This document shows positions 1 through 64,000 of a stretch of DNA of 64,000 bases, in pieces. The notes below the pieces were generated by a model. It searched no databases, was not told the DNA's origin, and saw only the letters and a program-made list of their open reading frames with translations. Origin of the DNA: Candidatus Latescibacterota bacterium (GTDB lineage: Bacteria; Latescibacterota; UBA2968; UBA8231). The stretch spans positions 576,001 through 640,000 of the forward strand of contig OZ220090.1 in assembly GCA_964291625.2 (NCBI GenBank), in the 5' to 3' direction. The translations under genes were made by a program, and so were the position numbers. Numbering within the stretch: the first letter of the stretch is position 1; each line of letters begins with the position of its first letter.

Positions 1-1071
1 GTCTCGGCAGCCGACCGGGATGTGGCCCATCTCTTGCGGCGGAGAGGTGTGCGGTGCCTGCTGGTGGTCAACAAGGTCGATCACCCCGATCCGTACCGGT
101 ACGACATGGGGGACTTCTTCGGCCTCGGACTGGGCGACCCCCATCCCGTGTCGGGCGCCACCGGCCGCCGGTCGGGCGACCTGCTCCAGGCGATCGTCTC
201 GGAGTTCGACGATCCTGCGTCCCCGGGATCGGATCGCCCGCCCGAGGCGGTGCGCGTGGTCCTCGCCGGCCGCCCGAACGTGGGCAAGTCGACGCTGATC
301 AACCGGCTTTGCGGAGAGCGGATCTCCATCGTCCACGCTGAACCAGGAACGACGCGCGACTCCACCGACGTCACCATTCTCCGGGGCGGCCAGCGCTTCG
401 TCCTCGTCGATACCGCCGGGATCCGCAGGCGCACGCGGGTGCACGACCCGGTCGAGTACTTCAGCACCCTCCGGGCCTCCCACAGCCTCGAGAGGTCGGA
501 CGTGGTCGTCGTCCTCCTCGACGCCGTCGAGGGAACCACCGCGCAGGACGCCCGACTCATGAGCCGGGTCATGGAACTCGGACGAGGCATGGTGGTGGCG
601 GTGAACAAGTGGGACCTCGTGGCCGGGTCCGAAAGGGACGACATCGACGCCTATCGAGACGGGATGAGACGACGGCATCCCTTTCTCCAGCACTATCCGA
701 TCCTCACCCTGTCGGCGATGACAGGCCGCCGCGCGTCGGCCTGTCTCGACACCTCGGCCGCCGTGGCCGGCCGCGCCCGCGCCCGGGTTCCCACCCCGAG
801 GCTGAACCGGTGGCTCCGGGAGGTCACCCGGCGGCTGGCACCGGGCGGCGCGGGGGAGGTGCGGATCCTCTACGCCGCCCAGACCGGAGTTGCGCCGCCC
901 TCTTTCGTCCTGTTCTCCAATCACCCGGACCGGATCAGCCCTTCCTACCGCCGCTTCGTGGAGAACAACCTGCGCGAGAGCATCGATCTGGTGGGGACCC
1001 CGGTCCGCATCCACTGGCGAAGCAGGCGCCCAGGCAGGACTCCGGAGCGAAAGGGGGCGAGGCCGGGATGA
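1..1071 (+). CDS. der: Ribosome biogenesis GTPase Der/EngA (5' truncated by window)
   Basis: End of GD1 (NKVD), complete GD2 (GRPNVGKS, GTTRD, DTAG, NKWD) and C-terminal KH-like domain. Confidence 0.95.
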   Translation, partial: VSAADRDVAHLLRRRGVRCLLVVNKVDHPDPYRYDMGDFFGLGLGDPHPVSGATGRRSGDLLQAIVSEFDDPASPGSDRPPEAVRVVLAGRPNVGKSTLINRLCGERISIVHAEPGTTRDSTDVTILRGGQRFVLVDTAGIRRRTRVHDPVEYFSTLRASHSLERSDVVVVLLDAVEGTTAQDARLMSRVMELGRGMVVAVNKWDLVAGSERDDIDAYRDGMRRRHPFLQHYPILTLSAMTGRRASACLDTSAAVAGRARARVPTPRLNRWLREVTRRLAPGGAGEVRILYAAQTGVAPPSFVLFSNHPDRISPSYRRFVENNLRESIDLVGTPVRIHWRSRRPGRTPERKGARPG

Positions 1072-1505
1072 GTGAGCACAGGCCGGGGATCGGAAAGCTG
1101 TACTACAGCATCGGCGAGGTGGCGGAAGTGACGGGACTGCCGCCGTATACCCTGAGGTCCTGGGAAAAGGAGTTCCCCTGCCTCCGCCCGAAGCGGGTCC
1201 GGGGCAAGAACCGTGCCTACCGCCCCCGCGACATCGGCATCATCCTGCTCATCAAGCGGCTCCTTCACGAGGAGCGCTACTCCACGGAGGGCGCGCGCCG
1301 GAAGCTGCGCAACGAGCCGGGGCTGGTTCAGAAGGCGGCTGACGGCTTCCCCTCGGAGCCCCGCGGCAGCCGGCATTCCGAAGGGGGCGGGGAGCCCAGG
1401 CAGGCGGCCCCACAGTGGGGTCCCCGAAGCGAAGAGGCGCGGCCCGGCGACCTGCCCGGGGGGATTCTCGAGGAGCTGCGACGGATCGCGAGGTTGCTGG
1501 AATAG
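1068..1505 (+). CDS. MerR-family HTH transcriptional regulator
   Basis: ATG at 1068 overlaps der stop; KLYYSIGEVAEVTGLPPYTLRSWEKEFP..NRAY is a MerR HTH. Confidence 0.88.
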   Translation: MSEHRPGIGKLYYSIGEVAEVTGLPPYTLRSWEKEFPCLRPKRVRGKNRAYRPRDIGIILLIKRLLHEERYSTEGARRKLRNEPGLVQKAADGFPSEPRGSRHSEGGGEPRQAAPQWGPRSEEARPGDLPGGILEELRRIARLLE

Positions 1506-1538
1506 CTGCCCTGGGTACCGAACCCGTCCCCCTCAACC

Positions 1539-1567
1539 TTGCTCAACGCCATAATTATCTGTATTTT
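1539..1567 (+). promoter_or_regulatory. Putative sigma70 promoter for rimP-nusA-infB operon
   Basis: TTGCTC (1539-1544)-N17-TATTTT (1562-1567) in an AT-rich intergenic patch. Confidence 0.5.
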
Positions 1568-1622
1568 TTAGGACTTCGGCAGGCTCGGCGTGCCTGCTGG
1601 TGACCCGGGAGAGCCCTGAGCC

Positions 1623-2111
1623 ATGGCCGAAGCAGAGGCCAGCGACGAACGGGCGGGCCGATCTGCACAGCCGGAGGTCCTGCGCCCGCTGCTGTTCGAG
1701 ATCGCGGAGCCCGTCGTGGCCGACCACGGCGCCGAGCTCGTCGATGTCGAGATCTCCGGGTCGGGCAGCTTCAGCGTCCGCCTGTCGGTCCACCGCGAGG
1801 CGGGCGTCACCGTGGATCTGTGTGAGGCCATCTCCCGGGAGCTTTCGGATGTGCTCGACATCGAGGACCCCCTTCCCGGTCGCTACCGGCTCGAGGTGAC
1901 TTCACCCGGCCTCGAGCGGCCACTGCGGACCGACGCCGACTTTCGGCGCGCGCAGCGGCGAAGGCTCAAGGTCGTCACCTGCGATGGCCGTACCGAGTTC
2001 GGCCGTCTCTCCGGGTTCACGGAGACCTCGATCGAGCTCGAGCGGAAGGCCGGCCCCCAAAGCGTCGCCCGCGGCGACATCGCCCGGGCCACCATCGAAG
2101 TGGAATTCTGA
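1623..2111 (+). CDS. rimP: Ribosome maturation factor RimP
   Basis: LEVTSPGLERPL motif; directly upstream of nusA. Confidence 0.95.
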   Translation: MAEAEASDERAGRSAQPEVLRPLLFEIAEPVVADHGAELVDVEISGSGSFSVRLSVHREAGVTVDLCEAISRELSDVLDIEDPLPGRYRLEVTSPGLERPLRTDADFRRAQRRRLKVVTCDGRTEFGRLSGFTETSIELERKAGPQSVARGDIARATIEVEF

Positions 2112-2121
2112 ACGGAGCGGG

Positions 2122-3615
2122 ATGAACGCTGAGTTCAACATTATCGAAGCCTTGGGCCAGATCGCGCGTGAGAAGAACGTGGACCGCGAGATGGTCATCC
2201 AGACCCTGGCCGACGCCCTCGTCTCGGCTGCCAAGAGGCGCTACGGCAACGTCGACAACTTCGAGGTCCAGACCGATCCGGGGAGTGGCCGCATGCGGGT
2301 GGTGGCCCGCAAGACCGTCGTGGAGGAGGTGAACGTCCCCGAGCTCGAAATCGAAATCGGGGAGGCCCGCCAGATCGATCACCAGGCCCAGATCGGCTCG
2401 GTGGTCTTCGAAGAGTTGAACCTGGCCGACTTCGGCCGCAACGCCATCCAGACGGCCAAGCAGATCCTGATCCAGCGCGTGCGCGAGGCCGAGCGCGAGC
2501 ACATCTACGAGGAGTTCGCCAGCCGCATCGGCAAGATCGAGTCCGGCACGGTGCAGCAGATCAGCCACGGCGACATCATCATGAATCTCGGGCGCGCCGA
2601 AGCCGCCGTGCCCCTCAAGGAGCAGATCCGCCGCGAACGCTATCGCCAAGGCGACACGGTGCGCGGCTACATCTTCGAGATCCTCAAGTCCAGCCGAGGC
2701 CCCCAGGTATTGCTCTCCCGGACCCATCCCGAATTCCTGCGCAAGCTGTTCTCCCTCGAGGTCCCGGAGATCGCCGAAGGGATCGTGACCATCCACGCCG
2801 TGGCTCGGGAGCCAGGAGAGCGGGCCAAGATCGCGGTGAGTTCCAACGACGACCGGGTCGACCCGGTCGGTGCCTGCGTCGGCGTCAAAGGTTCGAGGGT
2901 ACAGGCGATCGTCCGTGAGCTCTCCGGAGAGCGGATCGACATCGTCCCCTGGATCGACGAGGCCGACATCTTCATCTCCCGGGCCCTGGGCCCGGCCACG
3001 GTATCGCGGGTGATCACCGACGGCCGCCGCCATCATGCCCAGGTGATCGTCGAGGAAGAGCAGCTCTCCCTCGCCATCGGCAAGTCCGGACAGAACTCCC
3101 GGCTCGCTGTTCAGCTCACGGGCTGGGGCCTGGACATCATCACCGACGAGGAGTATCAGCGGCGCCTCCGCAGGTTGGAGGAAAGCAAAGTGGAGTTGCG
3201 CCGCCTGGAAGGCGTCAGCGAGCTCATCTCCCTCAGCCTGGCGACATCGGGCTTCATCTCCATCCGGGGCATCGCCCAGGCCGAGGTCGACATGCTGCGC
3301 ACCGTCCCCGGCCTGGAGGGGGAGGGGGAAGCGGCGCGACTGAAGGAACTGGCCGTCGCTTATGTCGAACAGGCGGAGGCCTCCGGCGAGGAGCTCAGGC
3401 CGGCCACGCTCGAGGAGCTTGAGGCCGCCGAGAGAGCCGCCGCCGAGGCCCGGGCGGCCCAGTTGGCCCGCGCCCATGAAGAGGAGGCCGAAGGCGGTGC
3501 TGCGCTCGCGGAGGAACCGGGCGGCGAGGGCGTAGAGGGGAGCGGAAGCGAAGCTGTGAGCGCAGCCCCCGGGGAGCCCGAGGCCCCCACCACGCGCCCC
3601 TTCGAAACCAGCTGA
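2122..3615 (+). CDS. nusA: Transcription termination/antitermination factor NusA with C-terminal HhH-like region and acidic tail
   Basis: FGRNAIQTAKQ, AREPGERAKIAV, DPVGACVG, LAIGKSGQN; start set at ATG 2122 after GGAG. Confidence 0.97.
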   Translation: MNAEFNIIEALGQIAREKNVDREMVIQTLADALVSAAKRRYGNVDNFEVQTDPGSGRMRVVARKTVVEEVNVPELEIEIGEARQIDHQAQIGSVVFEELNLADFGRNAIQTAKQILIQRVREAEREHIYEEFASRIGKIESGTVQQISHGDIIMNLGRAEAAVPLKEQIRRERYRQGDTVRGYIFEILKSSRGPQVLLSRTHPEFLRKLFSLEVPEIAEGIVTIHAVAREPGERAKIAVSSNDDRVDPVGACVGVKGSRVQAIVRELSGERIDIVPWIDEADIFISRALGPATVSRVITDGRRHHAQVIVEEEQLSLAIGKSGQNSRLAVQLTGWGLDIITDEEYQRRLRRLEESKVELRRLEGVSELISLSLATSGFISIRGIAQAEVDMLRTVPGLEGEGEAARLKELAVAYVEQAEASGEELRPATLEELEAAERAAAEARAAQLARAHEEEAEGGAALAEEPGGEGVEGSGSEAVSAAPGEPEAPTTRPFETS

Positions 3616-3641
3616 CCGGGTAAGCGGATCGAGGAGCTCTC

Positions 3642-6047
3642 TTGGAAAAACGCCGGGTATATCAGGTAGCGAAGGAGAAGAAGCTCTCCAGCGATGCCCT
3701 CATCTCCATGTTGAAGGGGATGGGGCAGGACGTGAAGAGCCACATGAGTGTGGTAACTCCCGAGATGCTGGAGGCGATCACCAGGAAGATCGACGAGGAG
3801 AAGCAGTCCTCGATCGAGGAGGTGCAGCGGCAGAAGGTCAAGGAGTCCCAGCGCAAGGCCGAGGCCCGAGCCGCGCGCCAGCCCACGGATGCCAAAGAGG
3901 AGAGCAAGCCGCGGGACGGCCGCCCCACCGGCCGCCGGCCCGACCCGGCCCCGCGCCCCGGGATGTCCCCCCCGGCGCCCGAGCGCCCCGACGATGGCCG
4001 TCGCCGCAAGCGGCGTGGCGGCAAGGTCGACGAGGAGATGCTCAACGAGCTGCGCGAGACCCACACCGCGGATCGGCCGGCCGAGAAGGCCCCCGCCAGT
4101 TCCGACGTCAGCGGTCGTTGGCGGGCGGGCGGGGGCCGCCAGAGGCGCCGCAAGCAGGTCGATTCGCAGGCGGTCCAGGAGAGCGTCCGCAAGACCCTGA
4201 GCCAGATCAGCGAAGGACGCACGCGCCGGCGATACGACCGCTCGCGCGACGAGGGGGGCGAGGAGGAGTCGCAGGAGACCCAGGTCCTCCACATCAACGA
4301 GTTCGCCACCGTCGGTGAGTTGGCAGAGGCCCTGCACGTCCGGCCGGCGGAGGTGATCGCCGTCTGCCTGCACCTGGGCGTGGTCGTGACGATCAACCAG
4401 CGCCTCGACATGGACACCATGGTCACCGTGGCCGACGAGTTCGGGTACGAAGTCAAGCGTCTCGAGTCAGCCGAGGATGAAGAGGCGGAAGACTTTGGGG
4501 ACGACGATCTGGCCGACGAAGGAGATGTGGGAGAGCCGGCTCCTCGGCCGCCCGTGGTCACCGTCATGGGACACGTGGACCACGGCAAGACATCCTTGCT
4601 CGACTACCTGCGCAAGACCAACGTCGTCAAGGGCGAGTCCGGGGGCATCACCCAGCACATCGGCGCCTACTCCGTCCGGGTCCCCGAGGGGCGGTCGATC
4701 ACCTTCCTCGATACTCCCGGACACGCCGCCTTCACCGCCATGAGGGCCCGCGGAGCCCGCATCACGGACCTGGTCATTCTCATCGTCGCCGCCGACGACA
4801 GCGTCATGCCCCAGACGATCGAGGCGATCGATCACGCCCGGGCGGCCCAGGTTCCGATCGTCGTGGCCATCAACAAGATCGATCTGCCCACCGCCGACCC
4901 GGAGCGCATCAAGCGCGAGCTGGCCGAGCACAGCGTCCTCGTCGAAGGGTGGGGGGGGCAGGTCTCCTGCGCCGAGGTCTCTGCCACTACCGGCGCGGGG
5001 ATCGAGCAGCTCCTCGAAGCGGTTCTGCTCGAGTCCGAGGTTCTGGAGCTGAAGGCCTTTCCGGAGAAACGGGCCCGCGGCACGGTCGTCGAAGGTCAGC
5101 TCGACCGGGGACGAGGCGCCGTGGCGACCGTTCTCATCGAGGATGGCACCCTGAGCCAGGGCGATCCCTTTGTCACGGGCATGTACGGGGGCCGCGTACG
5201 GGCCCTGATGGATGAGCAGAATGCCCGCCTCAAGTCGGCGGGCCCCGGGCAACCGGTCCAGGTCCTGGGGCTGGGCGGGGTCCCCCAGGCGGGCGAGGTA
5301 TTCACCGTCGTCCCCTCGGAACGCGATGCCAAGGCCATCGTCACCAGGCGCCAGCAGATCAAGCGGGAACAGGACGCCCGCAGGAGAAGCCTGACCCTCG
5401 GCGACCTGCAGCACCAGATCCAGGAAGGCCGCATCAAGGACCTCAACGTCGTGGTCAAGGGAGATGTGGACGGTTCGGTGGAGGCGATCACCCAGGAGCT
5501 GGGCGGCATCACCCACGAGGAGGTGCGCATCGCCGTCATCCACGCTGCCGTCGGCCCGGTATCGGACAACGACGTGATGCTGGCCTCCGCCTCTGGGGCG
5601 GTGATCATCGCCTTCCACGTGACCATCGAGAGTTCCGCCTCGGCCATGGCCGAGGAGAACGGCGTCGAGATCCGCGAGTACAGCGTCATCTACGAGGTCG
5701 TGGAAGAGTTGAGAGCCGCCCTCGCCGGCCTCCTCGCCCCGAGCCTCGAGGAGCGCATCATCGGCACCGTCGAGGTGCGCCAGTTGTTCTCCTCCTCCCG
5801 GGCCGGCAACATCGCCGGGTGCTACGTGCAGGACGGCCGGATCGCCCGCAGCAGCGCGGTGCGGCTGCGCCGCGAGGAAGAGATCGTCTGGGAGGGCCGG
5901 ATCGCTTCGCTGCGCCGGTTCAAGGACGACGTGCGTGAGGTGCTCGAGGGGTTCGAGTGCGGGATCTCCCTGGAGGGACACAACGATGTCCGCGAGGGAG
6001 ACCTGATCGAAGCGGTCGACGTCGTCGAGACCGTGCGGACCCTGTAG
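3642..6047 (+). CDS. infB: Translation initiation factor IF-2
   Basis: [32 protein letters not shown]; TTG start after GAGGAG. Confidence 0.98.
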
Positions 6048-6065
6048 AGTTGCGCCTCGGGTGCC

Positions 6066-6347
6066 GTGGTCGTTCTGGTCAGCGAGGTGCAGTTGTACCT
6101 GCCCGACGCCCACTCCCTCAAACAGAAGCGCCAGGTGCTCAACAGCATCAAGGAACGTCTGCACAACCGGTTTCACCTCGCCGTGGCGGAGGTCGATCAC
6201 GCCGACCTGTGGCAGCGCAGCACCCTCGGCCTGGCAGCGGTGAGCAACTCCGGGAGGCAGGCGGACGAGGTGCTGGCCAAGGCGGTGAATTTCATCGAAT
6301 CCGACGGACGGGTGCAGATCATCGACTACACCATCGAGGAACGCTGA
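6066..6347 (+). CDS. DUF503 (YlxP-like) protein
   Basis: AHSLKQKR..F.LAVAEV..DLWQR; usual position between infB and rbfA. Confidence 0.88.
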   Translation: MVVLVSEVQLYLPDAHSLKQKRQVLNSIKERLHNRFHLAVAEVDHADLWQRSTLGLAAVSNSGRQADEVLAKAVNFIESDGRVQIIDYTIEER

Positions 6348-6349
6348 CC

Positions 6350-6733
6350 TTGGCAAGCAGCCACCGAGTGCAGCGCGTGCGCCTGCAGTTGCTGCGGGAA
6401 CTGGGCGAGATCGTGCAGCGGCTGCGGGACCCCCGCCTCGGGTTCGTGACCGTCATGGACGTGGAGATCCCCAGCGACGACCTGAGCCACGCCACCCTCT
6501 TCGTCAGTGTCCTGGGCGACGCAACAGAGCAGGAACACGCAATGGCCGCGCTGGAGAGCGCCCTCGGGTACATCCGCCGCGAGTTGGCCCGTCGGTTGAC
6601 GATCCGGCACGTGCCCGAGCTCGCTGTCCGCTACGACCACACCTCGGAGCGTGCGGCCCGGGTCAACGCCATCATCGACGGGCTGCCCGGCACCGGTGGC
6701 GGCACGGCGGAGGCTCCGCCGCCTCGTGGATGA
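6350..6733 (+). CDS. rbfA: 30S ribosome-binding factor A
   Basis: LRDPRLGFVTV..DLSHATLFVS..RHVPEL..YD; TTG start at 6350 estimated. Confidence 0.93.
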   Translation: MASSHRVQRVRLQLLRELGEIVQRLRDPRLGFVTVMDVEIPSDDLSHATLFVSVLGDATEQEHAMAALESALGYIRRELARRLTIRHVPELAVRYDHTSERAARVNAIIDGLPGTGGGTAEAPPPRG

Positions 6734-7620
6734 CCGTGGACGGGATCGGGGGCGTCCTCGTCGTCGACAAGCCGACCGGACCGACGTCGCACGATGTCGT
6801 AGCCAGGACTCGTCGGGTCCTCGGGATCCGACGAGTCGGACACTGCGGCACCCTCGATCCCCTGGCTACGGGTGTTCTCGTCCTCTGCGTGGGCCCCATG
6901 ACCCGGTTCAGCCGCTGGCTGACCGGCGGCGACAAGGAGTACGAGGCCTGCTTCCGCCTCGGGGCGACGAGCGATACCGACGACGCCCTCGGAAAGATCA
7001 CCGAGACGCCGGCCCCGGCGCCCATGCCCCGGAGCGAGATCGAAACCGCTCTCAAGGGCTTCCTCGGAGTCATCGATCAGGTTCCGCCCGAGCACTCGGC
7101 GGTGCGCGTCCGCGGCGTCCGCAGCTACCACAGGGCCCGGCGCAAGGAGGCGACGGGCCTGGTGCCGCGGCCGGTCCGCGTCGACCGGTTCGAGATCGTC
7201 GGCTACGAGCCGCCCCGGCTGCGTGTGCGCGTACAGTGCGGCCAGGGCACCTATATCCGCTCCCTGGCGCGAGACCTGGGCCAGGCCCTGGGTTGCGGCG
7301 GACTCGTGGAGCAATTGCGGCGCCTGCGCGTTGGGGCGCTGACGATTCGCGATGCCGTCGAATGGGGGGCCCTGGAGCGGCAGACCGCGGCGGACATGTT
7401 TCTGAGCGCACGCCGGGCCTTGTGCGGAGTCCTCGGCTTCGTCGAGGTCGACGGGAGAGGGGCCGAGGCCTTCTTCCATGGGCAGCCGGTACCGGTAGAG
7501 GCGTGCCCCGGAGAGAGGGCGGTCTTTCGCGAGGCCGGTTTTCTCGGCGTGGGACGAGTCGATGAGGAGGGCCGACTGCACCCCCTCAGGGTGGTCGCGG
7601 AATGGCCCACTCTGCCATGA
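6730..7620 (+). CDS. truB: tRNA pseudouridine(55) synthase
   Basis: DKPTGPTSHDVV, GHCGTLDPLATGVL, GTYIRSLARDLG. Confidence 0.95.
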   Translation: MTVDGIGGVLVVDKPTGPTSHDVVARTRRVLGIRRVGHCGTLDPLATGVLVLCVGPMTRFSRWLTGGDKEYEACFRLGATSDTDDALGKITETPAPAPMPRSEIETALKGFLGVIDQVPPEHSAVRVRGVRSYHRARRKEATGLVPRPVRVDRFEIVGYEPPRLRVRVQCGQGTYIRSLARDLGQALGCGGLVEQLRRLRVGALTIRDAVEWGALERQTAADMFLSARRALCGVLGFVEVDGRGAEAFFHGQPVPVEACPGERAVFREAGFLGVGRVDEEGRLHPLRVVAEWPTLP

Positions 7621-8027
7621 GCCGGCCGCTCAGGCCGCCGCGACAGGTCGCCGGCGGAAAGGGCCCCTCGGTCATCACCCTGGAGGGCATCGTCGTCCGG
7701 GGCGAGGGCCGGGGCCGGCGGCTCGGGTTTCCCACCGCCAACCTGCGGGTAGCTGCCGATACGGAGCCGCCGCGGGGCGTCTTCGCCGCCCGGGTCCATC
7801 GGGCCGGAGCCGAGCTCGCAGCCGTAGCCAACATCGGCACGCGCCCGACCTTCGATGGACAGGAGGTCTCGGTGGAAGTGCATCTCCTGGACTTCGAGGG
7901 AGACCTGTACGATGAGCGGCTGCGCGTCACTCTCGACCGCCGTCTTCGGGGCGAAAGGCGCTTCGACACGGTCGAGGAACTGCGGCGCCAGATCGCCGGA
8001 GATATCCAGCAGGCCCGTTCCCGATGA
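7617..8027 (+). CDS. Riboflavin kinase (kinase domain of RibF only; no FMN adenylyltransferase domain)
   Basis: GRRLGFPTAN, NIGTRPTF, VEVHLLDFEGDLY, RGERRF; about 136 aa only. Confidence 0.9.
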   Translation: MSRPLRPPRQVAGGKGPSVITLEGIVVRGEGRGRRLGFPTANLRVAADTEPPRGVFAARVHRAGAELAAVANIGTRPTFDGQEVSVEVHLLDFEGDLYDERLRVTLDRRLRGERRFDTVEELRRQIAGDIQQARSR

Positions 8028-8062
8028 GGGAGGGCTCACCAACAACATCGGAGGCTAGGACG

Positions 8063-8332
8063 TTGTCGATCACCGCTGAACGCAGGAAAGAGCTTGTTGT
8101 GAGATTCGGAGAGAAAGAGGCCGACACAGGGTCGGCGGCGGTGCAGATCGCCATTCTCTCCGAGCGCATTCGCAATCTCACCGAGCACCTTCGGGTGCAC
8201 GGGCGCGACTTCGCGACCCGGCGCGGCTTGCTGAAGCTCATCGGACGGCGGCGCCGTCTGCAGCAGTACCTGCAGGGGAAGTCGCCCGAGGCTTACGCGG
8301 CCCTGATCAAGAACCTCGATCTGCGGCGCTGA
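8063..8332 (+). CDS. rpsO: 30S ribosomal protein S15
   Basis: DTGSAAVQIAIL..LTEHL..RRGLLKLIGRRRRL; 89 aa from TTG 8063 with GGAGG RBS. Confidence 0.96.
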   Translation: MSITAERRKELVVRFGEKEADTGSAAVQIAILSERIRNLTEHLRVHGRDFATRRGLLKLIGRRRRLQQYLQGKSPEAYAALIKNLDLRR

Positions 8333-8366
8333 GGTCCCTGGCGCCCAAGCCGGTCCGGAGACGAAC

Positions 8367-8402
8367 GATCCGTCACCCTCCTTCTGCCAGGGATGACGGG
8401 TC
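8367..8402 (+). promoter_or_regulatory. Stem-loop in rpsO-pnp intergenic region (possible RNase III/processing site)
   Basis: GATCCGTCA-CCCT ... AGGG-A-TGACGGGTC inverted repeat with no U-tract; function inferred by analogy to the E. coli pnp leader. Confidence 0.4.
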
Positions 8403-8439
8403 CCACCCAAGAACGCCACACAGGAAAGCACCGAGAGAG

Positions 8440-10515
8440 ATGACACACAAAGTCGAGATGGACTGGGGCGGGCGCACGCTCTCCCTGGAAAGCGGCAAAG
8501 TCGCGGCGAGAGCCAACGGAGCCGTGTGGGTCCGGTACGCAGACACCATCGTGCTGGTCACCGCCTGCAGGTCCCATCGCGCCGAGGACAGGGGCTTCCT
8601 GCCTCTGACGGTGGAGTACCGCGAGAAGGCGTACGCCGCCGGCCACATTCCGGGGAACTTCTTCAAGCGGGAAGGCCGCATGGGGGAGAAGGAAACCCTC
8701 AGCGCGCGGATGATCGATCACATGATCCGCCCCCTGTTCCCCAAGAAGTTCCCCCACGAGATCCAGGTCTTCGTCTCGGTTCTCTCCGCCGACGGCGAGA
8801 ACGACGCTGACATCATCGGCATGGTCGGGGCCTCGGCGGCCCTTTGCCTCTCCGACCTCCCCTTCGAGGGTCCCATCGCCGCTCTCCGAGTCGGGCGCGT
8901 CGACGGCGATCTCATCGTCAACCCGACCCTCTCGCAGCTGGAAGCGAGCGACATGGACCTCATCGTCTCGGGTGACCGGGACAGCATCGGGTCCGTCGAA
9001 GGTGGCGCCGAGGAAATCTCGGAGGCCGCCCTCCTGGAGGCCCTCGAGTTCGCTCACGAGCATCTCCAGGAGGTCCTCGATCTCCAGGATGACCTCGCCG
9101 AGAAGGCTGGACGCCAGAAGATGGAGTACTCGCCGCCGGTCATCGACACCGAGTTGGTGAAGGCGGTGGAGGAAGCCGCCGCGAAGCGGATCTCCGAGGC
9201 GAATCGCTGCGGAGACCGCGACAGGCGCGGCGCCCTGATCGAGCAGATGGAAGCGGAGGTCGCCGCCGAGCTGGAGGAGCGTTTCCCCGACGCGGGCAAG
9301 GCCATCGGCGAACTGCTCTACGACATGACCAAGGCGGACATGCGGAGGATGGTGCTGAGCGAGGAGCGCCGTATCGACGGCCGCCAGCTCGACGAGGTCC
9401 GGGAGGTGACCTGCGAGGTCGGAGTCCTGCCCCGGGCGCACGGCTCGGCCCTGTTCACCCGCGGGCAGACCCAGGCCCTGTGCACCTCGACCTTGGGGAA
9501 CAAGTTCGACGAGAGGATGATCGAGGACCTGCGCGGCAAGGCATTCAAGTCCTATTACCTCGACTACAACTTTCCCTCCTACAGCACCGACGAGGTCTCC
9601 TTTCCCCGGGGTCCCGGGCGGCGGGAAATCGGGCACGGCCACCTGGCCGAACGGGCCCTGGAGCCCGTGGTCCCGGTGGTGGAGTCTTTCCCGTACACCG
9701 TCCGGCTGGTCTCCGACATCCAGTCATCGAATGGGTCCACGTCGATGGCCACCGTGTGCGGCAGCTCCCTGGCCCTCATGGACGCGGGCATCCCCATCAA
9801 GTCCGCCGTCACCGCATCCGGCGTCGGTCTCATCAGCGAGGGGGAGGAGTACGCCATCCTCACCGACATCCTCGGTGACGAGGACTTTCTCGGCGACATG
9901 GACTTGAAGGTGGCGGGCACCGAGGAGGGGATCACGGCGGTGCAGATGGAGAACAAGATCGCCGGCATCCGCCTCGAGATTCTGGAGGAAGCCCTCGAGC
10001 GGGCCCGCGCGGGGCGCATGCACATCCTCGATGTCATGAACGCCTGCATCGACACCCATCGGGCCGAGCTGTCCCGGCACGCGCCGCGTATCGAGTTCCT
10101 CAAGATCGACCAGGAGAAGATCGGCGCCGTCATCGGCCCGGGAGGCCGGACGATCCGCGAGATCGAGAAGAGCGGCGCCAGCGTCAGTGTCGAGGACGAC
10201 GGCACGATCACGATCTCCGCCGTGGAGGCGGAGGCCGCCGACCAGGCGCGGGCGATGATCGAGGCGGTCACGGCGGAGGCCGAAATCGGCGCCGAGTACG
10301 AGGGCACGGTGAAGCGGATCATGCCCTTCGGCGCCTTCGTCGAGATCCTTCCCGGCAAGGAGGGGTTGCTCCACATCTCCGAGCTCGACCACCGCCGCGT
10401 CGACACGGTGGAGGATGTCGTCGCCGAGGGAGACCAGGTGGCGGTGAAGGTTCTCGACATCGACAATGCCGGCAAGATCCGGCTCAGCCGCAAGGCGATG
10501 CTGCCGAGGAGCTGA
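8440..10515 (+). CDS. pnp: Polyribonucleotide nucleotidyltransferase
   Basis: Two RNase PH domains ([33 protein letters not shown]), KH and S1 domains. Confidence 0.98.
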
Positions 10516-10544
10516 CACCGGAGAGCCGGCGCGGCAGCGCGCAA

Positions 10545-10596
10545 AGAAGACTACCGAAGCTCCCGGACGGCCCTGGGCATCGGTAGTCTTTCTGTT
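10545..10596 (+). terminator. Hairpin after pnp, probable intrinsic terminator/attenuator
   Basis: AAGACTACCGA (10547-10557) pairs with TCGGTAGTCTT (10580-10590), followed by TCTGTT. Confidence 0.55.
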
Positions 10597-10612
10597 GACG
10601 GAGTGGACGATC

Positions 10613-11941
10613 GTGAGTGACGACGGCCCGGCGCCGGATGATGTGATCCCCTCCCGGATCTCCGACATTGCGGAGAGGGAGGGGAAGCGCGTTCAGCTGT
10701 GCGGCTGGGTCTACAACAGCCGGTCCAGCGGCAAGCTCCACTTCCTGGAGGTGCGCGACGGCTCCGGCATCATCCAGTGTGTCGTCTTCCAGGGAGAGGT
10801 GACGCCGGAGGTCTTCGAAGGTTGCCATCAACTGCCCCAGGAGACGGCGGTGGTCGTACGGGGCCGGGTGCGCGCCGACCCGCGCTCGCCCCTCGGTTAC
10901 GAGGTGGGGGTGGAGGACCTGGAGGTGGTCCACCGGTCCGCAGAGTACCCCATCTCCCCCAAGGAGCACGGCGTCGCTTTTCTGATGAAGCACCGCCACC
11001 TGTGGCTGCGCTCTGTTCGTCCCAACGCCGTGCTGCGGGTGCGCGCCGTGGTCATCGACGCCTGCCGGGAGTACATGGGGCGCGAGGGCTTCCTCCTCAT
11101 CGACGCCCCGGTCCTGACCCCCGCCGCCTGCGAGGGAACGACCACCCTCTTCGAGACAGACTACTTCGGGGAGACGGCCTACCTCACCCAGAGCGGCCAG
11201 CTCTACATGGAGGCGGCGGCCATGGCCTTCGGCAAGGTCTACTGCTTCGGCCCAACCTTCCGCGCCGAGAAGTCGAAGACGCGGCGCCACCTCACCGAGT
11301 TCTGGATGATCGAGCCCGAGATGGCTTACTGCGATCTGGCGGGCAACATGGAGGTCGCCGAGGGCTTGGTGACGCACGTGGTGCGAAGGGTCCTCTCCGA
11401 ATGCCGCTGCGACCTGGAGGCGTTGGAGCGCGATCCGGCGCCCCTGGAACGGGCCGCCGAGGGACAGCCTTTCCCGCGGATCTCCTACGGGCAGGCGATC
11501 GAGATCCTGCGCGAAGAAGGGAGCGATCTGCCCTGGGGAAGCGATCTTGGCGGCGACGACGAAACCCTCCTGTCCAGGCGTTTCGACCGGCCCGTCCTCG
11601 TCCATCGCTATCCGGCGCAGGTCAAGGCCTTCTACATGAAGTCCGATCCCGAGGACCGGCGCCTGGCCCTGTGCGTGGACATGATCGCTCCCGAGGGATA
11701 CGGCGAGATCATCGGCGGCGGCCAACGGGAGGACGACCTGCAGGTCCTGGAAGCCCGCATCGCCGAACACGGGCTCCCAGCCGAGGCCTTCGCCTGGTAC
11801 CTCGACCTGCGGCGCTACGGCTCCGTGCCGCACGCCGGCTTCGGCATGGGGATCGAGCGCGTCGTGGCCTGGCTGTGCGGCACCCGGCACGTGCGCGAGA
11901 CGATTCCCTTCCCCAGAACCCTGCAGAGGCTCTACCCCTGA
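10613..11941 (+). CDS. asnS: Asparagine--tRNA ligase
   Basis: OB fold (GWV..R..GK..F...RDGSG), [49 protein letters not shown]; GTG start estimated. Confidence 0.94.
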
Positions 11942-11944
11942 TCG

Positions 11945-14878
11945 ATGGCAAAGACGGCTGACCACTCCGGCTCGGCGGGATCGTACGACTTCCGGCGCAT
12001 CGAGAAGCGCTGGCGGGAGCACTGGATCGCCGAGGGCACCTACCGCACCGCCGGCCCGGGAGAGGAGGGCTACGACCCGGAGCAGCCGCGGTGCTACATC
12101 CTCGACATGTTCCCCTATCCCAGCGGCGACGGCCTGCACATCGGCCACCCGAAGGGATACATCGCCTCCGACATCTACAGCCGCTTCAAGCGCATGGCGG
12201 GATACAACGTCCTCCATCCCATGGGGTTCGACAGTTTCGGACTCCCCGCCGAGCAGTATGCCATCGAGCACAATGTCCATCCCGCAGTCTCCACCGATCA
12301 GTGCGTCGACCGCATCCGCGCCCAGCTCCAGTACCTGGGCCTCGGCTACGACTGGGACCGGGAGATCTCCACCTCCCACGAGGACTACTACCGCTGGACC
12401 CAGTGGATCTTCCTACAGCTCTTCGACAGCTGGTACGACCCGGACCTGGAGTGGCGCGACGACTCGGGGCGGTCGATCCGCGGGCGGACCCGTCCCATCT
12501 CCGAGCTCGTGGACTCCTTCGGGAGGGGAGAGCGGCGGCTCACGGGCCAGGACCGGCGGTCCCTGGAAGGAAGTCCGGTGGAGGCCGGGTGGCAGGAGCT
12601 GTCGGAGGCGCAGCGCCAGGCGGTGCTGAACAACTACCGCATGGCGTACCAGAAGGAAGTCACCGTCAACTGGTGCCCCGGCCTCGGCACGGTCCTGGCC
12701 AACGAGGAGGTCACCCCCGAGGGACGCAGCGAGATCGGCGACCACGCGGTGTACAAGCGGCCCCTGAAGCAGTGGATGCTGCGCATCACCGCCTTTGCCG
12801 ACCGGCTCCTGGAAGACCTCGAGGCAGGGGCCCTGCCCGACGGCCGCGGCGGCACCTATGCCCTGGACTGGCCGGACTCGATCAAGCTCATGCAGCGCAA
12901 CTGGATCGGCCGCAGCGAGGGCGCCGAGGTCCGCTTCGACGTGGTCGACGCCTCAGGTTGCACCGGCTCCAGCCTGGAGGTGTTCACCACCCGGCCCGAC
13001 ACGCTCTTCGGAGCCACCTTCATGGTCGTGGCGCCCCAGCACCCCCTGTTGTCGGAGGGAGACCAGGTTCCGGAGGCCTGGCCATCGGATACACCCGACG
13101 ACTGGAAGGGGGAGCCGGGAGCCTCCTCGCCCAGGGAGGCCGTGTCCCACTACGCGGCCCGGGCGGCTCGCTCCACCTTCTCGGTGGCCGGGCAGGATCA
13201 GGAGAAGAGCGGGGTCTTCACGGGGATCTTCGCACGCCGTCCGATGGACGGCCAGCGCATCCCGGTCTTCACCGCCGACTATGTGAGCATGGACTACGGC
13301 ACCGGAGCGATCATGGCCGTCCCCGCCCACGACGACCGGGACCATGCCTTCGCCCACAAGTACGGAATCCCGGTCGTCGAGGTCGTCGAGCCGCCCCCGG
13401 AGGCAGCCGGCACGTTCCCCTACACGGGGGATGGAAGGTCGATCAACTCTCCCGGCGGGGGGGGGGCCGGGAATCCGCCGAGGGACAGCCCGTATGCGAT
13501 CTCGGGTCTGGCCACGGCCGAGGCGAAATCGCGCATGGTCGACGCCCTGGAAGCGGCGGGCGTGGGCCGAAGGGCGGTCACCTGCCGCCTGCGTGACTGG
13601 GTGTTCTCGCGCCAGCGCTATTGGGGAGAGCCGTTCCCCCTGGCCACCCATCCAGACGGCTACACGGTGACTACCGGCCTGCCCGTGGTCCTCCCCGAAC
13701 GAGAGGACTTCCGGCCCAGTACCTCGGACGATCCCGACACCCCGGTCACTCCGCCCCTCGGGCGGGCGGGCAGAGAGTGGACCCAGGTGGAGGTGGGGGG
13801 CGCCCTCTGCGACCGCGAGCTCAACGTCATGCCCCAGTGGGCGGGATCGTGCTGGTACTTCCTGCGCTTCATCGATCCCCACAACGACGGAGCCTTCTGC
13901 GATCCGGAGAAGGAAAGGAGCTTCATGCCCGTCGATCTCTACATCGGCGGCGCCGAGCACGCGGTGCTCCACCTGCTCTACGCCAGGTTCTGGCACAAGG
14001 CGCTCTTCGACCTGGGGCACGTGAGCTCGCCGGAGCCCTTCAAGAAGCAGTTCAGCCAGGGCATGGTCACCGCCGACGCCTTCACCGACGACCGGGGAGT
14101 GTACATCGACATCCGCCAGGTCGCTTTCGACGCCGAGGGCGAGCCCATTCACGCGCAGACCGGGCAGCGGCTGTCGAGACAACGGGGGAAGATGGGGAAG
14201 CGCTACAAGAACGGGCTGCCCCCGGAGGAGGTAGGGGAGGAGTTCGGCGTCGATACGCTGCGGCTGTACGAGATGTACATGGGGCCCCTGGAGCAGAGCG
14301 CCCCGTGGAGCATGGAGGGGATCCGCGGCATGCAGCGGGTCCTGCAGCGGATCTGGAGAAACCTCGTCGCCCAGGACGGGACCGCAAAGATCGACGATGG
14401 CGACGCCCCGGAGGATCTGCGAAGGCTGCTCCACCGGACCATTCAACGGATCACCGCCGACTTCGAGGGATTGCGTTTCAACACCGCCATCGCCGCCCTC
14501 ATCGAGCTGAACAACGAGTTGGTCCCTCTCCAGAGAGTCCCCGCCGAGGTGGCTCGGGCGCTGGTCCTCCTCCTGCACCCACTGGCCCCTCATCTGGCGG
14601 AAGAGTTGTGGCAGCGTTGTGGCTTCGGATCCGGGGATCTCTCCGGCCAACCCTGGCCCGAATTCGACGAAGCCCTGACCCACCGGGAGACGATCCTCCT
14701 TCCGGTGCAGGTCAACGGCAAGGTCCGCGCCACGATCGAGGTGGCTGCTTCGACCTCCGAGGAGGAGGTGAGGAAGCACATCCTCGGCCTGGACAACATC
14801 CAGCGATACCTGCCCGACTCCGGTGAGATCAAGCGCCTGATTCTCGTTCCGGGCAGGATCGTGAACATTGTCGTCTGA
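11945..14878 (+). CDS. leuS: Leucine--tRNA ligase
   Basis: DMFPYPSG.GLHIGH, FTTRPDTLFGATF, GTGAIMAVPAHD, RDWVFSRQRYWGEP, KMGKR variant of KMSKS. Confidence 0.97.
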   Translation: MAKTADHSGSAGSYDFRRIEKRWREHWIAEGTYRTAGPGEEGYDPEQPRCYILDMFPYPSGDGLHIGHPKGYIASDIYSRFKRMAGYNVLHPMGFDSFGLPAEQYAIEHNVHPAVSTDQCVDRIRAQLQYLGLGYDWDREISTSHEDYYRWTQWIFLQLFDSWYDPDLEWRDDSGRSIRGRTRPISELVDSFGRGERRLTGQDRRSLEGSPVEAGWQELSEAQRQAVLNNYRMAYQKEVTVNWCPGLGTVLANEEVTPEGRSEIGDHAVYKRPLKQWMLRITAFADRLLEDLEAGALPDGRGGTYALDWPDSIKLMQRNWIGRSEGAEVRFDVVDASGCTGSSLEVFTTRPDTLFGATFMVVAPQHPLLSEGDQVPEAWPSDTPDDWKGEPGASSPREAVSHYAARAARSTFSVAGQDQEKSGVFTGIFARRPMDGQRIPVFTADYVSMDYGTGAIMAVPAHDDRDHAFAHKYGIPVVEVVEPPPEAAGTFPYTGDGRSINSPGGGGAGNPPRDSPYAISGLATAEAKSRMVDALEAAGVGRRAVTCRLRDWVFSRQRYWGEPFPLATHPDGYTVTTGLPVVLPEREDFRPSTSDDPDTPVTPPLGRAGREWTQVEVGGALCDRELNVMPQWAGSCWYFLRFIDPHNDGAFCDPEKERSFMPVDLYIGGAEHAVLHLLYARFWHKALFDLGHVSSPEPFKKQFSQGMVTADAFTDDRGVYIDIRQVAFDAEGEPIHAQTGQRLSRQRGKMGKRYKNGLPPEEVGEEFGVDTLRLYEMYMGPLEQSAPWSMEGIRGMQRVLQRIWRNLVAQDGTAKIDDGDAPEDLRRLLHRTIQRITADFEGLRFNTAIAALIELNNELVPLQRVPAEVARALVLLLHPLAPHLAEELWQRCGFGSGDLSGQPWPEFDEALTHRETILLPVQVNGKVRATIEVAASTSEEEVRKHILGLDNIQRYLPDSGEIKRLILVPGRIVNIVV

Positions 14879-14982
14879 GGACGTTCAGAAAGGCGCAGAT
14901 CTGGGTCGGGGATCGAAGGGCGCTTCCGGGTGCCCCATTGTTCACCCCCAAGGGACGCCAACCGCCTGTTCTCTTCAGGGCA

Positions 14983-15010
14983 TAGTTACGTAACGTGTAT
15001 TATACGACAT
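14983..15010 (-). promoter_or_regulatory. dif-like tyrosine recombinase site 1
   Basis: Minus strand ATGTCGTATAA-TACACG-TTACGTAACTA (11-6-11), just downstream of the recombinase stop. Confidence 0.7.
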
Positions 15011-15042
15011 CACAGCAGTCGCCCCACACGAGCAGGGGGACA

Positions 15043-15996
15043 TCACCGGATGTGGATGTAGTCCGAAGCATTGTCAGTCAGCCGTTCCCGATTCTCGTAG
15101 TACCGCATGGTGGTCTTGAGGTCTTTGTGGCGCAGGTGGGCCTGGACCTGCTGGGGCTTGGCGCCGCCCTCGATCGACAGCGTGCAGCAGGTGTGGCGGA
15201 ACATGTGAGCGGTTACGTTTCGAGTCACGCCGGCCCGGCGGGCATGCTTGCGCACGATGGCGTTGATCGATTGATCCGAGATCCCCTTTCCGCGGGACCG
15301 GTTGCGGGCCAGGGAGATGAAGGCATGTCCCACCACCGGAAAGCCCCCCAGTTCGAGGGCCTGGCGGTAGAGCTCCAGATAGTGCAGGACAATGGGCTGC
15401 AGCTTCACGTCCTGGGGAACCCCGGACTTCGTCTCCGTCAGGCGGAGGAGGTGAAAGGCGCCCTCCTCGCTCAAGTCCGTCCATCTCACGTTGGCCACCT
15501 CGGACCGCCGAAGGCCGGCAAAGGTCAGGAGGTGTAGAATCGCCAGATCCCGGGCGCGAATCAGCGGGTTCTCCTCTTCATCGACAATATCAATAATTCT
15601 CTGTAATTCATTTCGAGTCAGTGCCTTACCGCTCACCGTCTCATCCAGTCGATAGCCGCGCACGAGGGAGGCGTCCGCTGGGTTTCTTTCGATGAGGCCC
15701 GTCGCCGCCATCATGCGGAAGAACGCCTTCAGGCTGGCCAGCTTGCGGTTGATCGTCGACCGCTTGCGGCCGCGGGCGGCCAGCGCGTTCCGGAAGTCGA
15801 TGATGTCGGCGAAGGTCACTGCGGCCACTCTCTTGGGAGTGATGCCGCCGCTGCCGAAAAACTCCCGGAGGTCCGCGCAATAGGCCCGGCGGGTGCGCTC
15901 CGTCAGCTGGCCCGACAGGAAGCGCTCCAGTGGGTCCCCGGAGATGGCCCGGGCAGGATATCCCGAAGGCGGGGCGGGCGTGATTTCGGTGCTCAT
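15043..15996 (-). CDS. Xer-like tyrosine recombinase/integrase (317 aa)
   Basis: N-terminal core-binding domain (TRRAY..DL, STINRKLASLKAFF, NPA); catalytic set GLRRSE (R), TKSG (K), HMFRH, LRH, TTMRY (Y); start set at ATG 15996. Confidence 0.95.
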   Translation of the reverse strand: MSTEITPAPPSGYPARAISGDPLERFLSGQLTERTRRAYCADLREFFGSGGITPKRVAAVTFADIIDFRNALAARGRKRSTINRKLASLKAFFRMMAATGLIERNPADASLVRGYRLDETVSGKALTRNELQRIIDIVDEEENPLIRARDLAILHLLTFAGLRRSEVANVRWTDLSEEGAFHLLRLTETKSGVPQDVKLQPIVLHYLELYRQALELGGFPVVGHAFISLARNRSRGKGISDQSINAIVRKHARRAGVTRNVTAHMFRHTCCTLSIEGGAKPQQVQAHLRHKDLKTTMRYYENRERLTDNASDYIHIR

Positions 15997-16002
15997 GGGC
16001 CC

Positions 16003-16008
16003 AATATA
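16003..16008 (-). promoter_or_regulatory. Putative -10 element for leaderless recombinase mRNA
   Basis: TATATT lies 6 nt upstream of the ATG; no Shine-Dalgarno visible. Confidence 0.45.
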
Positions 16009-16087
16009 CCCAGCTGGCCCGGATCTGTCATTGCTGCGTTTGCCACGGGCACAGGCGTCCTTCCCGGGCCAGCTCAGCCTGCACGTA

Positions 16088-16115
16088 ATCATTGATAATG
16101 ACGGTTATCGTTGGT
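16088..16115 (-). promoter_or_regulatory. dif-like tyrosine recombinase site 2
   Basis: Minus strand ACCAACGATAA-CCGTCA-TTATCAATGAT; GATAA/TTATC inverted arms around a 6-bp spacer. Confidence 0.6.
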
Positions 16116-16198
16116 TTGGATTCCAGGCCAGTTCTCCGAGCCCGGTTCGCCCGGGCCCTGCAACCCCCCACTCCTCACTTGGCTCGCCTCAAGAGTCT

Positions 16199-16226
16199 GT
16201 GATACATAATGCAGATTATACGTCCT
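16199..16226 (-). promoter_or_regulatory. dif-like tyrosine recombinase site 3
   Basis: Minus strand AGGACGTATAA-TCTGCA-TTATGTATCAC; arms match site 1 at 9/11 and 7/11. Confidence 0.7.
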
Positions 16227-16260
16227 GTACACCTCCGGGGCAGAACGCCCTCTTGGAGTT

Positions 16261-18051
16261 TCACGTCCGGTGGAAGAGCCGATCGAGCTCGTGGAGAAGG
16301 ATCTTGATCAGGATCGGCCGGCCGTGAGGACAGGCGAAGGGCTCGCGCGCGTTGAGTAGTTTGCGGACCAGCGACTCCATCTCCGGGATGGAGAGCCTCT
16401 CGCCGGCGCGGATCGAAGTGTGGCAGGCCATCGATGCGGCGACGGCGTCCCGTGCCTCCGGTCGCACATCCAGCTCCTCGATCAGGTCGGACAGGATCTC
16501 GTGGAACAGGTCTCCGTCACCCCAGTGACGCAGCCCAGGCGGGATGGCATCGATCAAGAGACTCGCGGGACCGAACTCGCGCACGCCGAATCCCAGTCTC
16601 TCGAACAGCTCACGGGCCTGGAGAAAGGCCTCCATCTCCACGGGGCTGACCGTGACTGTCAGGGGCACCAACAGCTGCTGAGAGGCCCCACCTTCCGCTT
16701 CGAGAGCGTCCTGCACCTCCTCGAAGCGGACCCGCTCGTGGGCCACGTGCTGATCGACGACGAGGAGTCCGTCACGGATGGGGATCAGCAGGTACTTGTC
16801 GTGGATCTGCCAGGATATGGTGGAGCGCCGCGCCTCTCCCAGGGTCTGGCGGCCCACGGCGTCTGCCGACACCGGCTCCCCGGGGACGGGGGCCGCTGGC
16901 AGGAGGGTCAGTCTCATCTGATCCGCCGCCCCATCCCACGGCTCTGGCTCGGCGACATAGCCGCTCCCGCTCTCGGCCAAACCCTCGACCGCCGTCTCCG
17001 CGGCCGGCGCCGCCTCGTCGGCCGCGCCTGACGGATAGGAGTAGGTCTGCGCCTCGGGGACCTTCAGGGCATCTCGCACCGCCTTCTGCACCAGCTGCCG
17101 CAACTCCGGCTCCCGGGAGAAGCGCACCTCCCGCTTCGTCGGATGGACGTTGACGTCGAGATGGCGGGGATCCAGGTCCAGCCACAGGACGAACTCGGGA
17201 TGGCCGTTGTGGGGCAGCAGCGAGCCGTACCCGTTGTAGACGGCGGTGGCAAGGGGGCGGCATGTGATGGGGCGCTGCCGGACGACGACGTACTGCCTGG
17301 AACGGGCCCGCCCGCAATCTCCCGGCGGTTTCAGGAATCCCTCGACCCGCGCCTCCGCTCCACCGACTTCCGCCTCCCCCTGAACGGCCAGGAGCCTCCC
17401 GGCCTCGAGGCGGAGCAGCTCCGCCGCTCGCAGGCCCCGCTCCCCCGGGGGCAGGTCGAGGATCTGCCGGCCTCCCTGATCGAGGCGGAAGGAGACCTCC
17501 GGCCGGGCGGCGGCCAGGGCCACGACGGCCTGGGTCACATGCCGCAGCTCCGTGTCCCGGTGGCGCATGAACTTCCTCCGAGCGGGGGTGTTGTAGAACA
17601 GACCGCGGATCTCGATGGTGGTGCCCACGTCTCGCCCCACGGGCAGTAGTTCGCGCTGCACTCCGCCTTCGACGACGAGACGCGTGCCCTCGTCGCCCCC
17701 GGCGGGACGGCTCTCCACGGTCAGTCGGGAGACGGCGGCGATGCTGGCCAGGGCCTCTCCCCGAAACCCCATGGTGGAGATGGTGAACAGGTCCGTGGGC
17801 GTTCGCATCTTGCTGGTGGCGTGGCGCTCGGTGCAGAGCTCCACGTCCTCCCGAGACATGCCCAGACCGTTGTCGGCGACGTGAATCCCCTGGAGGCCCG
17901 CCTCCTCGATCTCGATCCCTATGCGGCTGGCCCCGGCGTCGAGGGCGTTCTCCACCAGCTCCTTGACCGCCGATGCGGGCCGTTCGATCACCTCCCCGGC
18001 GGCGATCTTGAGCACCAAGCTCTGGGGCAACCGCTGGATGCTCGCGCCCAT
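16261..18051 (-). CDS. mutL: DNA mismatch repair endonuclease MutL
   Basis: IAAGEVIERPASAVKELVENALDAGA, GFRGEALASI, DVNVHPTKREV, DQHVAHER, CPHGRP. Confidence 0.97.
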   Translation of the reverse strand: MGASIQRLPQSLVLKIAAGEVIERPASAVKELVENALDAGASRIGIEIEEAGLQGIHVADNGLGMSREDVELCTERHATSKMRTPTDLFTISTMGFRGEALASIAAVSRLTVESRPAGGDEGTRLVVEGGVQRELLPVGRDVGTTIEIRGLFYNTPARRKFMRHRDTELRHVTQAVVALAAARPEVSFRLDQGGRQILDLPPGERGLRAAELLRLEAGRLLAVQGEAEVGGAEARVEGFLKPPGDCGRARSRQYVVVRQRPITCRPLATAVYNGYGSLLPHNGHPEFVLWLDLDPRHLDVNVHPTKREVRFSREPELRQLVQKAVRDALKVPEAQTYSYPSGAADEAAPAAETAVEGLAESGSGYVAEPEPWDGAADQMRLTLLPAAPVPGEPVSADAVGRQTLGEARRSTISWQIHDKYLLIPIRDGLLVVDQHVAHERVRFEEVQDALEAEGGASQQLLVPLTVTVSPVEMEAFLQARELFERLGFGVREFGPASLLIDAIPPGLRHWGDGDLFHEILSDLIEELDVRPEARDAVAASMACHTSIRAGERLSIPEMESLVRKLLNAREPFACPHGRPILIKILLHELDRLFHRT

Positions 18052-18053
18052 CG

Positions 18054-18632
18054 CTACAGCTCCGGGGCGATCTCGGAGACGCGGCGCTCGTACTCCTCCT
18101 GGGTCATGCGCCCCTCCTCCAGGTCCTTGCGGGCCCGGGCCAGGCGCTCCCGGGGACTGCCGATCCGCCGGTGCATCCGGGCCTGCTGCACCAAGTTGTA
18201 CAGTCCGAAGAGGAGGAGGCCGCCGATGGCGGCCATCCAGGCCGACTCGCGCCACCAGCGTCCGCGGTCGGTGCCCACGGACAGGGCCACCCCGGAGGCC
18301 CGCCACCGGGCGAGGGCCTCGATCACCACAGCCTCGTCCGGCATCGGCACGATGATGTCCTTCGTCAGGGACCGGTGGCCCTCCTCCTCGATGACCACCG
18401 GTTGACGCAGCCGGCCGATGAGCCTGCCCTCCACCACCTCGATCCTCTCGATCATGTCCTGGGACACCAGCTCCTCCAGGCGCTCCGGACGGATGGCGGT
18501 CTCGGAGGGTGCCAGCAGGCTCAGCAGCAGGAGCAGGCTGATCAGTCCCAGGGCCAGAATCAGGGCGAGGGCCGTGGCCGAGGGTCCCTGGCTCGTCCCG
18601 AAGCTCTCCCTGGTCTCGTCGTGGGTTGTCAC
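18054..18632 (-). CDS. Two-TM membrane protein with FtsH-extracellular-like loop and C-terminal SHOCT-like motif
   Basis: Hydrophobic helices at both ends of the loop; C-terminal LEEGRMTQEEYERRV; tightly packed with neighbours. Confidence 0.6.
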   Translation of the reverse strand: MTTHDETRESFGTSQGPSATALALILALGLISLLLLLSLLAPSETAIRPERLEELVSQDMIERIEVVEGRLIGRLRQPVVIEEEGHRSLTKDIIVPMPDEAVVIEALARWRASGVALSVGTDRGRWWRESAWMAAIGGLLLFGLYNLVQQARMHRRIGSPRERLARARKDLEEGRMTQEEYERRVSEIAPEL

Positions 18633-19492
18633 CTGAGCTCCCTCTCTCCCAGCCGGCGTCCGTGGCGTGCCGCCCGGTGCAGCCAGGCCGCCAGTTGCAG
18701 GGCGCGGCCCAGCCCCTCGGCCAGAGGGTCGGGGGCCGCCTCGCGTCCCTGCGCGGCGGCCAGCAGGTCTCCGTACTGTCGGCGCAAGCCGGTCATGCGG
18801 GCCTCGCGCAGGTCCTCGTGGACGAGGGCGCGGCCGCGATGGCCGTAGAGCTCGAAGGCTGCGTCCGCCTCCGTCTCAGCTCCAAGGGCATGAACCTCCA
18901 GCACCGCTTCCAGTCCATTGAGGAACTCCATGTGGGCGAGGGCCAGATCCTCCTCCGGCCGGTTGCGGACCATCGCCCGGGTGTGGGCGGCCACCGTGTC
19001 GATGCCGCCGAAGAGCTCCTCCAGCAGCAGGGGCGCCCAGAGGGCGTGCGACCCGAGGACGCCACCCGTCCCCGACAAGGCTCGGGGCACCCGGACCCGC
19101 AGGCGGGCGAAGACCGGCCTCTCGACCCGGGTGGCGGAGCGCCGCACCTCGTCGGCAAAACCGGAGTGCAGGCTCGGGGCGTCGATGCGCAGCATGCCCT
19201 GCCGTTCCGCTCCCACCAAGTCCCGCAGCTCCCCCGCCCGCCTCCCGGCGACGGGAGGACAGGCGCACAGGACCCCGTTCCCCGCTTCCAGGGCCTGGCG
19301 CACCCAGTATCCACGCTCCGACGGCGGCGAGAGAACGGTGACGATCCCCACCCGCGGGTCTGCCAACCACCCCTCCGGACTCTCCTCCCCCGCGGGCTCG
19401 AGGGCTCGCAGACCGTCCACGGCGTCGACGGCCGCCAGGTGGCGGCAACGCTCCTCGGTCCCCAGAACGGCAACTCCCATCTCTTCCGACAA
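18629..19492 (-). CDS. Divergent Gfo/Idh/MocA-family oxidoreductase-like protein
   Basis: WLADPRVGIVTVLSP, ALEAGNGVLC, EEDLALAHMEFLNG, FELYGHRG match family architecture; canonical CEKP reads CACP. Confidence 0.6.
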   Translation of the reverse strand: MSEEMGVAVLGTEERCRHLAAVDAVDGLRALEPAGEESPEGWLADPRVGIVTVLSPPSERGYWVRQALEAGNGVLCACPPVAGRRAGELRDLVGAERQGMLRIDAPSLHSGFADEVRRSATRVERPVFARLRVRVPRALSGTGGVLGSHALWAPLLLEELFGGIDTVAAHTRAMVRNRPEEDLALAHMEFLNGLEAVLEVHALGAETEADAAFELYGHRGRALVHEDLREARMTGLRRQYGDLLAAAQGREAAPDPLAEGLGRALQLAAWLHRAARHGRRLGERELR

Positions 19493-19613
19493 CAGCTTTC
19501 CCCCTCCCGCCTGAGCCTCGAGAGTCGAGAGATTCGAGGATGATAGGGGTCCTCGCAGCCCCCGGCCAAAGGGCCCATGGGGAGATGCCGTGAGGATTTC
19601 CGGACGGAAGGGC

Positions 19614-20615
19614 TCAAGCCTTCGCGGGGCCGTCCCGCCCCTCCTTCTCCCTTGCCGCCTGCCTGTGCATCTGTCGGATGAGGCGCTTGTTGAACTCCTG
19701 GGCCGCGTGATAGCCGTCGATGCGGAGCAGGTAGTTGAAGGCGATCGTCTCGGCGATGACGGTGATGTTCTTTCCGGGGTAGATCGGAACGATGATCTCC
19801 GGAACCTCCACCCCGAGGATGGTGAAAGCGCGGTCCTCGATGCCCGTGCGCTCGTAGTCGAGGTCGTCCTCCCAGTCCACGAGGGTGAGGACGACCTCGA
19901 CTCGTTTCTGCCGGCGGGTTCCGCCGACGCCGAAGAGCCGCTTCACGTCCACGATGCCGATGCCCCGGATCTCGATGTGGTCCTGCAGCAGCCGCGGCGG
20001 ACGGCCCATGAGCAGCCCGTGCGACTGGCGGGTGATGATCACCGTGTCGTCGGCCACGAGCCGGTGACCGCGCTCGACGAGATCGAGACCGACCTCGCTC
20101 TTGCCGATGGCGCTGCGGCCCATCACCAGGAGCCCCACCCCGTGGACATCGACGAGGGTTCCGTGGAGGGTCACCTGGGGGGCGAAGTGATCGTCCAGGT
20201 AGAAGTGGAGGAGATGGATGAACTTGGTGGTGTCGTACTCCGAACGCAGCAGGGGGATCCCGTACTTGTCGGCGAGGCGGCGCAACTCGGGGAGGAGCCG
20301 GCCCCGGCCGGTGACGATCACGCAGGGCAGCTCGAACTGGTAGATGATTTCCAGGGCCTGGATCCGGCGGTCCGGAGGCAGGCTCCGGAGGTACTCCAGC
20401 TCGTGGTTGCCGAGGATCTGCACCAGGTCGAAGGTGAAGACCTCGACGAAGCCGGTGAGGGTCAGTCCGGGCCGATGGACGTCGCTGCTGTTGATGGAGC
20501 GGCCCATCCCCCGCTCCCCTGCCAACAGACGCAGACCGAGACGGCGGCCATACTCCTTGAGCAGGGTGTCGATCTTCATCCGCGCCTCGCCCTGGCTGCT
20601 CGCAGGGGTGCTCAT
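19614..20615 (-). CDS. hprK: HPr(Ser) kinase/phosphatase
   Basis: HRPGL, HGTLVDVHGVGLL, GRSAIGKSE, RGHRLVADD, EIRGIGI. Confidence 0.95.
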   Translation of the reverse strand: MSTPASSQGEARMKIDTLLKEYGRRLGLRLLAGERGMGRSINSSDVHRPGLTLTGFVEVFTFDLVQILGNHELEYLRSLPPDRRIQALEIIYQFELPCVIVTGRGRLLPELRRLADKYGIPLLRSEYDTTKFIHLLHFYLDDHFAPQVTLHGTLVDVHGVGLLVMGRSAIGKSEVGLDLVERGHRLVADDTVIITRQSHGLLMGRPPRLLQDHIEIRGIGIVDVKRLFGVGGTRRQKRVEVVLTLVDWEDDLDYERTGIEDRAFTILGVEVPEIIVPIYPGKNITVIAETIAFNYLLRIDGYHAAQEFNKRLIRQMHRQAAREKEGRDGPAKA

Positions 20616-21529
20616 TCGGCTGCCTCCCTGGCCACGGCGTCGCCGTGGGCCCGCCGGAAGCCGTCGTAGCGGCTGCCGGAGATCTGTCCTCGCTCCACCG
20701 CCTCGCGGATGGCGCATCCCGGCTCGTGGATGTGCGTACAGTCGCGGAACCGGCATCCGCCGGCCAGGGGCTTCATCTCGCGGTAGTACTCCACCAGGTC
20801 CGACGCTCCCACCCCCCACGGCTGGAGCTGCTTGAGGCCGGGCGTGTCGACCACGTAGCCGCCGCCGCGCAGCCGGTGCAGGGAGGCCGCCGTCGTGGTG
20901 TGGCGCCCCCGGTCGTGATGGCGCATCAACCCCTGCGTCTTCAGGCCGAGCCCCGGCTCGAGTCGGTTGAGGATCGCCGACTTGCCCACCCCGGAGGGGC
21001 CGACCAGGACCGAGACGCCGTCGCGGAAGGACTCGGCCAGGGACTCCATCCCGGCGCCGGTGGCGGCGCTGACCTCGACCACCCGGTAGTCGAGGTCGCG
21101 GTATAGGTCCACCAGGGGCCGGCGGCTGTCTCCGTCGTCGAGATCGGTCTTGTTGACGCAGATGACGATCTCCTCGATGCCACCGCTGGAGGCCATGACT
21201 AGGGCGCGGTCGATGAACCCCGGGCTCGGCGCCGGATCGAGGGCGGCGCAGACCACGAAGAAGCGGTCGAGGTTGGAGGCGATGACCTGCCGGGTCGGCC
21301 GCCCGCCGGTGGCCATCCGGGCGAGGTTCGACGTCCGCGGCAGGACCGACTCGATCACCCCGCGGCCGTCCTCGGTGCGGCTCACGCGAACCAGGTCTCC
21401 CGCCACCACCGGGGAGCGGTCCTCCCGGCGCCCGGCCTTCAGGATGCCCCTGAGCTGGCAGAGGATCTCCCCCCGGTCGAGACCGACGAGGACCTCCCAG
21501 CCGGAGACGCGCAGTGCCCGGCCGCGCAA
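20612..21529 (-). CDS. rsgA: Ribosome small subunit-dependent GTPase A
   Basis: Permuted GTPase: NKTD, GPSGVGKS, RGRHTT, DTPG; zinc finger CRFRDCTHIHEPGC. Confidence 0.94.
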   Translation of the reverse strand: MRGRALRVSGWEVLVGLDRGEILCQLRGILKAGRREDRSPVVAGDLVRVSRTEDGRGVIESVLPRTSNLARMATGGRPTRQVIASNLDRFFVVCAALDPAPSPGFIDRALVMASSGGIEEIVICVNKTDLDDGDSRRPLVDLYRDLDYRVVEVSAATGAGMESLAESFRDGVSVLVGPSGVGKSAILNRLEPGLGLKTQGLMRHHDRGRHTTTAASLHRLRGGGYVVDTPGLKQLQPWGVGASDLVEYYREMKPLAGGCRFRDCTHIHEPGCAIREAVERGQISGSRYDGFRRAHGDAVAREAAE

Positions 21530-21536
21530 CTCGCGG

Positions 21537-22265
21537 TCACTCGCCGCGGGCGAGGCGCTCTGCGGCGTAGGCTGGCCAGCCGAGGTCGTAGATCTTCTCC
21601 TGGGTACGGCGCAGGGGATACTCGGTGCGTCGAAGCTCGACGTGCTCGGCGTCGACGTCCCACAGGGCGAAGCTGGCGCGCGGGTCCCCGTCGCGGGGCT
21701 GTCCGACGCTGCCGGCGTTGACCAGGTACCGGTGGCGCCCGATGGCCAGTTCCGACGATGTGAGCGGGATGGGCCCGGACTCCATCTGGCAGAACAGGGC
21801 GGCGTGGTGCGTGTGTCCGACGAAGGCGATGCGCCACTCCAGCCGTTCGAGGCACCAGCGGACGTGCTCCAGCAGGTAGAGGGTCTGCCAGTCTTCGGGA
21901 CAGACGGGGTTGGCGTGGGCGAAGACCCCTTCCCCCTCGACGTGGCGGTAGGCGAAGCCCCGGATGTACCCGAGCTCTTCCTCGGCCACGAGGGCCCTCG
22001 ATTCCAGAAGGCTGTCCCGGGCCATGCTGTTGAGCTCGTGAACCCGCTGTCCGTCCACCAGGGCCTGGTCGTGGTTTCCGAGGACGCAGACCGCGCCCGC
22101 CTCCCGCAGCCGGTGGATACAGGCCACCGGGTCGGGACCGTAGCCCACCAGGTCGCCCAGCACGAGGAGCTGGTCGGCGCCTTCCTGGTCGACGGCGATG
22201 AGCACGGCCTCGAGGGCCTCGAGGTTTGCGTGGATGTCGGAGAGAACGGCCAGCCGCATGGTCAA
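21537..22265 (-). CDS. Calcineurin-like metallophosphoesterase
   Basis: SDIHAN, GDLVGYGP, GNHD, GHTH, NAGSVGQPRDGDPRAS. Confidence 0.92.
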   Translation of the reverse strand: MTMRLAVLSDIHANLEALEAVLIAVDQEGADQLLVLGDLVGYGPDPVACIHRLREAGAVCVLGNHDQALVDGQRVHELNSMARDSLLESRALVAEEELGYIRGFAYRHVEGEGVFAHANPVCPEDWQTLYLLEHVRWCLERLEWRIAFVGHTHHAALFCQMESGPIPLTSSELAIGRHRYLVNAGSVGQPRDGDPRASFALWDVDAEHVELRRTEYPLRRTQEKIYDLGWPAYAAERLARGE

Positions 22266-23203
22266 TGGAAGAGGGCGCTGATCGACGTCTCTTCGTGGAT
22301 GGCGCGGAGGGCGTCGGCGAAGTGCCGGGCCACGGAGACGACGGCGAGCTTGCTCGAGTCGGCCCGCCCCGGCTGCGGCACCGTGTCGGTGACGACGAGG
22401 GACTCGAGGGCGGATGCCTCGATCCGGCTCGCCGCGTCGGCTGCCAGGGTTCCGTGCACACAGCCCGCGTGGACCGACCGGGCCCCCCGGGCGAGGACGG
22501 CCTCGGCGCCGTCGAGGATGGAGTCCCCGGTGATGATCTCGTCGTCGAAGAGCAGCACGTCGCGGCCCTCAACGGCCCCGATGACGCCGTGCACCTGCCT
22601 CTGGCCCGCGGTCTCCCGGATGTCGATCACCACGAGGGGCAACCCGAGGTGGCGGGCGTACGCCTCGGTCACCTTGGCACGGCTGATGTCGGGGGCTGCG
22701 GCGACGCAGCGCGACAGGTCGAGGCGGTCGGCGAAATGCCCGCAGATCGACGGCACGCCGCTCAGCTGGTCGATGGGGATGCGGCAGAAGCCCATGGTCT
22801 GCGGACTGTGGAGGGTCATCGTCAGGATCCGGTCGGCGCCGGCCTCCACCAGCAGGTCGGCCATCAGGCGGGCAGCGACGGAGATGCGCGGCTCGTCCTT
22901 GCTGTCGGCCAGGGAGTACGGGTAGTAAGGCAGGACCGCGGTGACCCGCCCGGCGGAGGCGTACTTGAGGGCGTCGAGAGCGATGAGCAGCTCCATCAGG
23001 TGATCGCTGACGGGCGGGCAGGAGGTCTGGATCAGGAAGACGTCGCAGCCGCGCACGTTCTCGCAGATCTTGACCTTCACGTTCTCGTTGCTGAAGCAGA
23101 CGAACTCGATGCGCCCCGGCTCGATGCCGAGAGAGCGGCAGATCCCTGCGGCCAGGTCCGGGTTGCTGTTGCCCGCGAAGACCTTGAGTGTCCTGTCGCC
23201 CAT
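22262..23203 (-). CDS. prs: Ribose-phosphate pyrophosphokinase paralog B (divergent, possibly non-catalytic)
   Basis: PRS fold motifs (ENVRGCDVF, MELLIALDALKYASAGRVTAVLPY, LHSPQ), but YSLADSK and IDIRE replace YARQDRK and IDKRR. Confidence 0.8.
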   Translation of the reverse strand: MGDRTLKVFAGNSNPDLAAGICRSLGIEPGRIEFVCFSNENVKVKICENVRGCDVFLIQTSCPPVSDHLMELLIALDALKYASAGRVTAVLPYYPYSLADSKDEPRISVAARLMADLLVEAGADRILTMTLHSPQTMGFCRIPIDQLSGVPSICGHFADRLDLSRCVAAAPDISRAKVTEAYARHLGLPLVVIDIRETAGQRQVHGVIGAVEGRDVLLFDDEIITGDSILDGAEAVLARGARSVHAGCVHGTLAADAASRIEASALESLVVTDTVPQPGRADSSKLAVVSVARHFADALRAIHEETSISALFH

Positions 23204-23209
23204 CTCTCT

Positions 23210-23881
23210 TCAGGGCAGCAGGGCCAGCTCCTGGCGGGCCCGCTGAGCAATAGGGGTCCGCCCGTACTCGCGGACCACCCTCTCCAGGATCTCGCGCTGG
23301 CGGGAGGCATCGTCCAGGAGCCGGTAGCATCTGGCCCCGTCCATCAGGGCCATCGCCGAGGGCGGGTGGTCGGGATGGTCGTCGGCGTAGTCCACGAAGG
23401 CCCGGGCCGCGGCGGCGAGGTCGCCCTGGGCCTCGAGGCAGGCCGCCAGGCCCGTGCGGGCCGCGAAGACCAGCGGCGGCTGGTCGCCGTGCTCGTCGAG
23501 GTAACGCTGATACAGCCCCTGGGCGTCGACATAGCGGCCCAGGGTGAAGTAGCGATTGCCGAGGGTGATCATCCCCTGGGCGGCGGCCGGGGTCCCGGCG
23601 TACTCCTCGATCAGCTGGCGGGAGATCGCGACGACGCGGTCGATCTGTCCGGACTGCTCGGCCAGGTCGGCTTCGAAGATCATCGCCGACGCCTGGCTGC
23701 GGGCCTCCAGGCGCTGGCCCTTTACGAAGCTGGCGATGACGATGACGGCGACCACCGCCACCGCGCCGCCGATGAACAGTTGCGCCCGGCTCTTGACGTA
23801 CTCCCCCGCCTGGAGGACCCACTCGAGGAATCGGTCCTCCTCCAACTCCGCCTTGCTCGGCCGCCGGTTACGCTCCTCCAT
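23210..23881 (-). CDS. Membrane-anchored TPR protein (YfgM-like)
   Basis: Basic N-terminus (ELEEDRF), a single TM helix, then TPR-like helices with Y.GTP motifs. Confidence 0.75.
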   Translation of the reverse strand: MEERNRRPSKAELEEDRFLEWVLQAGEYVKSRAQLFIGGAVAVVAVIVIASFVKGQRLEARSQASAMIFEADLAEQSGQIDRVVAISRQLIEEYAGTPAAAQGMITLGNRYFTLGRYVDAQGLYQRYLDEHGDQPPLVFAARTGLAACLEAQGDLAAAARAFVDYADDHPDHPPSAMALMDGARCYRLLDDASRQREILERVVREYGRTPIAQRARQELALLP

Positions 23882-23914
23882 GGGGATCCTTTCCAGGACG
23901 CTGGGTGGTCGAAC

Positions 23915-24442
23915 TCAACCCTCTTCTCCAAACTGAACGGCGCTCTCGATCCGGTACGCCTCCAGTCCCTTCCGGCCTCCCAGGGGCTGGAGCTCGACGA
24001 GGAAGGAGAGACCCGCGACGCGGCCTCCGAGGGCCTCCACCAGCCGGCAGGCGGCGCGGGCGGTCCCTCCCGTGGCCAGTACGTCGTCGAGGACAAGGAC
24101 ACCGTCCCCGGCTCCCAGGGCGTCCTCGTGAACCTCGATCACGGCGCGGCCGTACTCAAGCTGGTACTCCTCCCGGATCGTCTCCCGGGGCAGCCGGCCC
24201 TCCTTGCGCATGGGCACGAAACCGACCCCGAGACGTGTGGCCACCGCCGGGCCGAGGAGGAAGCCGCGCGCCTCGATCCCGGCCACGAGGTCGACGCCGC
24301 TCTCGGCGAAGGGCGCCGCCAGAGCGTCGACGGCGGCCCTCAGCCCCCGGGCATCGCCCAACAGCGGGGTGATGTCCCGGAAGAGCACCCCCGCCTCGGG
24401 AAAGTCGGGCACGTCCCGGATGAGGGCCCGCAGTCGGCTCAC
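23915..24442 (-). CDS. apt: Adenine phosphoribosyltransferase
   Basis: IRDVPDFP..GVLFRDITPLL, GIEARGF, Y.LEYG, DDVLATGGT. Confidence 0.96.
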   Translation of the reverse strand: MSRLRALIRDVPDFPEAGVLFRDITPLLGDARGLRAAVDALAAPFAESGVDLVAGIEARGFLLGPAVATRLGVGFVPMRKEGRLPRETIREEYQLEYGRAVIEVHEDALGAGDGVLVLDDVLATGGTARAACRLVEALGGRVAGLSFLVELQPLGGRKGLEAYRIESAVQFGEEG

Positions 24443-24461
24443 CTCTCCCCCTCCCCTCTCG

Positions 24462-25406
24462 TCAGCCCAGGAGACGGCTCACCGACTCGCCGTGGTGAAT
24501 CGCCTTGATGGCGTCGCCGAAGAGGCGCGCCACGGAGATCGTCTCGATCCTGGACGAGCCCTCGCCGCAGGGCAGCGGAATCGTATTCGTCTTGACGAAG
24601 ACCTCCACCGGCGAGTCGTCGATCTTCGCCAGAGCGTCGCCCGAGAACACCCCGTGGGTGCATCCGGCCATGATGCGCTTGGCTCCACGTTCCTTCAGCA
24701 GGCGGACCGCCTCCATCATCGAGCCGCCGGTGAGGACCTCGTCGTCGAAGATCAGGGCATCCCGTCCGTCGATGTCGCCGATCACGGTCAGGATCTCTGC
24801 GGTCTCGTCGTCGGCGTGGCGGCGCTTGTCCATGATCGCCAGCGGCAGGTCGAGACGATGGGCGTAGAAGCTGGCCTCGGTGGCCGAGCCCACGTCGGGC
24901 GACACCACCACCGCCCGGCTCAGGTCCTTCGTCTGCATCAGGTGGTCGCAGATGAGGTTGGTCGCCCACAGCTGATCGACGGGGATGCGGGAGAAGGCGG
25001 CGATCTGGGGCGAGTGCAGAGTCATGGTGAGGATCCGGTTGGCGCCAGCCGTCTCGAGGAGATCGGCCACGAGGCGGGCGCTGATCGAGATCCGGGGCTC
25101 GTCCTTCTTGTCGGAACGCACGTAGGGGTAGTAGGGCAGGACGGCGGTGATCCGGCGCGCCGAGGCGTACTTCAAGGCGTCGATGAGCAGGAGCAGCTCG
25201 ATGAAGTGGTCGTTCACCGGGGAGCATGAGGTCTGGATGACGAAGACGTCGTCCTCGCGGACATTCTCCTCCACGCGCACCTTGATGGTGTCGTTCGGAG
25301 TCCTCTCGAAGCTCACGCGTCCCGGCGGACAGTCGAGATAGGAGCAGATCTCGGCAGCCAGCTCCGGGTTGCTCGACCCGGACATGATCTTCAGGTAGTT
25401 CTTCAT
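24462..25406 (-). CDS. prs: Ribose-phosphate pyrophosphokinase paralog A
   Basis: YPYVRSDKK, LHSPQ, VSPDVG, MDKRR, DDEVLTGGS, THGVFS. Confidence 0.9.
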   Translation of the reverse strand: MKNYLKIMSGSSNPELAAEICSYLDCPPGRVSFERTPNDTIKVRVEENVREDDVFVIQTSCSPVNDHFIELLLLIDALKYASARRITAVLPYYPYVRSDKKDEPRISISARLVADLLETAGANRILTMTLHSPQIAAFSRIPVDQLWATNLICDHLMQTKDLSRAVVVSPDVGSATEASFYAHRLDLPLAIMDKRRHADDETAEILTVIGDIDGRDALIFDDEVLTGGSMMEAVRLLKERGAKRIMAGCTHGVFSGDALAKIDDSPVEVFVKTNTIPLPCGEGSSRIETISVARLFGDAIKAIHHGESVSRLLG

Positions 25407-26443
25407 CCCAGGGAGCGCGCCACGTCCTTGGCGAAATAGGTGAGGATCAGGTCGGCGCCGGCCCGCTTGATGGCCACCAGCACCTCGTCGCGGATGCGGA
25501 TCTCGTCGACCCAGCCGCGCTCGGCGGCGGCCTTGATCATGGCGTACTCGCCGCTGACGTTATACGCCGCCAGTGGCGCGTCGAAGCGGTCGCGTGCGGC
25601 TCGCAGGACGTCGAGATAGGCGAGGGCGGGTTTGACCATGACCACGTCCGCCCCCTCCTCCAGATCGAGTGAGATCTCCCGCAGGGCCTCGCGCACGTTG
25701 GGCGGATCCATCTGGTAGCCGCGGCGGTCGCCGGAGCGCGGCGCCGAGCCGGCGGCCTCCCGGAAGGGGCCGTAGAAGCCGGAGGCGTACTTGGCGGCGT
25801 AGGCCATGATCGGTACCTCGGCGTGTCCGGCGCGGTCGAGGGCCCCGCGGATGGCGGCGACGCGGCCGTCCATCATGTCCGACGGAGCCACCACATCGAC
25901 GCCGGCGTCGGCGTAGACCACGGAGGCGCGCGCCAAAAGCTCAACGGTGCGGTCGTTGTCGACGCCCTCTTCGGTGAGCACGCCGCAGTGGCCGTGGTCG
26001 GTGTACTCGCAGAGACAGACATCGGCGATCACCAGCAGGTCGAGGCCGGCCTCGCCGATCGCCGCGGCGGCTCGGGGGATGATGCCCTCCGGGTCGTACC
26101 CGGGGCTGCCGGCTCCATCCTTGTGGTCGGGAACGCCGAAGAGGATGACCGCGGGGATGCCGGCGTCCGCGGCCTCCCGGCACTCCTCCACCAGCACGTC
26201 CGGGGACATGCGCGCCACCCCCGGCATGGCCTCGATCTCCTGGCGGACACCCCGGCCCGGGCAGGTGAAGAGCGGCAGGACCAGGTCCTCGCGGCGCACA
26301 TGGTGCTCGCGGACCATGCTGCGCACGAGGGCGCTGCCGCGCAGACGCCGGGGACGGCAGGCTCCCGGAGGCAGGCCGGCGGCCGGCTGTTCCGGGAGGG
26401 TTGCGAGAGGGTTGCCGATGTTGGCCACGAAGCCCGGTCTCAC
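25403..26443 (-). CDS. hemB: Porphobilinogen synthase (Zn-binding type)
   Basis: DVCLCEYTDHGHCG, APSDMMDGR, FYGPFREA, MVKPAL, AYNVSGEY; start uncertain. Confidence 0.95.
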   Translation of the reverse strand: MRPGFVANIGNPLATLPEQPAAGLPPGACRPRRLRGSALVRSMVREHHVRREDLVLPLFTCPGRGVRQEIEAMPGVARMSPDVLVEECREAADAGIPAVILFGVPDHKDGAGSPGYDPEGIIPRAAAAIGEAGLDLLVIADVCLCEYTDHGHCGVLTEEGVDNDRTVELLARASVVYADAGVDVVAPSDMMDGRVAAIRGALDRAGHAEVPIMAYAAKYASGFYGPFREAAGSAPRSGDRRGYQMDPPNVREALREISLDLEEGADVVMVKPALAYLDVLRAARDRFDAPLAAYNVSGEYAMIKAAAERGWVDEIRIRDEVLVAIKRAGADLILTYFAKDVARSLG

Positions 26444-27642
26444 ACCTTGTCCAGGGCCTGCTCGAGGTCGGCGATGAGGTCCCCCGCATCCTCGATGCCG
26501 ACGCTGTACCGGACGAGCTCGTCGGTGATGCCGATGGCCAGCCGGTCGGGACGGCTGAGGTCCGAGTAGGAGATCGTCGCCGGATGGCTGACCAGGCTCT
26601 CCACCCCCCCGAGGCTGGGGGCCAGGTACGGCAGCCGCAGCTGGTGGACGAAGCTCCGCGCGCGCTCCAGATCCCCCTCGATATCGAAGCTGACGACGCC
26701 TCCGAACCCCTTCATCTGGCGCATCGCCACGGCATGGTCGGGATGGCTGGCGAGGCCGGGATAGAACACCCTGCGGACCTTGGGATGCCCCTCGAGCCAG
26801 CGGGCGATCTCGAGGGCGGTCTGGTTCTGCCGCTCCATGCGAAGGGCCAGGGTCTTGAGGCCGCGGATCAGCAGGTAGGCGGTGTTGGGGTCGGAGTTGG
26901 TGCCGATGACGTCGCGGAACTCCTTGATGGCCTGCACCATCGGCCCCCTGCCGCAGACGCTGCCGGCCATCAGGTCGTTGTGGCCGCCCAGGTACTTGGT
27001 GGCGCTGTGGAAGACGAGATCGGCGCCGGCCTCGATGGGGCGCTGGTTCACCGGCGTGGCGAAGGTGCTGTCGATGAGCAGGCGCAGCCGGTGCTGCCTG
27101 GCGAAGGGCACGAGCCGGTCGAGATCAGCCACGTGCAGGTGCGGGTTCGTCGGCGATTCGGCGAAGAGCACGCGGGTCTCGTGGCGGACCGCCCCTTCGA
27201 GGGCCTCGAAGTCGCCCGGGGAGACGCCGGTGCAGGCGATGCCGAACTTGCCGAGGACGTCGCAGAGCTGCACGGTCCGGCGGTAGCAGTCCTCCATGAT
27301 CACCAGGTGCTGGCCGCTGCGCATCATGGCCAGCAGGACCGTGGTGATGGCACTCATGCCGGAGGAGAAGAGCAGGGCGTCGTCGGCCCCGTCGAGGGCG
27401 GCGAGCTTGACCTCGGCGGCGCGGACCGTGGGATTGCCGTAGCGGCCGTACTCGAAGTGGCTGCGCTTGCCCTGCTTGTACTCCTCGAACTCGTCGAGGC
27501 TGTCGAATACGTAGGTCGCCGTCTGGGCGATCGGCGTGGTCACCGACTTGGCGTGCTTGCGGCGCTCCTCGCCGCCGTGGACCGCCCAGGTGGAAGGGCC
27601 GCCCGCGGCGGCGGTTGAGGAATCTTCTTCGCTCATCGGCAT
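26440..27642 (-). CDS. metB: Cys/Met metabolism PLP enzyme, probable cystathionine gamma-synthase (plant-like)
   Basis: YGRYGNPT, FSSGMSAI, ESPTNP, DSTFATP, HSATKYLGGHND, SLGGVESL; adjacent to thrC. Confidence 0.75.
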   Translation of the reverse strand: MPMSEEDSSTAAAGGPSTWAVHGGEERRKHAKSVTTPIAQTATYVFDSLDEFEEYKQGKRSHFEYGRYGNPTVRAAEVKLAALDGADDALLFSSGMSAITTVLLAMMRSGQHLVIMEDCYRRTVQLCDVLGKFGIACTGVSPGDFEALEGAVRHETRVLFAESPTNPHLHVADLDRLVPFARQHRLRLLIDSTFATPVNQRPIEAGADLVFHSATKYLGGHNDLMAGSVCGRGPMVQAIKEFRDVIGTNSDPNTAYLLIRGLKTLALRMERQNQTALEIARWLEGHPKVRRVFYPGLASHPDHAVAMRQMKGFGGVVSFDIEGDLERARSFVHQLRLPYLAPSLGGVESLVSHPATISYSDLSRPDRLAIGITDELVRYSVGIEDAGDLIADLEQALDKV

Positions 27643-27644
27643 GT

Positions 27645-28982
27645 TCAGGCGTAGACGCTGTCCACGGTTTCGAGAACGGCCCGCCGCACCTGCTCGAGGT
27701 CGGCGTCGACTTCCACGGGCCGGTTGGCATGGCTCGGGGTGACCTCGAACCCGCCGAGACGGTCCTCGTGGTAACCCACCTTGAATTCCGGAAACTTCAG
27801 CCCCAGGGCGGTGGAGATCACCACGACGCGGCTGTCCGGCCGGATGGTCCCGTGGGCGATGAGCTTCTCCAGCGCCGCCAGGGCCACCCCGGTGTGGGGA
27901 CAGGTGAACAGGCCGCTGCGGTCGGCGCGGGCGCAGGCGTCGGCCAACTCGGCCTCGGTGGCTTCCTCCACGACGCCGTCGAGACGGCGCATGACCCGGA
28001 TCGCCCGCTCCCAGCTGACCGGGTCGCCGATGCGGATGGCGGAGGCCAGGGTGTCGGAGGCCTCGACCGGTTCGAAGGACTCGAAGCCCGTCCGATAGCT
28101 GCGGTAGAGGGGATCGGCGTTCCGGGCCTGGGCCACCGCCAGCCGGGGCAACCGGTCGACCATGCCCATCTGGCGCATCTCCAGAAACCCCTTCCCGAGG
28201 GCGCTCACGTTCCCCAGGTTGCCCCCCGGGATCACGATCCAGTCCGGGACGACCCAGTCGAACTGTTGCAGCAGCTCGATGCCGACCGTCTTCTGCCCCT
28301 CGATCCTCAGGGAATTCATCGAGTTGGCCAGATAGACGTTCTCGCTCTTCACGAGACCGCGAACCAGGCGCATGCAGCCGTCGAAGTCGGTTCGGATCGA
28401 CAACGTCAGGGCGCCGTTGGCGATGGGCTGGATCAGCTGCGACACGGAGATCTTGTCCTTGGGCAGCAGGACGATCACGGGGATCCCGGCCGCCGCCCCG
28501 TAGGCGGCGAGGGAGGCCGACGTGTCCCCCGTGGAGGCGCAGGCGATGGCCGGGATCGCCTGTCCGTCGGCCCGCATCTGCTTGACCATGGAGACGAGCA
28601 CCGTCATGCCGAGGTCCTTGAAGGAACCCGTGTGGCTGTGGCCGCACTGCTTGATCCACAACTCCCCGACGCCCATCTCGTCGCCGAGGCGATCCGCCCA
28701 GAACAGGTTGCTGCCGCCCTCGTAGATGGAGACCACGTTGCCGTCATCCACGGCGGGGCAGACCATCTCCTTCTTGCCCCACACGCCGCTGCCGTAGGGC
28801 CAGACCGTCCCCATGTAGCGCTGATCGAAGAGACGCCGCCACTCGGTCCCCGGCCGCCGGCCCAGGGCCTCCATGTCATGGACGACCTCGAAGAGCCCGC
28901 CGCACCCGCACTCGTAGACCACCTGGTCGAGATCGTGGCGGCTGCCGCAGCGGATGCACTCGAACCAGGCCTGGTATTCCAT
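27645..28982 (-). CDS. thrC: Threonine synthase (long, plant-like type)
   Basis: SHTGSFKDLGMT, CASTGDTSASL, NSMNSLRIEGQKT, PGGNLGN, CPHTGVAL. Confidence 0.93.
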   Translation of the reverse strand: MEYQAWFECIRCGSRHDLDQVVYECGCGGLFEVVHDMEALGRRPGTEWRRLFDQRYMGTVWPYGSGVWGKKEMVCPAVDDGNVVSIYEGGSNLFWADRLGDEMGVGELWIKQCGHSHTGSFKDLGMTVLVSMVKQMRADGQAIPAIACASTGDTSASLAAYGAAAGIPVIVLLPKDKISVSQLIQPIANGALTLSIRTDFDGCMRLVRGLVKSENVYLANSMNSLRIEGQKTVGIELLQQFDWVVPDWIVIPGGNLGNVSALGKGFLEMRQMGMVDRLPRLAVAQARNADPLYRSYRTGFESFEPVEASDTLASAIRIGDPVSWERAIRVMRRLDGVVEEATEAELADACARADRSGLFTCPHTGVALAALEKLIAHGTIRPDSRVVVISTALGLKFPEFKVGYHEDRLGGFEVTPSHANRPVEVDADLEQVRRAVLETVDSVYA

Positions 28983-29034
28983 CGATCACCGAGCGGTTGG
29001 AGCGGTTGCGGGAGAAGGGGTTATACGGCGGGAG

Positions 29035-29063
29035 AATCTACCCCGGGGGCCGTACATCGGCAA
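29035..29063 (-). promoter_or_regulatory. Putative sigma70 promoter of thrC operon
   Basis: Minus strand TTGCCG (29063-29058)-N17-TAGATT (29040-29035). Confidence 0.55.
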
Positions 29064-29080
29064 GGAAACGGGACGCCGGA

Positions 29081-29593
29081 TCAGGCAGGCACGCGCCGCA
29101 CCAGCCATGGGATCGAGGCCGCGGCGATGAGGGTTTCGGGCACCATGTAGCTGGCGTTGTAGAGGAGGGAGTACTTCCACACCGGCGTCCCCTCGGGGGC
29201 CAGGTGGGCGAAGTAGACGACCCCGGAGAGGACGTGGCTCCCCAGCCTTGCCAGGCTGGCGCCCGCCGCGGCCGCGGCGATGGTCCAGGGCCCGCTTCCG
29301 GCGGAGGCGGCCAAGCCGGCGAGGCCCAGAGTGGCGAAAGCCGCGGGGTAGTCCAGAACCAGCTGCACCGGGTGCACGAAATAGGGCGCCATGACGAAGT
29401 TGACGACCCCGTACGCGGCCCCGGCCAGCATCCCGGCGCGGGGCCCCCGCCGCAACGAGAGAAACAGGATGGGCAGGGTGTGCAGGCTCACCGAGCCGCC
29501 GTATGCCAGGTGGGGCAGCTTGACGCGAATCAGGCTGAGGACGGCCGCCAGGGCGATGGCGACGGCGGTCTCCGCGGCGGTGCCAGTCCTCAC
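29081..29593 (-). CDS. thiT: Energy-coupling-factor thiamine transporter S component (ThiT/YuaJ family)
   Basis: GGSVSL, RRGPRAG, HPVQLVLDYP, HVLSGVVYF, YSLLYNASY; GTG start with AAAGGAG RBS. Confidence 0.88.
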   Translation of the reverse strand: MRTGTAAETAVAIALAAVLSLIRVKLPHLAYGGSVSLHTLPILFLSLRRGPRAGMLAGAAYGVVNFVMAPYFVHPVQLVLDYPAAFATLGLAGLAASAGSGPWTIAAAAAGASLARLGSHVLSGVVYFAHLAPEGTPVWKYSLLYNASYMVPETLIAAASIPWLVRRVPA

Positions 29594-29614
29594 GAAGCTC
29601 CTTTCCGTACAGGG

Positions 29615-29735
29615 GAAAACGAGGCGGAACCCGCCGGCCCGAGAGGCGTCCAACCAGTGCGGGCCATCCCGGTCTTGGCTCGCACCTCCCTGGCGGCCGG
29701 GGGCGTTCCCGCCCTCGGCCGCACCTCGTTCTACC
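29615..29735 (-). other. Highly structured thiT leader (unclassified candidate RNA element)
   Basis: Nested inverted repeats (AACGAGG/CCTCGTT; GCGGCCG..GGGCG-GGAA-CGCCC..CGGCCGC; GGGAGGTG/CGCCTCTC); lacks TPP riboswitch consensus. Confidence 0.4.
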
Positions 29736-29761
29736 GCCGGGGGGGTCGGCTCACTCCGGCC

Positions 29762-30817
29762 TCAGTTCAACCGCTGCAGGAGCATGTACCCCTGCCGGAT
29801 GCGGACCGGGCCGCTGACCCCCCCCACCTGCAGGTTCAGCACATTGCTCTCGACCTCGGGGAGCATCTCCCCGGGCCCGAAGAACCCGAGATCGCCGCCG
29901 TCCCTGGCGTTGGGCGCCTGGGAGAACCTGGCCGCCAGCTCCCCGAAGTCGCCGCCGGCCTCCAGCCTCTCGAGGATGTCGAGGGCCTGCGACTCCGTCG
30001 GAACGAGGATGAAGCGGGCCCGCATCTTGCCGTCCACGATCGCCCGGATGCCATCCATGTTGACGTTGACGGCATGCAGGAGTCCCGGATCCCGGGCGAT
30101 CGCCTTGGTCCGGTCGTACCACTCGAGGGCCTCGGCATAGCGCTTCTCGGCGGCCAGCAGGTAGGCGATGTTGTTGTGCGACTCCACGTCGTCGGGGAGA
30201 AACTCGAGGACCGTGTGGTAACGCAGCAGGGCGCTGTCCGGCTTCCCCGTGCGCGTGTAGTGCAAGGCCAGCAGGCGGTGGGCGTGGCCGTTGCGGTCAT
30301 CGAGGGCGAGGGCGGTGTCGAGCTCGGCGCGAGAGGCGGCCAGGTCTCCGGCCTGCAGGTGCAGGAAGGCGAGCTGGGTGCGCACACCGGAGTTCCCCGG
30401 GGCCAGCTCCATGGCCCGGTGCACGTAGTGCAGGGCGGAGTCGAGTCGGCCCACGGCGAGGAAGGCGTCGTTGAGCATGGAGTAGACGGGAAGCTGGGCC
30501 GGGCGCTCGCCCAGCGACCGCTGCAGGAGCTGGACCGCGCGGCTGCCGTTTCCCTGCATGAGGTAGAGCTCGGCGATGCGGTTCAGCACCTGGGCGCTGC
30601 CGGCTCCCTCGCTGAGGGCCTGCTCGTAGCGCAGCAGGGACTGGTCGAGCTGGCCGCGGCGGGCGAGGCCTTCGGCCTCCCGCACCAGGCTCACCAGCCT
30701 GGGCTCCGGGTCCGTCGGATCCTGCGCCGACGTGCCCGCCGCCGCCAGGGCGAGCCCGGCGAGGAGGAGGAGGAAGGGCGGCCTTCGGGCCGCTGAAGCG
30801 CGGTGCACCCGGCTCAC
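29762..30817 (-). CDS. Exported TPR protein with C-terminal parvulin-type peptidyl-prolyl isomerase domain
   Basis: Signal peptide, several TPRs, then RARFILV..DFGELAARFS..GGDLGFF.PGEM.PE. Confidence 0.85.
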   Translation of the reverse strand: MSRVHRASAARRPPFLLLLAGLALAAAGTSAQDPTDPEPRLVSLVREAEGLARRGQLDQSLLRYEQALSEGAGSAQVLNRIAELYLMQGNGSRAVQLLQRSLGERPAQLPVYSMLNDAFLAVGRLDSALHYVHRAMELAPGNSGVRTQLAFLHLQAGDLAASRAELDTALALDDRNGHAHRLLALHYTRTGKPDSALLRYHTVLEFLPDDVESHNNIAYLLAAEKRYAEALEWYDRTKAIARDPGLLHAVNVNMDGIRAIVDGKMRARFILVPTESQALDILERLEAGGDFGELAARFSQAPNARDGGDLGFFGPGEMLPEVESNVLNLQVGGVSGPVRIRQGYMLLQRLN

Positions 30818-30821
30818 AATC

Positions 30822-31589
30822 TCACCGCTCCTCGGACCGCAGCCGCTGCACGACTTCCCGGGTGATCCGCTCCACGAGGTCGTCCACCGGGCTCCCCTCC
30901 GGGAGGTCGCACCCGGGCCGGCCGCTGATCCCGAATCTCTTGCGCAACTCGATCAACTCCCCGACCTGATCGCGGTCGAGGGTGTTGGTGGCCCCGAGCT
31001 GCCGGGAGACGAGGACGATCCGCGCGAAATGCTCCACCGTCTCCATCTTGAAGTGGGCCTCCTGCACCGACTTCCCGAGGGTTACGGCGCCGTGGTTGGC
31101 CATCAGCACCGCATCGTACTTCTCGAGCAGGGGGCGCATCGGCTCGAAGATGTCGGGCCCCCCCGGCGTGCCGTAGGGTGCGAGAGGAACCCCGCCGAGG
31201 AGCACGACCACCTCCGGCAGGACGCACTCGGTCAGGTCGAGGCCGGCCACGGCAAAGCCCGTGGCGGTGGCCGGATGGGCGTGGACGACGGCGGCCACGT
31301 CGGCGCGCAGCCGGTACGCCTCCAGGTGCATGCGGATCTCCGAGGAGATTCTCATCGGCCCCGAGACCTGGGTCCCGTCCATGTCGCAGATGGCCAGCAT
31401 CTCCTCGGTGAGAAACCCCTTGCTGACACCGGTGGGCGTGCACAGCACCCGGTCGTCGCCGATCCGGGCCGAGAGGTTGCCGTCGTTGGCGGCGACGAAT
31501 CCGAGTTGGTAGATGCGGCGCCCCATCTCGCAGATCTCGCGGCGGGCGGCGAAGGCGGAGGAAGCGGTGGCCACGGGATCAGCGGGCAT
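30822..31589 (-). CDS. Class II aldolase/adducin family protein with C-terminal microcompartment encapsulation-like peptide
   Basis: DGNLSAR, TPTGVSKG, SSEIRMH, VVHAHP, ANHG; tail VDDLVERITREVVQRL. Confidence 0.9.
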   Translation of the reverse strand: MPADPVATASSAFAARREICEMGRRIYQLGFVAANDGNLSARIGDDRVLCTPTGVSKGFLTEEMLAICDMDGTQVSGPMRISSEIRMHLEAYRLRADVAAVVHAHPATATGFAVAGLDLTECVLPEVVVLLGGVPLAPYGTPGGPDIFEPMRPLLEKYDAVLMANHGAVTLGKSVQEAHFKMETVEHFARIVLVSRQLGATNTLDRDQVGELIELRKRFGISGRPGCDLPEGSPVDDLVERITREVVQRLRSEER

Positions 31590-32478
31590 GGGCCGGGCCG
31601 AGGACCGAGACCGTCGACCAGCGCCCTTGACCGAGGACGATCAAGCCGGCCAGACCCGGCGCCACGAGGTTGACGGCGCAGAGCAGGAGCGCGGCCTGCA
31701 GGGCCACCGCCGGGGCGACTCCGGCCAACCCGAGGACGGAGACGGCGGCGAACTCGCGCACCCCCAGATCGAGAAAGCTGATCGGCAGCAGAGTCTTGAG
31801 GGCGAAGACGGCGGGCACGCTCCAGAAGACGGAGGGGGGCAGGGGGCCGGCAGCCAGCAGCAGGAGGTGGAACTGCCCGAAGAAGACCAGGTTGAAGATG
31901 GCGGAACCGCAGATATTGGCAGCCCAGCCGAGAGGGGGAACCGCGCCCAGCACCTCGAGCCACTGGAGGCGATGCCGACAGCGGCGAAGGAGGTACCATC
32001 CAGCCCCCCCGATCGCCAGGGCCGCCGCCGCGCCGACGAGGATCCAGCCTCCCCCGATCCCGGGGATGAGAAATGCCGACAGGGCGCCCGCCAGCAGCGT
32101 CACTCCGGCGGATGTCATCCGGTCCGCCAAGGCCAGTTGGGTGGCGGCCATCCGCCGGCCCGGCAGGACCAGGCCGCGGCCGAGCTCTCCCAGCCGCCCG
32201 GGGGTGATGAGACCCAGGCCGAAGCCGGCCAGCAGGGAGCGTAGCGCGTCGGCGCCGGAGACCTCGGGAGCCGCCGCGCGCAGCAGGACCCTCCACTTCC
32301 ACCACTGCAGGACAAGACCGACCGGAAGGAGTGCCACCGCGGCCCCGGCGAAACGCAGGTCCAGCCCGGCCATCGTGCGCAGCAAGGCCTGCGGCGACGT
32401 GGTCAGGCCGACGACCACGGCCAGCAGGACGAGGCCGACGGCGACTCTCGCGAAGGACGGGGGCAGCCGCCCCATCAC
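31579..32478 (-). CDS. Lysylphosphatidylglycerol synthase TM / UPF0104 flippase-like membrane protein
   Basis: [29 protein letters not shown], multiple TM helices. Confidence 0.82.
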
Positions 32479-32768
32479 GAGCCGGGTCCGGGCCCGGCCG
32501 CGGAACTCAGCAGCGGCTCGAGGGATGGGTGCGGCCGGGGTATCACGTGGACGGCGACGACCTCCCCCACGGCCCTCGCCGCCCGCTCGCCGACCTCGGT
32601 GGCCGCGCGCACGGCGGCCACGTCCCCGCGGACCAGGACGGTGATCAGCCCTCCGCCGACGGGGTGCCAGCCGAGCAGCTCCACGTCAGCTGCCTTGACC
32701 ATGGCGTCGCTGGCCTCGACGAGGGCCACCAGGCCGCGGGTCTCGATCAGCCCGAGAGCATCGCCCAT
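32475..32768 (-). CDS. Bacterial microcompartment hexameric shell protein (BMC-H, PduA/EutM-like)
   Basis: [37 protein letters not shown]. Confidence 0.95.
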
Positions 32769-32888
32769 GTTGGATAACATTCTCGGAGAAAAGGACTTGC
32801 ACGGATCTACGGGGCAACCGGGCAATAATCGCGCCGGCCCCGGCATCGGTCAAGGCGGCGGGCGGCCCGATGGCCCCGGGACGCCCGG

Positions 32889-33977
32889 TCAGCGGAACAG
32901 GAAGGTGATCACCTCGCCGTCCGCGACCACGTGATCCCGGCCCTCGGAACGCAGCCGGCCCGTGTCCCGCAGGCGCGCCGCGTCCCCGGCCACGGAGAGC
33001 ACGTCGGCGACGGTGGTCACCTCGGCGCGGATGAAACCGGCCTCCATGTCGGAGTGGATGCGGCCGGCGGCGGCGGCCGCCTTCGTGCCCGACGGCACCT
33101 GCCAGGCCTGCAGTTTGTCGTTGGCCAGGGTGTAGAAGGTGATCAGCCCGAGCAAGTCGCGCGCTTCTCTCAGGAGGCGGTCGACACCGCTCTCCCGCAG
33201 GCCCAGGGTGGCGATGAACTCCTGCCTCTCTTCCTCCCCCAGCTGGGCGAGCTCGGCCTCGATGCCGGCGGAGATCCCCAGGACCCACCGCGGTCCGTAG
33301 CGGTCGCGGAGGGCCCCGGCGGAGAGTGCCTCCACCCCATCCTCCTCCGAGACGTTGGCCACCACGAGCACCGGCTTGCCGGTGAGGAAGTCATATCCTC
33401 GCAGGGCCGCGAGGTCCTCCGGGGTGAGATTCCCCTGTCGCAGGGGAACCCCTTCCGACAGGATCCCATGGGCCGCCCTCAGGGCGCCCAGCTCCCTCTG
33501 GCGGCCGGACTTCGGATCGGACCGCACCACCTTGTCGAGCTGGGGCAGATTGCGCTCGGCCACCTCCAGGTCGGCAAGGATCAGCTCGGTGTCCACCGTG
33601 TCGGCGTCCCTCAGCGGGTCGAGGTCCCCCTCCACATGGGAGACCGTCTCCGCCTCGAAGCAGCGCACCACGTGAAGCAGGGCGTCGGTCTGGCGCACGT
33701 CGGCGAGGAACTGGTTCCCCCTCCCCTCTCCGCGGCTGGCGCCGCGCACGAGACCAGCGATATCGGTGATCCGGATGGACGCGGGGGAACAGCTGGCCGG
33801 CTGCAGCGCCCCTTCGAGCCGGCGCAGGCGCCCATCGGGAACGTCGACGACGGCCACGTTCGGCTCGATGGTGCAGAAGGGATAGCTGGAGGCCGCCGCC
33901 GAGCCCCGGCTCAGGGCGTTGAACAGGGTCGACTTGCCGACGTTGGGCAGACCGACGATCCCCACGGAGAGGCTCAT
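32889..33977 (-). CDS. ychF: Redox-regulated ATPase YchF
   Basis: GIVGLPNVGKSTLFNAL, YPFCTIEPN, DIAGLV, IHSD..GFIRAEV. Confidence 0.95.
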   Translation of the reverse strand: MSLSVGIVGLPNVGKSTLFNALSRGSAAASSYPFCTIEPNVAVVDVPDGRLRRLEGALQPASCSPASIRITDIAGLVRGASRGEGRGNQFLADVRQTDALLHVVRCFEAETVSHVEGDLDPLRDADTVDTELILADLEVAERNLPQLDKVVRSDPKSGRQRELGALRAAHGILSEGVPLRQGNLTPEDLAALRGYDFLTGKPVLVVANVSEEDGVEALSAGALRDRYGPRWVLGISAGIEAELAQLGEEERQEFIATLGLRESGVDRLLREARDLLGLITFYTLANDKLQAWQVPSGTKAAAAAGRIHSDMEAGFIRAEVTTVADVLSVAGDAARLRDTGRLRSEGRDHVVADGEVITFLFR

Positions 33978-35668
33978 CCTCTCTCCTCCGCCGGCAGCAG
34001 ACCCGGGCGGACCATCAAGGTCTTCTCCCGCCTCACCGAGGCCAGACCCGGCGGGCCACCCCTGGGCCTGGAGACGTACCTGGCGAGGGTGTAGATGACG
34101 GGCACCTTGCCGGCCGTGCGGCCCTTGCTCCACCAGGCGGCCACCGCCGCCGCCTCCTCGAGGGTTCTTCGCGACGGTTCGTCCTTGCGTCCCTCGCGGC
34201 GCAGGATCACATGGGAACCGGAGTAGCCCCGGGCGTGGAACCAGAAGTCGTTCTGGGAAGCGAGGCGGTGGGAGAGCCGGTCGTTTTCCTGGTTGTTCCG
34301 TCCGGCCCACACCGACCAGCCCGAAGAGGTGATGTAGCGGCGCGGGCGAGCAGGCGGGTCCTGCCCTCCGGCCGAAGACGCGCTCGCGCTCCTCCTGTCC
34401 AGGCCCAGACTGCGCTCCCAGCGCTCCATCTCCTTCTCCGTCACCTGTTCGTCCCCGTTCTCCCCCAGCCGCTTCAGGAGGAGGCGGGTCTCCTCCAACT
34501 GCTCCTCCACCCGCCGCAGGCGCGGGGGCAGCACCTCCAGCCTGCGGCGCAGGCGCCGCGCCCGCTTGAGCATGCGGCCGGCCTGGCTCGCCGCCGACCG
34601 CCCCGGCTCCAGCTCGACGACGATGGGCGCCGCCGCCGGGTCGTGCACGTCGGTCACCTCGAGGCGTCCCGGCCCCCTGGCGCCCGGGTCGCCGGCGGCC
34701 GCCAGGGAATGGGCGGACCGCTCGAGGAGGTCCACCTGGCGGGCCTCCTCGAGGTCGGAGTTCAGCGCCGCCCTGCGGCGCTCGAGCCGGCCCGCAGCCC
34801 GGCTCAGCCGGGAGCGCCGGCCGGCGGCGGCGGCAGGAGCGGCCCCGGCGAGGGGAGCTCGCAGGGCTTCGCTCACGGAGTCGAAGCGCTCCACCTCCAC
34901 ACCAGCCACGGGCTCCAGAACGGAGACCCGCACCCATCCCCCGCCCGCAGCCCACCGGAACACCGGACGGCGGCAGCCGCCGTGCAGCTGCCGGCCCGCC
35001 TGGTGCAGGGCCGCGGCCACGGCCGGTCCGCAATCGCTCACCGGCCGGGACGGCTCCGTTCCGGCCTCGGCGCACCATCGCGCGATGACGTGGCGGTCCA
35101 GGCCGGCCAGCGACCGGCGCAGGACCTCCTCCAGAGTACCCTGCCCCGCGAGCACCGCCTCCCAGTCCGCCCTTGCCATGGAGGCGGGATCGAGGCGGCC
35201 GTAGAGGCCGGGAGGTCGATGGGGATCGCCCCTGCGCGGCGCCCGCCGGTCACTCCCGGCGGACCAGGCCCCGAGGACCCGGCCGTGGCGCTCCCCCACG
35301 AGGCAGAGCCGGTACCGGGGCGGGACCAGCACGATGTGGAGGACGCCGTACGTCGGGTCCCCGGCAGCGTCCTTGCGCTGCAGTCGAACCTGCAGGACGC
35401 GGTCGCCCTCGGCGCAGGAAACCCCCTCCACACGCGCCCGGAGGAGGTAGCGCAGGGAGCGGTCTCCACGCTCCGGGCGCTCCGGCGACGGTCCCAGAGC
35501 GATGCCGCCCGGGGGGCCGAAACGGACCTGCAGGGAGTGCTCCGAGGCCCCCTGCGCCTCGAGGGACATCCCCTCGGCGTCGGCGTCGGCCAGCCGCAGT
35601 CGGCGGCCGTTCCAGGCCGCGCGCAGTTCCTCGGACAGCAACTGCAGCGTGATCCGGTCGAGGAGCAT
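33974..35668 (-). CDS. NFACT-family (RqcH/FbpA-like) protein
   Basis: N-terminal MLLD, GDRVL; coiled coil; NFACT-R domain GRNNQEND.L..DFWFHA...GSHVIL. Confidence 0.85.
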   Translation of the reverse strand: MLLDRITLQLLSEELRAAWNGRRLRLADADAEGMSLEAQGASEHSLQVRFGPPGGIALGPSPERPERGDRSLRYLLRARVEGVSCAEGDRVLQVRLQRKDAAGDPTYGVLHIVLVPPRYRLCLVGERHGRVLGAWSAGSDRRAPRRGDPHRPPGLYGRLDPASMARADWEAVLAGQGTLEEVLRRSLAGLDRHVIARWCAEAGTEPSRPVSDCGPAVAAALHQAGRQLHGGCRRPVFRWAAGGGWVRVSVLEPVAGVEVERFDSVSEALRAPLAGAAPAAAAGRRSRLSRAAGRLERRRAALNSDLEEARQVDLLERSAHSLAAAGDPGARGPGRLEVTDVHDPAAAPIVVELEPGRSAASQAGRMLKRARRLRRRLEVLPPRLRRVEEQLEETRLLLKRLGENGDEQVTEKEMERWERSLGLDRRSASASSAGGQDPPARPRRYITSSGWSVWAGRNNQENDRLSHRLASQNDFWFHARGYSGSHVILRREGRKDEPSRRTLEEAAAVAAWWSKGRTAGKVPVIYTLARYVSRPRGGPPGLASVRREKTLMVRPGLLPAEERG

Positions 35669-35711
35669 GGTTCAGTCGATCCTGAGGCGCGGCCGGAGCC
35701 GGGCCGCCGCT

Positions 35712-38486
35712 TCAGTTGGCGAGCATCTCCAGGCTCGAGGACAGTCTGGCGAGGCTGGCGCGGCACTCCTCCTGGCGCAGGCGCTCCTTCTCGACCACCG
35801 CCGCCGGCGCCTTGGCCAGGAAGGCCTCGTTGCCGAGCTTCCGCTCCAGGCCGTGCACGAGGCCCTGCAGCTTGTCGATCTCCTTGCGCAGCCGGCGCGT
35901 CTCGGCATCGACGTCGATCAGCCCCTCGAGGGGGATGAAGAGCTCCACCTCCCCCACCACGGCGCTGCCGGAAGAGGGGGGCTGCGGCAGGCCGGCACCC
36001 ACCTCGACCGACTCCGCCCCCACCAGGACCTGCAGGTAGGCCCGGCGGCGATCGAGGATGGCGGCGGTCTCCGGGCCGGCGGTGGAGATCACGAGGGCCA
36101 CCTTGCGCCCCCTGGGCACGTTGAGCTCGCTACGGATCGTGCGCGCCGCCGAGATCACCTCCTGCAGAAAGGCCATCTCCCGCTCGGCGTCGTCGTCCAG
36201 GTCCCTCTCCTCGGCCACCGGCCAGGAGGCGATCATCAGGCTCTCGGCCTTGTCGTCCACCGGCAGTTGCTGCCACAACTCCTCGGTGACGAAGGGCATG
36301 ATCGGGTGCATCAGGCGCAGAGCCTGCTCGAGGACGGAGACCAGCACGCCCCGCACCTGGTCCCCTTCGGCCGGCGACCCGGCCAGGAGACGGGGCTTGG
36401 CCAGCTCGATGTACCAGTCGCAGTAGTCGCGCCAGAGGAAGTCGTGGAGCGCCCGGGTGGCCTCGCCGAAGCGGCACCCCTCCTGGGCCTCATCGACGAG
36501 TTGGACCGTGCGCGCCAGCCGGCTGCGGATCCAGCGGTCGGCGAGATCCTCGGGGGGCGCGGCGGAGGACGGCGCCGCCTGGCCGTCGAGGTTCATCAGC
36601 ACGTAGCGCGCGGAGTTCCACAGCTTGTTGCAGAACCGCCGCCCCGACTCGGCGCTGAGGCTCTCCTTGACCTCGTTGTCGGCCACATCGGCGTCGAAGC
36701 GCATGTCCTGGGTGGAGCCGCACTGGGCGAGCAGGCTCCAGCGGGTGGCGTCGGCGCCGTACAGGCGCACCAGGTCGAGGGGGTTCAGGCCGGTGCCGAG
36801 ACTCTTGCTCATGCGCCGACCGTCGCGGGTGAACACCGTGGGGTGCACGAGGACCGTGCGGAAGGGGATCTCGTCGACGAACTCCAGCGCCGTCATCACC
36901 ATCCGCAGGACCCACAAGTAGAGGATCTGGCGGTCCGTGATCATGAGATCGGTGGGGTGGAAGTACTCCAGGTCCTCGGTCGAATCGGGCCATCCCAGGG
37001 TGGCGAAGGGCCACAGGGCCGAGGAGAACCACGTGTCGAGCACGTCGGGATCCTGCACGATGCGGCGGCCTCCGCACTCCGGACAGGCCTCCGGCGCCTC
37101 GACGGCGACCAGCGGCCGGGCGCCGCCCTCCACCGAGACACGGAAGGCGCCGGCAGCCAGGGCCTCGTCCCGCCCGTACCCGCTCACCGGCTCCAGGCCG
37201 CCGCCCGAGCAGTCGGCGCAGTACCAGGCGGGGATCCGGTGGCCCCACCAGATCTGCCGCGACAAGGCCCAGTCGCGGATGTTGTCCAGCCACTCCAGGG
37301 CATAGCTCCGGTAGCGGTCGGGCACGTAGACGACCTGCGCCGCCGCCCGGCCGTCGAGGTGGGGGCGCACCTTGTCGGCCAGGGGCTTCATGTCCATGAA
37401 CCACTGCTCCATGGGCAGGGGCTCGATCACCGTCCCGCACTTGTCGTGGTGGGGCACAGCGTGCTCGTAGTCCTCCACCGTCACCAGCAGGCCCGCCGAC
37501 TCCAGCGCGGCCACCACGCTCTTGCGGCACTCGTACCGGTCCTGGCCGGCGTAGGGACCCGCCCGCGGGGTCATGACCGCGTCGAAGTCGATGACGAGGA
37601 TCTGCTCCAGTCCGTGGCGGGAGCCGATCTCGTAGTCGTTCGGGTCGTGGGCGGGCGTCACCTTCACCGCCCCCGAGCCCATCTCCGGGTCGGCGTAGTC
37701 GTCGGCCACGATGGGGATCGGCCGGTTCATGAGGGGCAGCATGACCTGCCCTCCGACCGCCGCCCTCCAGCGCTGGTCGCCGGGGTGGACGGCGACGCCC
37801 GTGTCCCCGAGCATGGTCTCGGGGCGGGTGGTGGCCACCACCACGTCGGGGCCGCCGTCGAGACCGGGATAGCGGATGTGCCAGAGCCGCCCCTGGGTCA
37901 GGATCTCCTCGGTCTCCAGGTCGGAGATGACGCTGCCGCACCTGGGGCACCAGTTGATCATCCGGGTGCCGCGGTAGATCCAGCCCTTCTCGTGGAACCT
38001 CTCGAAAGCGTTGAGGACGGCGGCGGCGTAACCATCGTCGAGGGTGAAGCGGCTGCGCTCCCAGTCGTAGCTGCAGCCCAGCTTGCGCATCTGGTCGTAG
38101 ATCGCTTCACCGTAGGTCTCGCGCCAGGCGCGGATGCGCTCCACCAGGCCATCCCTCCCGAGGTCGTGGCGGCTTCGGCCCTCCTCCTGGTGCAGCTGCT
38201 CCTCCACCTTCATCTGCGTGGCGATCCCGGCGTGGTCGGTGCCCGGCAGCACCAGCGCCTCGTACCCCTGCATGCGCTTGCGGCGGATGACGTTGTCGTG
38301 GATCGCGTGCTGCACGGCGTGGCCCATGTGCAGCTCGCCGGTGACGTTCGGGGGCGGGATGGTGATGCACCAGGGGGTGCGGTCCGGGTTCGGACGGGCG
38401 CGGAAGTAGCCCGCCGACTCCCAGCGCCCGTACCAACTCCGCTCGCAGCGCTCGGGGTCGTATCGCTTGGGCAGCTCGACGGTCAT
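35712..38486 (-). CDS. valS: Valine--tRNA ligase
   Basis: PPPNVTGELHMGH, TTRPET, SRQIWWGHRIP, DVLDTWFSS, RMSKS, C-terminal coiled coil; ATG 38486. Confidence 0.97.
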   Translation of the reverse strand: MTVELPKRYDPERCERSWYGRWESAGYFRARPNPDRTPWCITIPPPNVTGELHMGHAVQHAIHDNVIRRKRMQGYEALVLPGTDHAGIATQMKVEEQLHQEEGRSRHDLGRDGLVERIRAWRETYGEAIYDQMRKLGCSYDWERSRFTLDDGYAAAVLNAFERFHEKGWIYRGTRMINWCPRCGSVISDLETEEILTQGRLWHIRYPGLDGGPDVVVATTRPETMLGDTGVAVHPGDQRWRAAVGGQVMLPLMNRPIPIVADDYADPEMGSGAVKVTPAHDPNDYEIGSRHGLEQILVIDFDAVMTPRAGPYAGQDRYECRKSVVAALESAGLLVTVEDYEHAVPHHDKCGTVIEPLPMEQWFMDMKPLADKVRPHLDGRAAAQVVYVPDRYRSYALEWLDNIRDWALSRQIWWGHRIPAWYCADCSGGGLEPVSGYGRDEALAAGAFRVSVEGGARPLVAVEAPEACPECGGRRIVQDPDVLDTWFSSALWPFATLGWPDSTEDLEYFHPTDLMITDRQILYLWVLRMVMTALEFVDEIPFRTVLVHPTVFTRDGRRMSKSLGTGLNPLDLVRLYGADATRWSLLAQCGSTQDMRFDADVADNEVKESLSAESGRRFCNKLWNSARYVLMNLDGQAAPSSAAPPEDLADRWIRSRLARTVQLVDEAQEGCRFGEATRALHDFLWRDYCDWYIELAKPRLLAGSPAEGDQVRGVLVSVLEQALRLMHPIMPFVTEELWQQLPVDDKAESLMIASWPVAEERDLDDDAEREMAFLQEVISAARTIRSELNVPRGRKVALVISTAGPETAAILDRRRAYLQVLVGAESVEVGAGLPQPPSSGSAVVGEVELFIPLEGLIDVDAETRRLRKEIDKLQGLVHGLERKLGNEAFLAKAPAAVVEKERLRQEECRASLARLSSSLEMLAN

Positions 38487-38609
38487 TCGATCTCGGAGGA
38501 TGACTTCGTTGAATGCTGTAACCGCGTGTCGGATAAGCAGTTCAATATAGGAGGGAAGGGTGCTTCGGACAATCCTCCGGAGCCCTGGCGAGGGCTTCCG
38601 GACCCGGCT

Positions 38610-38638
38610 TTGCGGACCCCGAAGGGGGCTTCTATACT
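38610..38638 (+). promoter_or_regulatory. Putative sigma70 promoter for murQ operon (divergent from valS)
   Basis: TTGCGG (38610-38615)-N17-TATACT (38633-38638). Confidence 0.6.
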
Positions 38639-38695
38639 TGCCCGGCCGATGCCGTGTCACCCGGCCCTTCCCAGCAGTGTCGAAGCCGCGAGCCG

Positions 38696-39604
38696 ATGAC
38701 GGACTGGTCTTCCCTGTCGACGGAACAGCGCAATCCGGCCAGCGCGGAGATCGACGAGATGGGGACACTCGACCTCGTGCGCCTGATCAACCGGGAGGAA
38801 TCGTGCGTGCCCGCGGCGGTCGGGCGAGTGGCGCCCGAACTGGCCGCGGCCGTCGACCGGGTGGTCGAAGCGTTCCGGGCCGGGGGCCGCCTGCTCTACG
38901 CCGGCGCCGGGACCAGCGGGCGCCTGGGGATCCTCGACGCCTCGGAGTGTCCGCCCACGTACGGCACCGACCCCGACCTGGTGCAGGGAGTGATCGCCGG
39001 GGGCGAGGGCGCCGTGTTCCGGGCCGTGGAGGGGGCCGAGGACAACCCTCGGGGCGCCGTGCCGGACCTCGAGGCCCGCGGCCTGCGCCCGCCGGACATC
39101 GTCGCCGGCATCGCCGCCAGCGGCGTCACCCCCTGGGTCCTCGGCGCCCTGGCCCACGCTCGTTCCCTGGGTTGCACGACGATTCTGGTCTCCTGCAGCG
39201 CATCGGCCGCCGCCGCGGTGGAGGCGGACGTGAAGATCGTGCCCGAAGTCGGCCCCGAGGTGGTCACCGGGTCCACCCGCCTCAAGGCGGGCACGGCGAC
39301 CAAACTGGTTCTCAACACCTTGACCACCGCCGCCATGGTCCGTCTGGGCAAGACCTTCGGCAACCTCATGGTCGATCTGCGACCGACGAACGCGAAGTTG
39401 CGGGACCGCAGCTGCCGGATCCTGGCGGCCCTGACGGGGATCGACCCCCAGGCGGCTCGCCGCCAGCTGGAGACCGCCGGCTGGGACCTGAAGCTGGCCT
39501 TGGTGATGGAGACCTGCGACGTCGACGCCGCCCGCGCCCGGAGGCTGCTCGAGGCCAGCGGCGGGCACGTGAAAGGCGCCCTCGCCGGCGCCGGAGGCCG
39601 ATGA
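38696..39604 (+). CDS. murQ: N-acetylmuramic acid 6-phosphate etherase
   Basis: TEQRNP, GAGTSGRLGILDASECPPTY, GPEVVTGSTRLKAGTA.K, GNLMVD. Confidence 0.95.
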   Translation: MTDWSSLSTEQRNPASAEIDEMGTLDLVRLINREESCVPAAVGRVAPELAAAVDRVVEAFRAGGRLLYAGAGTSGRLGILDASECPPTYGTDPDLVQGVIAGGEGAVFRAVEGAEDNPRGAVPDLEARGLRPPDIVAGIAASGVTPWVLGALAHARSLGCTTILVSCSASAAAAVEADVKIVPEVGPEVVTGSTRLKAGTATKLVLNTLTTAAMVRLGKTFGNLMVDLRPTNAKLRDRSCRILAALTGIDPQAARRQLETAGWDLKLALVMETCDVDAARARRLLEASGGHVKGALAGAGGR

Positions 39605-40555
39605 GTGCAGACCCGTACTCTCGGCTCGACGGACCTGCGGGTCTCCGCCCTGGGCCTGGGCACGGTGGAGCTGGGTATCCCCTACGGGATCGGCAGACCG
39701 CCGCCCCCGGACGACCGCCTCTGCCTGCGGCTGCTCCACCGGGCGCGCGACCAGGGCGTGACCTACATCGACACCGCCCCGGCCTACGGACGCAGCGAGG
39801 AACTCGTGGGCCGCGCCTTCCCCGGTGCCCGGGGTGTCGTTGTGGCCACCAAGGTCTCCCTGCGCGACGACGCCGGCGGCCTCCTGCCGCCGCAGCGCCT
39901 GTCCCGGGCGATGGGCGACTCGGTCGACCGCAGCCGCCGCAGACTCTCGGTGGAGACCCTCGACCTGCTGCAGATCCACAACCTCGGCGAAGGCGAGCTG
40001 AGCGAGGCGCTTCTGGCGGCCATGGCCGAGCAGGTCGAGGCGGGACACGTGCGCCACTGGGGTGTGTCCACCTACGGCCGGCTGGCGCCCCGGGAGGCGC
40101 TGCGTCACAGGCGGTCCGTCGACGTGCTGCAGGTGGCCTACAGCATCCTCGACCGCACCCTCGAGGAAGAGATCCTGCCCCGCTGCCGCGAGCGGAACGT
40201 GGGCCTCGTGGTGCGCTCCGTCTTCCTGCAGGGCGTGCTCTCGGCGCGGCGGCGGGACCTCGGCTCCCTCCTGGAGCCGCTGCGGCGGGCCTCCGACGCC
40301 GCGGCCCGGGTTGCCGACGGCCTCGGGATCGGGCTGCCCGATCTCGCCTTGCGCTTCGCCTTTCACGAATCCCGCGCCCACGTGACCCTCGTCGGCACGG
40401 CTCAGGCGGACGAGCTCGACGCCAACCTGCGCGCCCTCGAGGCAGGCCCTCTACCCTCCGACGCGGTGGACGAGCTGCGCCGGATTCACGTCGAGGACGA
40501 GAGTCTGCTCCACCCCGGAACCTGGAACCCGCTCCCGGAAGGCCCGAACCAATGA
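39605..40555 (+). CDS. Aldo/keto reductase
   Basis: LGLGT, IDTAPAYGRSEELVG, VATK, DLLQIH, GVSTY. Confidence 0.9.
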   Translation: MQTRTLGSTDLRVSALGLGTVELGIPYGIGRPPPPDDRLCLRLLHRARDQGVTYIDTAPAYGRSEELVGRAFPGARGVVVATKVSLRDDAGGLLPPQRLSRAMGDSVDRSRRRLSVETLDLLQIHNLGEGELSEALLAAMAEQVEAGHVRHWGVSTYGRLAPREALRHRRSVDVLQVAYSILDRTLEEEILPRCRERNVGLVVRSVFLQGVLSARRRDLGSLLEPLRRASDAAARVADGLGIGLPDLALRFAFHESRAHVTLVGTAQADELDANLRALEAGPLPSDAVDELRRIHVEDESLLHPGTWNPLPEGPNQ

Positions 40556-41655
40556 CGGATAGATCGCCGTTGATCGGTGTGGCGGTGGACGATCTCGACA
40601 CCCCCGCCCTGCTCGTCGACCTGGACCGCTTCGAAGCCAACGTCGCCCACCTGGCCGGGTACTGCCGGGACCACGGTGTCGCCTGGCGCCCCCACAGCAA
40701 GTGCCACAAGAGCCCGGAGATCGCCGCCGTCGAGCGCGGCGCCGGCGCCATCGGGGTCACCTGCGCCAAACTCAGCGAGGCGCAGATCATGATCGACCAC
40801 GGGATCGACGAGGTCCTGCTGGCCAACCAGGTGATCTCCCATTCCAAGCTGCGCAGGCTCTCCCGGCTTCAGGAGCGGGGGCGGGTGATCGGCATCGCCG
40901 ACGCCGAGGAAGCGGTGCGCGCCGCCTCGGCTGCCGGCGTGGAGACGGGCCTGCCGATCCCCCTTCTCGTCGACGTCGACATCGGCATGCACCGCACCGG
41001 CGTCCCCCCGGAGGCGGCGCTGCCCCTGGCGCGCAGGATCGCCGACGCGCCCGGCACCCGGCTCCTCGGCGTCATGGGCTACGAGGGCCACGTCCTCGAC
41101 GAGCATCCCCCCGAGGTCAAGGAACGGGCCTGCCACGAGGCCCTCGCCCATCTCGGGCGGGTCCGGGAGGAACTGGTGGCCGACGGCCTCCCCTGTGAGA
41201 TCGTCTCGGCGGGAGGCACCGGGTCGTACGCCCTCACCGCCGCCTGGGAGGGGGTCACGGAGATCCAGGCCGGAGGCGGGATCTTCATGGACGCCATGTA
41301 CCGCGAGAAGTGTCACGTCGGCGAGGAGCTCGGTTACGCCCTGACCGTGCTGGCCGGCGTGACCGGCCGCCACGACGGCCACATCGTCCTCGACTCGGGG
41401 TTCAAGACCCTGTCGGCCTTCCACTACCCGCCCCGGGCCCTGGGCCGCGACGACCTCGAGTTCCGCTACCTCTCCGCCGAGCACGGCGTCTTCGACATCC
41501 GACCGGGCCATGCCGGGCCCGCCCTCGGAGAGCGGATCCACCTGCTTCCCGGGTACGGCGACTCGACGACCGTCCTCCACGACGCCTTTCTCGGGGTTCG
41601 CCAGGGACGCGTCGAGTGCCAGTGGGGCATCCTCGGCCGGGGAGCCCTTACCTGA
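40552..41655 (+). CDS. DSD1-family fold-type III PLP enzyme (D-threonine aldolase/D-serine dehydratase-like)
   Basis: LDTPALLVD, WRPHSKCHK, CAKLSEA, HRTGV, MGYEGH, SAGGTG, EIQAG, SAEHG. Confidence 0.88.
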   Translation: MTDRSPLIGVAVDDLDTPALLVDLDRFEANVAHLAGYCRDHGVAWRPHSKCHKSPEIAAVERGAGAIGVTCAKLSEAQIMIDHGIDEVLLANQVISHSKLRRLSRLQERGRVIGIADAEEAVRAASAAGVETGLPIPLLVDVDIGMHRTGVPPEAALPLARRIADAPGTRLLGVMGYEGHVLDEHPPEVKERACHEALAHLGRVREELVADGLPCEIVSAGGTGSYALTAAWEGVTEIQAGGGIFMDAMYREKCHVGEELGYALTVLAGVTGRHDGHIVLDSGFKTLSAFHYPPRALGRDDLEFRYLSAEHGVFDIRPGHAGPALGERIHLLPGYGDSTTVLHDAFLGVRQGRVECQWGILGRGALT

Positions 41656-41662
41656 CGGCCTC

Positions 41663-42844
41663 GTGAACCTGCTCCTGGTCTCGGTCGACAGCCTGCGTCT
41701 CGATCACGCGGCGAGGGCCTCCGGGGCCCGGGTGCGGACGCCGCGCTTCGACGCCCTCACACGCGGCTTCGCCTTCACCGAGTCCTGCTTCTCCGTCTCC
41801 TCCGCCACCCGTCCCGTCCACGCCTCCCTGGTGACGGGCCTCCACCCCTTCGAGCACGGAGTCCAGGACCAGTACGACCAGCGCCTGCGCCCGGGGACCC
41901 CCCGCCTCTTCGCCCGCCTCCGGGAGGCCGGCTGCCGCGTCGGTCTGTTCTCCGAGGCGGCCTCGATCTTTCACGGCCTCGACTTCGGCGCCCCCGTCCT
42001 GGACCTCGACCTGCGGCCGGGGGCCGGTCTCGCGCGCCTGCGCGCCTGGCTGGCGGAGTCGGCGGCCGCTTCCCGGCGGTGCCTCTTCGTCCACTACTGG
42101 AGCACCCACACCCCCTACGGGGCCGCCGACGGTCTGGCCATGGGAGAGACCCTGCGGCTCCTGCGCGGGGGGAGGCTCGAGGTCGTCCGCGGCCGCTACC
42201 GGGCGGCGGTGGAGAGCCTCTTCGAGGGGGGCATCGCGCCCCTCCTGGAGGAGATCGACCTCGGCGCGTGGTCGATCGTGATCTTCGGCGACCACGGGGA
42301 GAGCTGGACCCCGGAGGAGCCGTATCACGGCAAGACCCTGCGCAACTCCGTCCTGAGGGTGCCCCTGTGGATGCACGTCCCCGGCGTCGGGCGGGGGATC
42401 GGGGGGGCCGGAGAGGTGGTCAGTCTGATCGACCTGCACGAGACGGTGGCGGCCATCTGCGGACTGGAGGGGACGGAGCCCGGCCCCGGGCGGGACCTGA
42501 CCCGCTCCTCCGGGGAGGCCCGGTACTGCCTGGCCGAGGTCCGTCCGGGGGGAGACGACGATGCGGCGCAGGGCCCGGAGCACTCGAAGGCCGGCCTCCG
42601 CTGGTGCGTTCTGGACCGCCGCCACAAGCTCCTCGGCGGGGACGAGGGCTGGGAGCTGTTCGACACCTGGTCGGAGCTGCCGGTCTCCGGCGAGGACGTG
42701 TCCGAGCGGGCCGAGCCCTACCGGAGGGCCAGGCTGGAGATGCGCAGGAGATCCAGGTGGGGCGAGAGGGCGGGGCCGGTATCGGACGTGGATGGGTCCG
42801 CGGAACTGCGCCGGAGGCTCCGGGCCCTCGGCTACCTGGACTAG
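41663..42844 (+). CDS. Sulfatase-like/alkaline phosphatase superfamily hydrolase
   Basis: VSVDSLR.DH, TRPVHASLVTG, HTPY, GDHGE, VSLID, C-terminal LRALGY. Confidence 0.8.
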   Translation: MNLLLVSVDSLRLDHAARASGARVRTPRFDALTRGFAFTESCFSVSSATRPVHASLVTGLHPFEHGVQDQYDQRLRPGTPRLFARLREAGCRVGLFSEAASIFHGLDFGAPVLDLDLRPGAGLARLRAWLAESAAASRRCLFVHYWSTHTPYGAADGLAMGETLRLLRGGRLEVVRGRYRAAVESLFEGGIAPLLEEIDLGAWSIVIFGDHGESWTPEEPYHGKTLRNSVLRVPLWMHVPGVGRGIGGAGEVVSLIDLHETVAAICGLEGTEPGPGRDLTRSSGEARYCLAEVRPGGDDDAAQGPEHSKAGLRWCVLDRRHKLLGGDEGWELFDTWSELPVSGEDVSERAEPYRRARLEMRRRSRWGERAGPVSDVDGSAELRRRLRALGYLD

Positions 42845-43290
42845 GACCGGCCTCCGGATCCGGGTGATTCCGGAGCGCCCGGCGCCGGGGCCCCCCGCCG
42901 CATCAGGGACGACTTGTAGCGCTCCGGCTCGTACGCCTCGAGAGTGACGATGCGGCACCCCGGGATGGCCTCGGCGAGCCCGGGCGGCGGCTTCTGGTCA
43001 TACCCCAGAGCGATCACCCCGGGGCCGATGTCGGCCACCACCCGCAGGAAATCGGAGCCCGGATACCCGAGACGAGCGTCGTCCACGGCGTCGTGCTCCG
43101 AGATCCGCCGCAGGCGCTCGTCCTCCCCCTGATCCGGCCCCTTGCCCTTGATGCGCAGGACGTTGGCATCCCGCGCCACGACCACGAAGAGCTCGTCCCC
43201 GAGACGGGCGGCCTGGCGGAGGAAGGAGTCGTGGCCCGGGTGGAAGTGGTCGAAGGTCCCGCAGCACATGACCCGCCGCCCCGCCTCCAC
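42841..43290 (-). CDS. Cytidylyltransferase-family nucleotidyltransferase, probable archaeal-type FAD synthase (RibL-like)
   Basis: GTFDHFHPGH, VVVARD, ERL..VDDARLG, IALGYDQ, YKSS. Confidence 0.72.
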   Translation of the reverse strand: MEAGRRVMCCGTFDHFHPGHDSFLRQAARLGDELFVVVARDANVLRIKGKGPDQGEDERLRRISEHDAVDDARLGYPGSDFLRVVADIGPGVIALGYDQKPPPGLAEAIPGCRIVTLEAYEPERYKSSLMRRGAPAPGAPESPGSGGRS

Positions 43291-43808
43291 TAGCGGCCCT
43301 CCCCCTCCTTCGATCGGCGGTCCACCCAGAACTGTCCGCCCTGCTCGCGGCTGAAGCGTTGTCCGAAGCTGTCGGCCTCCTCGCGGCGGGCGAAGTAGCC
43401 GATGCGCAGGCGGACCCCCTGGGCCGAGGGGAGGAGATAGGCGGGGTAGCCGAGGGCCTTGAGCTGTTGCAGCCGCTCACGGGCCCGGCCGGGGTCTGCA
43501 AACATCCCGACCTGCACCGTGTACTCCCCGTCGGGAGCGAAGGCCACCCCATCCTTCGCCCCAGGCAGGGCAGCCTCGATGGGGGCGGGCTCTTCGGGGG
43601 CTTCCTCGACCATCGGCGGAGGGGCCGACAGGTCGGCGGTGCGGACCTGCTGGCTGTCCTCCACGACGTAGACGATCTCGGTGCGCGTCCCCGGCTCTTC
43701 CCCGCCGGGGTCGGAGCCGCCTCCGGCGCATGCGCACAGAACCACGGAGAACGCCAGGGAGGCCGGGGCGGGAAGGCCGGGCCGGGAGGATGGACGGGTC
43801 TGTCTCAT
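43290..43808 (-). CDS. SPOR-domain lipoprotein
   Basis: Lipobox-like VLCAC; YTVQVGMF..LKALGY..RLRIGYF SPOR pattern. Confidence 0.8.
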   Translation of the reverse strand: MRQTRPSSRPGLPAPASLAFSVVLCACAGGGSDPGGEEPGTRTEIVYVVEDSQQVRTADLSAPPPMVEEAPEEPAPIEAALPGAKDGVAFAPDGEYTVQVGMFADPGRARERLQQLKALGYPAYLLPSAQGVRLRIGYFARREEADSFGQRFSREQGGQFWVDRRSKEGEGR

Positions 43809-44812
43809 GGTCTCAGATCTTCAGGACGCTCTTGGAGGCGGGGAGCCGCGGCCTCGAGCCGTTCGAGGAGGAACAACCCCCATTTCCTTCGGTTCACATG
43901 GTACGGCAAGGAAGCGAGGGCTTCCAGCGGCAGGCCGGAACGGCGCAGCCGCGTCCCCAACTCCGGACTCGGCGGGGCCAGCATGGCCACGACCCCTCCC
44001 GGGGCGACGACCCGGGAGAGGTCGGCCATCTCCTCCTCCAGGTTCTCCACCCCGGCCCGAGGAACCAGCAGAGCCGCCGCGGCGGTCTCGTCCCCCACCG
44101 GCAGGCGCCGGCTGTCGGCGCCCACAGCGAGGCCGCTGCCGTCCCCTCGGCCGACCCAGGCTCCCGCCCTGCCCTTGTGGGGGACCGCCACGAGGAGATC
44201 CTGATCCTCGAGGTCGAGGAGCCGCGCAACGGAGCTGGCCGCAGGCCCGGGCCAGCCCTCCCGGCGGGGATCTCCCCCGGGGCGTCCGGGCCCGAGCTGG
44301 ACGGAGACCAGGGCGCGCCGGCGCCTCACCTGCAGGTTCAGGCGTATCGGCGAGCCGCTCCCGCTGCCGGACTGCAGCCCGAACTCCGACCTCAGGAGCG
44401 TCTCGGCCCCGGCGCGCAACTCCCCGGTCTCGAAGCGGTGGTTTCCGCGAAGGCTGACATCCAGGTGGAACCGGCCCCCATCGACGCCCGGGTCGCAGGC
44501 GCGGGCGATACGGTGCACGCTCTCCAGCGGCAGCTGGCGGAGGCATCTCAGGGTCCGCTCCAGGCCGGGCCTGCCGACGGTGACATCGTGGGCCTGCGCC
44601 GCGATCGCCTGCAGGCGGGTGGGGCACCGCAACTCGAGGAGCCGGCGGGGACTGGCGCGGTAGCGGAAGAAGACCCGGCCCACCCCGCCTCTCTCCGGGC
44701 GCACGGCGGAGGCCGCGGAGCCGAGACGGACCCGCATCTCCTCGACGGCGACCTCCTCGAGGCCGCCGATGCAGGTGATGACGAACTCCGTCAGACTCGC
44801 GGGGGCGGACAT
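43805..44812 (-). CDS. THUMP-domain protein with degenerate methyltransferase-like C-terminus
   Basis: ITCIGGLEEVAVEE..GRVFF, RGNHRF THUMP-like region; no clear SAM-binding motif. Confidence 0.55.
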   Translation of the reverse strand: MSAPASLTEFVITCIGGLEEVAVEEMRVRLGSAASAVRPERGGVGRVFFRYRASPRRLLELRCPTRLQAIAAQAHDVTVGRPGLERTLRCLRQLPLESVHRIARACDPGVDGGRFHLDVSLRGNHRFETGELRAGAETLLRSEFGLQSGSGSGSPIRLNLQVRRRRALVSVQLGPGRPGGDPRREGWPGPAASSVARLLDLEDQDLLVAVPHKGRAGAWVGRGDGSGLAVGADSRRLPVGDETAAAALLVPRAGVENLEEEMADLSRVVAPGGVVAMLAPPSPELGTRLRRSGLPLEALASLPYHVNRRKWGLFLLERLEAAAPRLQERPEDLRP

Positions 44813-44818
44813 GCCGGT

Positions 44819-46078
44819 TCAGCCCCCGGGGAGGACGGTGGCGGCGGCCGGCCCGTCCGGCGTCAGACACTCGGCCGCGCAGGCCGCCACGGCCGCCGCG
44901 TCGAGGGCGCCGTCGCCGAGATGGAGGTCCACGAGATCGAAGGGATGGCAGCCGCGGCGCACGGCGCACTCGACGAGGTCGGCGCACTCCTCCGCGTCCT
45001 CCCACCGGCAGACCATCTCGCCGAAGACCCGGCGCCGGGCCTGCTCGAAGCCCTCCTCGATCCGCGCACCCGTCTCCAGCTCCTCGACGATGGCGTGGCG
45101 CAGCGCTTCGGGGTGGTCCGTATCTCCCCCGAGCAGGCAGAAACCGTAGAGCCCGTCGAGGTGGACCTCGCCGCCGAAGCTCTCACCGTCGATCAGGCCG
45201 GACTCGTAAGCCTCCTCGAAGAAGCCGCTCGAAGCGCCGAAGAGGATGTCGAGGGCCATCTCCAGGCTCAACTCGCGCCGCAGCAGCTCCAACCCTGCAG
45301 CCGGGACCGGATCCGGGAAGAGCAGCAGGTGTCGGGCCTTGGCCACGGCTCTCCGGACCTCCATGTCCTGCGGCCTCGCTTCGATCCTCGGTCCGCGGCC
45401 CCCCCCGGCGGCACCCGACGGCCACGCCTCCAGCAGCTCCACCCCGCGCCGGCAGACGGCCTCCCCCTCCGCGGCGCCGCAGACGATCAGCTGCAGGGCG
45501 CCCGGGTGGTAGTACTGCTGGTGGCACCGGCTCAGCACCCCGGCGTCGATCCGGCGCAGGCTCTCCGGGGTTCCGGCGATGTCCACGGCGATCCTGTGTT
45601 CGCCGTACAGGGCGCGCAGGGCGGTCTGGAAGGCCACCCACTCGACGCTGTCATCGAAGAGCTGGATCTCGCGGGCGATGATCTCTCGTTCCCGCTCCAC
45701 GCCTGACTCGGGGAAGTGGCCCCGACCGGCGAGCTCGAAGAGCAGGGGGAGGCAGTCCTCGAAGGCTTCGGCGCTGGCGGTGAAGGAGAAAGAGGTGCCC
45801 GTGAGCCCGGTCTGGGCGTCGACATCGGCTCCCAGACTCGTGAACCGGTCGGTGATGTCCCCCTCGGGCTTCTCGAAGAGCCGGTGCTCCAGGAAGTGGG
45901 CGGTGCCCTCCGGCAGAGCCGGTCCTCCGGGGGCTCCGGCGTCGATGGCACCGAAGTCCACCAGGAGGACCGCGTGACAGCGGCGGCCCGGGCAGGGCAC
46001 AGCCCACACCCTTCCGCCGCCGGGGACGGCGGCGGTCCATACCTCCTCGCGCAGCAGGGGATGCCCTCTCCGGTTCAC
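44819..46078 (-). CDS. M16 family zinc peptidase, active subunit (YmfH-like)
   Basis: PEGTAHFLEHRLFE (HxxEH), EREIIAREI, DIAGT.ES, YHP. Confidence 0.88.
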   Translation of the reverse strand: MNRRGHPLLREEVWTAAVPGGGRVWAVPCPGRRCHAVLLVDFGAIDAGAPGGPALPEGTAHFLEHRLFEKPEGDITDRFTSLGADVDAQTGLTGTSFSFTASAEAFEDCLPLLFELAGRGHFPESGVEREREIIAREIQLFDDSVEWVAFQTALRALYGEHRIAVDIAGTPESLRRIDAGVLSRCHQQYYHPGALQLIVCGAAEGEAVCRRGVELLEAWPSGAAGGGRGPRIEARPQDMEVRRAVAKARHLLLFPDPVPAAGLELLRRELSLEMALDILFGASSGFFEEAYESGLIDGESFGGEVHLDGLYGFCLLGGDTDHPEALRHAIVEELETGARIEEGFEQARRRVFGEMVCRWEDAEECADLVECAVRRGCHPFDLVDLHLGDGALDAAAVAACAAECLTPDGPAAATVLPGG

Positions 46079-47367
46079 CACGGCGCCAGAAAGTAGTCGG
46101 TCTCCAGTTCCAGGCGCGCCGCCTCGGCACGGACCGCCCCCGCGTCGACTCCGCCCAGTGCCTGCCGCAGGCGCCTTCGCGAGGTGTCGGCCCCCGCCAG
46201 CCGCCGGTAGTAGTCGAAGCGGACGAGGCGGTCCCGGGCGTCGTCGAAGCCGTCGAGCCGGTTCCGGGCGAGGGCGCGCGAGCGTTCGAGCTCGGCCCCG
46301 CCGGGACCGGCCCGGGCCAGCTCCCGCAGCTGCTCCCGAACCAGGCCGCCCACAGCCTCCCGGTCTCCGGCCTCGACCCCGGCCTCGACGAAGAACATCC
46401 CTCCCATGGCCTCGCCGTAGGAGGTGATGTAGTAGCACATCCCCGACTCCTCGCGGACCACCCGCGAGAGGCGGGAGTGCTGATCGGCCGCGAAGATCAG
46501 GTCCAGAAGGGCCAGGGCCGGGTAGCGGCAGCGCTCCCCGCCGCCGACGGTGACATCGGTGCGGTAACCAAGCATCATCCGGCCCTGGGCCACCCTGTCC
46601 CGCTCGGTCACCCTCCTCATCCCCTCCCCGGCCAGGTGGACGGGAGGCGGGGGTGTCGCCTCCAGGTCGGGGCGCGGCCAGCCCAGGGCCGCCTCCGCCA
46701 GGGTCGCCGCACGGTCGACGTCGACATCCCCGCAGATGTAGAGATCGAGGGCCGCCGAAGCCCGGAGCCCGGCCAGCTCGGCCAGGAGGTCGGAGCCGGT
46801 CAGGCCGCACAACTCCGACGGATCGCCGTGCGCCGCCAGTCCATACGCCTCCCCCGCGCACATGATTTCGAGACAGCGCCTCTGGGCGAGGGCGGTCCGG
46901 TCGGAGTAGATCGCCTCGACACTGCGGCGCAGGGACTCCTTCTCCTGCTCCACCCGGGCCTCCGGAAAGACCCCCCCCTCCAGGTACGGCTCTCGCAACG
47001 CCTGACCCAGCAGCTCGAGGCCGGGGGCCAGCAGATCGGGGCGGCCGGGGAGGTACGCGCCCTCCACGGCCTCGTAGTGCAGGTGCAGGACCTGAAACGG
47101 TCCCATGCCTTCGGTCTGGGAGGAGAAGACGGCTCCGTAGAGATCGTCGGTGTGGCGGTTCAACTGGCGGATCCCGGGGAGGCTGGCGGTGCCGCGCTCC
47201 AGCAGGCGCCCCACCAGGGCCATCCGCGTCGCCGCCACGGGCCGGAGCAGACGCGGAAGGAAGAGATCGATCCACACCGACTTGAAGCGCCGGGAACGGC
47301 GCACGTGGAGGCGCAGCCCGGGGTGCAGGAGGAAGCTGTCGAAGTCCGAGTCGGGCTCCGGGGCCAC
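46075..47367 (-). CDS. M16 family peptidase-like, inactive subunit (YmfF-like)
   Basis: RRFKS, LYGA, HSRL..VREESGMCYY; lacks HxxEH; pairs with downstream active subunit; start uncertain. Confidence 0.82.
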   Translation of the reverse strand: MAPEPDSDFDSFLLHPGLRLHVRRSRRFKSVWIDLFLPRLLRPVAATRMALVGRLLERGTASLPGIRQLNRHTDDLYGAVFSSQTEGMGPFQVLHLHYEAVEGAYLPGRPDLLAPGLELLGQALREPYLEGGVFPEARVEQEKESLRRSVEAIYSDRTALAQRRCLEIMCAGEAYGLAAHGDPSELCGLTGSDLLAELAGLRASAALDLYICGDVDVDRAATLAEAALGWPRPDLEATPPPPVHLAGEGMRRVTERDRVAQGRMMLGYRTDVTVGGGERCRYPALALLDLIFAADQHSRLSRVVREESGMCYYITSYGEAMGGMFFVEAGVEAGDREAVGGLVREQLRELARAGPGGAELERSRALARNRLDGFDDARDRLVRFDYYRRLAGADTSRRRLRQALGGVDAGAVRAEAARLELETDYFLAPW

Positions 47368-47580
47368 GGCGAGAGCGAGGGGTGGTGCGTGGTTGGCGGT
47401 AGAGTCGGGGGCGGGCCCTTGGCGGGCTCGCGGTGTCACTGGATCCAAGATCGGCGAACCCCGGCTCCAGGGCAAAGCGTACGGCCCCGCGGATGATCCG
47501 AGCCGCCGGTCCGATCCCCGGGGCTTGCCCGGCGGCCTCGGGTAGGCGATGATGGTGCACCTTGCCTCCAGGACAAGGGA

Positions 47581-48339
47581 ATGAGCGTCTCTCTGGATCT
47601 GATCTCCATCGTGCTGGTGGAGCCTGCGGTTCCCGGAAACATCGGCTCCGTGGCCCGGGTCATGCGCAACACGGGGCTGAGCCGCCTCACCCTCGTCCGC
47701 CCCGGCGACTGGCGCACCCCCGAATGCGAATGGATGGCCCACGGCTCGGCGGATGTCCTCGACGAGGCCCGTGTCGTGGAGGACCTGGAGGAGGCGGTCA
47801 CGGACTGCCAGATCGTCATCGGGACCACGCACCGCGTGGGCAGGTTTCGGGTCGTGGACGACGACTACCGCGCATCCCTTGCCGAGACTTCGGCCCAGGC
47901 CGCTGCGGGCCGCCGCATCGCCGTCCTCTTCGGGCGCGAGAAGGACGGCCTCTCGCGGTCGGAACTGGTGCGCTGCCAGCGCCTCATCCGCATCCCATCG
48001 GCCGTCCCCCACCCCTCCTTCAACCTGTCGCACGCGGTGCTCCTGGTGGCTTACGAGTTGTTCCGGCGCCTCGGCGATCCGCCGCGGACGGCCCCCGCCG
48101 CGCCGCTGGCCACAGCGGCACAGATCGACCGGGTCGTGGAGCACCTGCTGGAGGCGATGCTCACCATCGGGTTCAGGCCCCGGAACGAGGACCCGGCGAA
48201 CTTCGAGCGCGTGCTCCGCCGGTTCCTGGGGCGGGCCCCCCTCGAAAGGCGGGACGCGGCCGTGCTGCACCGCCTGGCGGGACAGGTCGGCAAGTTCGCC
48301 CGCCGTCTCCGGCAGGGCCCGGACGAGACTTCAGTGTGA
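47581..48339 (+). CDS. trmJ: SPOUT RNA methyltransferase, TrmJ/TrmH family
   Basis: VLVEP..PGNIGSVARVMRN.G, LFGRE..GL, PSFNLSHAV. Confidence 0.78.
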   Translation: MSVSLDLISIVLVEPAVPGNIGSVARVMRNTGLSRLTLVRPGDWRTPECEWMAHGSADVLDEARVVEDLEEAVTDCQIVIGTTHRVGRFRVVDDDYRASLAETSAQAAAGRRIAVLFGREKDGLSRSELVRCQRLIRIPSAVPHPSFNLSHAVLLVAYELFRRLGDPPRTAPAAPLATAAQIDRVVEHLLEAMLTIGFRPRNEDPANFERVLRRFLGRAPLERRDAAVLHRLAGQVGKFARRLRQGPDETSV

Positions 48340-49344
48340 GTCCGGCAGCGGTTCGAGCCAGCGCCGGAACCACGCCAGGACGCGGCTCTCCATCGGCCTC
48401 GAGAACCCGTGCCCCACATCCTCCTCGATCCAAAGCTCCAGTCTGTCCGCGGCGCTGTCGGCATAGGCCGTCGAGGCCGCCGCAAAGGTCCGGCGCGCCG
48501 CAGCCGGGGTGATGTAGGGGTCCAGCTCTCCAGTCATCAGCAGCAGCGGCCGGGGGGCCAGGGAAGCCGCCAGGCGCGGCGCGTCAAGGACGGCCAGCTC
48601 CGGCATCCAGGCGAGAAAGGCCTTCCGGACCCGGTCCGGAGAAGCCCCCTCCCGGATCAGGCGTTCGGTCAGGGGCAGTCCCCCGAAGAGGCGCCGCCAG
48701 GCAACGGTGCCGAAGACCTCCGCCCAGCACAGCTGGCCGGCCACGGAGACGACGCAGTCGACCCGCTCGTCGACCGAGGCCAGCAGCAGCGCCTCCATGC
48801 CGCCCATGCTCAACCCCATCATGCCGATGCGGCCGGCATCGGCCTCCGGCCGGGAGGCGGCGTAGTCCAGGGCCCGCTGCAGATCCAGGACGTACTCGCC
48901 GAGCACCCGCGGCAGGCCCTTGGCGCGGATGGCTTCCGCCGGGTCCCCCGGGCGCTCTCCGTGATAGGGCCTGTCGATGGTGAGGACGAAGAACCCGGCC
49001 TGGGCCCACAGGGGCAGCAGGGCCCGGGGCCGCAGGAGGTCTTCCTTGCGGTTGGGACTGCCCGGCATGAGCAGAAGGACGGGCAGGGGGCGCGCCCTCG
49101 GCAGCTCGGACCAGCTCACCAGGGCGGGTATGGGGCGGCCGTGGTAGCCGTCGAAGCGGACCCGTTCGACGACCGCGTCGCGGCGGCGCCAGGAGCTGTC
49201 CACCTGCGCCGAGAGTGGCGCGGACGGCGTGTGGGGCAGGTGCAGGGCCTTGCGGACCCGGGTTTCGGCATCGGGGGCGGCGCGGCAGCCGGAGCCGATG
49301 ACGAGCAGAACCAGCGCCGCCCGCCCCCACCTCCCGCGGCTCAC
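48331..49344 (-). CDS. Alpha/beta-hydrolase lipoprotein (dienelactone hydrolase/acetyl esterase-like)
   Basis: Lipobox-like GSGC; GLSMGG nucleophile elbow; GELD; GH. Confidence 0.8.
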
Positions 49345-50311
49345 TTCTCGAGGGCCACCAGCTCCATGTCCCGCTCCACCATCATCGCCACCATCTCCTC
49401 GAAGGAGACCTCCGGCTCCCATCCCAGGACCCGGCGGGCCTTCGACGGATCGCCGCGCAGGACCTCGACCTCGGCCGGCCGCAGGAAGCGTTCGTCGATC
49501 TGGACATACTCCTGCCAGTCGAGGCCCACGGAGCCGAAGGCGGCCTCGCAGAACTGGCGGATCGTGCGGTCGCGGCCGGTGGCGATGACGAAGTCGTCGG
49601 GGGTCTCCTGCTGCAGCATCATCCACATGGCGCGCACGAAGTCCCCCGCGTAGCCCCAGTCCCGGCGGGCGTCGAGGTTGCCCAGCAGGAGCCGGCTGTC
49701 CCTGCCGTGCTTAATGCGCGCCACCCCGTTGGTGATCTTGCGGCTGACGAATTCCAGCCCCCGGCGAGGAGACTCGTGGTTGAAGAGGATCCCCGCGCAG
49801 GCGTACATGTCGTACGACTCGCGGTAGTTGATGGTGATCCAGTGTCCGTAGACCTTCGAGACGCCGTAGGGGCTGCGCGGGTAGAAGGGTGTCGTCTCCG
49901 TCTGCGGCGACTCTCGCACCTTGCCGAAGAGCTCCGACGTGGAGGCCTGGTAGAAGCGGATCCCCGCGTCGGTGGAACGGATCGCCTCGAGGAGGCGGGC
50001 CACGCCGAGAGCGGTGATCTCGCCCGTCAGCAGGGGTTGGGCCCAGGAAGCCGGGACGAAGGACTGGGCGCCGAGGTTGTAGACCTCGTGGGGACGGGCT
50101 TCCTGAATGGCGAACATCAGGGAGTTCTGGTCGAGGAGGTCTCCCGACAGCAGGTGGACATCGTGCTGGATGTGGCGGATACGCTCGAAGTTGACCGTGC
50201 TGGAGCGGCGGATCAGTCCGTAGACGTCGTAGCCCTTCTCCAGCAGGAACTCGGCGAGGTAGGAGCCGTCCTGGCCGGTGATCCCGGTAACGAGAGCGCG
50301 GCGGTCACCCA

Positions 50312-50312
<1 letters not shown>
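49341..50312 (-). CDS. gmd: GDP-mannose 4,6-dehydratase
   Basis: [48 protein letters not shown]. Confidence 0.96.
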
Positions 50313-53195
<2,883 letters not shown>

Positions 53196-53209
<14 letters not shown>

Positions 53210-54325
53210 CGGCGCTCCTCCTCGGGCGGCGGCGACGGCGGCGGCGGACCCTGGACGGCACGAAGGGCAGGGAAACGACCTCGGCAGCTGCCGCCTTGCC
53301 ACGGATCTCCACTTCCAGCCTGGTCCCGACGCCGGCATGTCGGCTGGCCACGTAGCCCATGGCGATCCCCCGCCGCAGAACGGGAGAGTGGGTACCGCTG
53401 GTCACGCGGCCGACCTCGACGCCGTCGACTCTCAGCGCCTGCCCGGGGCGGGGGATGCCGCGGTCGAGCAGGCCGAGGCCGACCAGCCGCCGGGGAACGC
53501 CGATATCGCGTTGGGCCCGCAGCGGCCCCCGGCCCGGGTACTCCCGTGGCTTGTCCAGGGCGAGGGCCCACTCCAGGCCCGCTTCCAGAGGGCTCGTGGT
53601 CTCGGTCAGCTCGTTGCCGTAGAGGCAGAGGCCGGCTTCGAGGCGCAGGGAGTCCCGGGCCGCCAGCCCCACGGGGTGGGCGCCGGCCTCCAGCAGACGC
53701 GACCAGAGGGCCGGGCCGTCGGCGGCGGGGCAGATGATCTCGAAACCGTCCTCCCCGGTGTAACCGCTGCGGCTGACCAGCCAATCGCCCGAGGCGCCTT
53801 CGGCCATGATGAACCGGAAGAACCCGAGGCGGCTGCAGGAGTCGTCGATCAGGGCCGTGACCAGCCCTTCCGCCTTCGGGCCCTGGACGGCGATCATCAC
53901 CTGACTCCCGGTCCGCTCCTCGACCCGGGGGGAGGCGGATGGCAGCCGCTCGAGGATCCAGGCGCGGTCGGACTCGGTACGGGCCGCGTTGACAACGAGG
54001 ATGAACCCCTCCTCCGCGAGGCGGTACACGGCCAGATCGTCGAGGGCCCCCCCCGGTCATTGCACAAGACGGTGTAGGCCATCCGGCCCGGGGACAGCGG
54101 CTCGACGGCGCAGGGCAGCAGACCATCGAGAAACTCCGCCGCTCCCGGGCCCGAGACGTACAGGCGCCCCATGTGGCTCACGTCGAACAGACCGGCACCT
54201 TTCCGGGTCTGCAGGTGCTCCTCCTGGATGCCGGCGTACTGGATCGGCATCTCCCAGCCCGCGAAATCGACGAGACGGGCCCCGGCCTCATGGTGTCGAC
54301 CCCACAGGGGCGTCCTGCGACTCAA
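53196..54325 (-). pseudogene. gcvT: Glycine cleavage aminomethyltransferase, frameshifted at a G8 run (real or sequencing error)
   Basis: N-part (RTPL, FAGWEMP, FDVSHMG) and C-part (SRSGYTGEDGFE, ARDSLRLEAG) are in different frames; adding one G at 54047-54054 gives NDRGGALDDLAVYR. Confidence 0.88.
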
Positions 54326-54927
54326 GCTTCCCTCCCCTCCTGCCGTTGCTGCAGGCCTTCCCAGACCCGCAACGCCTCGCTGCGCAGGGACCGGAGGTCC
54401 CCGTCGTTGCTCACCTCGTAGTCGACGGATCCCTCCGGAATGTCGCCCAGCTGGATGGCCCGGCGCTGCCGCACTTCTTCGGGGGCGAGTCCCCGCTCCC
54501 GGGCGACTCGCTGCGTTGCGAGGCCTGACTCGGTCCTGATCAGGATTACGGCGTCGAAACGGTCCTGCAGCCCCCACTCGAAGACCAGGGGCGCGTCGAG
54601 GAGCACGATCCCGCCGTCCGCCTCGGCCTCCCGCAGGGCCTGCCAGATGCGGGGCTCCAACTCCGGTCTGACCAACTCCTCCAGCCGCCGCCGGCCTTCC
54701 TCGTCGGCGAGGGCCCGGCGGGCGAGACCCCGGCGATCGAGCCTGCCTTCGCTGTCGAGCAGATCCTCTCCGAAGGCCCCCGCCAAGCGGCGGCGCAGGC
54801 CTTCGCTCGCGTCGACGACCTGCCGCGCCAGCACGTCGGCATCGATCCGGCGAGCGCCGAGATCCTCAAGCATGGCCGCCATGGTGGTCTTGCCGGCGCC
54901 CATGTTGCCGGTGACCGCCACCAGCAT
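54322..54927 (-). CDS. coaE: Dephospho-CoA kinase
   Basis: TGNMGAGKTT, IDAD, LDRRGL, DAPLVFE, NDG. Confidence 0.92.
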   Translation of the reverse strand: MLVAVTGNMGAGKTTMAAMLEDLGARRIDADVLARQVVDASEGLRRRLAGAFGEDLLDSEGRLDRRGLARRALADEEGRRRLEELVRPELEPRIWQALREAEADGGIVLLDAPLVFEWGLQDRFDAVILIRTESGLATQRVARERGLAPEEVRQRRAIQLGDIPEGSVDYEVSNDGDLRSLRSEALRVWEGLQQRQEGREA

Positions 54928-54951
54928 CTCAGCGTCCCTGGCGCGTCGGCC

Positions 54952-55806
54952 TCACCTCCCCCTGAGATGACGGAAGAACTCGGTGTCGGCGGGCTGGACG
55001 AGAACCGTGTTCTCCTGGAGCGATTTCTCATACGCCTCGAGAGTCCGGGTGAACTGGTAGAAGCCGGTGGCGTTGCGGTAGGCCGCCGCGTAGATCGCCA
55101 GGGCCTCGGCGTCCCCTTGGCCCCGGATCCCCTGGGCCCGCTCGTAGGCCTCGGCGGCAATGGTGGCCGCCTCCAGATCGGTCGCGGCACGGATCTTCAG
55201 TGCCTCTTCCTCGCCCTCGGATCGGTAGGCCTTGGCCTCCCTGGCGCGTTCGGCCCGCATTCGATTGTACACCGCCTGCTCGTTCTCCGGGGGGAGGTCG
55301 GCGCGCTTGATACGCACGTCCAGAACCTCGATCCCGTAGACCTTGGCGGCCAGGTTGGCCCGGGCTCTCACGGAGTCCATGATCGCCTGGCGGTTGGTGG
55401 CCACCACCTCGGACAGATCGTGCTGACCGAGCTCCTTGCGCAACTCGGAGTAGATGACATCGTCGAGCCGGGCCAGGGCCTCGTCCACGGTTCGCAGGGC
55501 CTGCATGAAAGTCAGGGCGTCGACGATCCGCCAGCGGGCGTAGTTGTCGATGATGAGGGTTTTCTTGTCCTTCGTGTAGATCGGATCCGGGTTCGAGTCG
55601 TAGTCGAGGAGGCGGCGGTCGAAGAAGGTCGTCTTCTGGATCGGATCTGGCAGCTTGAAGTACAAGCCAGGCTCGGTATTCACCTCGATGGGCTCCCCGA
55701 ACTGGGTGACCACGACCTGCTCGACCTCGGTCACGGTGTAGAGAACGAGGTTGGCGCCGAAGAGAAGCAGCACGAGGGCGACGACGACACCGACGGCGTT
55801 GCGCAT
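54952..55806 (-). CDS. hflC: FtsH modulator HflC
   Basis: TKDKK.L.IDNYARWRI, DVRIKRADLP, RMRAER, FYQFTRTLEAY. Confidence 0.93.
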   Translation of the reverse strand: MRNAVGVVVALVLLLFGANLVLYTVTEVEQVVVTQFGEPIEVNTEPGLYFKLPDPIQKTTFFDRRLLDYDSNPDPIYTKDKKTLIIDNYARWRIVDALTFMQALRTVDEALARLDDVIYSELRKELGQHDLSEVVATNRQAIMDSVRARANLAAKVYGIEVLDVRIKRADLPPENEQAVYNRMRAERAREAKAYRSEGEEEALKIRAATDLEAATIAAEAYERAQGIRGQGDAEALAIYAAAYRNATGFYQFTRTLEAYEKSLQENTVLVQPADTEFFRHLRGR

Positions 55807-55819
55807 GGCGGCGGCCTCC

Positions 55820-56818
55820 CTATTCCGAGCGCGCCGGCTGCAGGCGCTCGAGGTTGATGAGGTTGAGGACGCCCTTGCCATCGGCGTCGATGATGTACTT
55901 CTGCAGCCCCGGCAGGATCCTCTCCATCGTCTCGATGTAGAGCCGCTTCTCCGTCACCTGGGGGGCCTTCACGTACTCGGCGTGGATCGCCCGGAAGCGG
56001 TCGGCGTCGCCCTGGGAGCGGCGCACCCGCTCGACGGCGTAGGCCTCGGACTCCTTGATCATGCGCTCGGCCTCGCCCCGGGCCTTCGGGATGACGTCGT
56101 TCTGGTAGCCCCGGGCCTCGTTCACCAGCCGTTCGCGGTCTTCCTTGGCGCTCGCCACGTCCTTGAAGGCCGCGTCCACCTGCTCCGGAGGGCCCACCGA
56201 CTGCAGTTGCACGGACTCGACGGTGAGCCCGCAGCCGTAGGTCTGGAACAGCTCCTGCAGACGTTCCTTGATCGCGATCTGCACCTCCAGCTTGCCTTCC
56301 GTGAGGACCTCGTCGATGCCGCGCCGGCCCACGACCTGCCGCAGGGCGGCTTCACAGGCGTCGTGGACGAGCCCCTCCCCTCCCCCTTCGAAGGCGCCCA
56401 GGCCCCTCACCTTGAACAGGGCGTCTACGACGTTGCTCACCTTGTACTGCACGACGAGCTCGACGTTGACGATGTTGAGATCGCCCGTGAGCATGAGCGA
56501 CTCGTTGGGCCGCTGCCGGTAGCGCGCCGGAGGACCCGGGTCGATGGTGCGGAAGCCGATCTCCTCCCGGTAGACCCGCGTCACCGAGCGGATGATGTGC
56601 ACCTCGATCGGCGAAGGCAGACGGTAGTGCAGGCCCGGGTCGACTACCCTCTGCACCTTGCCGAAGCGCAGGATCACCGCCTTCTCGTCGGGATCGACCG
56701 TGTAGATGCCGCTGGCCAGCCAGAGGACGGCGAGGACTCCGAGGACGAGGTACACCGTGCGCGGGCTGAAGCGAAGGTTCTGCACGGGAGACTTGGGGAA
56801 ATCAAACTGTTGTGGCAT
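55820..56818 (-). CDS. hflK: FtsH modulator HflK
   Basis: ESLMLTGDLNIV, PP.QV.AAF.DV, P.ARGEA, AP.VT..RLYIETME. Confidence 0.93.
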   Translation of the reverse strand: MPQQFDFPKSPVQNLRFSPRTVYLVLGVLAVLWLASGIYTVDPDEKAVILRFGKVQRVVDPGLHYRLPSPIEVHIIRSVTRVYREEIGFRTIDPGPPARYRQRPNESLMLTGDLNIVNVELVVQYKVSNVVDALFKVRGLGAFEGGGEGLVHDACEAALRQVVGRRGIDEVLTEGKLEVQIAIKERLQELFQTYGCGLTVESVQLQSVGPPEQVDAAFKDVASAKEDRERLVNEARGYQNDVIPKARGEAERMIKESEAYAVERVRRSQGDADRFRAIHAEYVKAPQVTEKRLYIETMERILPGLQKYIIDADGKGVLNLINLERLQPARSE

Positions 56819-56831
56819 GGTTACCGTCCAT

Positions 56832-57746
56832 TCAGGATCCTTCCTCCGCGAGGAGGCAGAGGGACTCGATGCCTGTCAGGGTGCAGTTCCGGGACGCGGA
56901 CCGAATCGCCCGCTCCAGGGCCCGCGGGACCGTCCCGCCTGCCAGCAGACCGGCCGCCATGGCCGCCAGGAAGACATCCCCGCAGCCCGTGGGGTCGATC
57001 GGGAGGCCCGCAGCCACCGCTGCCGCCGGCCGGCGCAGGCGGCGAACCCCGCCATCGGAGGCCCGCCAGGCGCAGAGCGCGCCCTGCTCACCCAGAGTAA
57101 TCACGGCAACCTTCGGTCCCAGGTCCAGCAGGGAGACAGCCCACTCCTGCAACTCCTCCGGCGGGGCACCCAGGGTGCGGGCCTCCAACTCGTTCATCTG
57201 AACCACGTCGGCCATCGACACCCAGAGGGGCCAGGAAGGTGGGGGGCGCAGGTGTCGGCGGCCCTCCGCGTCCCTCGCCAGGGTCAGGCTGTGGACATCC
57301 ATCAGGATCGGACCGCGGACGATGCGCCGGAGGCCGTGAAGTGTGTCCGGCTCGAGCTCGAAGCCGGTGATGAAGTTGACGAGCAGGGCGTCGAGAGAGG
57401 AACCCGGGCAGGGCAGGTCGGCCGGTCCGAGGGGCGGCACGTCCCCGAGGAGCCGCTCGCTCTTGCGCCCGGCCCGGTCATAGCGGATCTCGCAACGAAA
57501 GCCCGGACCGTCGAGCCGCCGGAGTCCGTCCTGAGAAACCTCCGGACACGCTCTCAGGAGAGCCTCAACCCTCGGCTCGATCTCCCGCGGAAGCCACGCG
57601 AAGGGCCGGGTGCGCCACCGCCCCTGCCCGAGGTGGGCGAGGGCGCAAGCGGTGAACAGGATGCCGCCCAGGCTGTCGCTGCGCCTGCCGTCGGGATGGT
57701 GAATCGTGTCGAGGTTGATGCTGCCGATGACCCCTACCTCCTGCAT
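56832..57746 (-). CDS. PfkB-family carbohydrate kinase
   Basis: [29 protein letters not shown]. Confidence 0.85.
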
Positions 57747-57823
57747 CGCTCCCCCCGGGGGGGAACCCTGGGGCGGCCGCCATCCGGCGCCGCGATCGGT
57801 CCCGGGATCAGCCATGGCCGGCT

Positions 57824-57852
57824 TTGACCTTGGGGCGATGGACCCATATGCT
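57824..57852 (+). promoter_or_regulatory. Putative sigma70 promoter giving leaderless clpP mRNA
   Basis: TTGACC-N17-TATGCT with ATG 7 nt downstream and no SD. Confidence 0.6.
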
Positions 57853-57859
57853 CCCTCTC

Positions 57860-58474
57860 ATGGCGATCGTACCTGTTGTCATCGAGCAGACGGGCCGCGG
57901 CGAGCGCGCCTACGACATCTTCTCGCGGCTCCTCAAGGAACGGATCATCTTCATCGGGTCGGTGATCGACGACGCCGAAGCCAATCTGATCATCGCCCAG
58001 TTGCTCTTTCTGGCCTCCGAGGACCCAAAGAAGGACATCTCCCTCTACATCAACAGCCCCGGGGGCCTGATCACCTCGGGCCTGGCGATCTACGACACGA
58101 TTCAGCACATCCCCTGCGACGTGGCCACCCTCTGCGTCGGCCAGGCCTACAGCATGTCGGCCATTCTCCTGTCCGGCGGCACCCAGGGCAAGCGCCACGC
58201 CCTGCCCCATTCGCGCGTGATGCTCCACCAGCCCTGGGGAGGCGTCGGCGGCCAGGCCGCCGACGTGGAGATCCACGCGCGCGAGATCATGGAGTGGCGC
58301 CGCCGGCTCAACCAGATCCTCGTGCAGAACACCGGCAAGGACCGGGAGACGATCGACCAGGTCACCGACCGCAGCTACTACCTGTCCCCCGAGGAGGCCC
58401 GGGACTTCGGCCTGATCGACGGCGTCTTCCAGTCGGCGGCCGATTCCGGCGCCGCCGAGCTCGTCCGCGCCTGA
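57860..58474 (+). CDS. clpP: ATP-dependent Clp protease proteolytic subunit
   Basis: [40 protein letters not shown]. Confidence 0.95.
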
Positions 58475-58481
58475 TCCCCCG

Positions 58482-59492
58482 TCAGAAGGCGGCGACCTCC
58501 CCTATCCGCTGCGCTCCGCAGAGGAGCATCACCAGGCGGTCGAACCCGAGGGCCACTCCCGAGGCCTCCGGCATCGATGTGAGGTCCCGCAGGAATTCCT
58601 CGTCCAGGGGGAGCTCGCGTCGCTTCTCCCGCCGCCGCCGGAGCCGCTCCACGCGGAAGCGCCGTCTCTGCTGCCTGGCGTCGGTGAGTTCCCCGAACCC
58701 GTTGGCGAGTTCGAGTCCGCCGGCGTAGGACTCGAAGCGCTCCGACACCCTGGGATCCTTCCCGTCGAGGCGGGCCAGCGCCGCCAGTGGCGCGGGATAG
58801 CCGGTCAGGTGAACGCCCTGCCCCATGTCGGCGATGGCGGGTTCGACTCGCTCCACCAGCAGCTTGTGGAAGGCGGTCTCCCAGTCGTCGCCATCCTCGA
58901 CGCTGGCACACCCCGCGGCGCGAGCGCCCTCCCGCAGGGACCTGGCGCAGCCGTCGAGCAGGCAGTCCCGGGGGATCCCGGCGTGACGCTCGAAGGCGGC
59001 CGCCACCGTGAGCCGCGGCCAGGGTGGGGTCAGGTCGACGCGGGGGCCGGCGGGGGTGCGGCCGAAGGGTCCGCCGTTGACCTTGCGGGCAGCCTCCGAC
59101 AGGAGACACTCCATGTCGGCCAGGACCCGGTCGGGGCCCGCATGCGCCCGGTACCACTCCACCATGACGAACTCCGGCCGGTGGCTCGGGGAGTGCTCGC
59201 CGCCACGGAAGCAGCGGCAGATCTGGTAGATCTTCGGCGGACTCCCCAAGGCCAGCAGACGCTTCATGTGGTACTCGGGGGAGGTGATCAGCCAACCGGC
59301 GCCGCAGTCGAGGCCCACCGGCTCCAGGTGGGCGTCGAGGGGGGGCGCCGGCACCGCGGCCGGCGTCTCGACCTCGACGAAACCCTGGTGCCTGAAGTAT
59401 TCTCGGACCGCCTCCAGGACCGAGGACCTCAAGGAGAGGAGCTGCCTCAGGCGCGCACGGTCCCTGCGCTCGCCGGCCGGGTCCCGGATCAT
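58482..59492 (-). CDS. epmA: EF-P lysine aminoacylase EpmA/GenX
   Basis: LITSPEYHMKRLL, FR.GE...H.PEF.MVEWY, ERFE.Y..GLELANGF.EL, GVALGFDRL; no anticodon-binding domain. Confidence 0.9.
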   Translation of the reverse strand: MIRDPAGERRDRARLRQLLSLRSSVLEAVREYFRHQGFVEVETPAAVPAPPLDAHLEPVGLDCGAGWLITSPEYHMKRLLALGSPPKIYQICRCFRGGEHSPSHRPEFVMVEWYRAHAGPDRVLADMECLLSEAARKVNGGPFGRTPAGPRVDLTPPWPRLTVAAAFERHAGIPRDCLLDGCARSLREGARAAGCASVEDGDDWETAFHKLLVERVEPAIADMGQGVHLTGYPAPLAALARLDGKDPRVSERFESYAGGLELANGFGELTDARQQRRRFRVERLRRRREKRRELPLDEEFLRDLTSMPEASGVALGFDRLVMLLCGAQRIGEVAAF

Positions 59493-59547
59493 CTCTGGTG
59501 GGCAGCTGGTTCGAGGGGGGGGCCGGATGGCGCCCGATGGGGGACGG

Positions 59548-60771
59548 TCAGGCCCGCTTCTTCCGGTAGACGAAGGTGGGCGGGCCCTTGTGCTGTATGA
59601 AGTCGGCGGTGATGATGCACTCCTTGACCTCGTTCCTCGAGGGCAGCTCGAACATGATCTCGTACATCGCCGTCTCCAGGACGGCCCGCAGCCCCCTGGC
59701 GCCCATGGACTTCTCCTGGGAGAGCTCCACGACCTTGCGCAAGGCCTGGTCCTCGAAGCTGAGACCCAGACCATCCATCTCGAAGAGCTTCTTGTACTGG
59801 CGGACGAGGGCGTTCTTCGGCTTCTTGAGGATTTCGAGCAGGGCGTAGTCGCTCAGGGGGTGGAGGGTGCTGATCACCGGGAGACGCCCGATCAACTCGG
59901 GGATCAGGCCGTACTGGATGAGGTCTTCCGGCTCCACCCTCGACAGCAACTGGCCAGTGTCGAGCTCGTCCTTGGCCTCGTGATGGACGCCGAACCCCAT
60001 GGCGCGGCTTCCGGTTCGGGCGGAGATGATCTTGTCGAGAGCGTCGAAGGCACCGCCGCAGATGAAGAGGATGTTCCGTGTGTTGATCTGAACGAGGGGC
60101 TGCTCCGGATGCTTGCGCCCGCCCTTTGGAGGCACTCCCGAAACCGTGCCCTCCAGAATCTTGAGCAGTTCCTGCTGCACCCCCTCCCCCGACACGTCCC
60201 GGGTGATCGACGGGTTGCCCGACTTGCGGGCCACCTTGTCGATCTCATCGATGAAGAGGATGCCGCGCTCCGCCTGCGCCACCTCGTAGTCGGCGGACTG
60301 GAGGATTCGGACCAGGATGTTCTCCACGTCCTCACCGACGTACCCGGCCTCGGTGAGAACCGTGGCATCGACGATGGCGAAGGGAACCTGGAGAATCCGG
60401 GCGAGGGACTCGGCCAGCAGCGTCTTGCCGGTGCCGGTGGGTCCGATGAGCAGGATGTTGCTCTTGGACAGCTCGACATCGGAGCCGCCCGAGTTGACCC
60501 GCTTGTAGTGGTTGTACACGGCCACGGAGAGGGCCTTCTTGGCCCGCTCCTGGCCGATGATGTGCTCGTCGAGCTGGGCCTTGAGCTCCGCGGGCTTCGG
60601 CAGGGGATCGCCGTTGAGGCTGGGCTCCTGCCTGTCCTCCTCCTCCAGGACCTCGTTGCACAACGAAACGCACTCGTTGCAGATGTGCACGGAGGAAGGG
60701 CCGGTGACGATCTTGTCGACCTGCCCCACGCCCTTGCCGCAGAATGCGCAGCTGACGGTCTTCTTCAGCAC
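59548..60771 (-). CDS. clpX: Clp protease ATP-binding subunit ClpX
   Basis: C4 zinc finger, [31 protein letters not shown] loop. Confidence 0.97.
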
Positions 60772-60792
60772 CGCGTCCCCTCCGAACCGCGC

Positions 60793-61515
60793 TCAGCTCG
60801 AAGCCGGGGCCGACTCGTCGTCCTCTCCGTCCTTCTGGGCTCCAACCTCGGCGCCTTCGGCCGCGGGCAGGTTGGCATCGGTCTGCTCTTCCCCGGAAGA
60901 TGGCTCCGAAGCCGCGGCAGACTCCGTCTCGCTCAACTCTCCGGACTCCTCCTCGAGCCCTTCGAGCTCCTGCGCCTCGGCCTCCTGACCTGCGACGGGG
61001 GTGCCGTCCTCGGAAGACTCTCCGGAGCCGGGCTTCATCACGTTGATCGCCTGGAAACCTTTGGCGGTCTTGGTGACCATGAACTCCACCTCGTCGCCCT
61101 GGGTCAGGCTGCGGTCCCATGAGGAGATATCGCGCCAATGCACGAAGACGTCGGTGTCGGCCGCCGTCGAGATGAATCCGTAGCCCTTGTCGTTGTTGAA
61201 CCACTTGACGGCTCCTCGGATCCAGGTGTTCTCCTCGAGGCCCTCGCCGCGTCCTCGAGGCACGGAAGCCTCGGGCCTTGCGGGCCTGGAGGACGGTCCC
61301 TGGGCAGGGGCGGGAGCCGCCTTCCCTCCCTCGACCTCCACGACGCGGTCGAGGATCTGCCGCCGCACCGATTCGCCGCCGCCGTCGAGAAGCCACTCCA
61401 GGCTCGTGAATAGACCGATGACATAGGAGCTGTCGGCCCCGTACAGGCGGCGGGCCTGGACGATACGATCTGCGATGGACGAGATGTTACCGTGATTGAT
61501 CTGCAGGGATGCCAA
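60793..61515 (-). CDS. Cold-shock domain protein with unknown N-terminal domain and acidic tail
   Basis: GAVKWFNNDKGYGFI..DVFVHW..L..GDEVEF (RNP1/RNP2). Confidence 0.88.
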   Translation of the reverse strand: MASLQINHGNISSIADRIVQARRLYGADSSYVIGLFTSLEWLLDGGGESVRRQILDRVVEVEGGKAAPAPAQGPSSRPARPEASVPRGRGEGLEENTWIRGAVKWFNNDKGYGFISTAADTDVFVHWRDISSWDRSLTQGDEVEFMVTKTAKGFQAINVMKPGSGESSEDGTPVAGQEAEAQELEGLEEESGELSETESAAASEPSSGEEQTDANLPAAEGAEVGAQKDGEDDESAPASS

Positions 61516-61643
61516 ACGATCACCCTCCTCCCCTGGCCCAGGTCAATCCGGCGGAGCCCTCCGCCGGCCTGGTACTGGAATCGACCGATACTGTGACAGC
61601 CGGTCACCGAATCTCCCTAAGTACCCATACGGCTGTTCCATTG

Positions 61644-63143
61644 TCAACTCTGGGAGACTCTGCTCCAGGTCGCCCCCCGGACGTCGGGTCGCGGGAGCCC
61701 GGAGATTCGGTATCCCCGGATTCCCTCGTGAATCCTCTGAACGCTGACCTTGAGGATCCCGCTGACGGGAACGGCGATCAGCATGCCGACCACGCCCCCG
61801 AACTCGCTGCCAATCATCACCACCGTCAGCACCACCAGGGGATGGAGGGCGACGCTGCGGGCAACGACGATGGGCTGCACCAGCACGTTGTCGACGATCT
61901 GAATACACAGGAAGAGCAGGACCACCTTGGCCACCATGGCGCCGCCGCTCGCCGTGGCCAGGGCCACCCCGGTGGCCGAAGCGATGCCGATGACCGGTCC
62001 CAGGTAGGGGATCATGTTCGCCAGCCCGGCGGCGATGCCCACGGGAATGGCGTACGGCAGCTCCAGAAGGATCAGGCCCGTCACCGAGAGGAGGGCGACG
62101 ACGGAGACGGCGAGGAGCTGTCCGCGGATGTATCCGCCGATGGAGTGGTTGATGGAGTGTACGAGGTTCAGGGTCATCTCGAAGTAGGCGTTGGGGACCA
62201 TCTCCACCAGGGCACGGGTGATCCGCCGTCCTTCCTTGAGGAAGAAGAAGGCCACGAAGGGAACGAAGACCAGGAGCATGACGCCCGACAGGAAACCACT
62301 GAGCAGCCGGGTCGTCACCGAGCCGCTGAGGAACCTCGTCGTGCGCTCGAAGAGAACATCGACGAGCTGGTGGCTGTGGGTCGCGGCCCAAGTGGTGGCT
62401 GCGGCCATCGACTCCTCCCCGAAGCCTAGGTAGCGGCCGAGTCTCCAGGTCTTCGAGGTGATCCGCCGCACCAGGTGGGGTCCTGCCAGGCCGAAGTCGA
62501 GACCTCCCGCCGAGAGGGTCCACTCGCCCAAGGTCCTCCCACCTCCGTGGCGTCGCTCCCAGGCGCCCTTCTGATCTCCCCTCTCCATCAGGTTGCCGCG
62601 CAGAGGTACTGAGTGAGGGGTGCCGCCCAGGCCCTCCAGGACGAGGTTGCCCGCATGTTCGGCCACGTCCGGCGGAGCAAATTCGATCCTCAGGGCTGTC
62701 TGCTGTCCCGGCTCCAGAAAGAGCCGACCGTCCGGCGGATCGAGGAGGGCGAAGGGGTTGGTCTCGCCCTCGGGCCGGATGGTGGCGTGCGCTTCGATGG
62801 CCCGGTCCCCCCGGCCCGTGATGATGACCGTGGACTGGACGCTCTCGGGCCGCAGCAGGTCTTCGTAGAGATCGACCATCTCCCCGGTCATGCGCTTGCC
62901 GAGGGTGACCATCCCGAAGGCCGCCACGGCGAAGGTCGCCAGGAAGATCAGCAGGATGCTGGGCGCGCGTCTCAACCCCCTCGCCTCCATGCCGTCTACC
63001 AGCGGCGTCAGGACATAGGCGAGGACGAAGGCGAGCACGAAGGGAGCCAGGATGCCCCGAAGGAGGTATACCAGCCATAGGCCCAGGAGGGCCGTGACGA
63101 TGACGACCAGCAGCGCGATTCTGGGCCCGGGGAGGGAGCCCAT
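61644..63143 (-). CDS. AI-2E family transporter with inserted Ig-like domain
   Basis: PFVLAFVLAYVL.P, GGYIRGQL, NMIPYLGP, DNVLVQP, LHPL, GMLIAVP. Confidence 0.88.
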   Translation of the reverse strand: MGSLPGPRIALLVVIVTALLGLWLVYLLRGILAPFVLAFVLAYVLTPLVDGMEARGLRRAPSILLIFLATFAVAAFGMVTLGKRMTGEMVDLYEDLLRPESVQSTVIITGRGDRAIEAHATIRPEGETNPFALLDPPDGRLFLEPGQQTALRIEFAPPDVAEHAGNLVLEGLGGTPHSVPLRGNLMERGDQKGAWERRHGGGRTLGEWTLSAGGLDFGLAGPHLVRRITSKTWRLGRYLGFGEESMAAATTWAATHSHQLVDVLFERTTRFLSGSVTTRLLSGFLSGVMLLVFVPFVAFFFLKEGRRITRALVEMVPNAYFEMTLNLVHSINHSIGGYIRGQLLAVSVVALLSVTGLILLELPYAIPVGIAAGLANMIPYLGPVIGIASATGVALATASGGAMVAKVVLLFLCIQIVDNVLVQPIVVARSVALHPLVVLTVVMIGSEFGGVVGMLIAVPVSGILKVSVQRIHEGIRGYRISGLPRPDVRGATWSRVSQS

Positions 63144-63145
63144 GC

Positions 63146-63733
63146 TCAGCCCTCGGCCGGCGGGTCCTCGCCGGCCGAGGCTCCGTCCGCCGGCTCTCCG
63201 GAATCGGCCTCAGCCTCCAGCCGGCGCACCCGCTGCCGGGCCTCCCTGAGCAAGCGGTTGGTCTGGCGCAGCCGGACTGCGGCCATGCGCGAGAGCTGCA
63301 TCACGACCTTCAGTCCGATGCGGGGCTGGCTCTCGATCAGCTGCAGCAGCTCGGGACGGTAGAACCCCATGACCCTGGTCGGCTGCCGGGCCACCGCAGA
63401 AGCGGTGCGGGGCGACTCGTCGAGGAGCACCTGGTCTCCGAAGAAGTCCCCCTCCCCGAAGGTGGCGACCTCGACGGCGGCGCCCTCCCCCTCCTCCTGG
63501 AGGACCGCCACCTCTCCCGAGAGAATGACATACATGCCGACCCCCGGATCCCCCTCCCTGACGATGGCCTCCTCCGCCGCATAGGTGCGCGGATGGAGGA
63601 CCTCGCGGACGCGCTCGAATTCCCGGCGGCTCAGGTCCTGAAAGACCGGGACCTTGGACATCGCTTCGTAGAGTTCGTCACCGCCGCGGTCCCGGCGGCG
63701 GAAGAGGTTGCTCCAGAAGGGGTCCGGGGGCAT
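63146..63733 (-). CDS. Stand-alone cyclic nucleotide-binding domain protein
   Basis: VPVFQDL, EGDPG.GMYVILSGEV, GDFFGD..L..SPRTASA; no HTH. Confidence 0.88.
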   Translation of the reverse strand: MPPDPFWSNLFRRRDRGGDELYEAMSKVPVFQDLSRREFERVREVLHPRTYAAEEAIVREGDPGVGMYVILSGEVAVLQEEGEGAAVEVATFGEGDFFGDQVLLDESPRTASAVARQPTRVMGFYRPELLQLIESQPRIGLKVVMQLSRMAAVRLRQTNRLLREARQRVRRLEAEADSGEPADGASAGEDPPAEG

Positions 63734-63768
63734 GGGCGGTCGGCGGGATCGGAATGTACCGCGGAAGA

Positions 63769-64000
63769 TCAGGCCAGGACGGCGTCCAGCTTCTCGGTAA
63801 TCTGCACCTTGGGAACGGCGCCGATGACCTGATCGGCGACCTTGCCCTCTCGGAAGATGAGGAGGGTGGGAATGCTGCGGATTCCGTATTCCTGCGCCGT
63901 CTTCTGAGCCGAGTCGACGTCGAGCTTGCCGACCTTGGCACGCCCCAAGTACTCGCCCGCCAGCTCCTCGACGATGGGCGAGACCATCCGGCAAGGCCCG
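63769..64000 (-). CDS. trxA: Thioredoxin (5' truncated by window)
   Basis: ...GPCRMVSP, KLDVD, YGIRSIPTL, IGAVPK. Confidence 0.93.
   Translation of the reverse strand, partial: GPCRMVSPIVEELAGEYLGRAKVGKLDVDSAQKTAQEYGIRSIPTLLIFREGKVADQVIGAVPKVQITEKLDAVLA

Follow-up and report, generated by a model that had tools for sequence, protein, structure and literature searches.

What does an Xer-like tyrosine recombinase do when its gene lies among three dif-like sites? This question arises in the window analysed here, a stretch of 64,000 nucleotides, between leuS (11945..14878, plus strand) and mutL (16261..18306, minus strand), two flanking genes assigned by Pfam. An ORF and Pfam check of the interval between them revealed the recombinase as its only coding content, in agreement with an earlier note on this DNA that had described the arrangement as free of cargo. 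The recombinase gene is read from the minus strand (15043..15996) and specifies 317 aa when counted from the likely start codon, the ATG at 15996, which lies within a longer open reading frame spanning 15043-16092. It is accompanied by three sites, all of which consist of two inverted arms of ~11 bp around a 6-bp spacer. S1 (14983..15010, minus strand) lies 33 bp past the stop codon, S2 (16088..16115; a palindromic 11-6-11 site with an Xer-type core, listed without a strand) is separated from the start codon by 92 bp, and S3 (16199..16226, minus strand) is located between mutL and S2. All three 28-mers read on the minus strand as previously claimed, and a recount gave the same picture of S1 and S3 as two sites in direct orientation that match at 9/11 and 7/11 arm positions and differ in their spacers. 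A promoter-like site (16003..16031, minus strand; ATGACA, 17 nt, TATATT), recognized by consensus match only, ends 7 nt ahead of the ATG, so that the recombinase mRNA may be leaderless; one such site was found compared to a shuffle mean of 0.3. The host lineage is uncultured and, judging by record titles and the labels of sequence-sharing runs, marine and often sponge-associated.

Sites of this kind are rare in the genome. The pattern TAA-N6-TTA occurs at 13 places in the whole 5.9 Mb, three of which are S1, S2 and S3; the longer ATAA-N6-TTAT occurs at five places, two of them at the locus, and ATAA-N6-TTATGT has S3 as its sole genomic occurrence. Measured against the canonical dif core pattern, 3 of ~11.8 million positions reach 11/13 or more, among them S1 and S3 (the latter with 11/13). 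When we built a matrix from the S2 sites of 52 relatives and scanned this genome with it, S2 scored 31.2 bits versus 3.8 bits for the runner-up place, making S2 unique in the genome. Clustering of the sites at the locus far exceeds chance, and equal-scoring sites, which the earlier note had named as a potential objection, are not common.

The locus is the replication terminus (dif region) of a Gemmatimonadota chromosome. Its distance from dnaA amounts to 0.467-0.498 of the chromosome length in 19/19 complete relatives (4.2-7.3 Mb), which supports the proposed placement at dif, and to ~0.47-0.48 here in either contig order, with the two contigs assumed to form one circle. Cumulative GC skew declines from ~C2:620 kb onward, and the genome encodes an FtsK that includes a gamma domain. 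The leuS-recombinase-mutL synteny, for which a check had been suggested, extends to the relatives, as tblastn located leuS in 50/58 and mutL in 51/58 related loci.

To which class does the recombinase belong? The protein carries both tyrosine-recombinase domains (PF00589 at 86 bits, cut-off 27.1, plus the N-terminal SAM-like domain), and its R-K-HxxR-H-Y set is intact as claimed, with R163, K190, H264, R267, H290 and Y299/Y300 invariant across 14 orthologues. Class was judged by the scores of NCBIfam curated models, all of which fell far below their cut-offs: 114.9 for XerC (TIGR02224; cut-off 335.15), 116.2 for XerD (TIGR02225; 329.6), 65.8 for XerS (NF003462; 267) and 107.7 for archaeal XerA (NF040815; 220). 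The enzyme is Xer-like, as had been proposed, but by these models it is none of XerC, XerD, XerS and XerA. An alignment profile matched the XerH structure over the catalytic half only (E 2.6e-11), more weakly than XerD or XerA. The AlphaFold model (pLDDT 74.6; C-terminal 40 residues poor) returned a generic tyrosine-recombinase fold in Foldseek, with XerA structures nearest and those of XerH and XerD at lower ranks. The gene is present as a single copy in 60/76 family genomes with an identity that declines with taxonomic distance, and it looks vertically inherited.

The description of this recombinase as "lone" is correct for the locus but not for the genome, which contains four PF00589 matches. 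These include a XerD-like gene and a XerC orthologue, so the idea of a single-recombinase genome had to be abandoned. The XerD-like gene scores just under the equivalog cut-off (300.3 versus 329.6) and above the threshold of the PRK00283 subfamily (299.3 versus 279), and XerD is intact in this genome. The XerC orthologue, encoded beside topA, lacks the catalytic His and Tyr in this genus, and the nucleophile Tyr is missing from 13/32 family genomes examined, including 5/5 of this genus. XerC is catalytically intact in 2/2 genomes of the sister family f2. In genus g20, the recombinase module occurs together with a catalytically intact XerC in 16/16 cases; the module is therefore not simply a XerC replacement. 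For annotators, this means that "XerC" and "XerD" labels on these genes are unreliable.

The three sites, which the earlier note had treated as one class, fall into two: S1 and S3 are similar to the canonical dif found in sister families, whereas S2 is a separate palindromic site. None of the nine f2 genomes (0/9) carries the recombinase gene, and the two examined for sites have one canonical dif-like site each, at 0.49-0.50 from dnaA. At the terminus of the relatives of our genome, canonical-like sites occur as twos or threes and adjoin the recombinase gene in 55/59 loci. The site at the S1 position is kept in these relatives, mostly in the opposite orientation, and the equivalents of S3 have XerD-type arms nearer the consensus. 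Going by their sequence, S1 and S3 belong to the XerCD type of dif-like site and have drifted.

S2 follows the family pattern ACT-N4-ATAA-N6-TTAT-N4-AGT and, by a strict score, lies upstream of the recombinase gene in 53/59 loci, with degenerate forms visible by eye in three further loci. Thus, sites of both types are conserved beside orthologous recombinases, as the earlier note's proposal would have it. Among the 53 loci, S2 and the gene are 64 to 2502 bp apart (median 156 bp), and the spacer is conserved, reading CAGGCA or its complement in 30/53. The two arms are identical at 11/11 positions in 15 and at 10/11 in 14 of the 53 sites, and arm changes are often symmetric; the arms of S2 in this genome agree at just 8/11 positions. 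Based on this adjacency and co-conservation, we infer that S2 is the recombination site of the adjacent enzyme.

The reading that we consider most likely, with a probability of about 0.5, is that a dimer-resolution module comprising a recombinase and its site is nested in an old dif locus. In a first layer, S1 and S3 would descend from the ordinary XerC/XerD dif that is found alone at sister-family termini. The second layer would be a family-wide, self-contained module, made of the divergent single-copy Xer-like gene and its own S2 just upstream. The recombinase would bind S2 as a homo-tetramer across both sister copies of a chromosome dimer, and strand exchange would take place in the 6-bp S2 spacer, as in XerS/difSL, XerH/difH, XerL/dif or Cre/loxP. 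This extra, family-specific Xer-type recombinase probably contributes to the unlinking of chromosome dimers or has replaced the older system in this task. Given the XerC without His and Tyr in this genus and the drift of S1 and S3, dimer resolution here probably falls mostly or entirely to the S2 module. Against this reading stand the intact XerD, the canonical-like sites kept in 55/59 loci, the match of the S2 arms at just 8/11 positions in this genome and the nearby promoter-like site, for which S2 could be an operator. The overall interpretation of the earlier note, a single-recombinase, multi-site dimer-resolution locus or a self-flanked cassette at dif, is supported in part: the terminus position, the Xer-like enzyme and the conserved sites stand, but the lone recombinase, the single class of sites and the cassette are not supported as worded there.

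Alternatively, the third recombinase could be XerD's catalytic partner on S1 and S3, replacing the dead XerC, with S2 serving only as its autoregulatory operator. The loss of the XerC Tyr from 13/32 family genomes alongside an intact XerD would fit, as would the canonical-like sites that adjoin the gene in 55/59 loci; S2, moreover, lies ~57 bp upstream of the promoter-like site and could be an operator. However, the module is present where XerC is intact (16/16 in g20), and apart from ATAA, the XerC-side arms of the S1/S3-type sites have little in common with those of S2. An operator would not need a conserved spacer such as that of S2, and the distance of 64 to 2502 bp between S2 and the gene argues against a fixed one. 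Overall, we regard this explanation as unlikely.

Lower still is the probability we assign to a minimal mobile cassette, IMEX- or pdif-like, that integrated at dif, is flanked by the duplicated S1 and S3 and can be excised. S1 and S3 do form direct repeats around the recombinase gene, and the content of the slot has been swapped in some relatives. In the sister species G007 (locus at 0.49 from dnaA) and in 3/3 genomes of genus g17 (slot at 0.47 in the two with dnaA and locus on one contig), a Cre-like recombinase, whose top match among solved proteins is Cre (E 2e-19), fills the slot between leuS and mutL. This occupant has its own, different palindrome in the same layout, a replacement that also speaks for the dimer-resolution reading, and some genomes carry its family in multiple copies (up to 15 matches). 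Such a palindrome is not a constant companion of the Cre-like family: 0/11 copies outside the terminus have it, and one of these has an unrelated palindrome.

Several observations argue against such a cassette. The recombinase gene is single-copy wherever present, with one copy in each of 60 genomes (60/76), conserved synteny (leuS 50/58, mutL 51/58) and declining identity with taxonomic distance, instead of the variable presence, multiple copies and excision of a mobile cassette. Furthermore, the differing spacers of S1 and S3 should block exchange between the two. The self-flanked layout in direct orientation that the earlier note had emphasized proved peculiar to this genus: in a scripted tally of the 32 loci with canonical-like sites on both sides, 29 were inverted and 3 direct, and one of the latter, L035, reaches 13/13 when read in the inverted sense as well. 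A 2456-nt contig from the source run spans 14702-17157 with zero differences and represents the assembled, occupied form; no S1/S3 junction or empty site was seen in the assembled contigs of the runs, which is weak evidence because contigs cannot show rare products. A joint of 14677 to 16394 in run X3 was treated as spurious (22 letters, <95% likeness, ends within leuS and mutL).

Similarly improbable, in our view, is that the enzyme acts mainly as a DNA invertase or multi-site recombinase on inverted dif-like sites or S2-like pairs and not as a dimer resolver. In g20, a 3.5-kb segment with mutL, S2 and the recombinase gene lies between inverted canonical-like sites and is seen in both orientations, with breakpoints at these sites in 4/4 genome pairs. 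Yet the flanking sites are of the XerC/XerD type and g20 has both enzymes in intact form, so the flips can be attributed to XerCD; our genome, for its part, has S1 and S3 in direct orientation and a single S2 without a partner copy. Inverted pairs of S2-like 28-mers ~130 bp apart do exist in several genomes, but when considered as a flip switch (in G036 and its relatives), they were collinear in 5/5 genomes compared.

Least probable of all is that S2 has a structural or regulatory function (as an RNA/DNA hairpin or a binding site for a transcription factor) and no role in recombination: palindromes of the same family follow unrelated genes elsewhere in 10/19 complete relatives and arm changes are often symmetric (11/11 in 15, 10/11 in 14 of 53), but in this genome the predicted RNA folding of S2 is not superior to that of shuffled sequence (-4 kcal/mol, z 0.72), neither a terminator-like site nor an Rfam match (E up to 1) was found at the locus, in a common S2 variant two retained mismatches interrupt the would-be stem midway, and ATAA-N6-TTAT is an Xer-site core beside an Xer-like gene. 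The extra palindromes do not mark other recombinase genes, given that a tyrosine recombinase lay within 3 kb in 0/14 fetched cases. This weighs against the dimer-resolution reading too, as S2 could be one member of a broader group of hairpins or sites bound by proteins.

The nested dimer-resolution module can be extended to a bolder proposal, which we put forward tentatively and would not yet bet on. This Gemmatimonadota family might run a second, autonomous dimer-resolution system with its own palindromic dif on top of XerCD-dif and at the same spot. Such redundancy would have allowed XerC to decay to a non-catalytic protein in several genera and the module to be swapped for a Cre-like recombinase. 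If true, the family would offer a natural series of intermediates in the replacement of one chromosome-unlinking system by another, an exchange so far known from its end states only (XerCD, XerS, XerH, XerL and XerA). The steps on display would be coexisting systems, a XerC devoid of its Tyr (13/32) and a slot re-filled by an unrelated recombinase. The 317-aa enzyme and its 28-bp site would also make a compact pair for a plasmid assay. Our search of the literature for such a module found no description of it.

How does the locus compare with known systems? The likeness to XerC/XerD-dif lies in S1, S3 and their counterparts in relatives, which are 11-6-11 sites with a XerD-type arm opposite dnaA, and in the fact that both XerD and a gamma-domain FtsK are encoded here. 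XerC/XerD-dif is the system of most bacteria, and PMC3025954 includes a predicted dif for its single Gemmatimonadetes genome. Unlike XerC/XerD-dif, there is more than one site per terminus, relatives usually have an inverted pair that has flipped the intervening DNA, the sites enclose the gene of a third recombinase and XerC lacks catalytic residues in this genus.

With XerS/difSL of streptococci and lactococci, XerH/difH of Helicobacter and Campylobacter, XerL/dif of Legionellales and XerA/dif of archaea, the putative module shares one Xer-like enzyme, a terminus site and near-symmetric arms. The xerS gene is genetically linked to its site, as stated in PMC2731167, and a corresponding linkage is seen for S2, 92 bp upstream here and at a median of 156 bp in 53 loci. 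That single-recombinase systems are still turning up is illustrated by XerL (PMC9765430). In contrast to these systems, this genome keeps an intact XerD and a XerC orthologue as well as canonical dif-like sites within 150 bp of S2, and the recombinase scores far below the cut-offs of the XerS (66 versus 267) and XerA (108 versus 220) models.

Another parallel is Lactobacillus helveticus, in which XerS and XerCD coexist in what PMC3025954 calls a possible evolutionary intermediate; in this single strain, the extra recombinase gene lies near the skew switch point and, according to the same text, the XerS site was not found. The proposed analogy is that of two dimer-resolution systems per genome. 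The Gemmatimonadota family differs in that coexistence is seen in 60/76 genomes, with a conserved site and repeated catalytic loss of XerC.

The plasmid prophage of phage P1 resolves its dimers through Cre/loxP, which likewise places a recombinase gene beside a single palindromic site with an asymmetric spacer. Unlike loxP, S2 sits on the chromosome, at its terminus, and follows the 11-6-11 layout instead of having the size of lox, and the enzyme of the window is Xer-like. IMEX elements, finally, have no recombinase of their own. In pdif modules, the flanking Xer sites are inverted, a comparison supported by PMC5790767 and PMC9947245. Both resemble the locus in that DNA is bracketed by dif-like sites, in most relatives inverted as in pdif modules; unlike an IMEX, the unit described here has its own recombinase and is single-copy, chromosomal and seemingly vertically inherited.

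The three 28-bp dif-like sites of the earlier note were found exactly where it had placed them and with the minus-strand reading it had given. S1 (14983-15010, minus strand) lies 33 bp past the stop codon of the recombinase gene, S3 (16199-16226, minus strand) 203 bp ahead of its likely start, and S2 (16088-16115), a palindrome that reads as reported on the minus strand, 92 bp ahead of that start. The gene occupies a minus-strand ORF at 15043-16092, for which we preferred the ATG at 15996 (317 aa) because it agrees with the orthologues. It is flanked by leuS (11945-14878, plus strand) and mutL (16261-18306, minus strand), and inspection of ORFs and Pfam domains revealed no further coding sequence between them, so that the claimed lack of cargo holds, as does the direct orientation of S1 and S3 around the gene with unlike spacers. 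Only one promoter-like match occurs in the region (16003-16031, minus strand); as it stops just 7 nt short of the start codon at 15996, transcripts of the recombinase gene may be leaderless.

Across the 5.9-Mb genome (G000, 70% G+C), TAA-N6-TTA occurs at 13 places, three of them at this locus, ATAA-N6-TTAT at five, two of them here, and ATAA-N6-TTATGT only at S3. At least 11 of the 13 positions scored for the canonical dif core are matched at 3 of ~11.8 million positions, two of which are S1 and S3, while a matrix built from the S2 sites of 52 relatives gives 31.2 bits for the window's S2 and 3.8 bits for the runner-up. Equal-scoring sites are thus not common in this genome, and their clustering at the locus is not due to chance.

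The locus is the replication terminus, the expected home of dif, as judged from dnaA distances and GC skew. In 19/19 complete relative chromosomes, which as kin are not 19 independent trials, dnaA and the orthologous locus are separated by 0.467-0.498 of the circle, bearing out the proposed location at dif, and this position is stable across a 3-Mb span of genome sizes (4.2-7.3 Mb). With dnaA at C1:2531901, the window's locus would lie at 0.48 or 0.47, depending on the orientation of contig C2, if C1 and C2 form one circle, and the cumulative GC skew of C2 rises to ~320 kb, stays flat until ~620 kb and falls thereafter, the locus being at 591 kb. All genomes used here are MAGs of an uncultured lineage (G000 is 95% complete with 6.6% contamination), and counts over such related genomes are not independent.

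The recombinase carries PF00589 (86 bits) and an N-terminal SAM-like domain, and scores far under the cut-offs of the XerD, XerC, XerA and XerS models (116, 115, 108 and 66 bits, respectively). Its R-K-HxxR-H-Y set is intact, as had been noted, with R163, K190, H264, R267, H290 and Y299/Y300 invariant in 14 orthologues, whose final 60 residues are nearly identical. The nearest solved sequences or folds (XerD, XerA, Tn1549 Int, XerH, lambda Int and Cre) are not close, and relatives in a collection of 5.8 billion proteins are named only generically or have been labelled 'XerC' or 'XerD' automatically. The gene is single-copy in 60/76 genomes of the family; the 16 without a match are mostly incomplete assemblies, together with the complete genome G007 and all three genomes of genus g17. 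No match was found in the 12 genomes searched from two sister families, and family f2, of the same class, lacks the gene (0/9).

The three sites, previously treated as one set, fall into two classes. S1 and S3 are dif-like sites of the canonical XerCD type, as in f2, where the two genomes examined each have one such site, 0.49-0.50 from dnaA, with neither leuS nor mutL within 2 kb of it. S2 is a separate palindromic class, ACT-N4-ATAA-N6-TTAT-N4-AGT. Both classes are kept beside orthologous recombinases: among 59 loci (58 relatives and the window, the fragmentary L071 being dropped), canonical-like sites adjoin the gene in 55 and S2 lies upstream of it in 53 by a strict score. Degenerate S2 forms were seen by eye in L052, L059 and L075, none was found upstream in L061 and L065, and L025 has just 126 bp of upstream sequence. 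Over the 53 sites, the two S2 arms agree at 11/11 positions in 15, 10/11 in 14, 9/11 in 17 and 8/11 in 7, 30 carry CAGGCA or its complement as the spacer, which may face either way with respect to the gene, and the distance to the gene is 64-2502 bp (median 156).

Canonical-like sites stand on both sides of the gene in 32 loci, and a script count found 29 of these pairs inverted and 3 direct. The self-flanked direct layout proposed for S1 and S3 is peculiar to the genus of the window and its congener L022; the third direct locus, L035, has a downstream site that matches 13/13 in the inverted sense as well. Spacers are identical in 6/32 pairs. In genus g20 the inverted pair surrounds mutL, S2 and the gene (~3.5 kb); leuS adjoins one side of this segment in most loci and the opposite side in 8. 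In 4/4 pairwise genome comparisons, the sequence flanking one site on the outside aligns in reverse with the outer flank of the opposite site in the second genome, and the alignment starts only a few bases from the site. Since the outer flanks are reversed with breakpoints at the sites, this segment has flipped there in the course of evolution. Members of g20 (L042, L044, L046, L048, L049 and L053) also have a third canonical dif-like site past leuS, ~2.95 kb downstream of the gene, with the spacer GGATAA or similar and a XerD-type arm resembling f2 dif, so that leuS is likewise bracketed by two direct dif-like sites. The window's genus is the exception, with direct S1 and S3 enclosing the gene and S2 alone and differing in their spacers. 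Here the outer arm positions of S1 and S3 vary among close species, the XerD-type arm is far better matched by canonical-like sites of other genera, and in a strain with ~93% identical genes the S1 region is replaced by 121 unalignable nt.

Contrary to the earlier supposition, the recombinase is not alone in its genome: G000 has a XerD-like gene (300 bits) with a complete catalytic set and a XerC orthologue directly after topA (L103:568-1536, about C1 4123367-4124335, minus strand). Alignment to the intact f2 proteins (both examined) shows that the latter lacks both catalytic His residues and the Tyr; it retains a 322-aa open frame and its N-terminal half. Catalytic states were read off alignments, with genomes bearing two handles counted once (G017=G032, G011=G047, G060=G046). 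The Tyr is missing in 13/32 XerC orthologues of the family (5/5 in the window's genus and some from g3, g6, g7, g8, g17 and g18) and kept in 19/32 (16/16 in g20, plus g4, g16 and g9). Given the open frame, the retained N-terminal half and the same loss in 13/32, the orthologue looks like a conserved pseudo-enzyme, not a dead gene. A fourth PF00589 match in G000 (C1 77407-77658; L104, L157) is an 84-aa fragment, 67% identical, of the Cre-like family that fills the terminus slot in G007 and g17.

That slot, between leuS and mutL, can change occupant. In G007, of the window's genus and without an orthologue of the third recombinase, it lies 0.49 from dnaA and holds a different tyrosine recombinase, for which Cre is the nearest solved relative (E 2e-19), three canonical-like sites and, 29 bp ahead of the recombinase gene, a palindrome that shares the 11-6-11 layout of S2 but differs from it in the inner arm bases. 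The same arrangement occupies this slot in 3/3 g17 genomes, at 0.47 from dnaA in two (by rounded genome sizes), whose XerC orthologues lack the catalytic residues. The Cre-like family is patchy (16/76 genomes) and multi-copy in g17 (up to 15 matches); none of 11 non-terminus copies inspected has such a palindrome.

S2-like palindromes also occur at other places. The pattern was found at 1-4 extra places in 10/19 complete relatives (reversed-pattern control, 0), with a tyrosine recombinase within 3 kb of 0/14 places fetched; the whole-genome matrix scan gave none in G000. One recurrent palindrome lies ~14 bp past the stop codon of a gene whose product is secreted (~300 aa, no Pfam family), far from the terminus and any recombinase (L169:3001-3028; also L159, L163, L166, L167, L168 and L170). 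Another recurrent form, kept in several genomes, is an inverted pair of 28-mers ~130 bp apart. G036 has two copies with identical 28-mers (L162:3001-3186 and L161:3001-3187), with a TTGACA-like box in the interval and an LRR surface-protein gene downstream; homologous elements are present at 170-180 kb from S2 in the complete G043, G048 and G038 and also in two further genomes, and the five genomes compared were all collinear, with no flipped form. These copies do show that the S2 family can comprise more than one site, its palindromes presumably being recognised by something elsewhere too. G043 carries the same S2-like 28-mer, spacer included, twice, in inverted orientation and 801 kb apart (C1 1987960-1987987 and 2789142-2789169), and in G032 an IS110-family transposase gene (L164:3463-4488) lies 435 bp from an extra palindrome (L164:3001-3028).

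That gene and S2 are jointly conserved at the terminus is the starting fact, from which we infer every later step of the mechanism. Most likely, the two form a recombinase-plus-site module within an ancestral XerCD dif locus. Because each chromosome has a single S2, this site could pair solely with its sister copy in a dimer, so strand exchange over the 6-bp spacer would resolve the dimer. In the main rival explanation the enzyme acts with XerD, whose catalytic set is complete, on S1/S3-type sites, S2 being its operator. A module selected for at the terminus and able to work without XerC catalysis would fit three observations: lineages with a terminus module have lost catalytic residues of XerC, S1 and S3 have drifted in the window's genus, and the module has been swapped for an unrelated recombinase bringing its own palindrome.

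Among the matches listed from the freely accessible literature, this module is described neither in papers on dif, Xer and chromosome dimers in Gemmatimonadetes nor in those on single-recombinase systems or a third recombinase next to dif, which covered known systems only (among them PMC5357621, PMC3325230, PMC2731167, PMC5790767 and PMC9947245). PMC3025954 predicts a canonical dif in the sole Gemmatimonadetes genome then available and suggests that L. helveticus, which has both XerS and XerCD, may represent an intermediate; XerL (PMC9765430) is a single-recombinase system for comparison. The module proposed here would resemble XerS/difSL, XerH/difH, XerL/dif and Cre/loxP in that a recombinase is paired with its own site.
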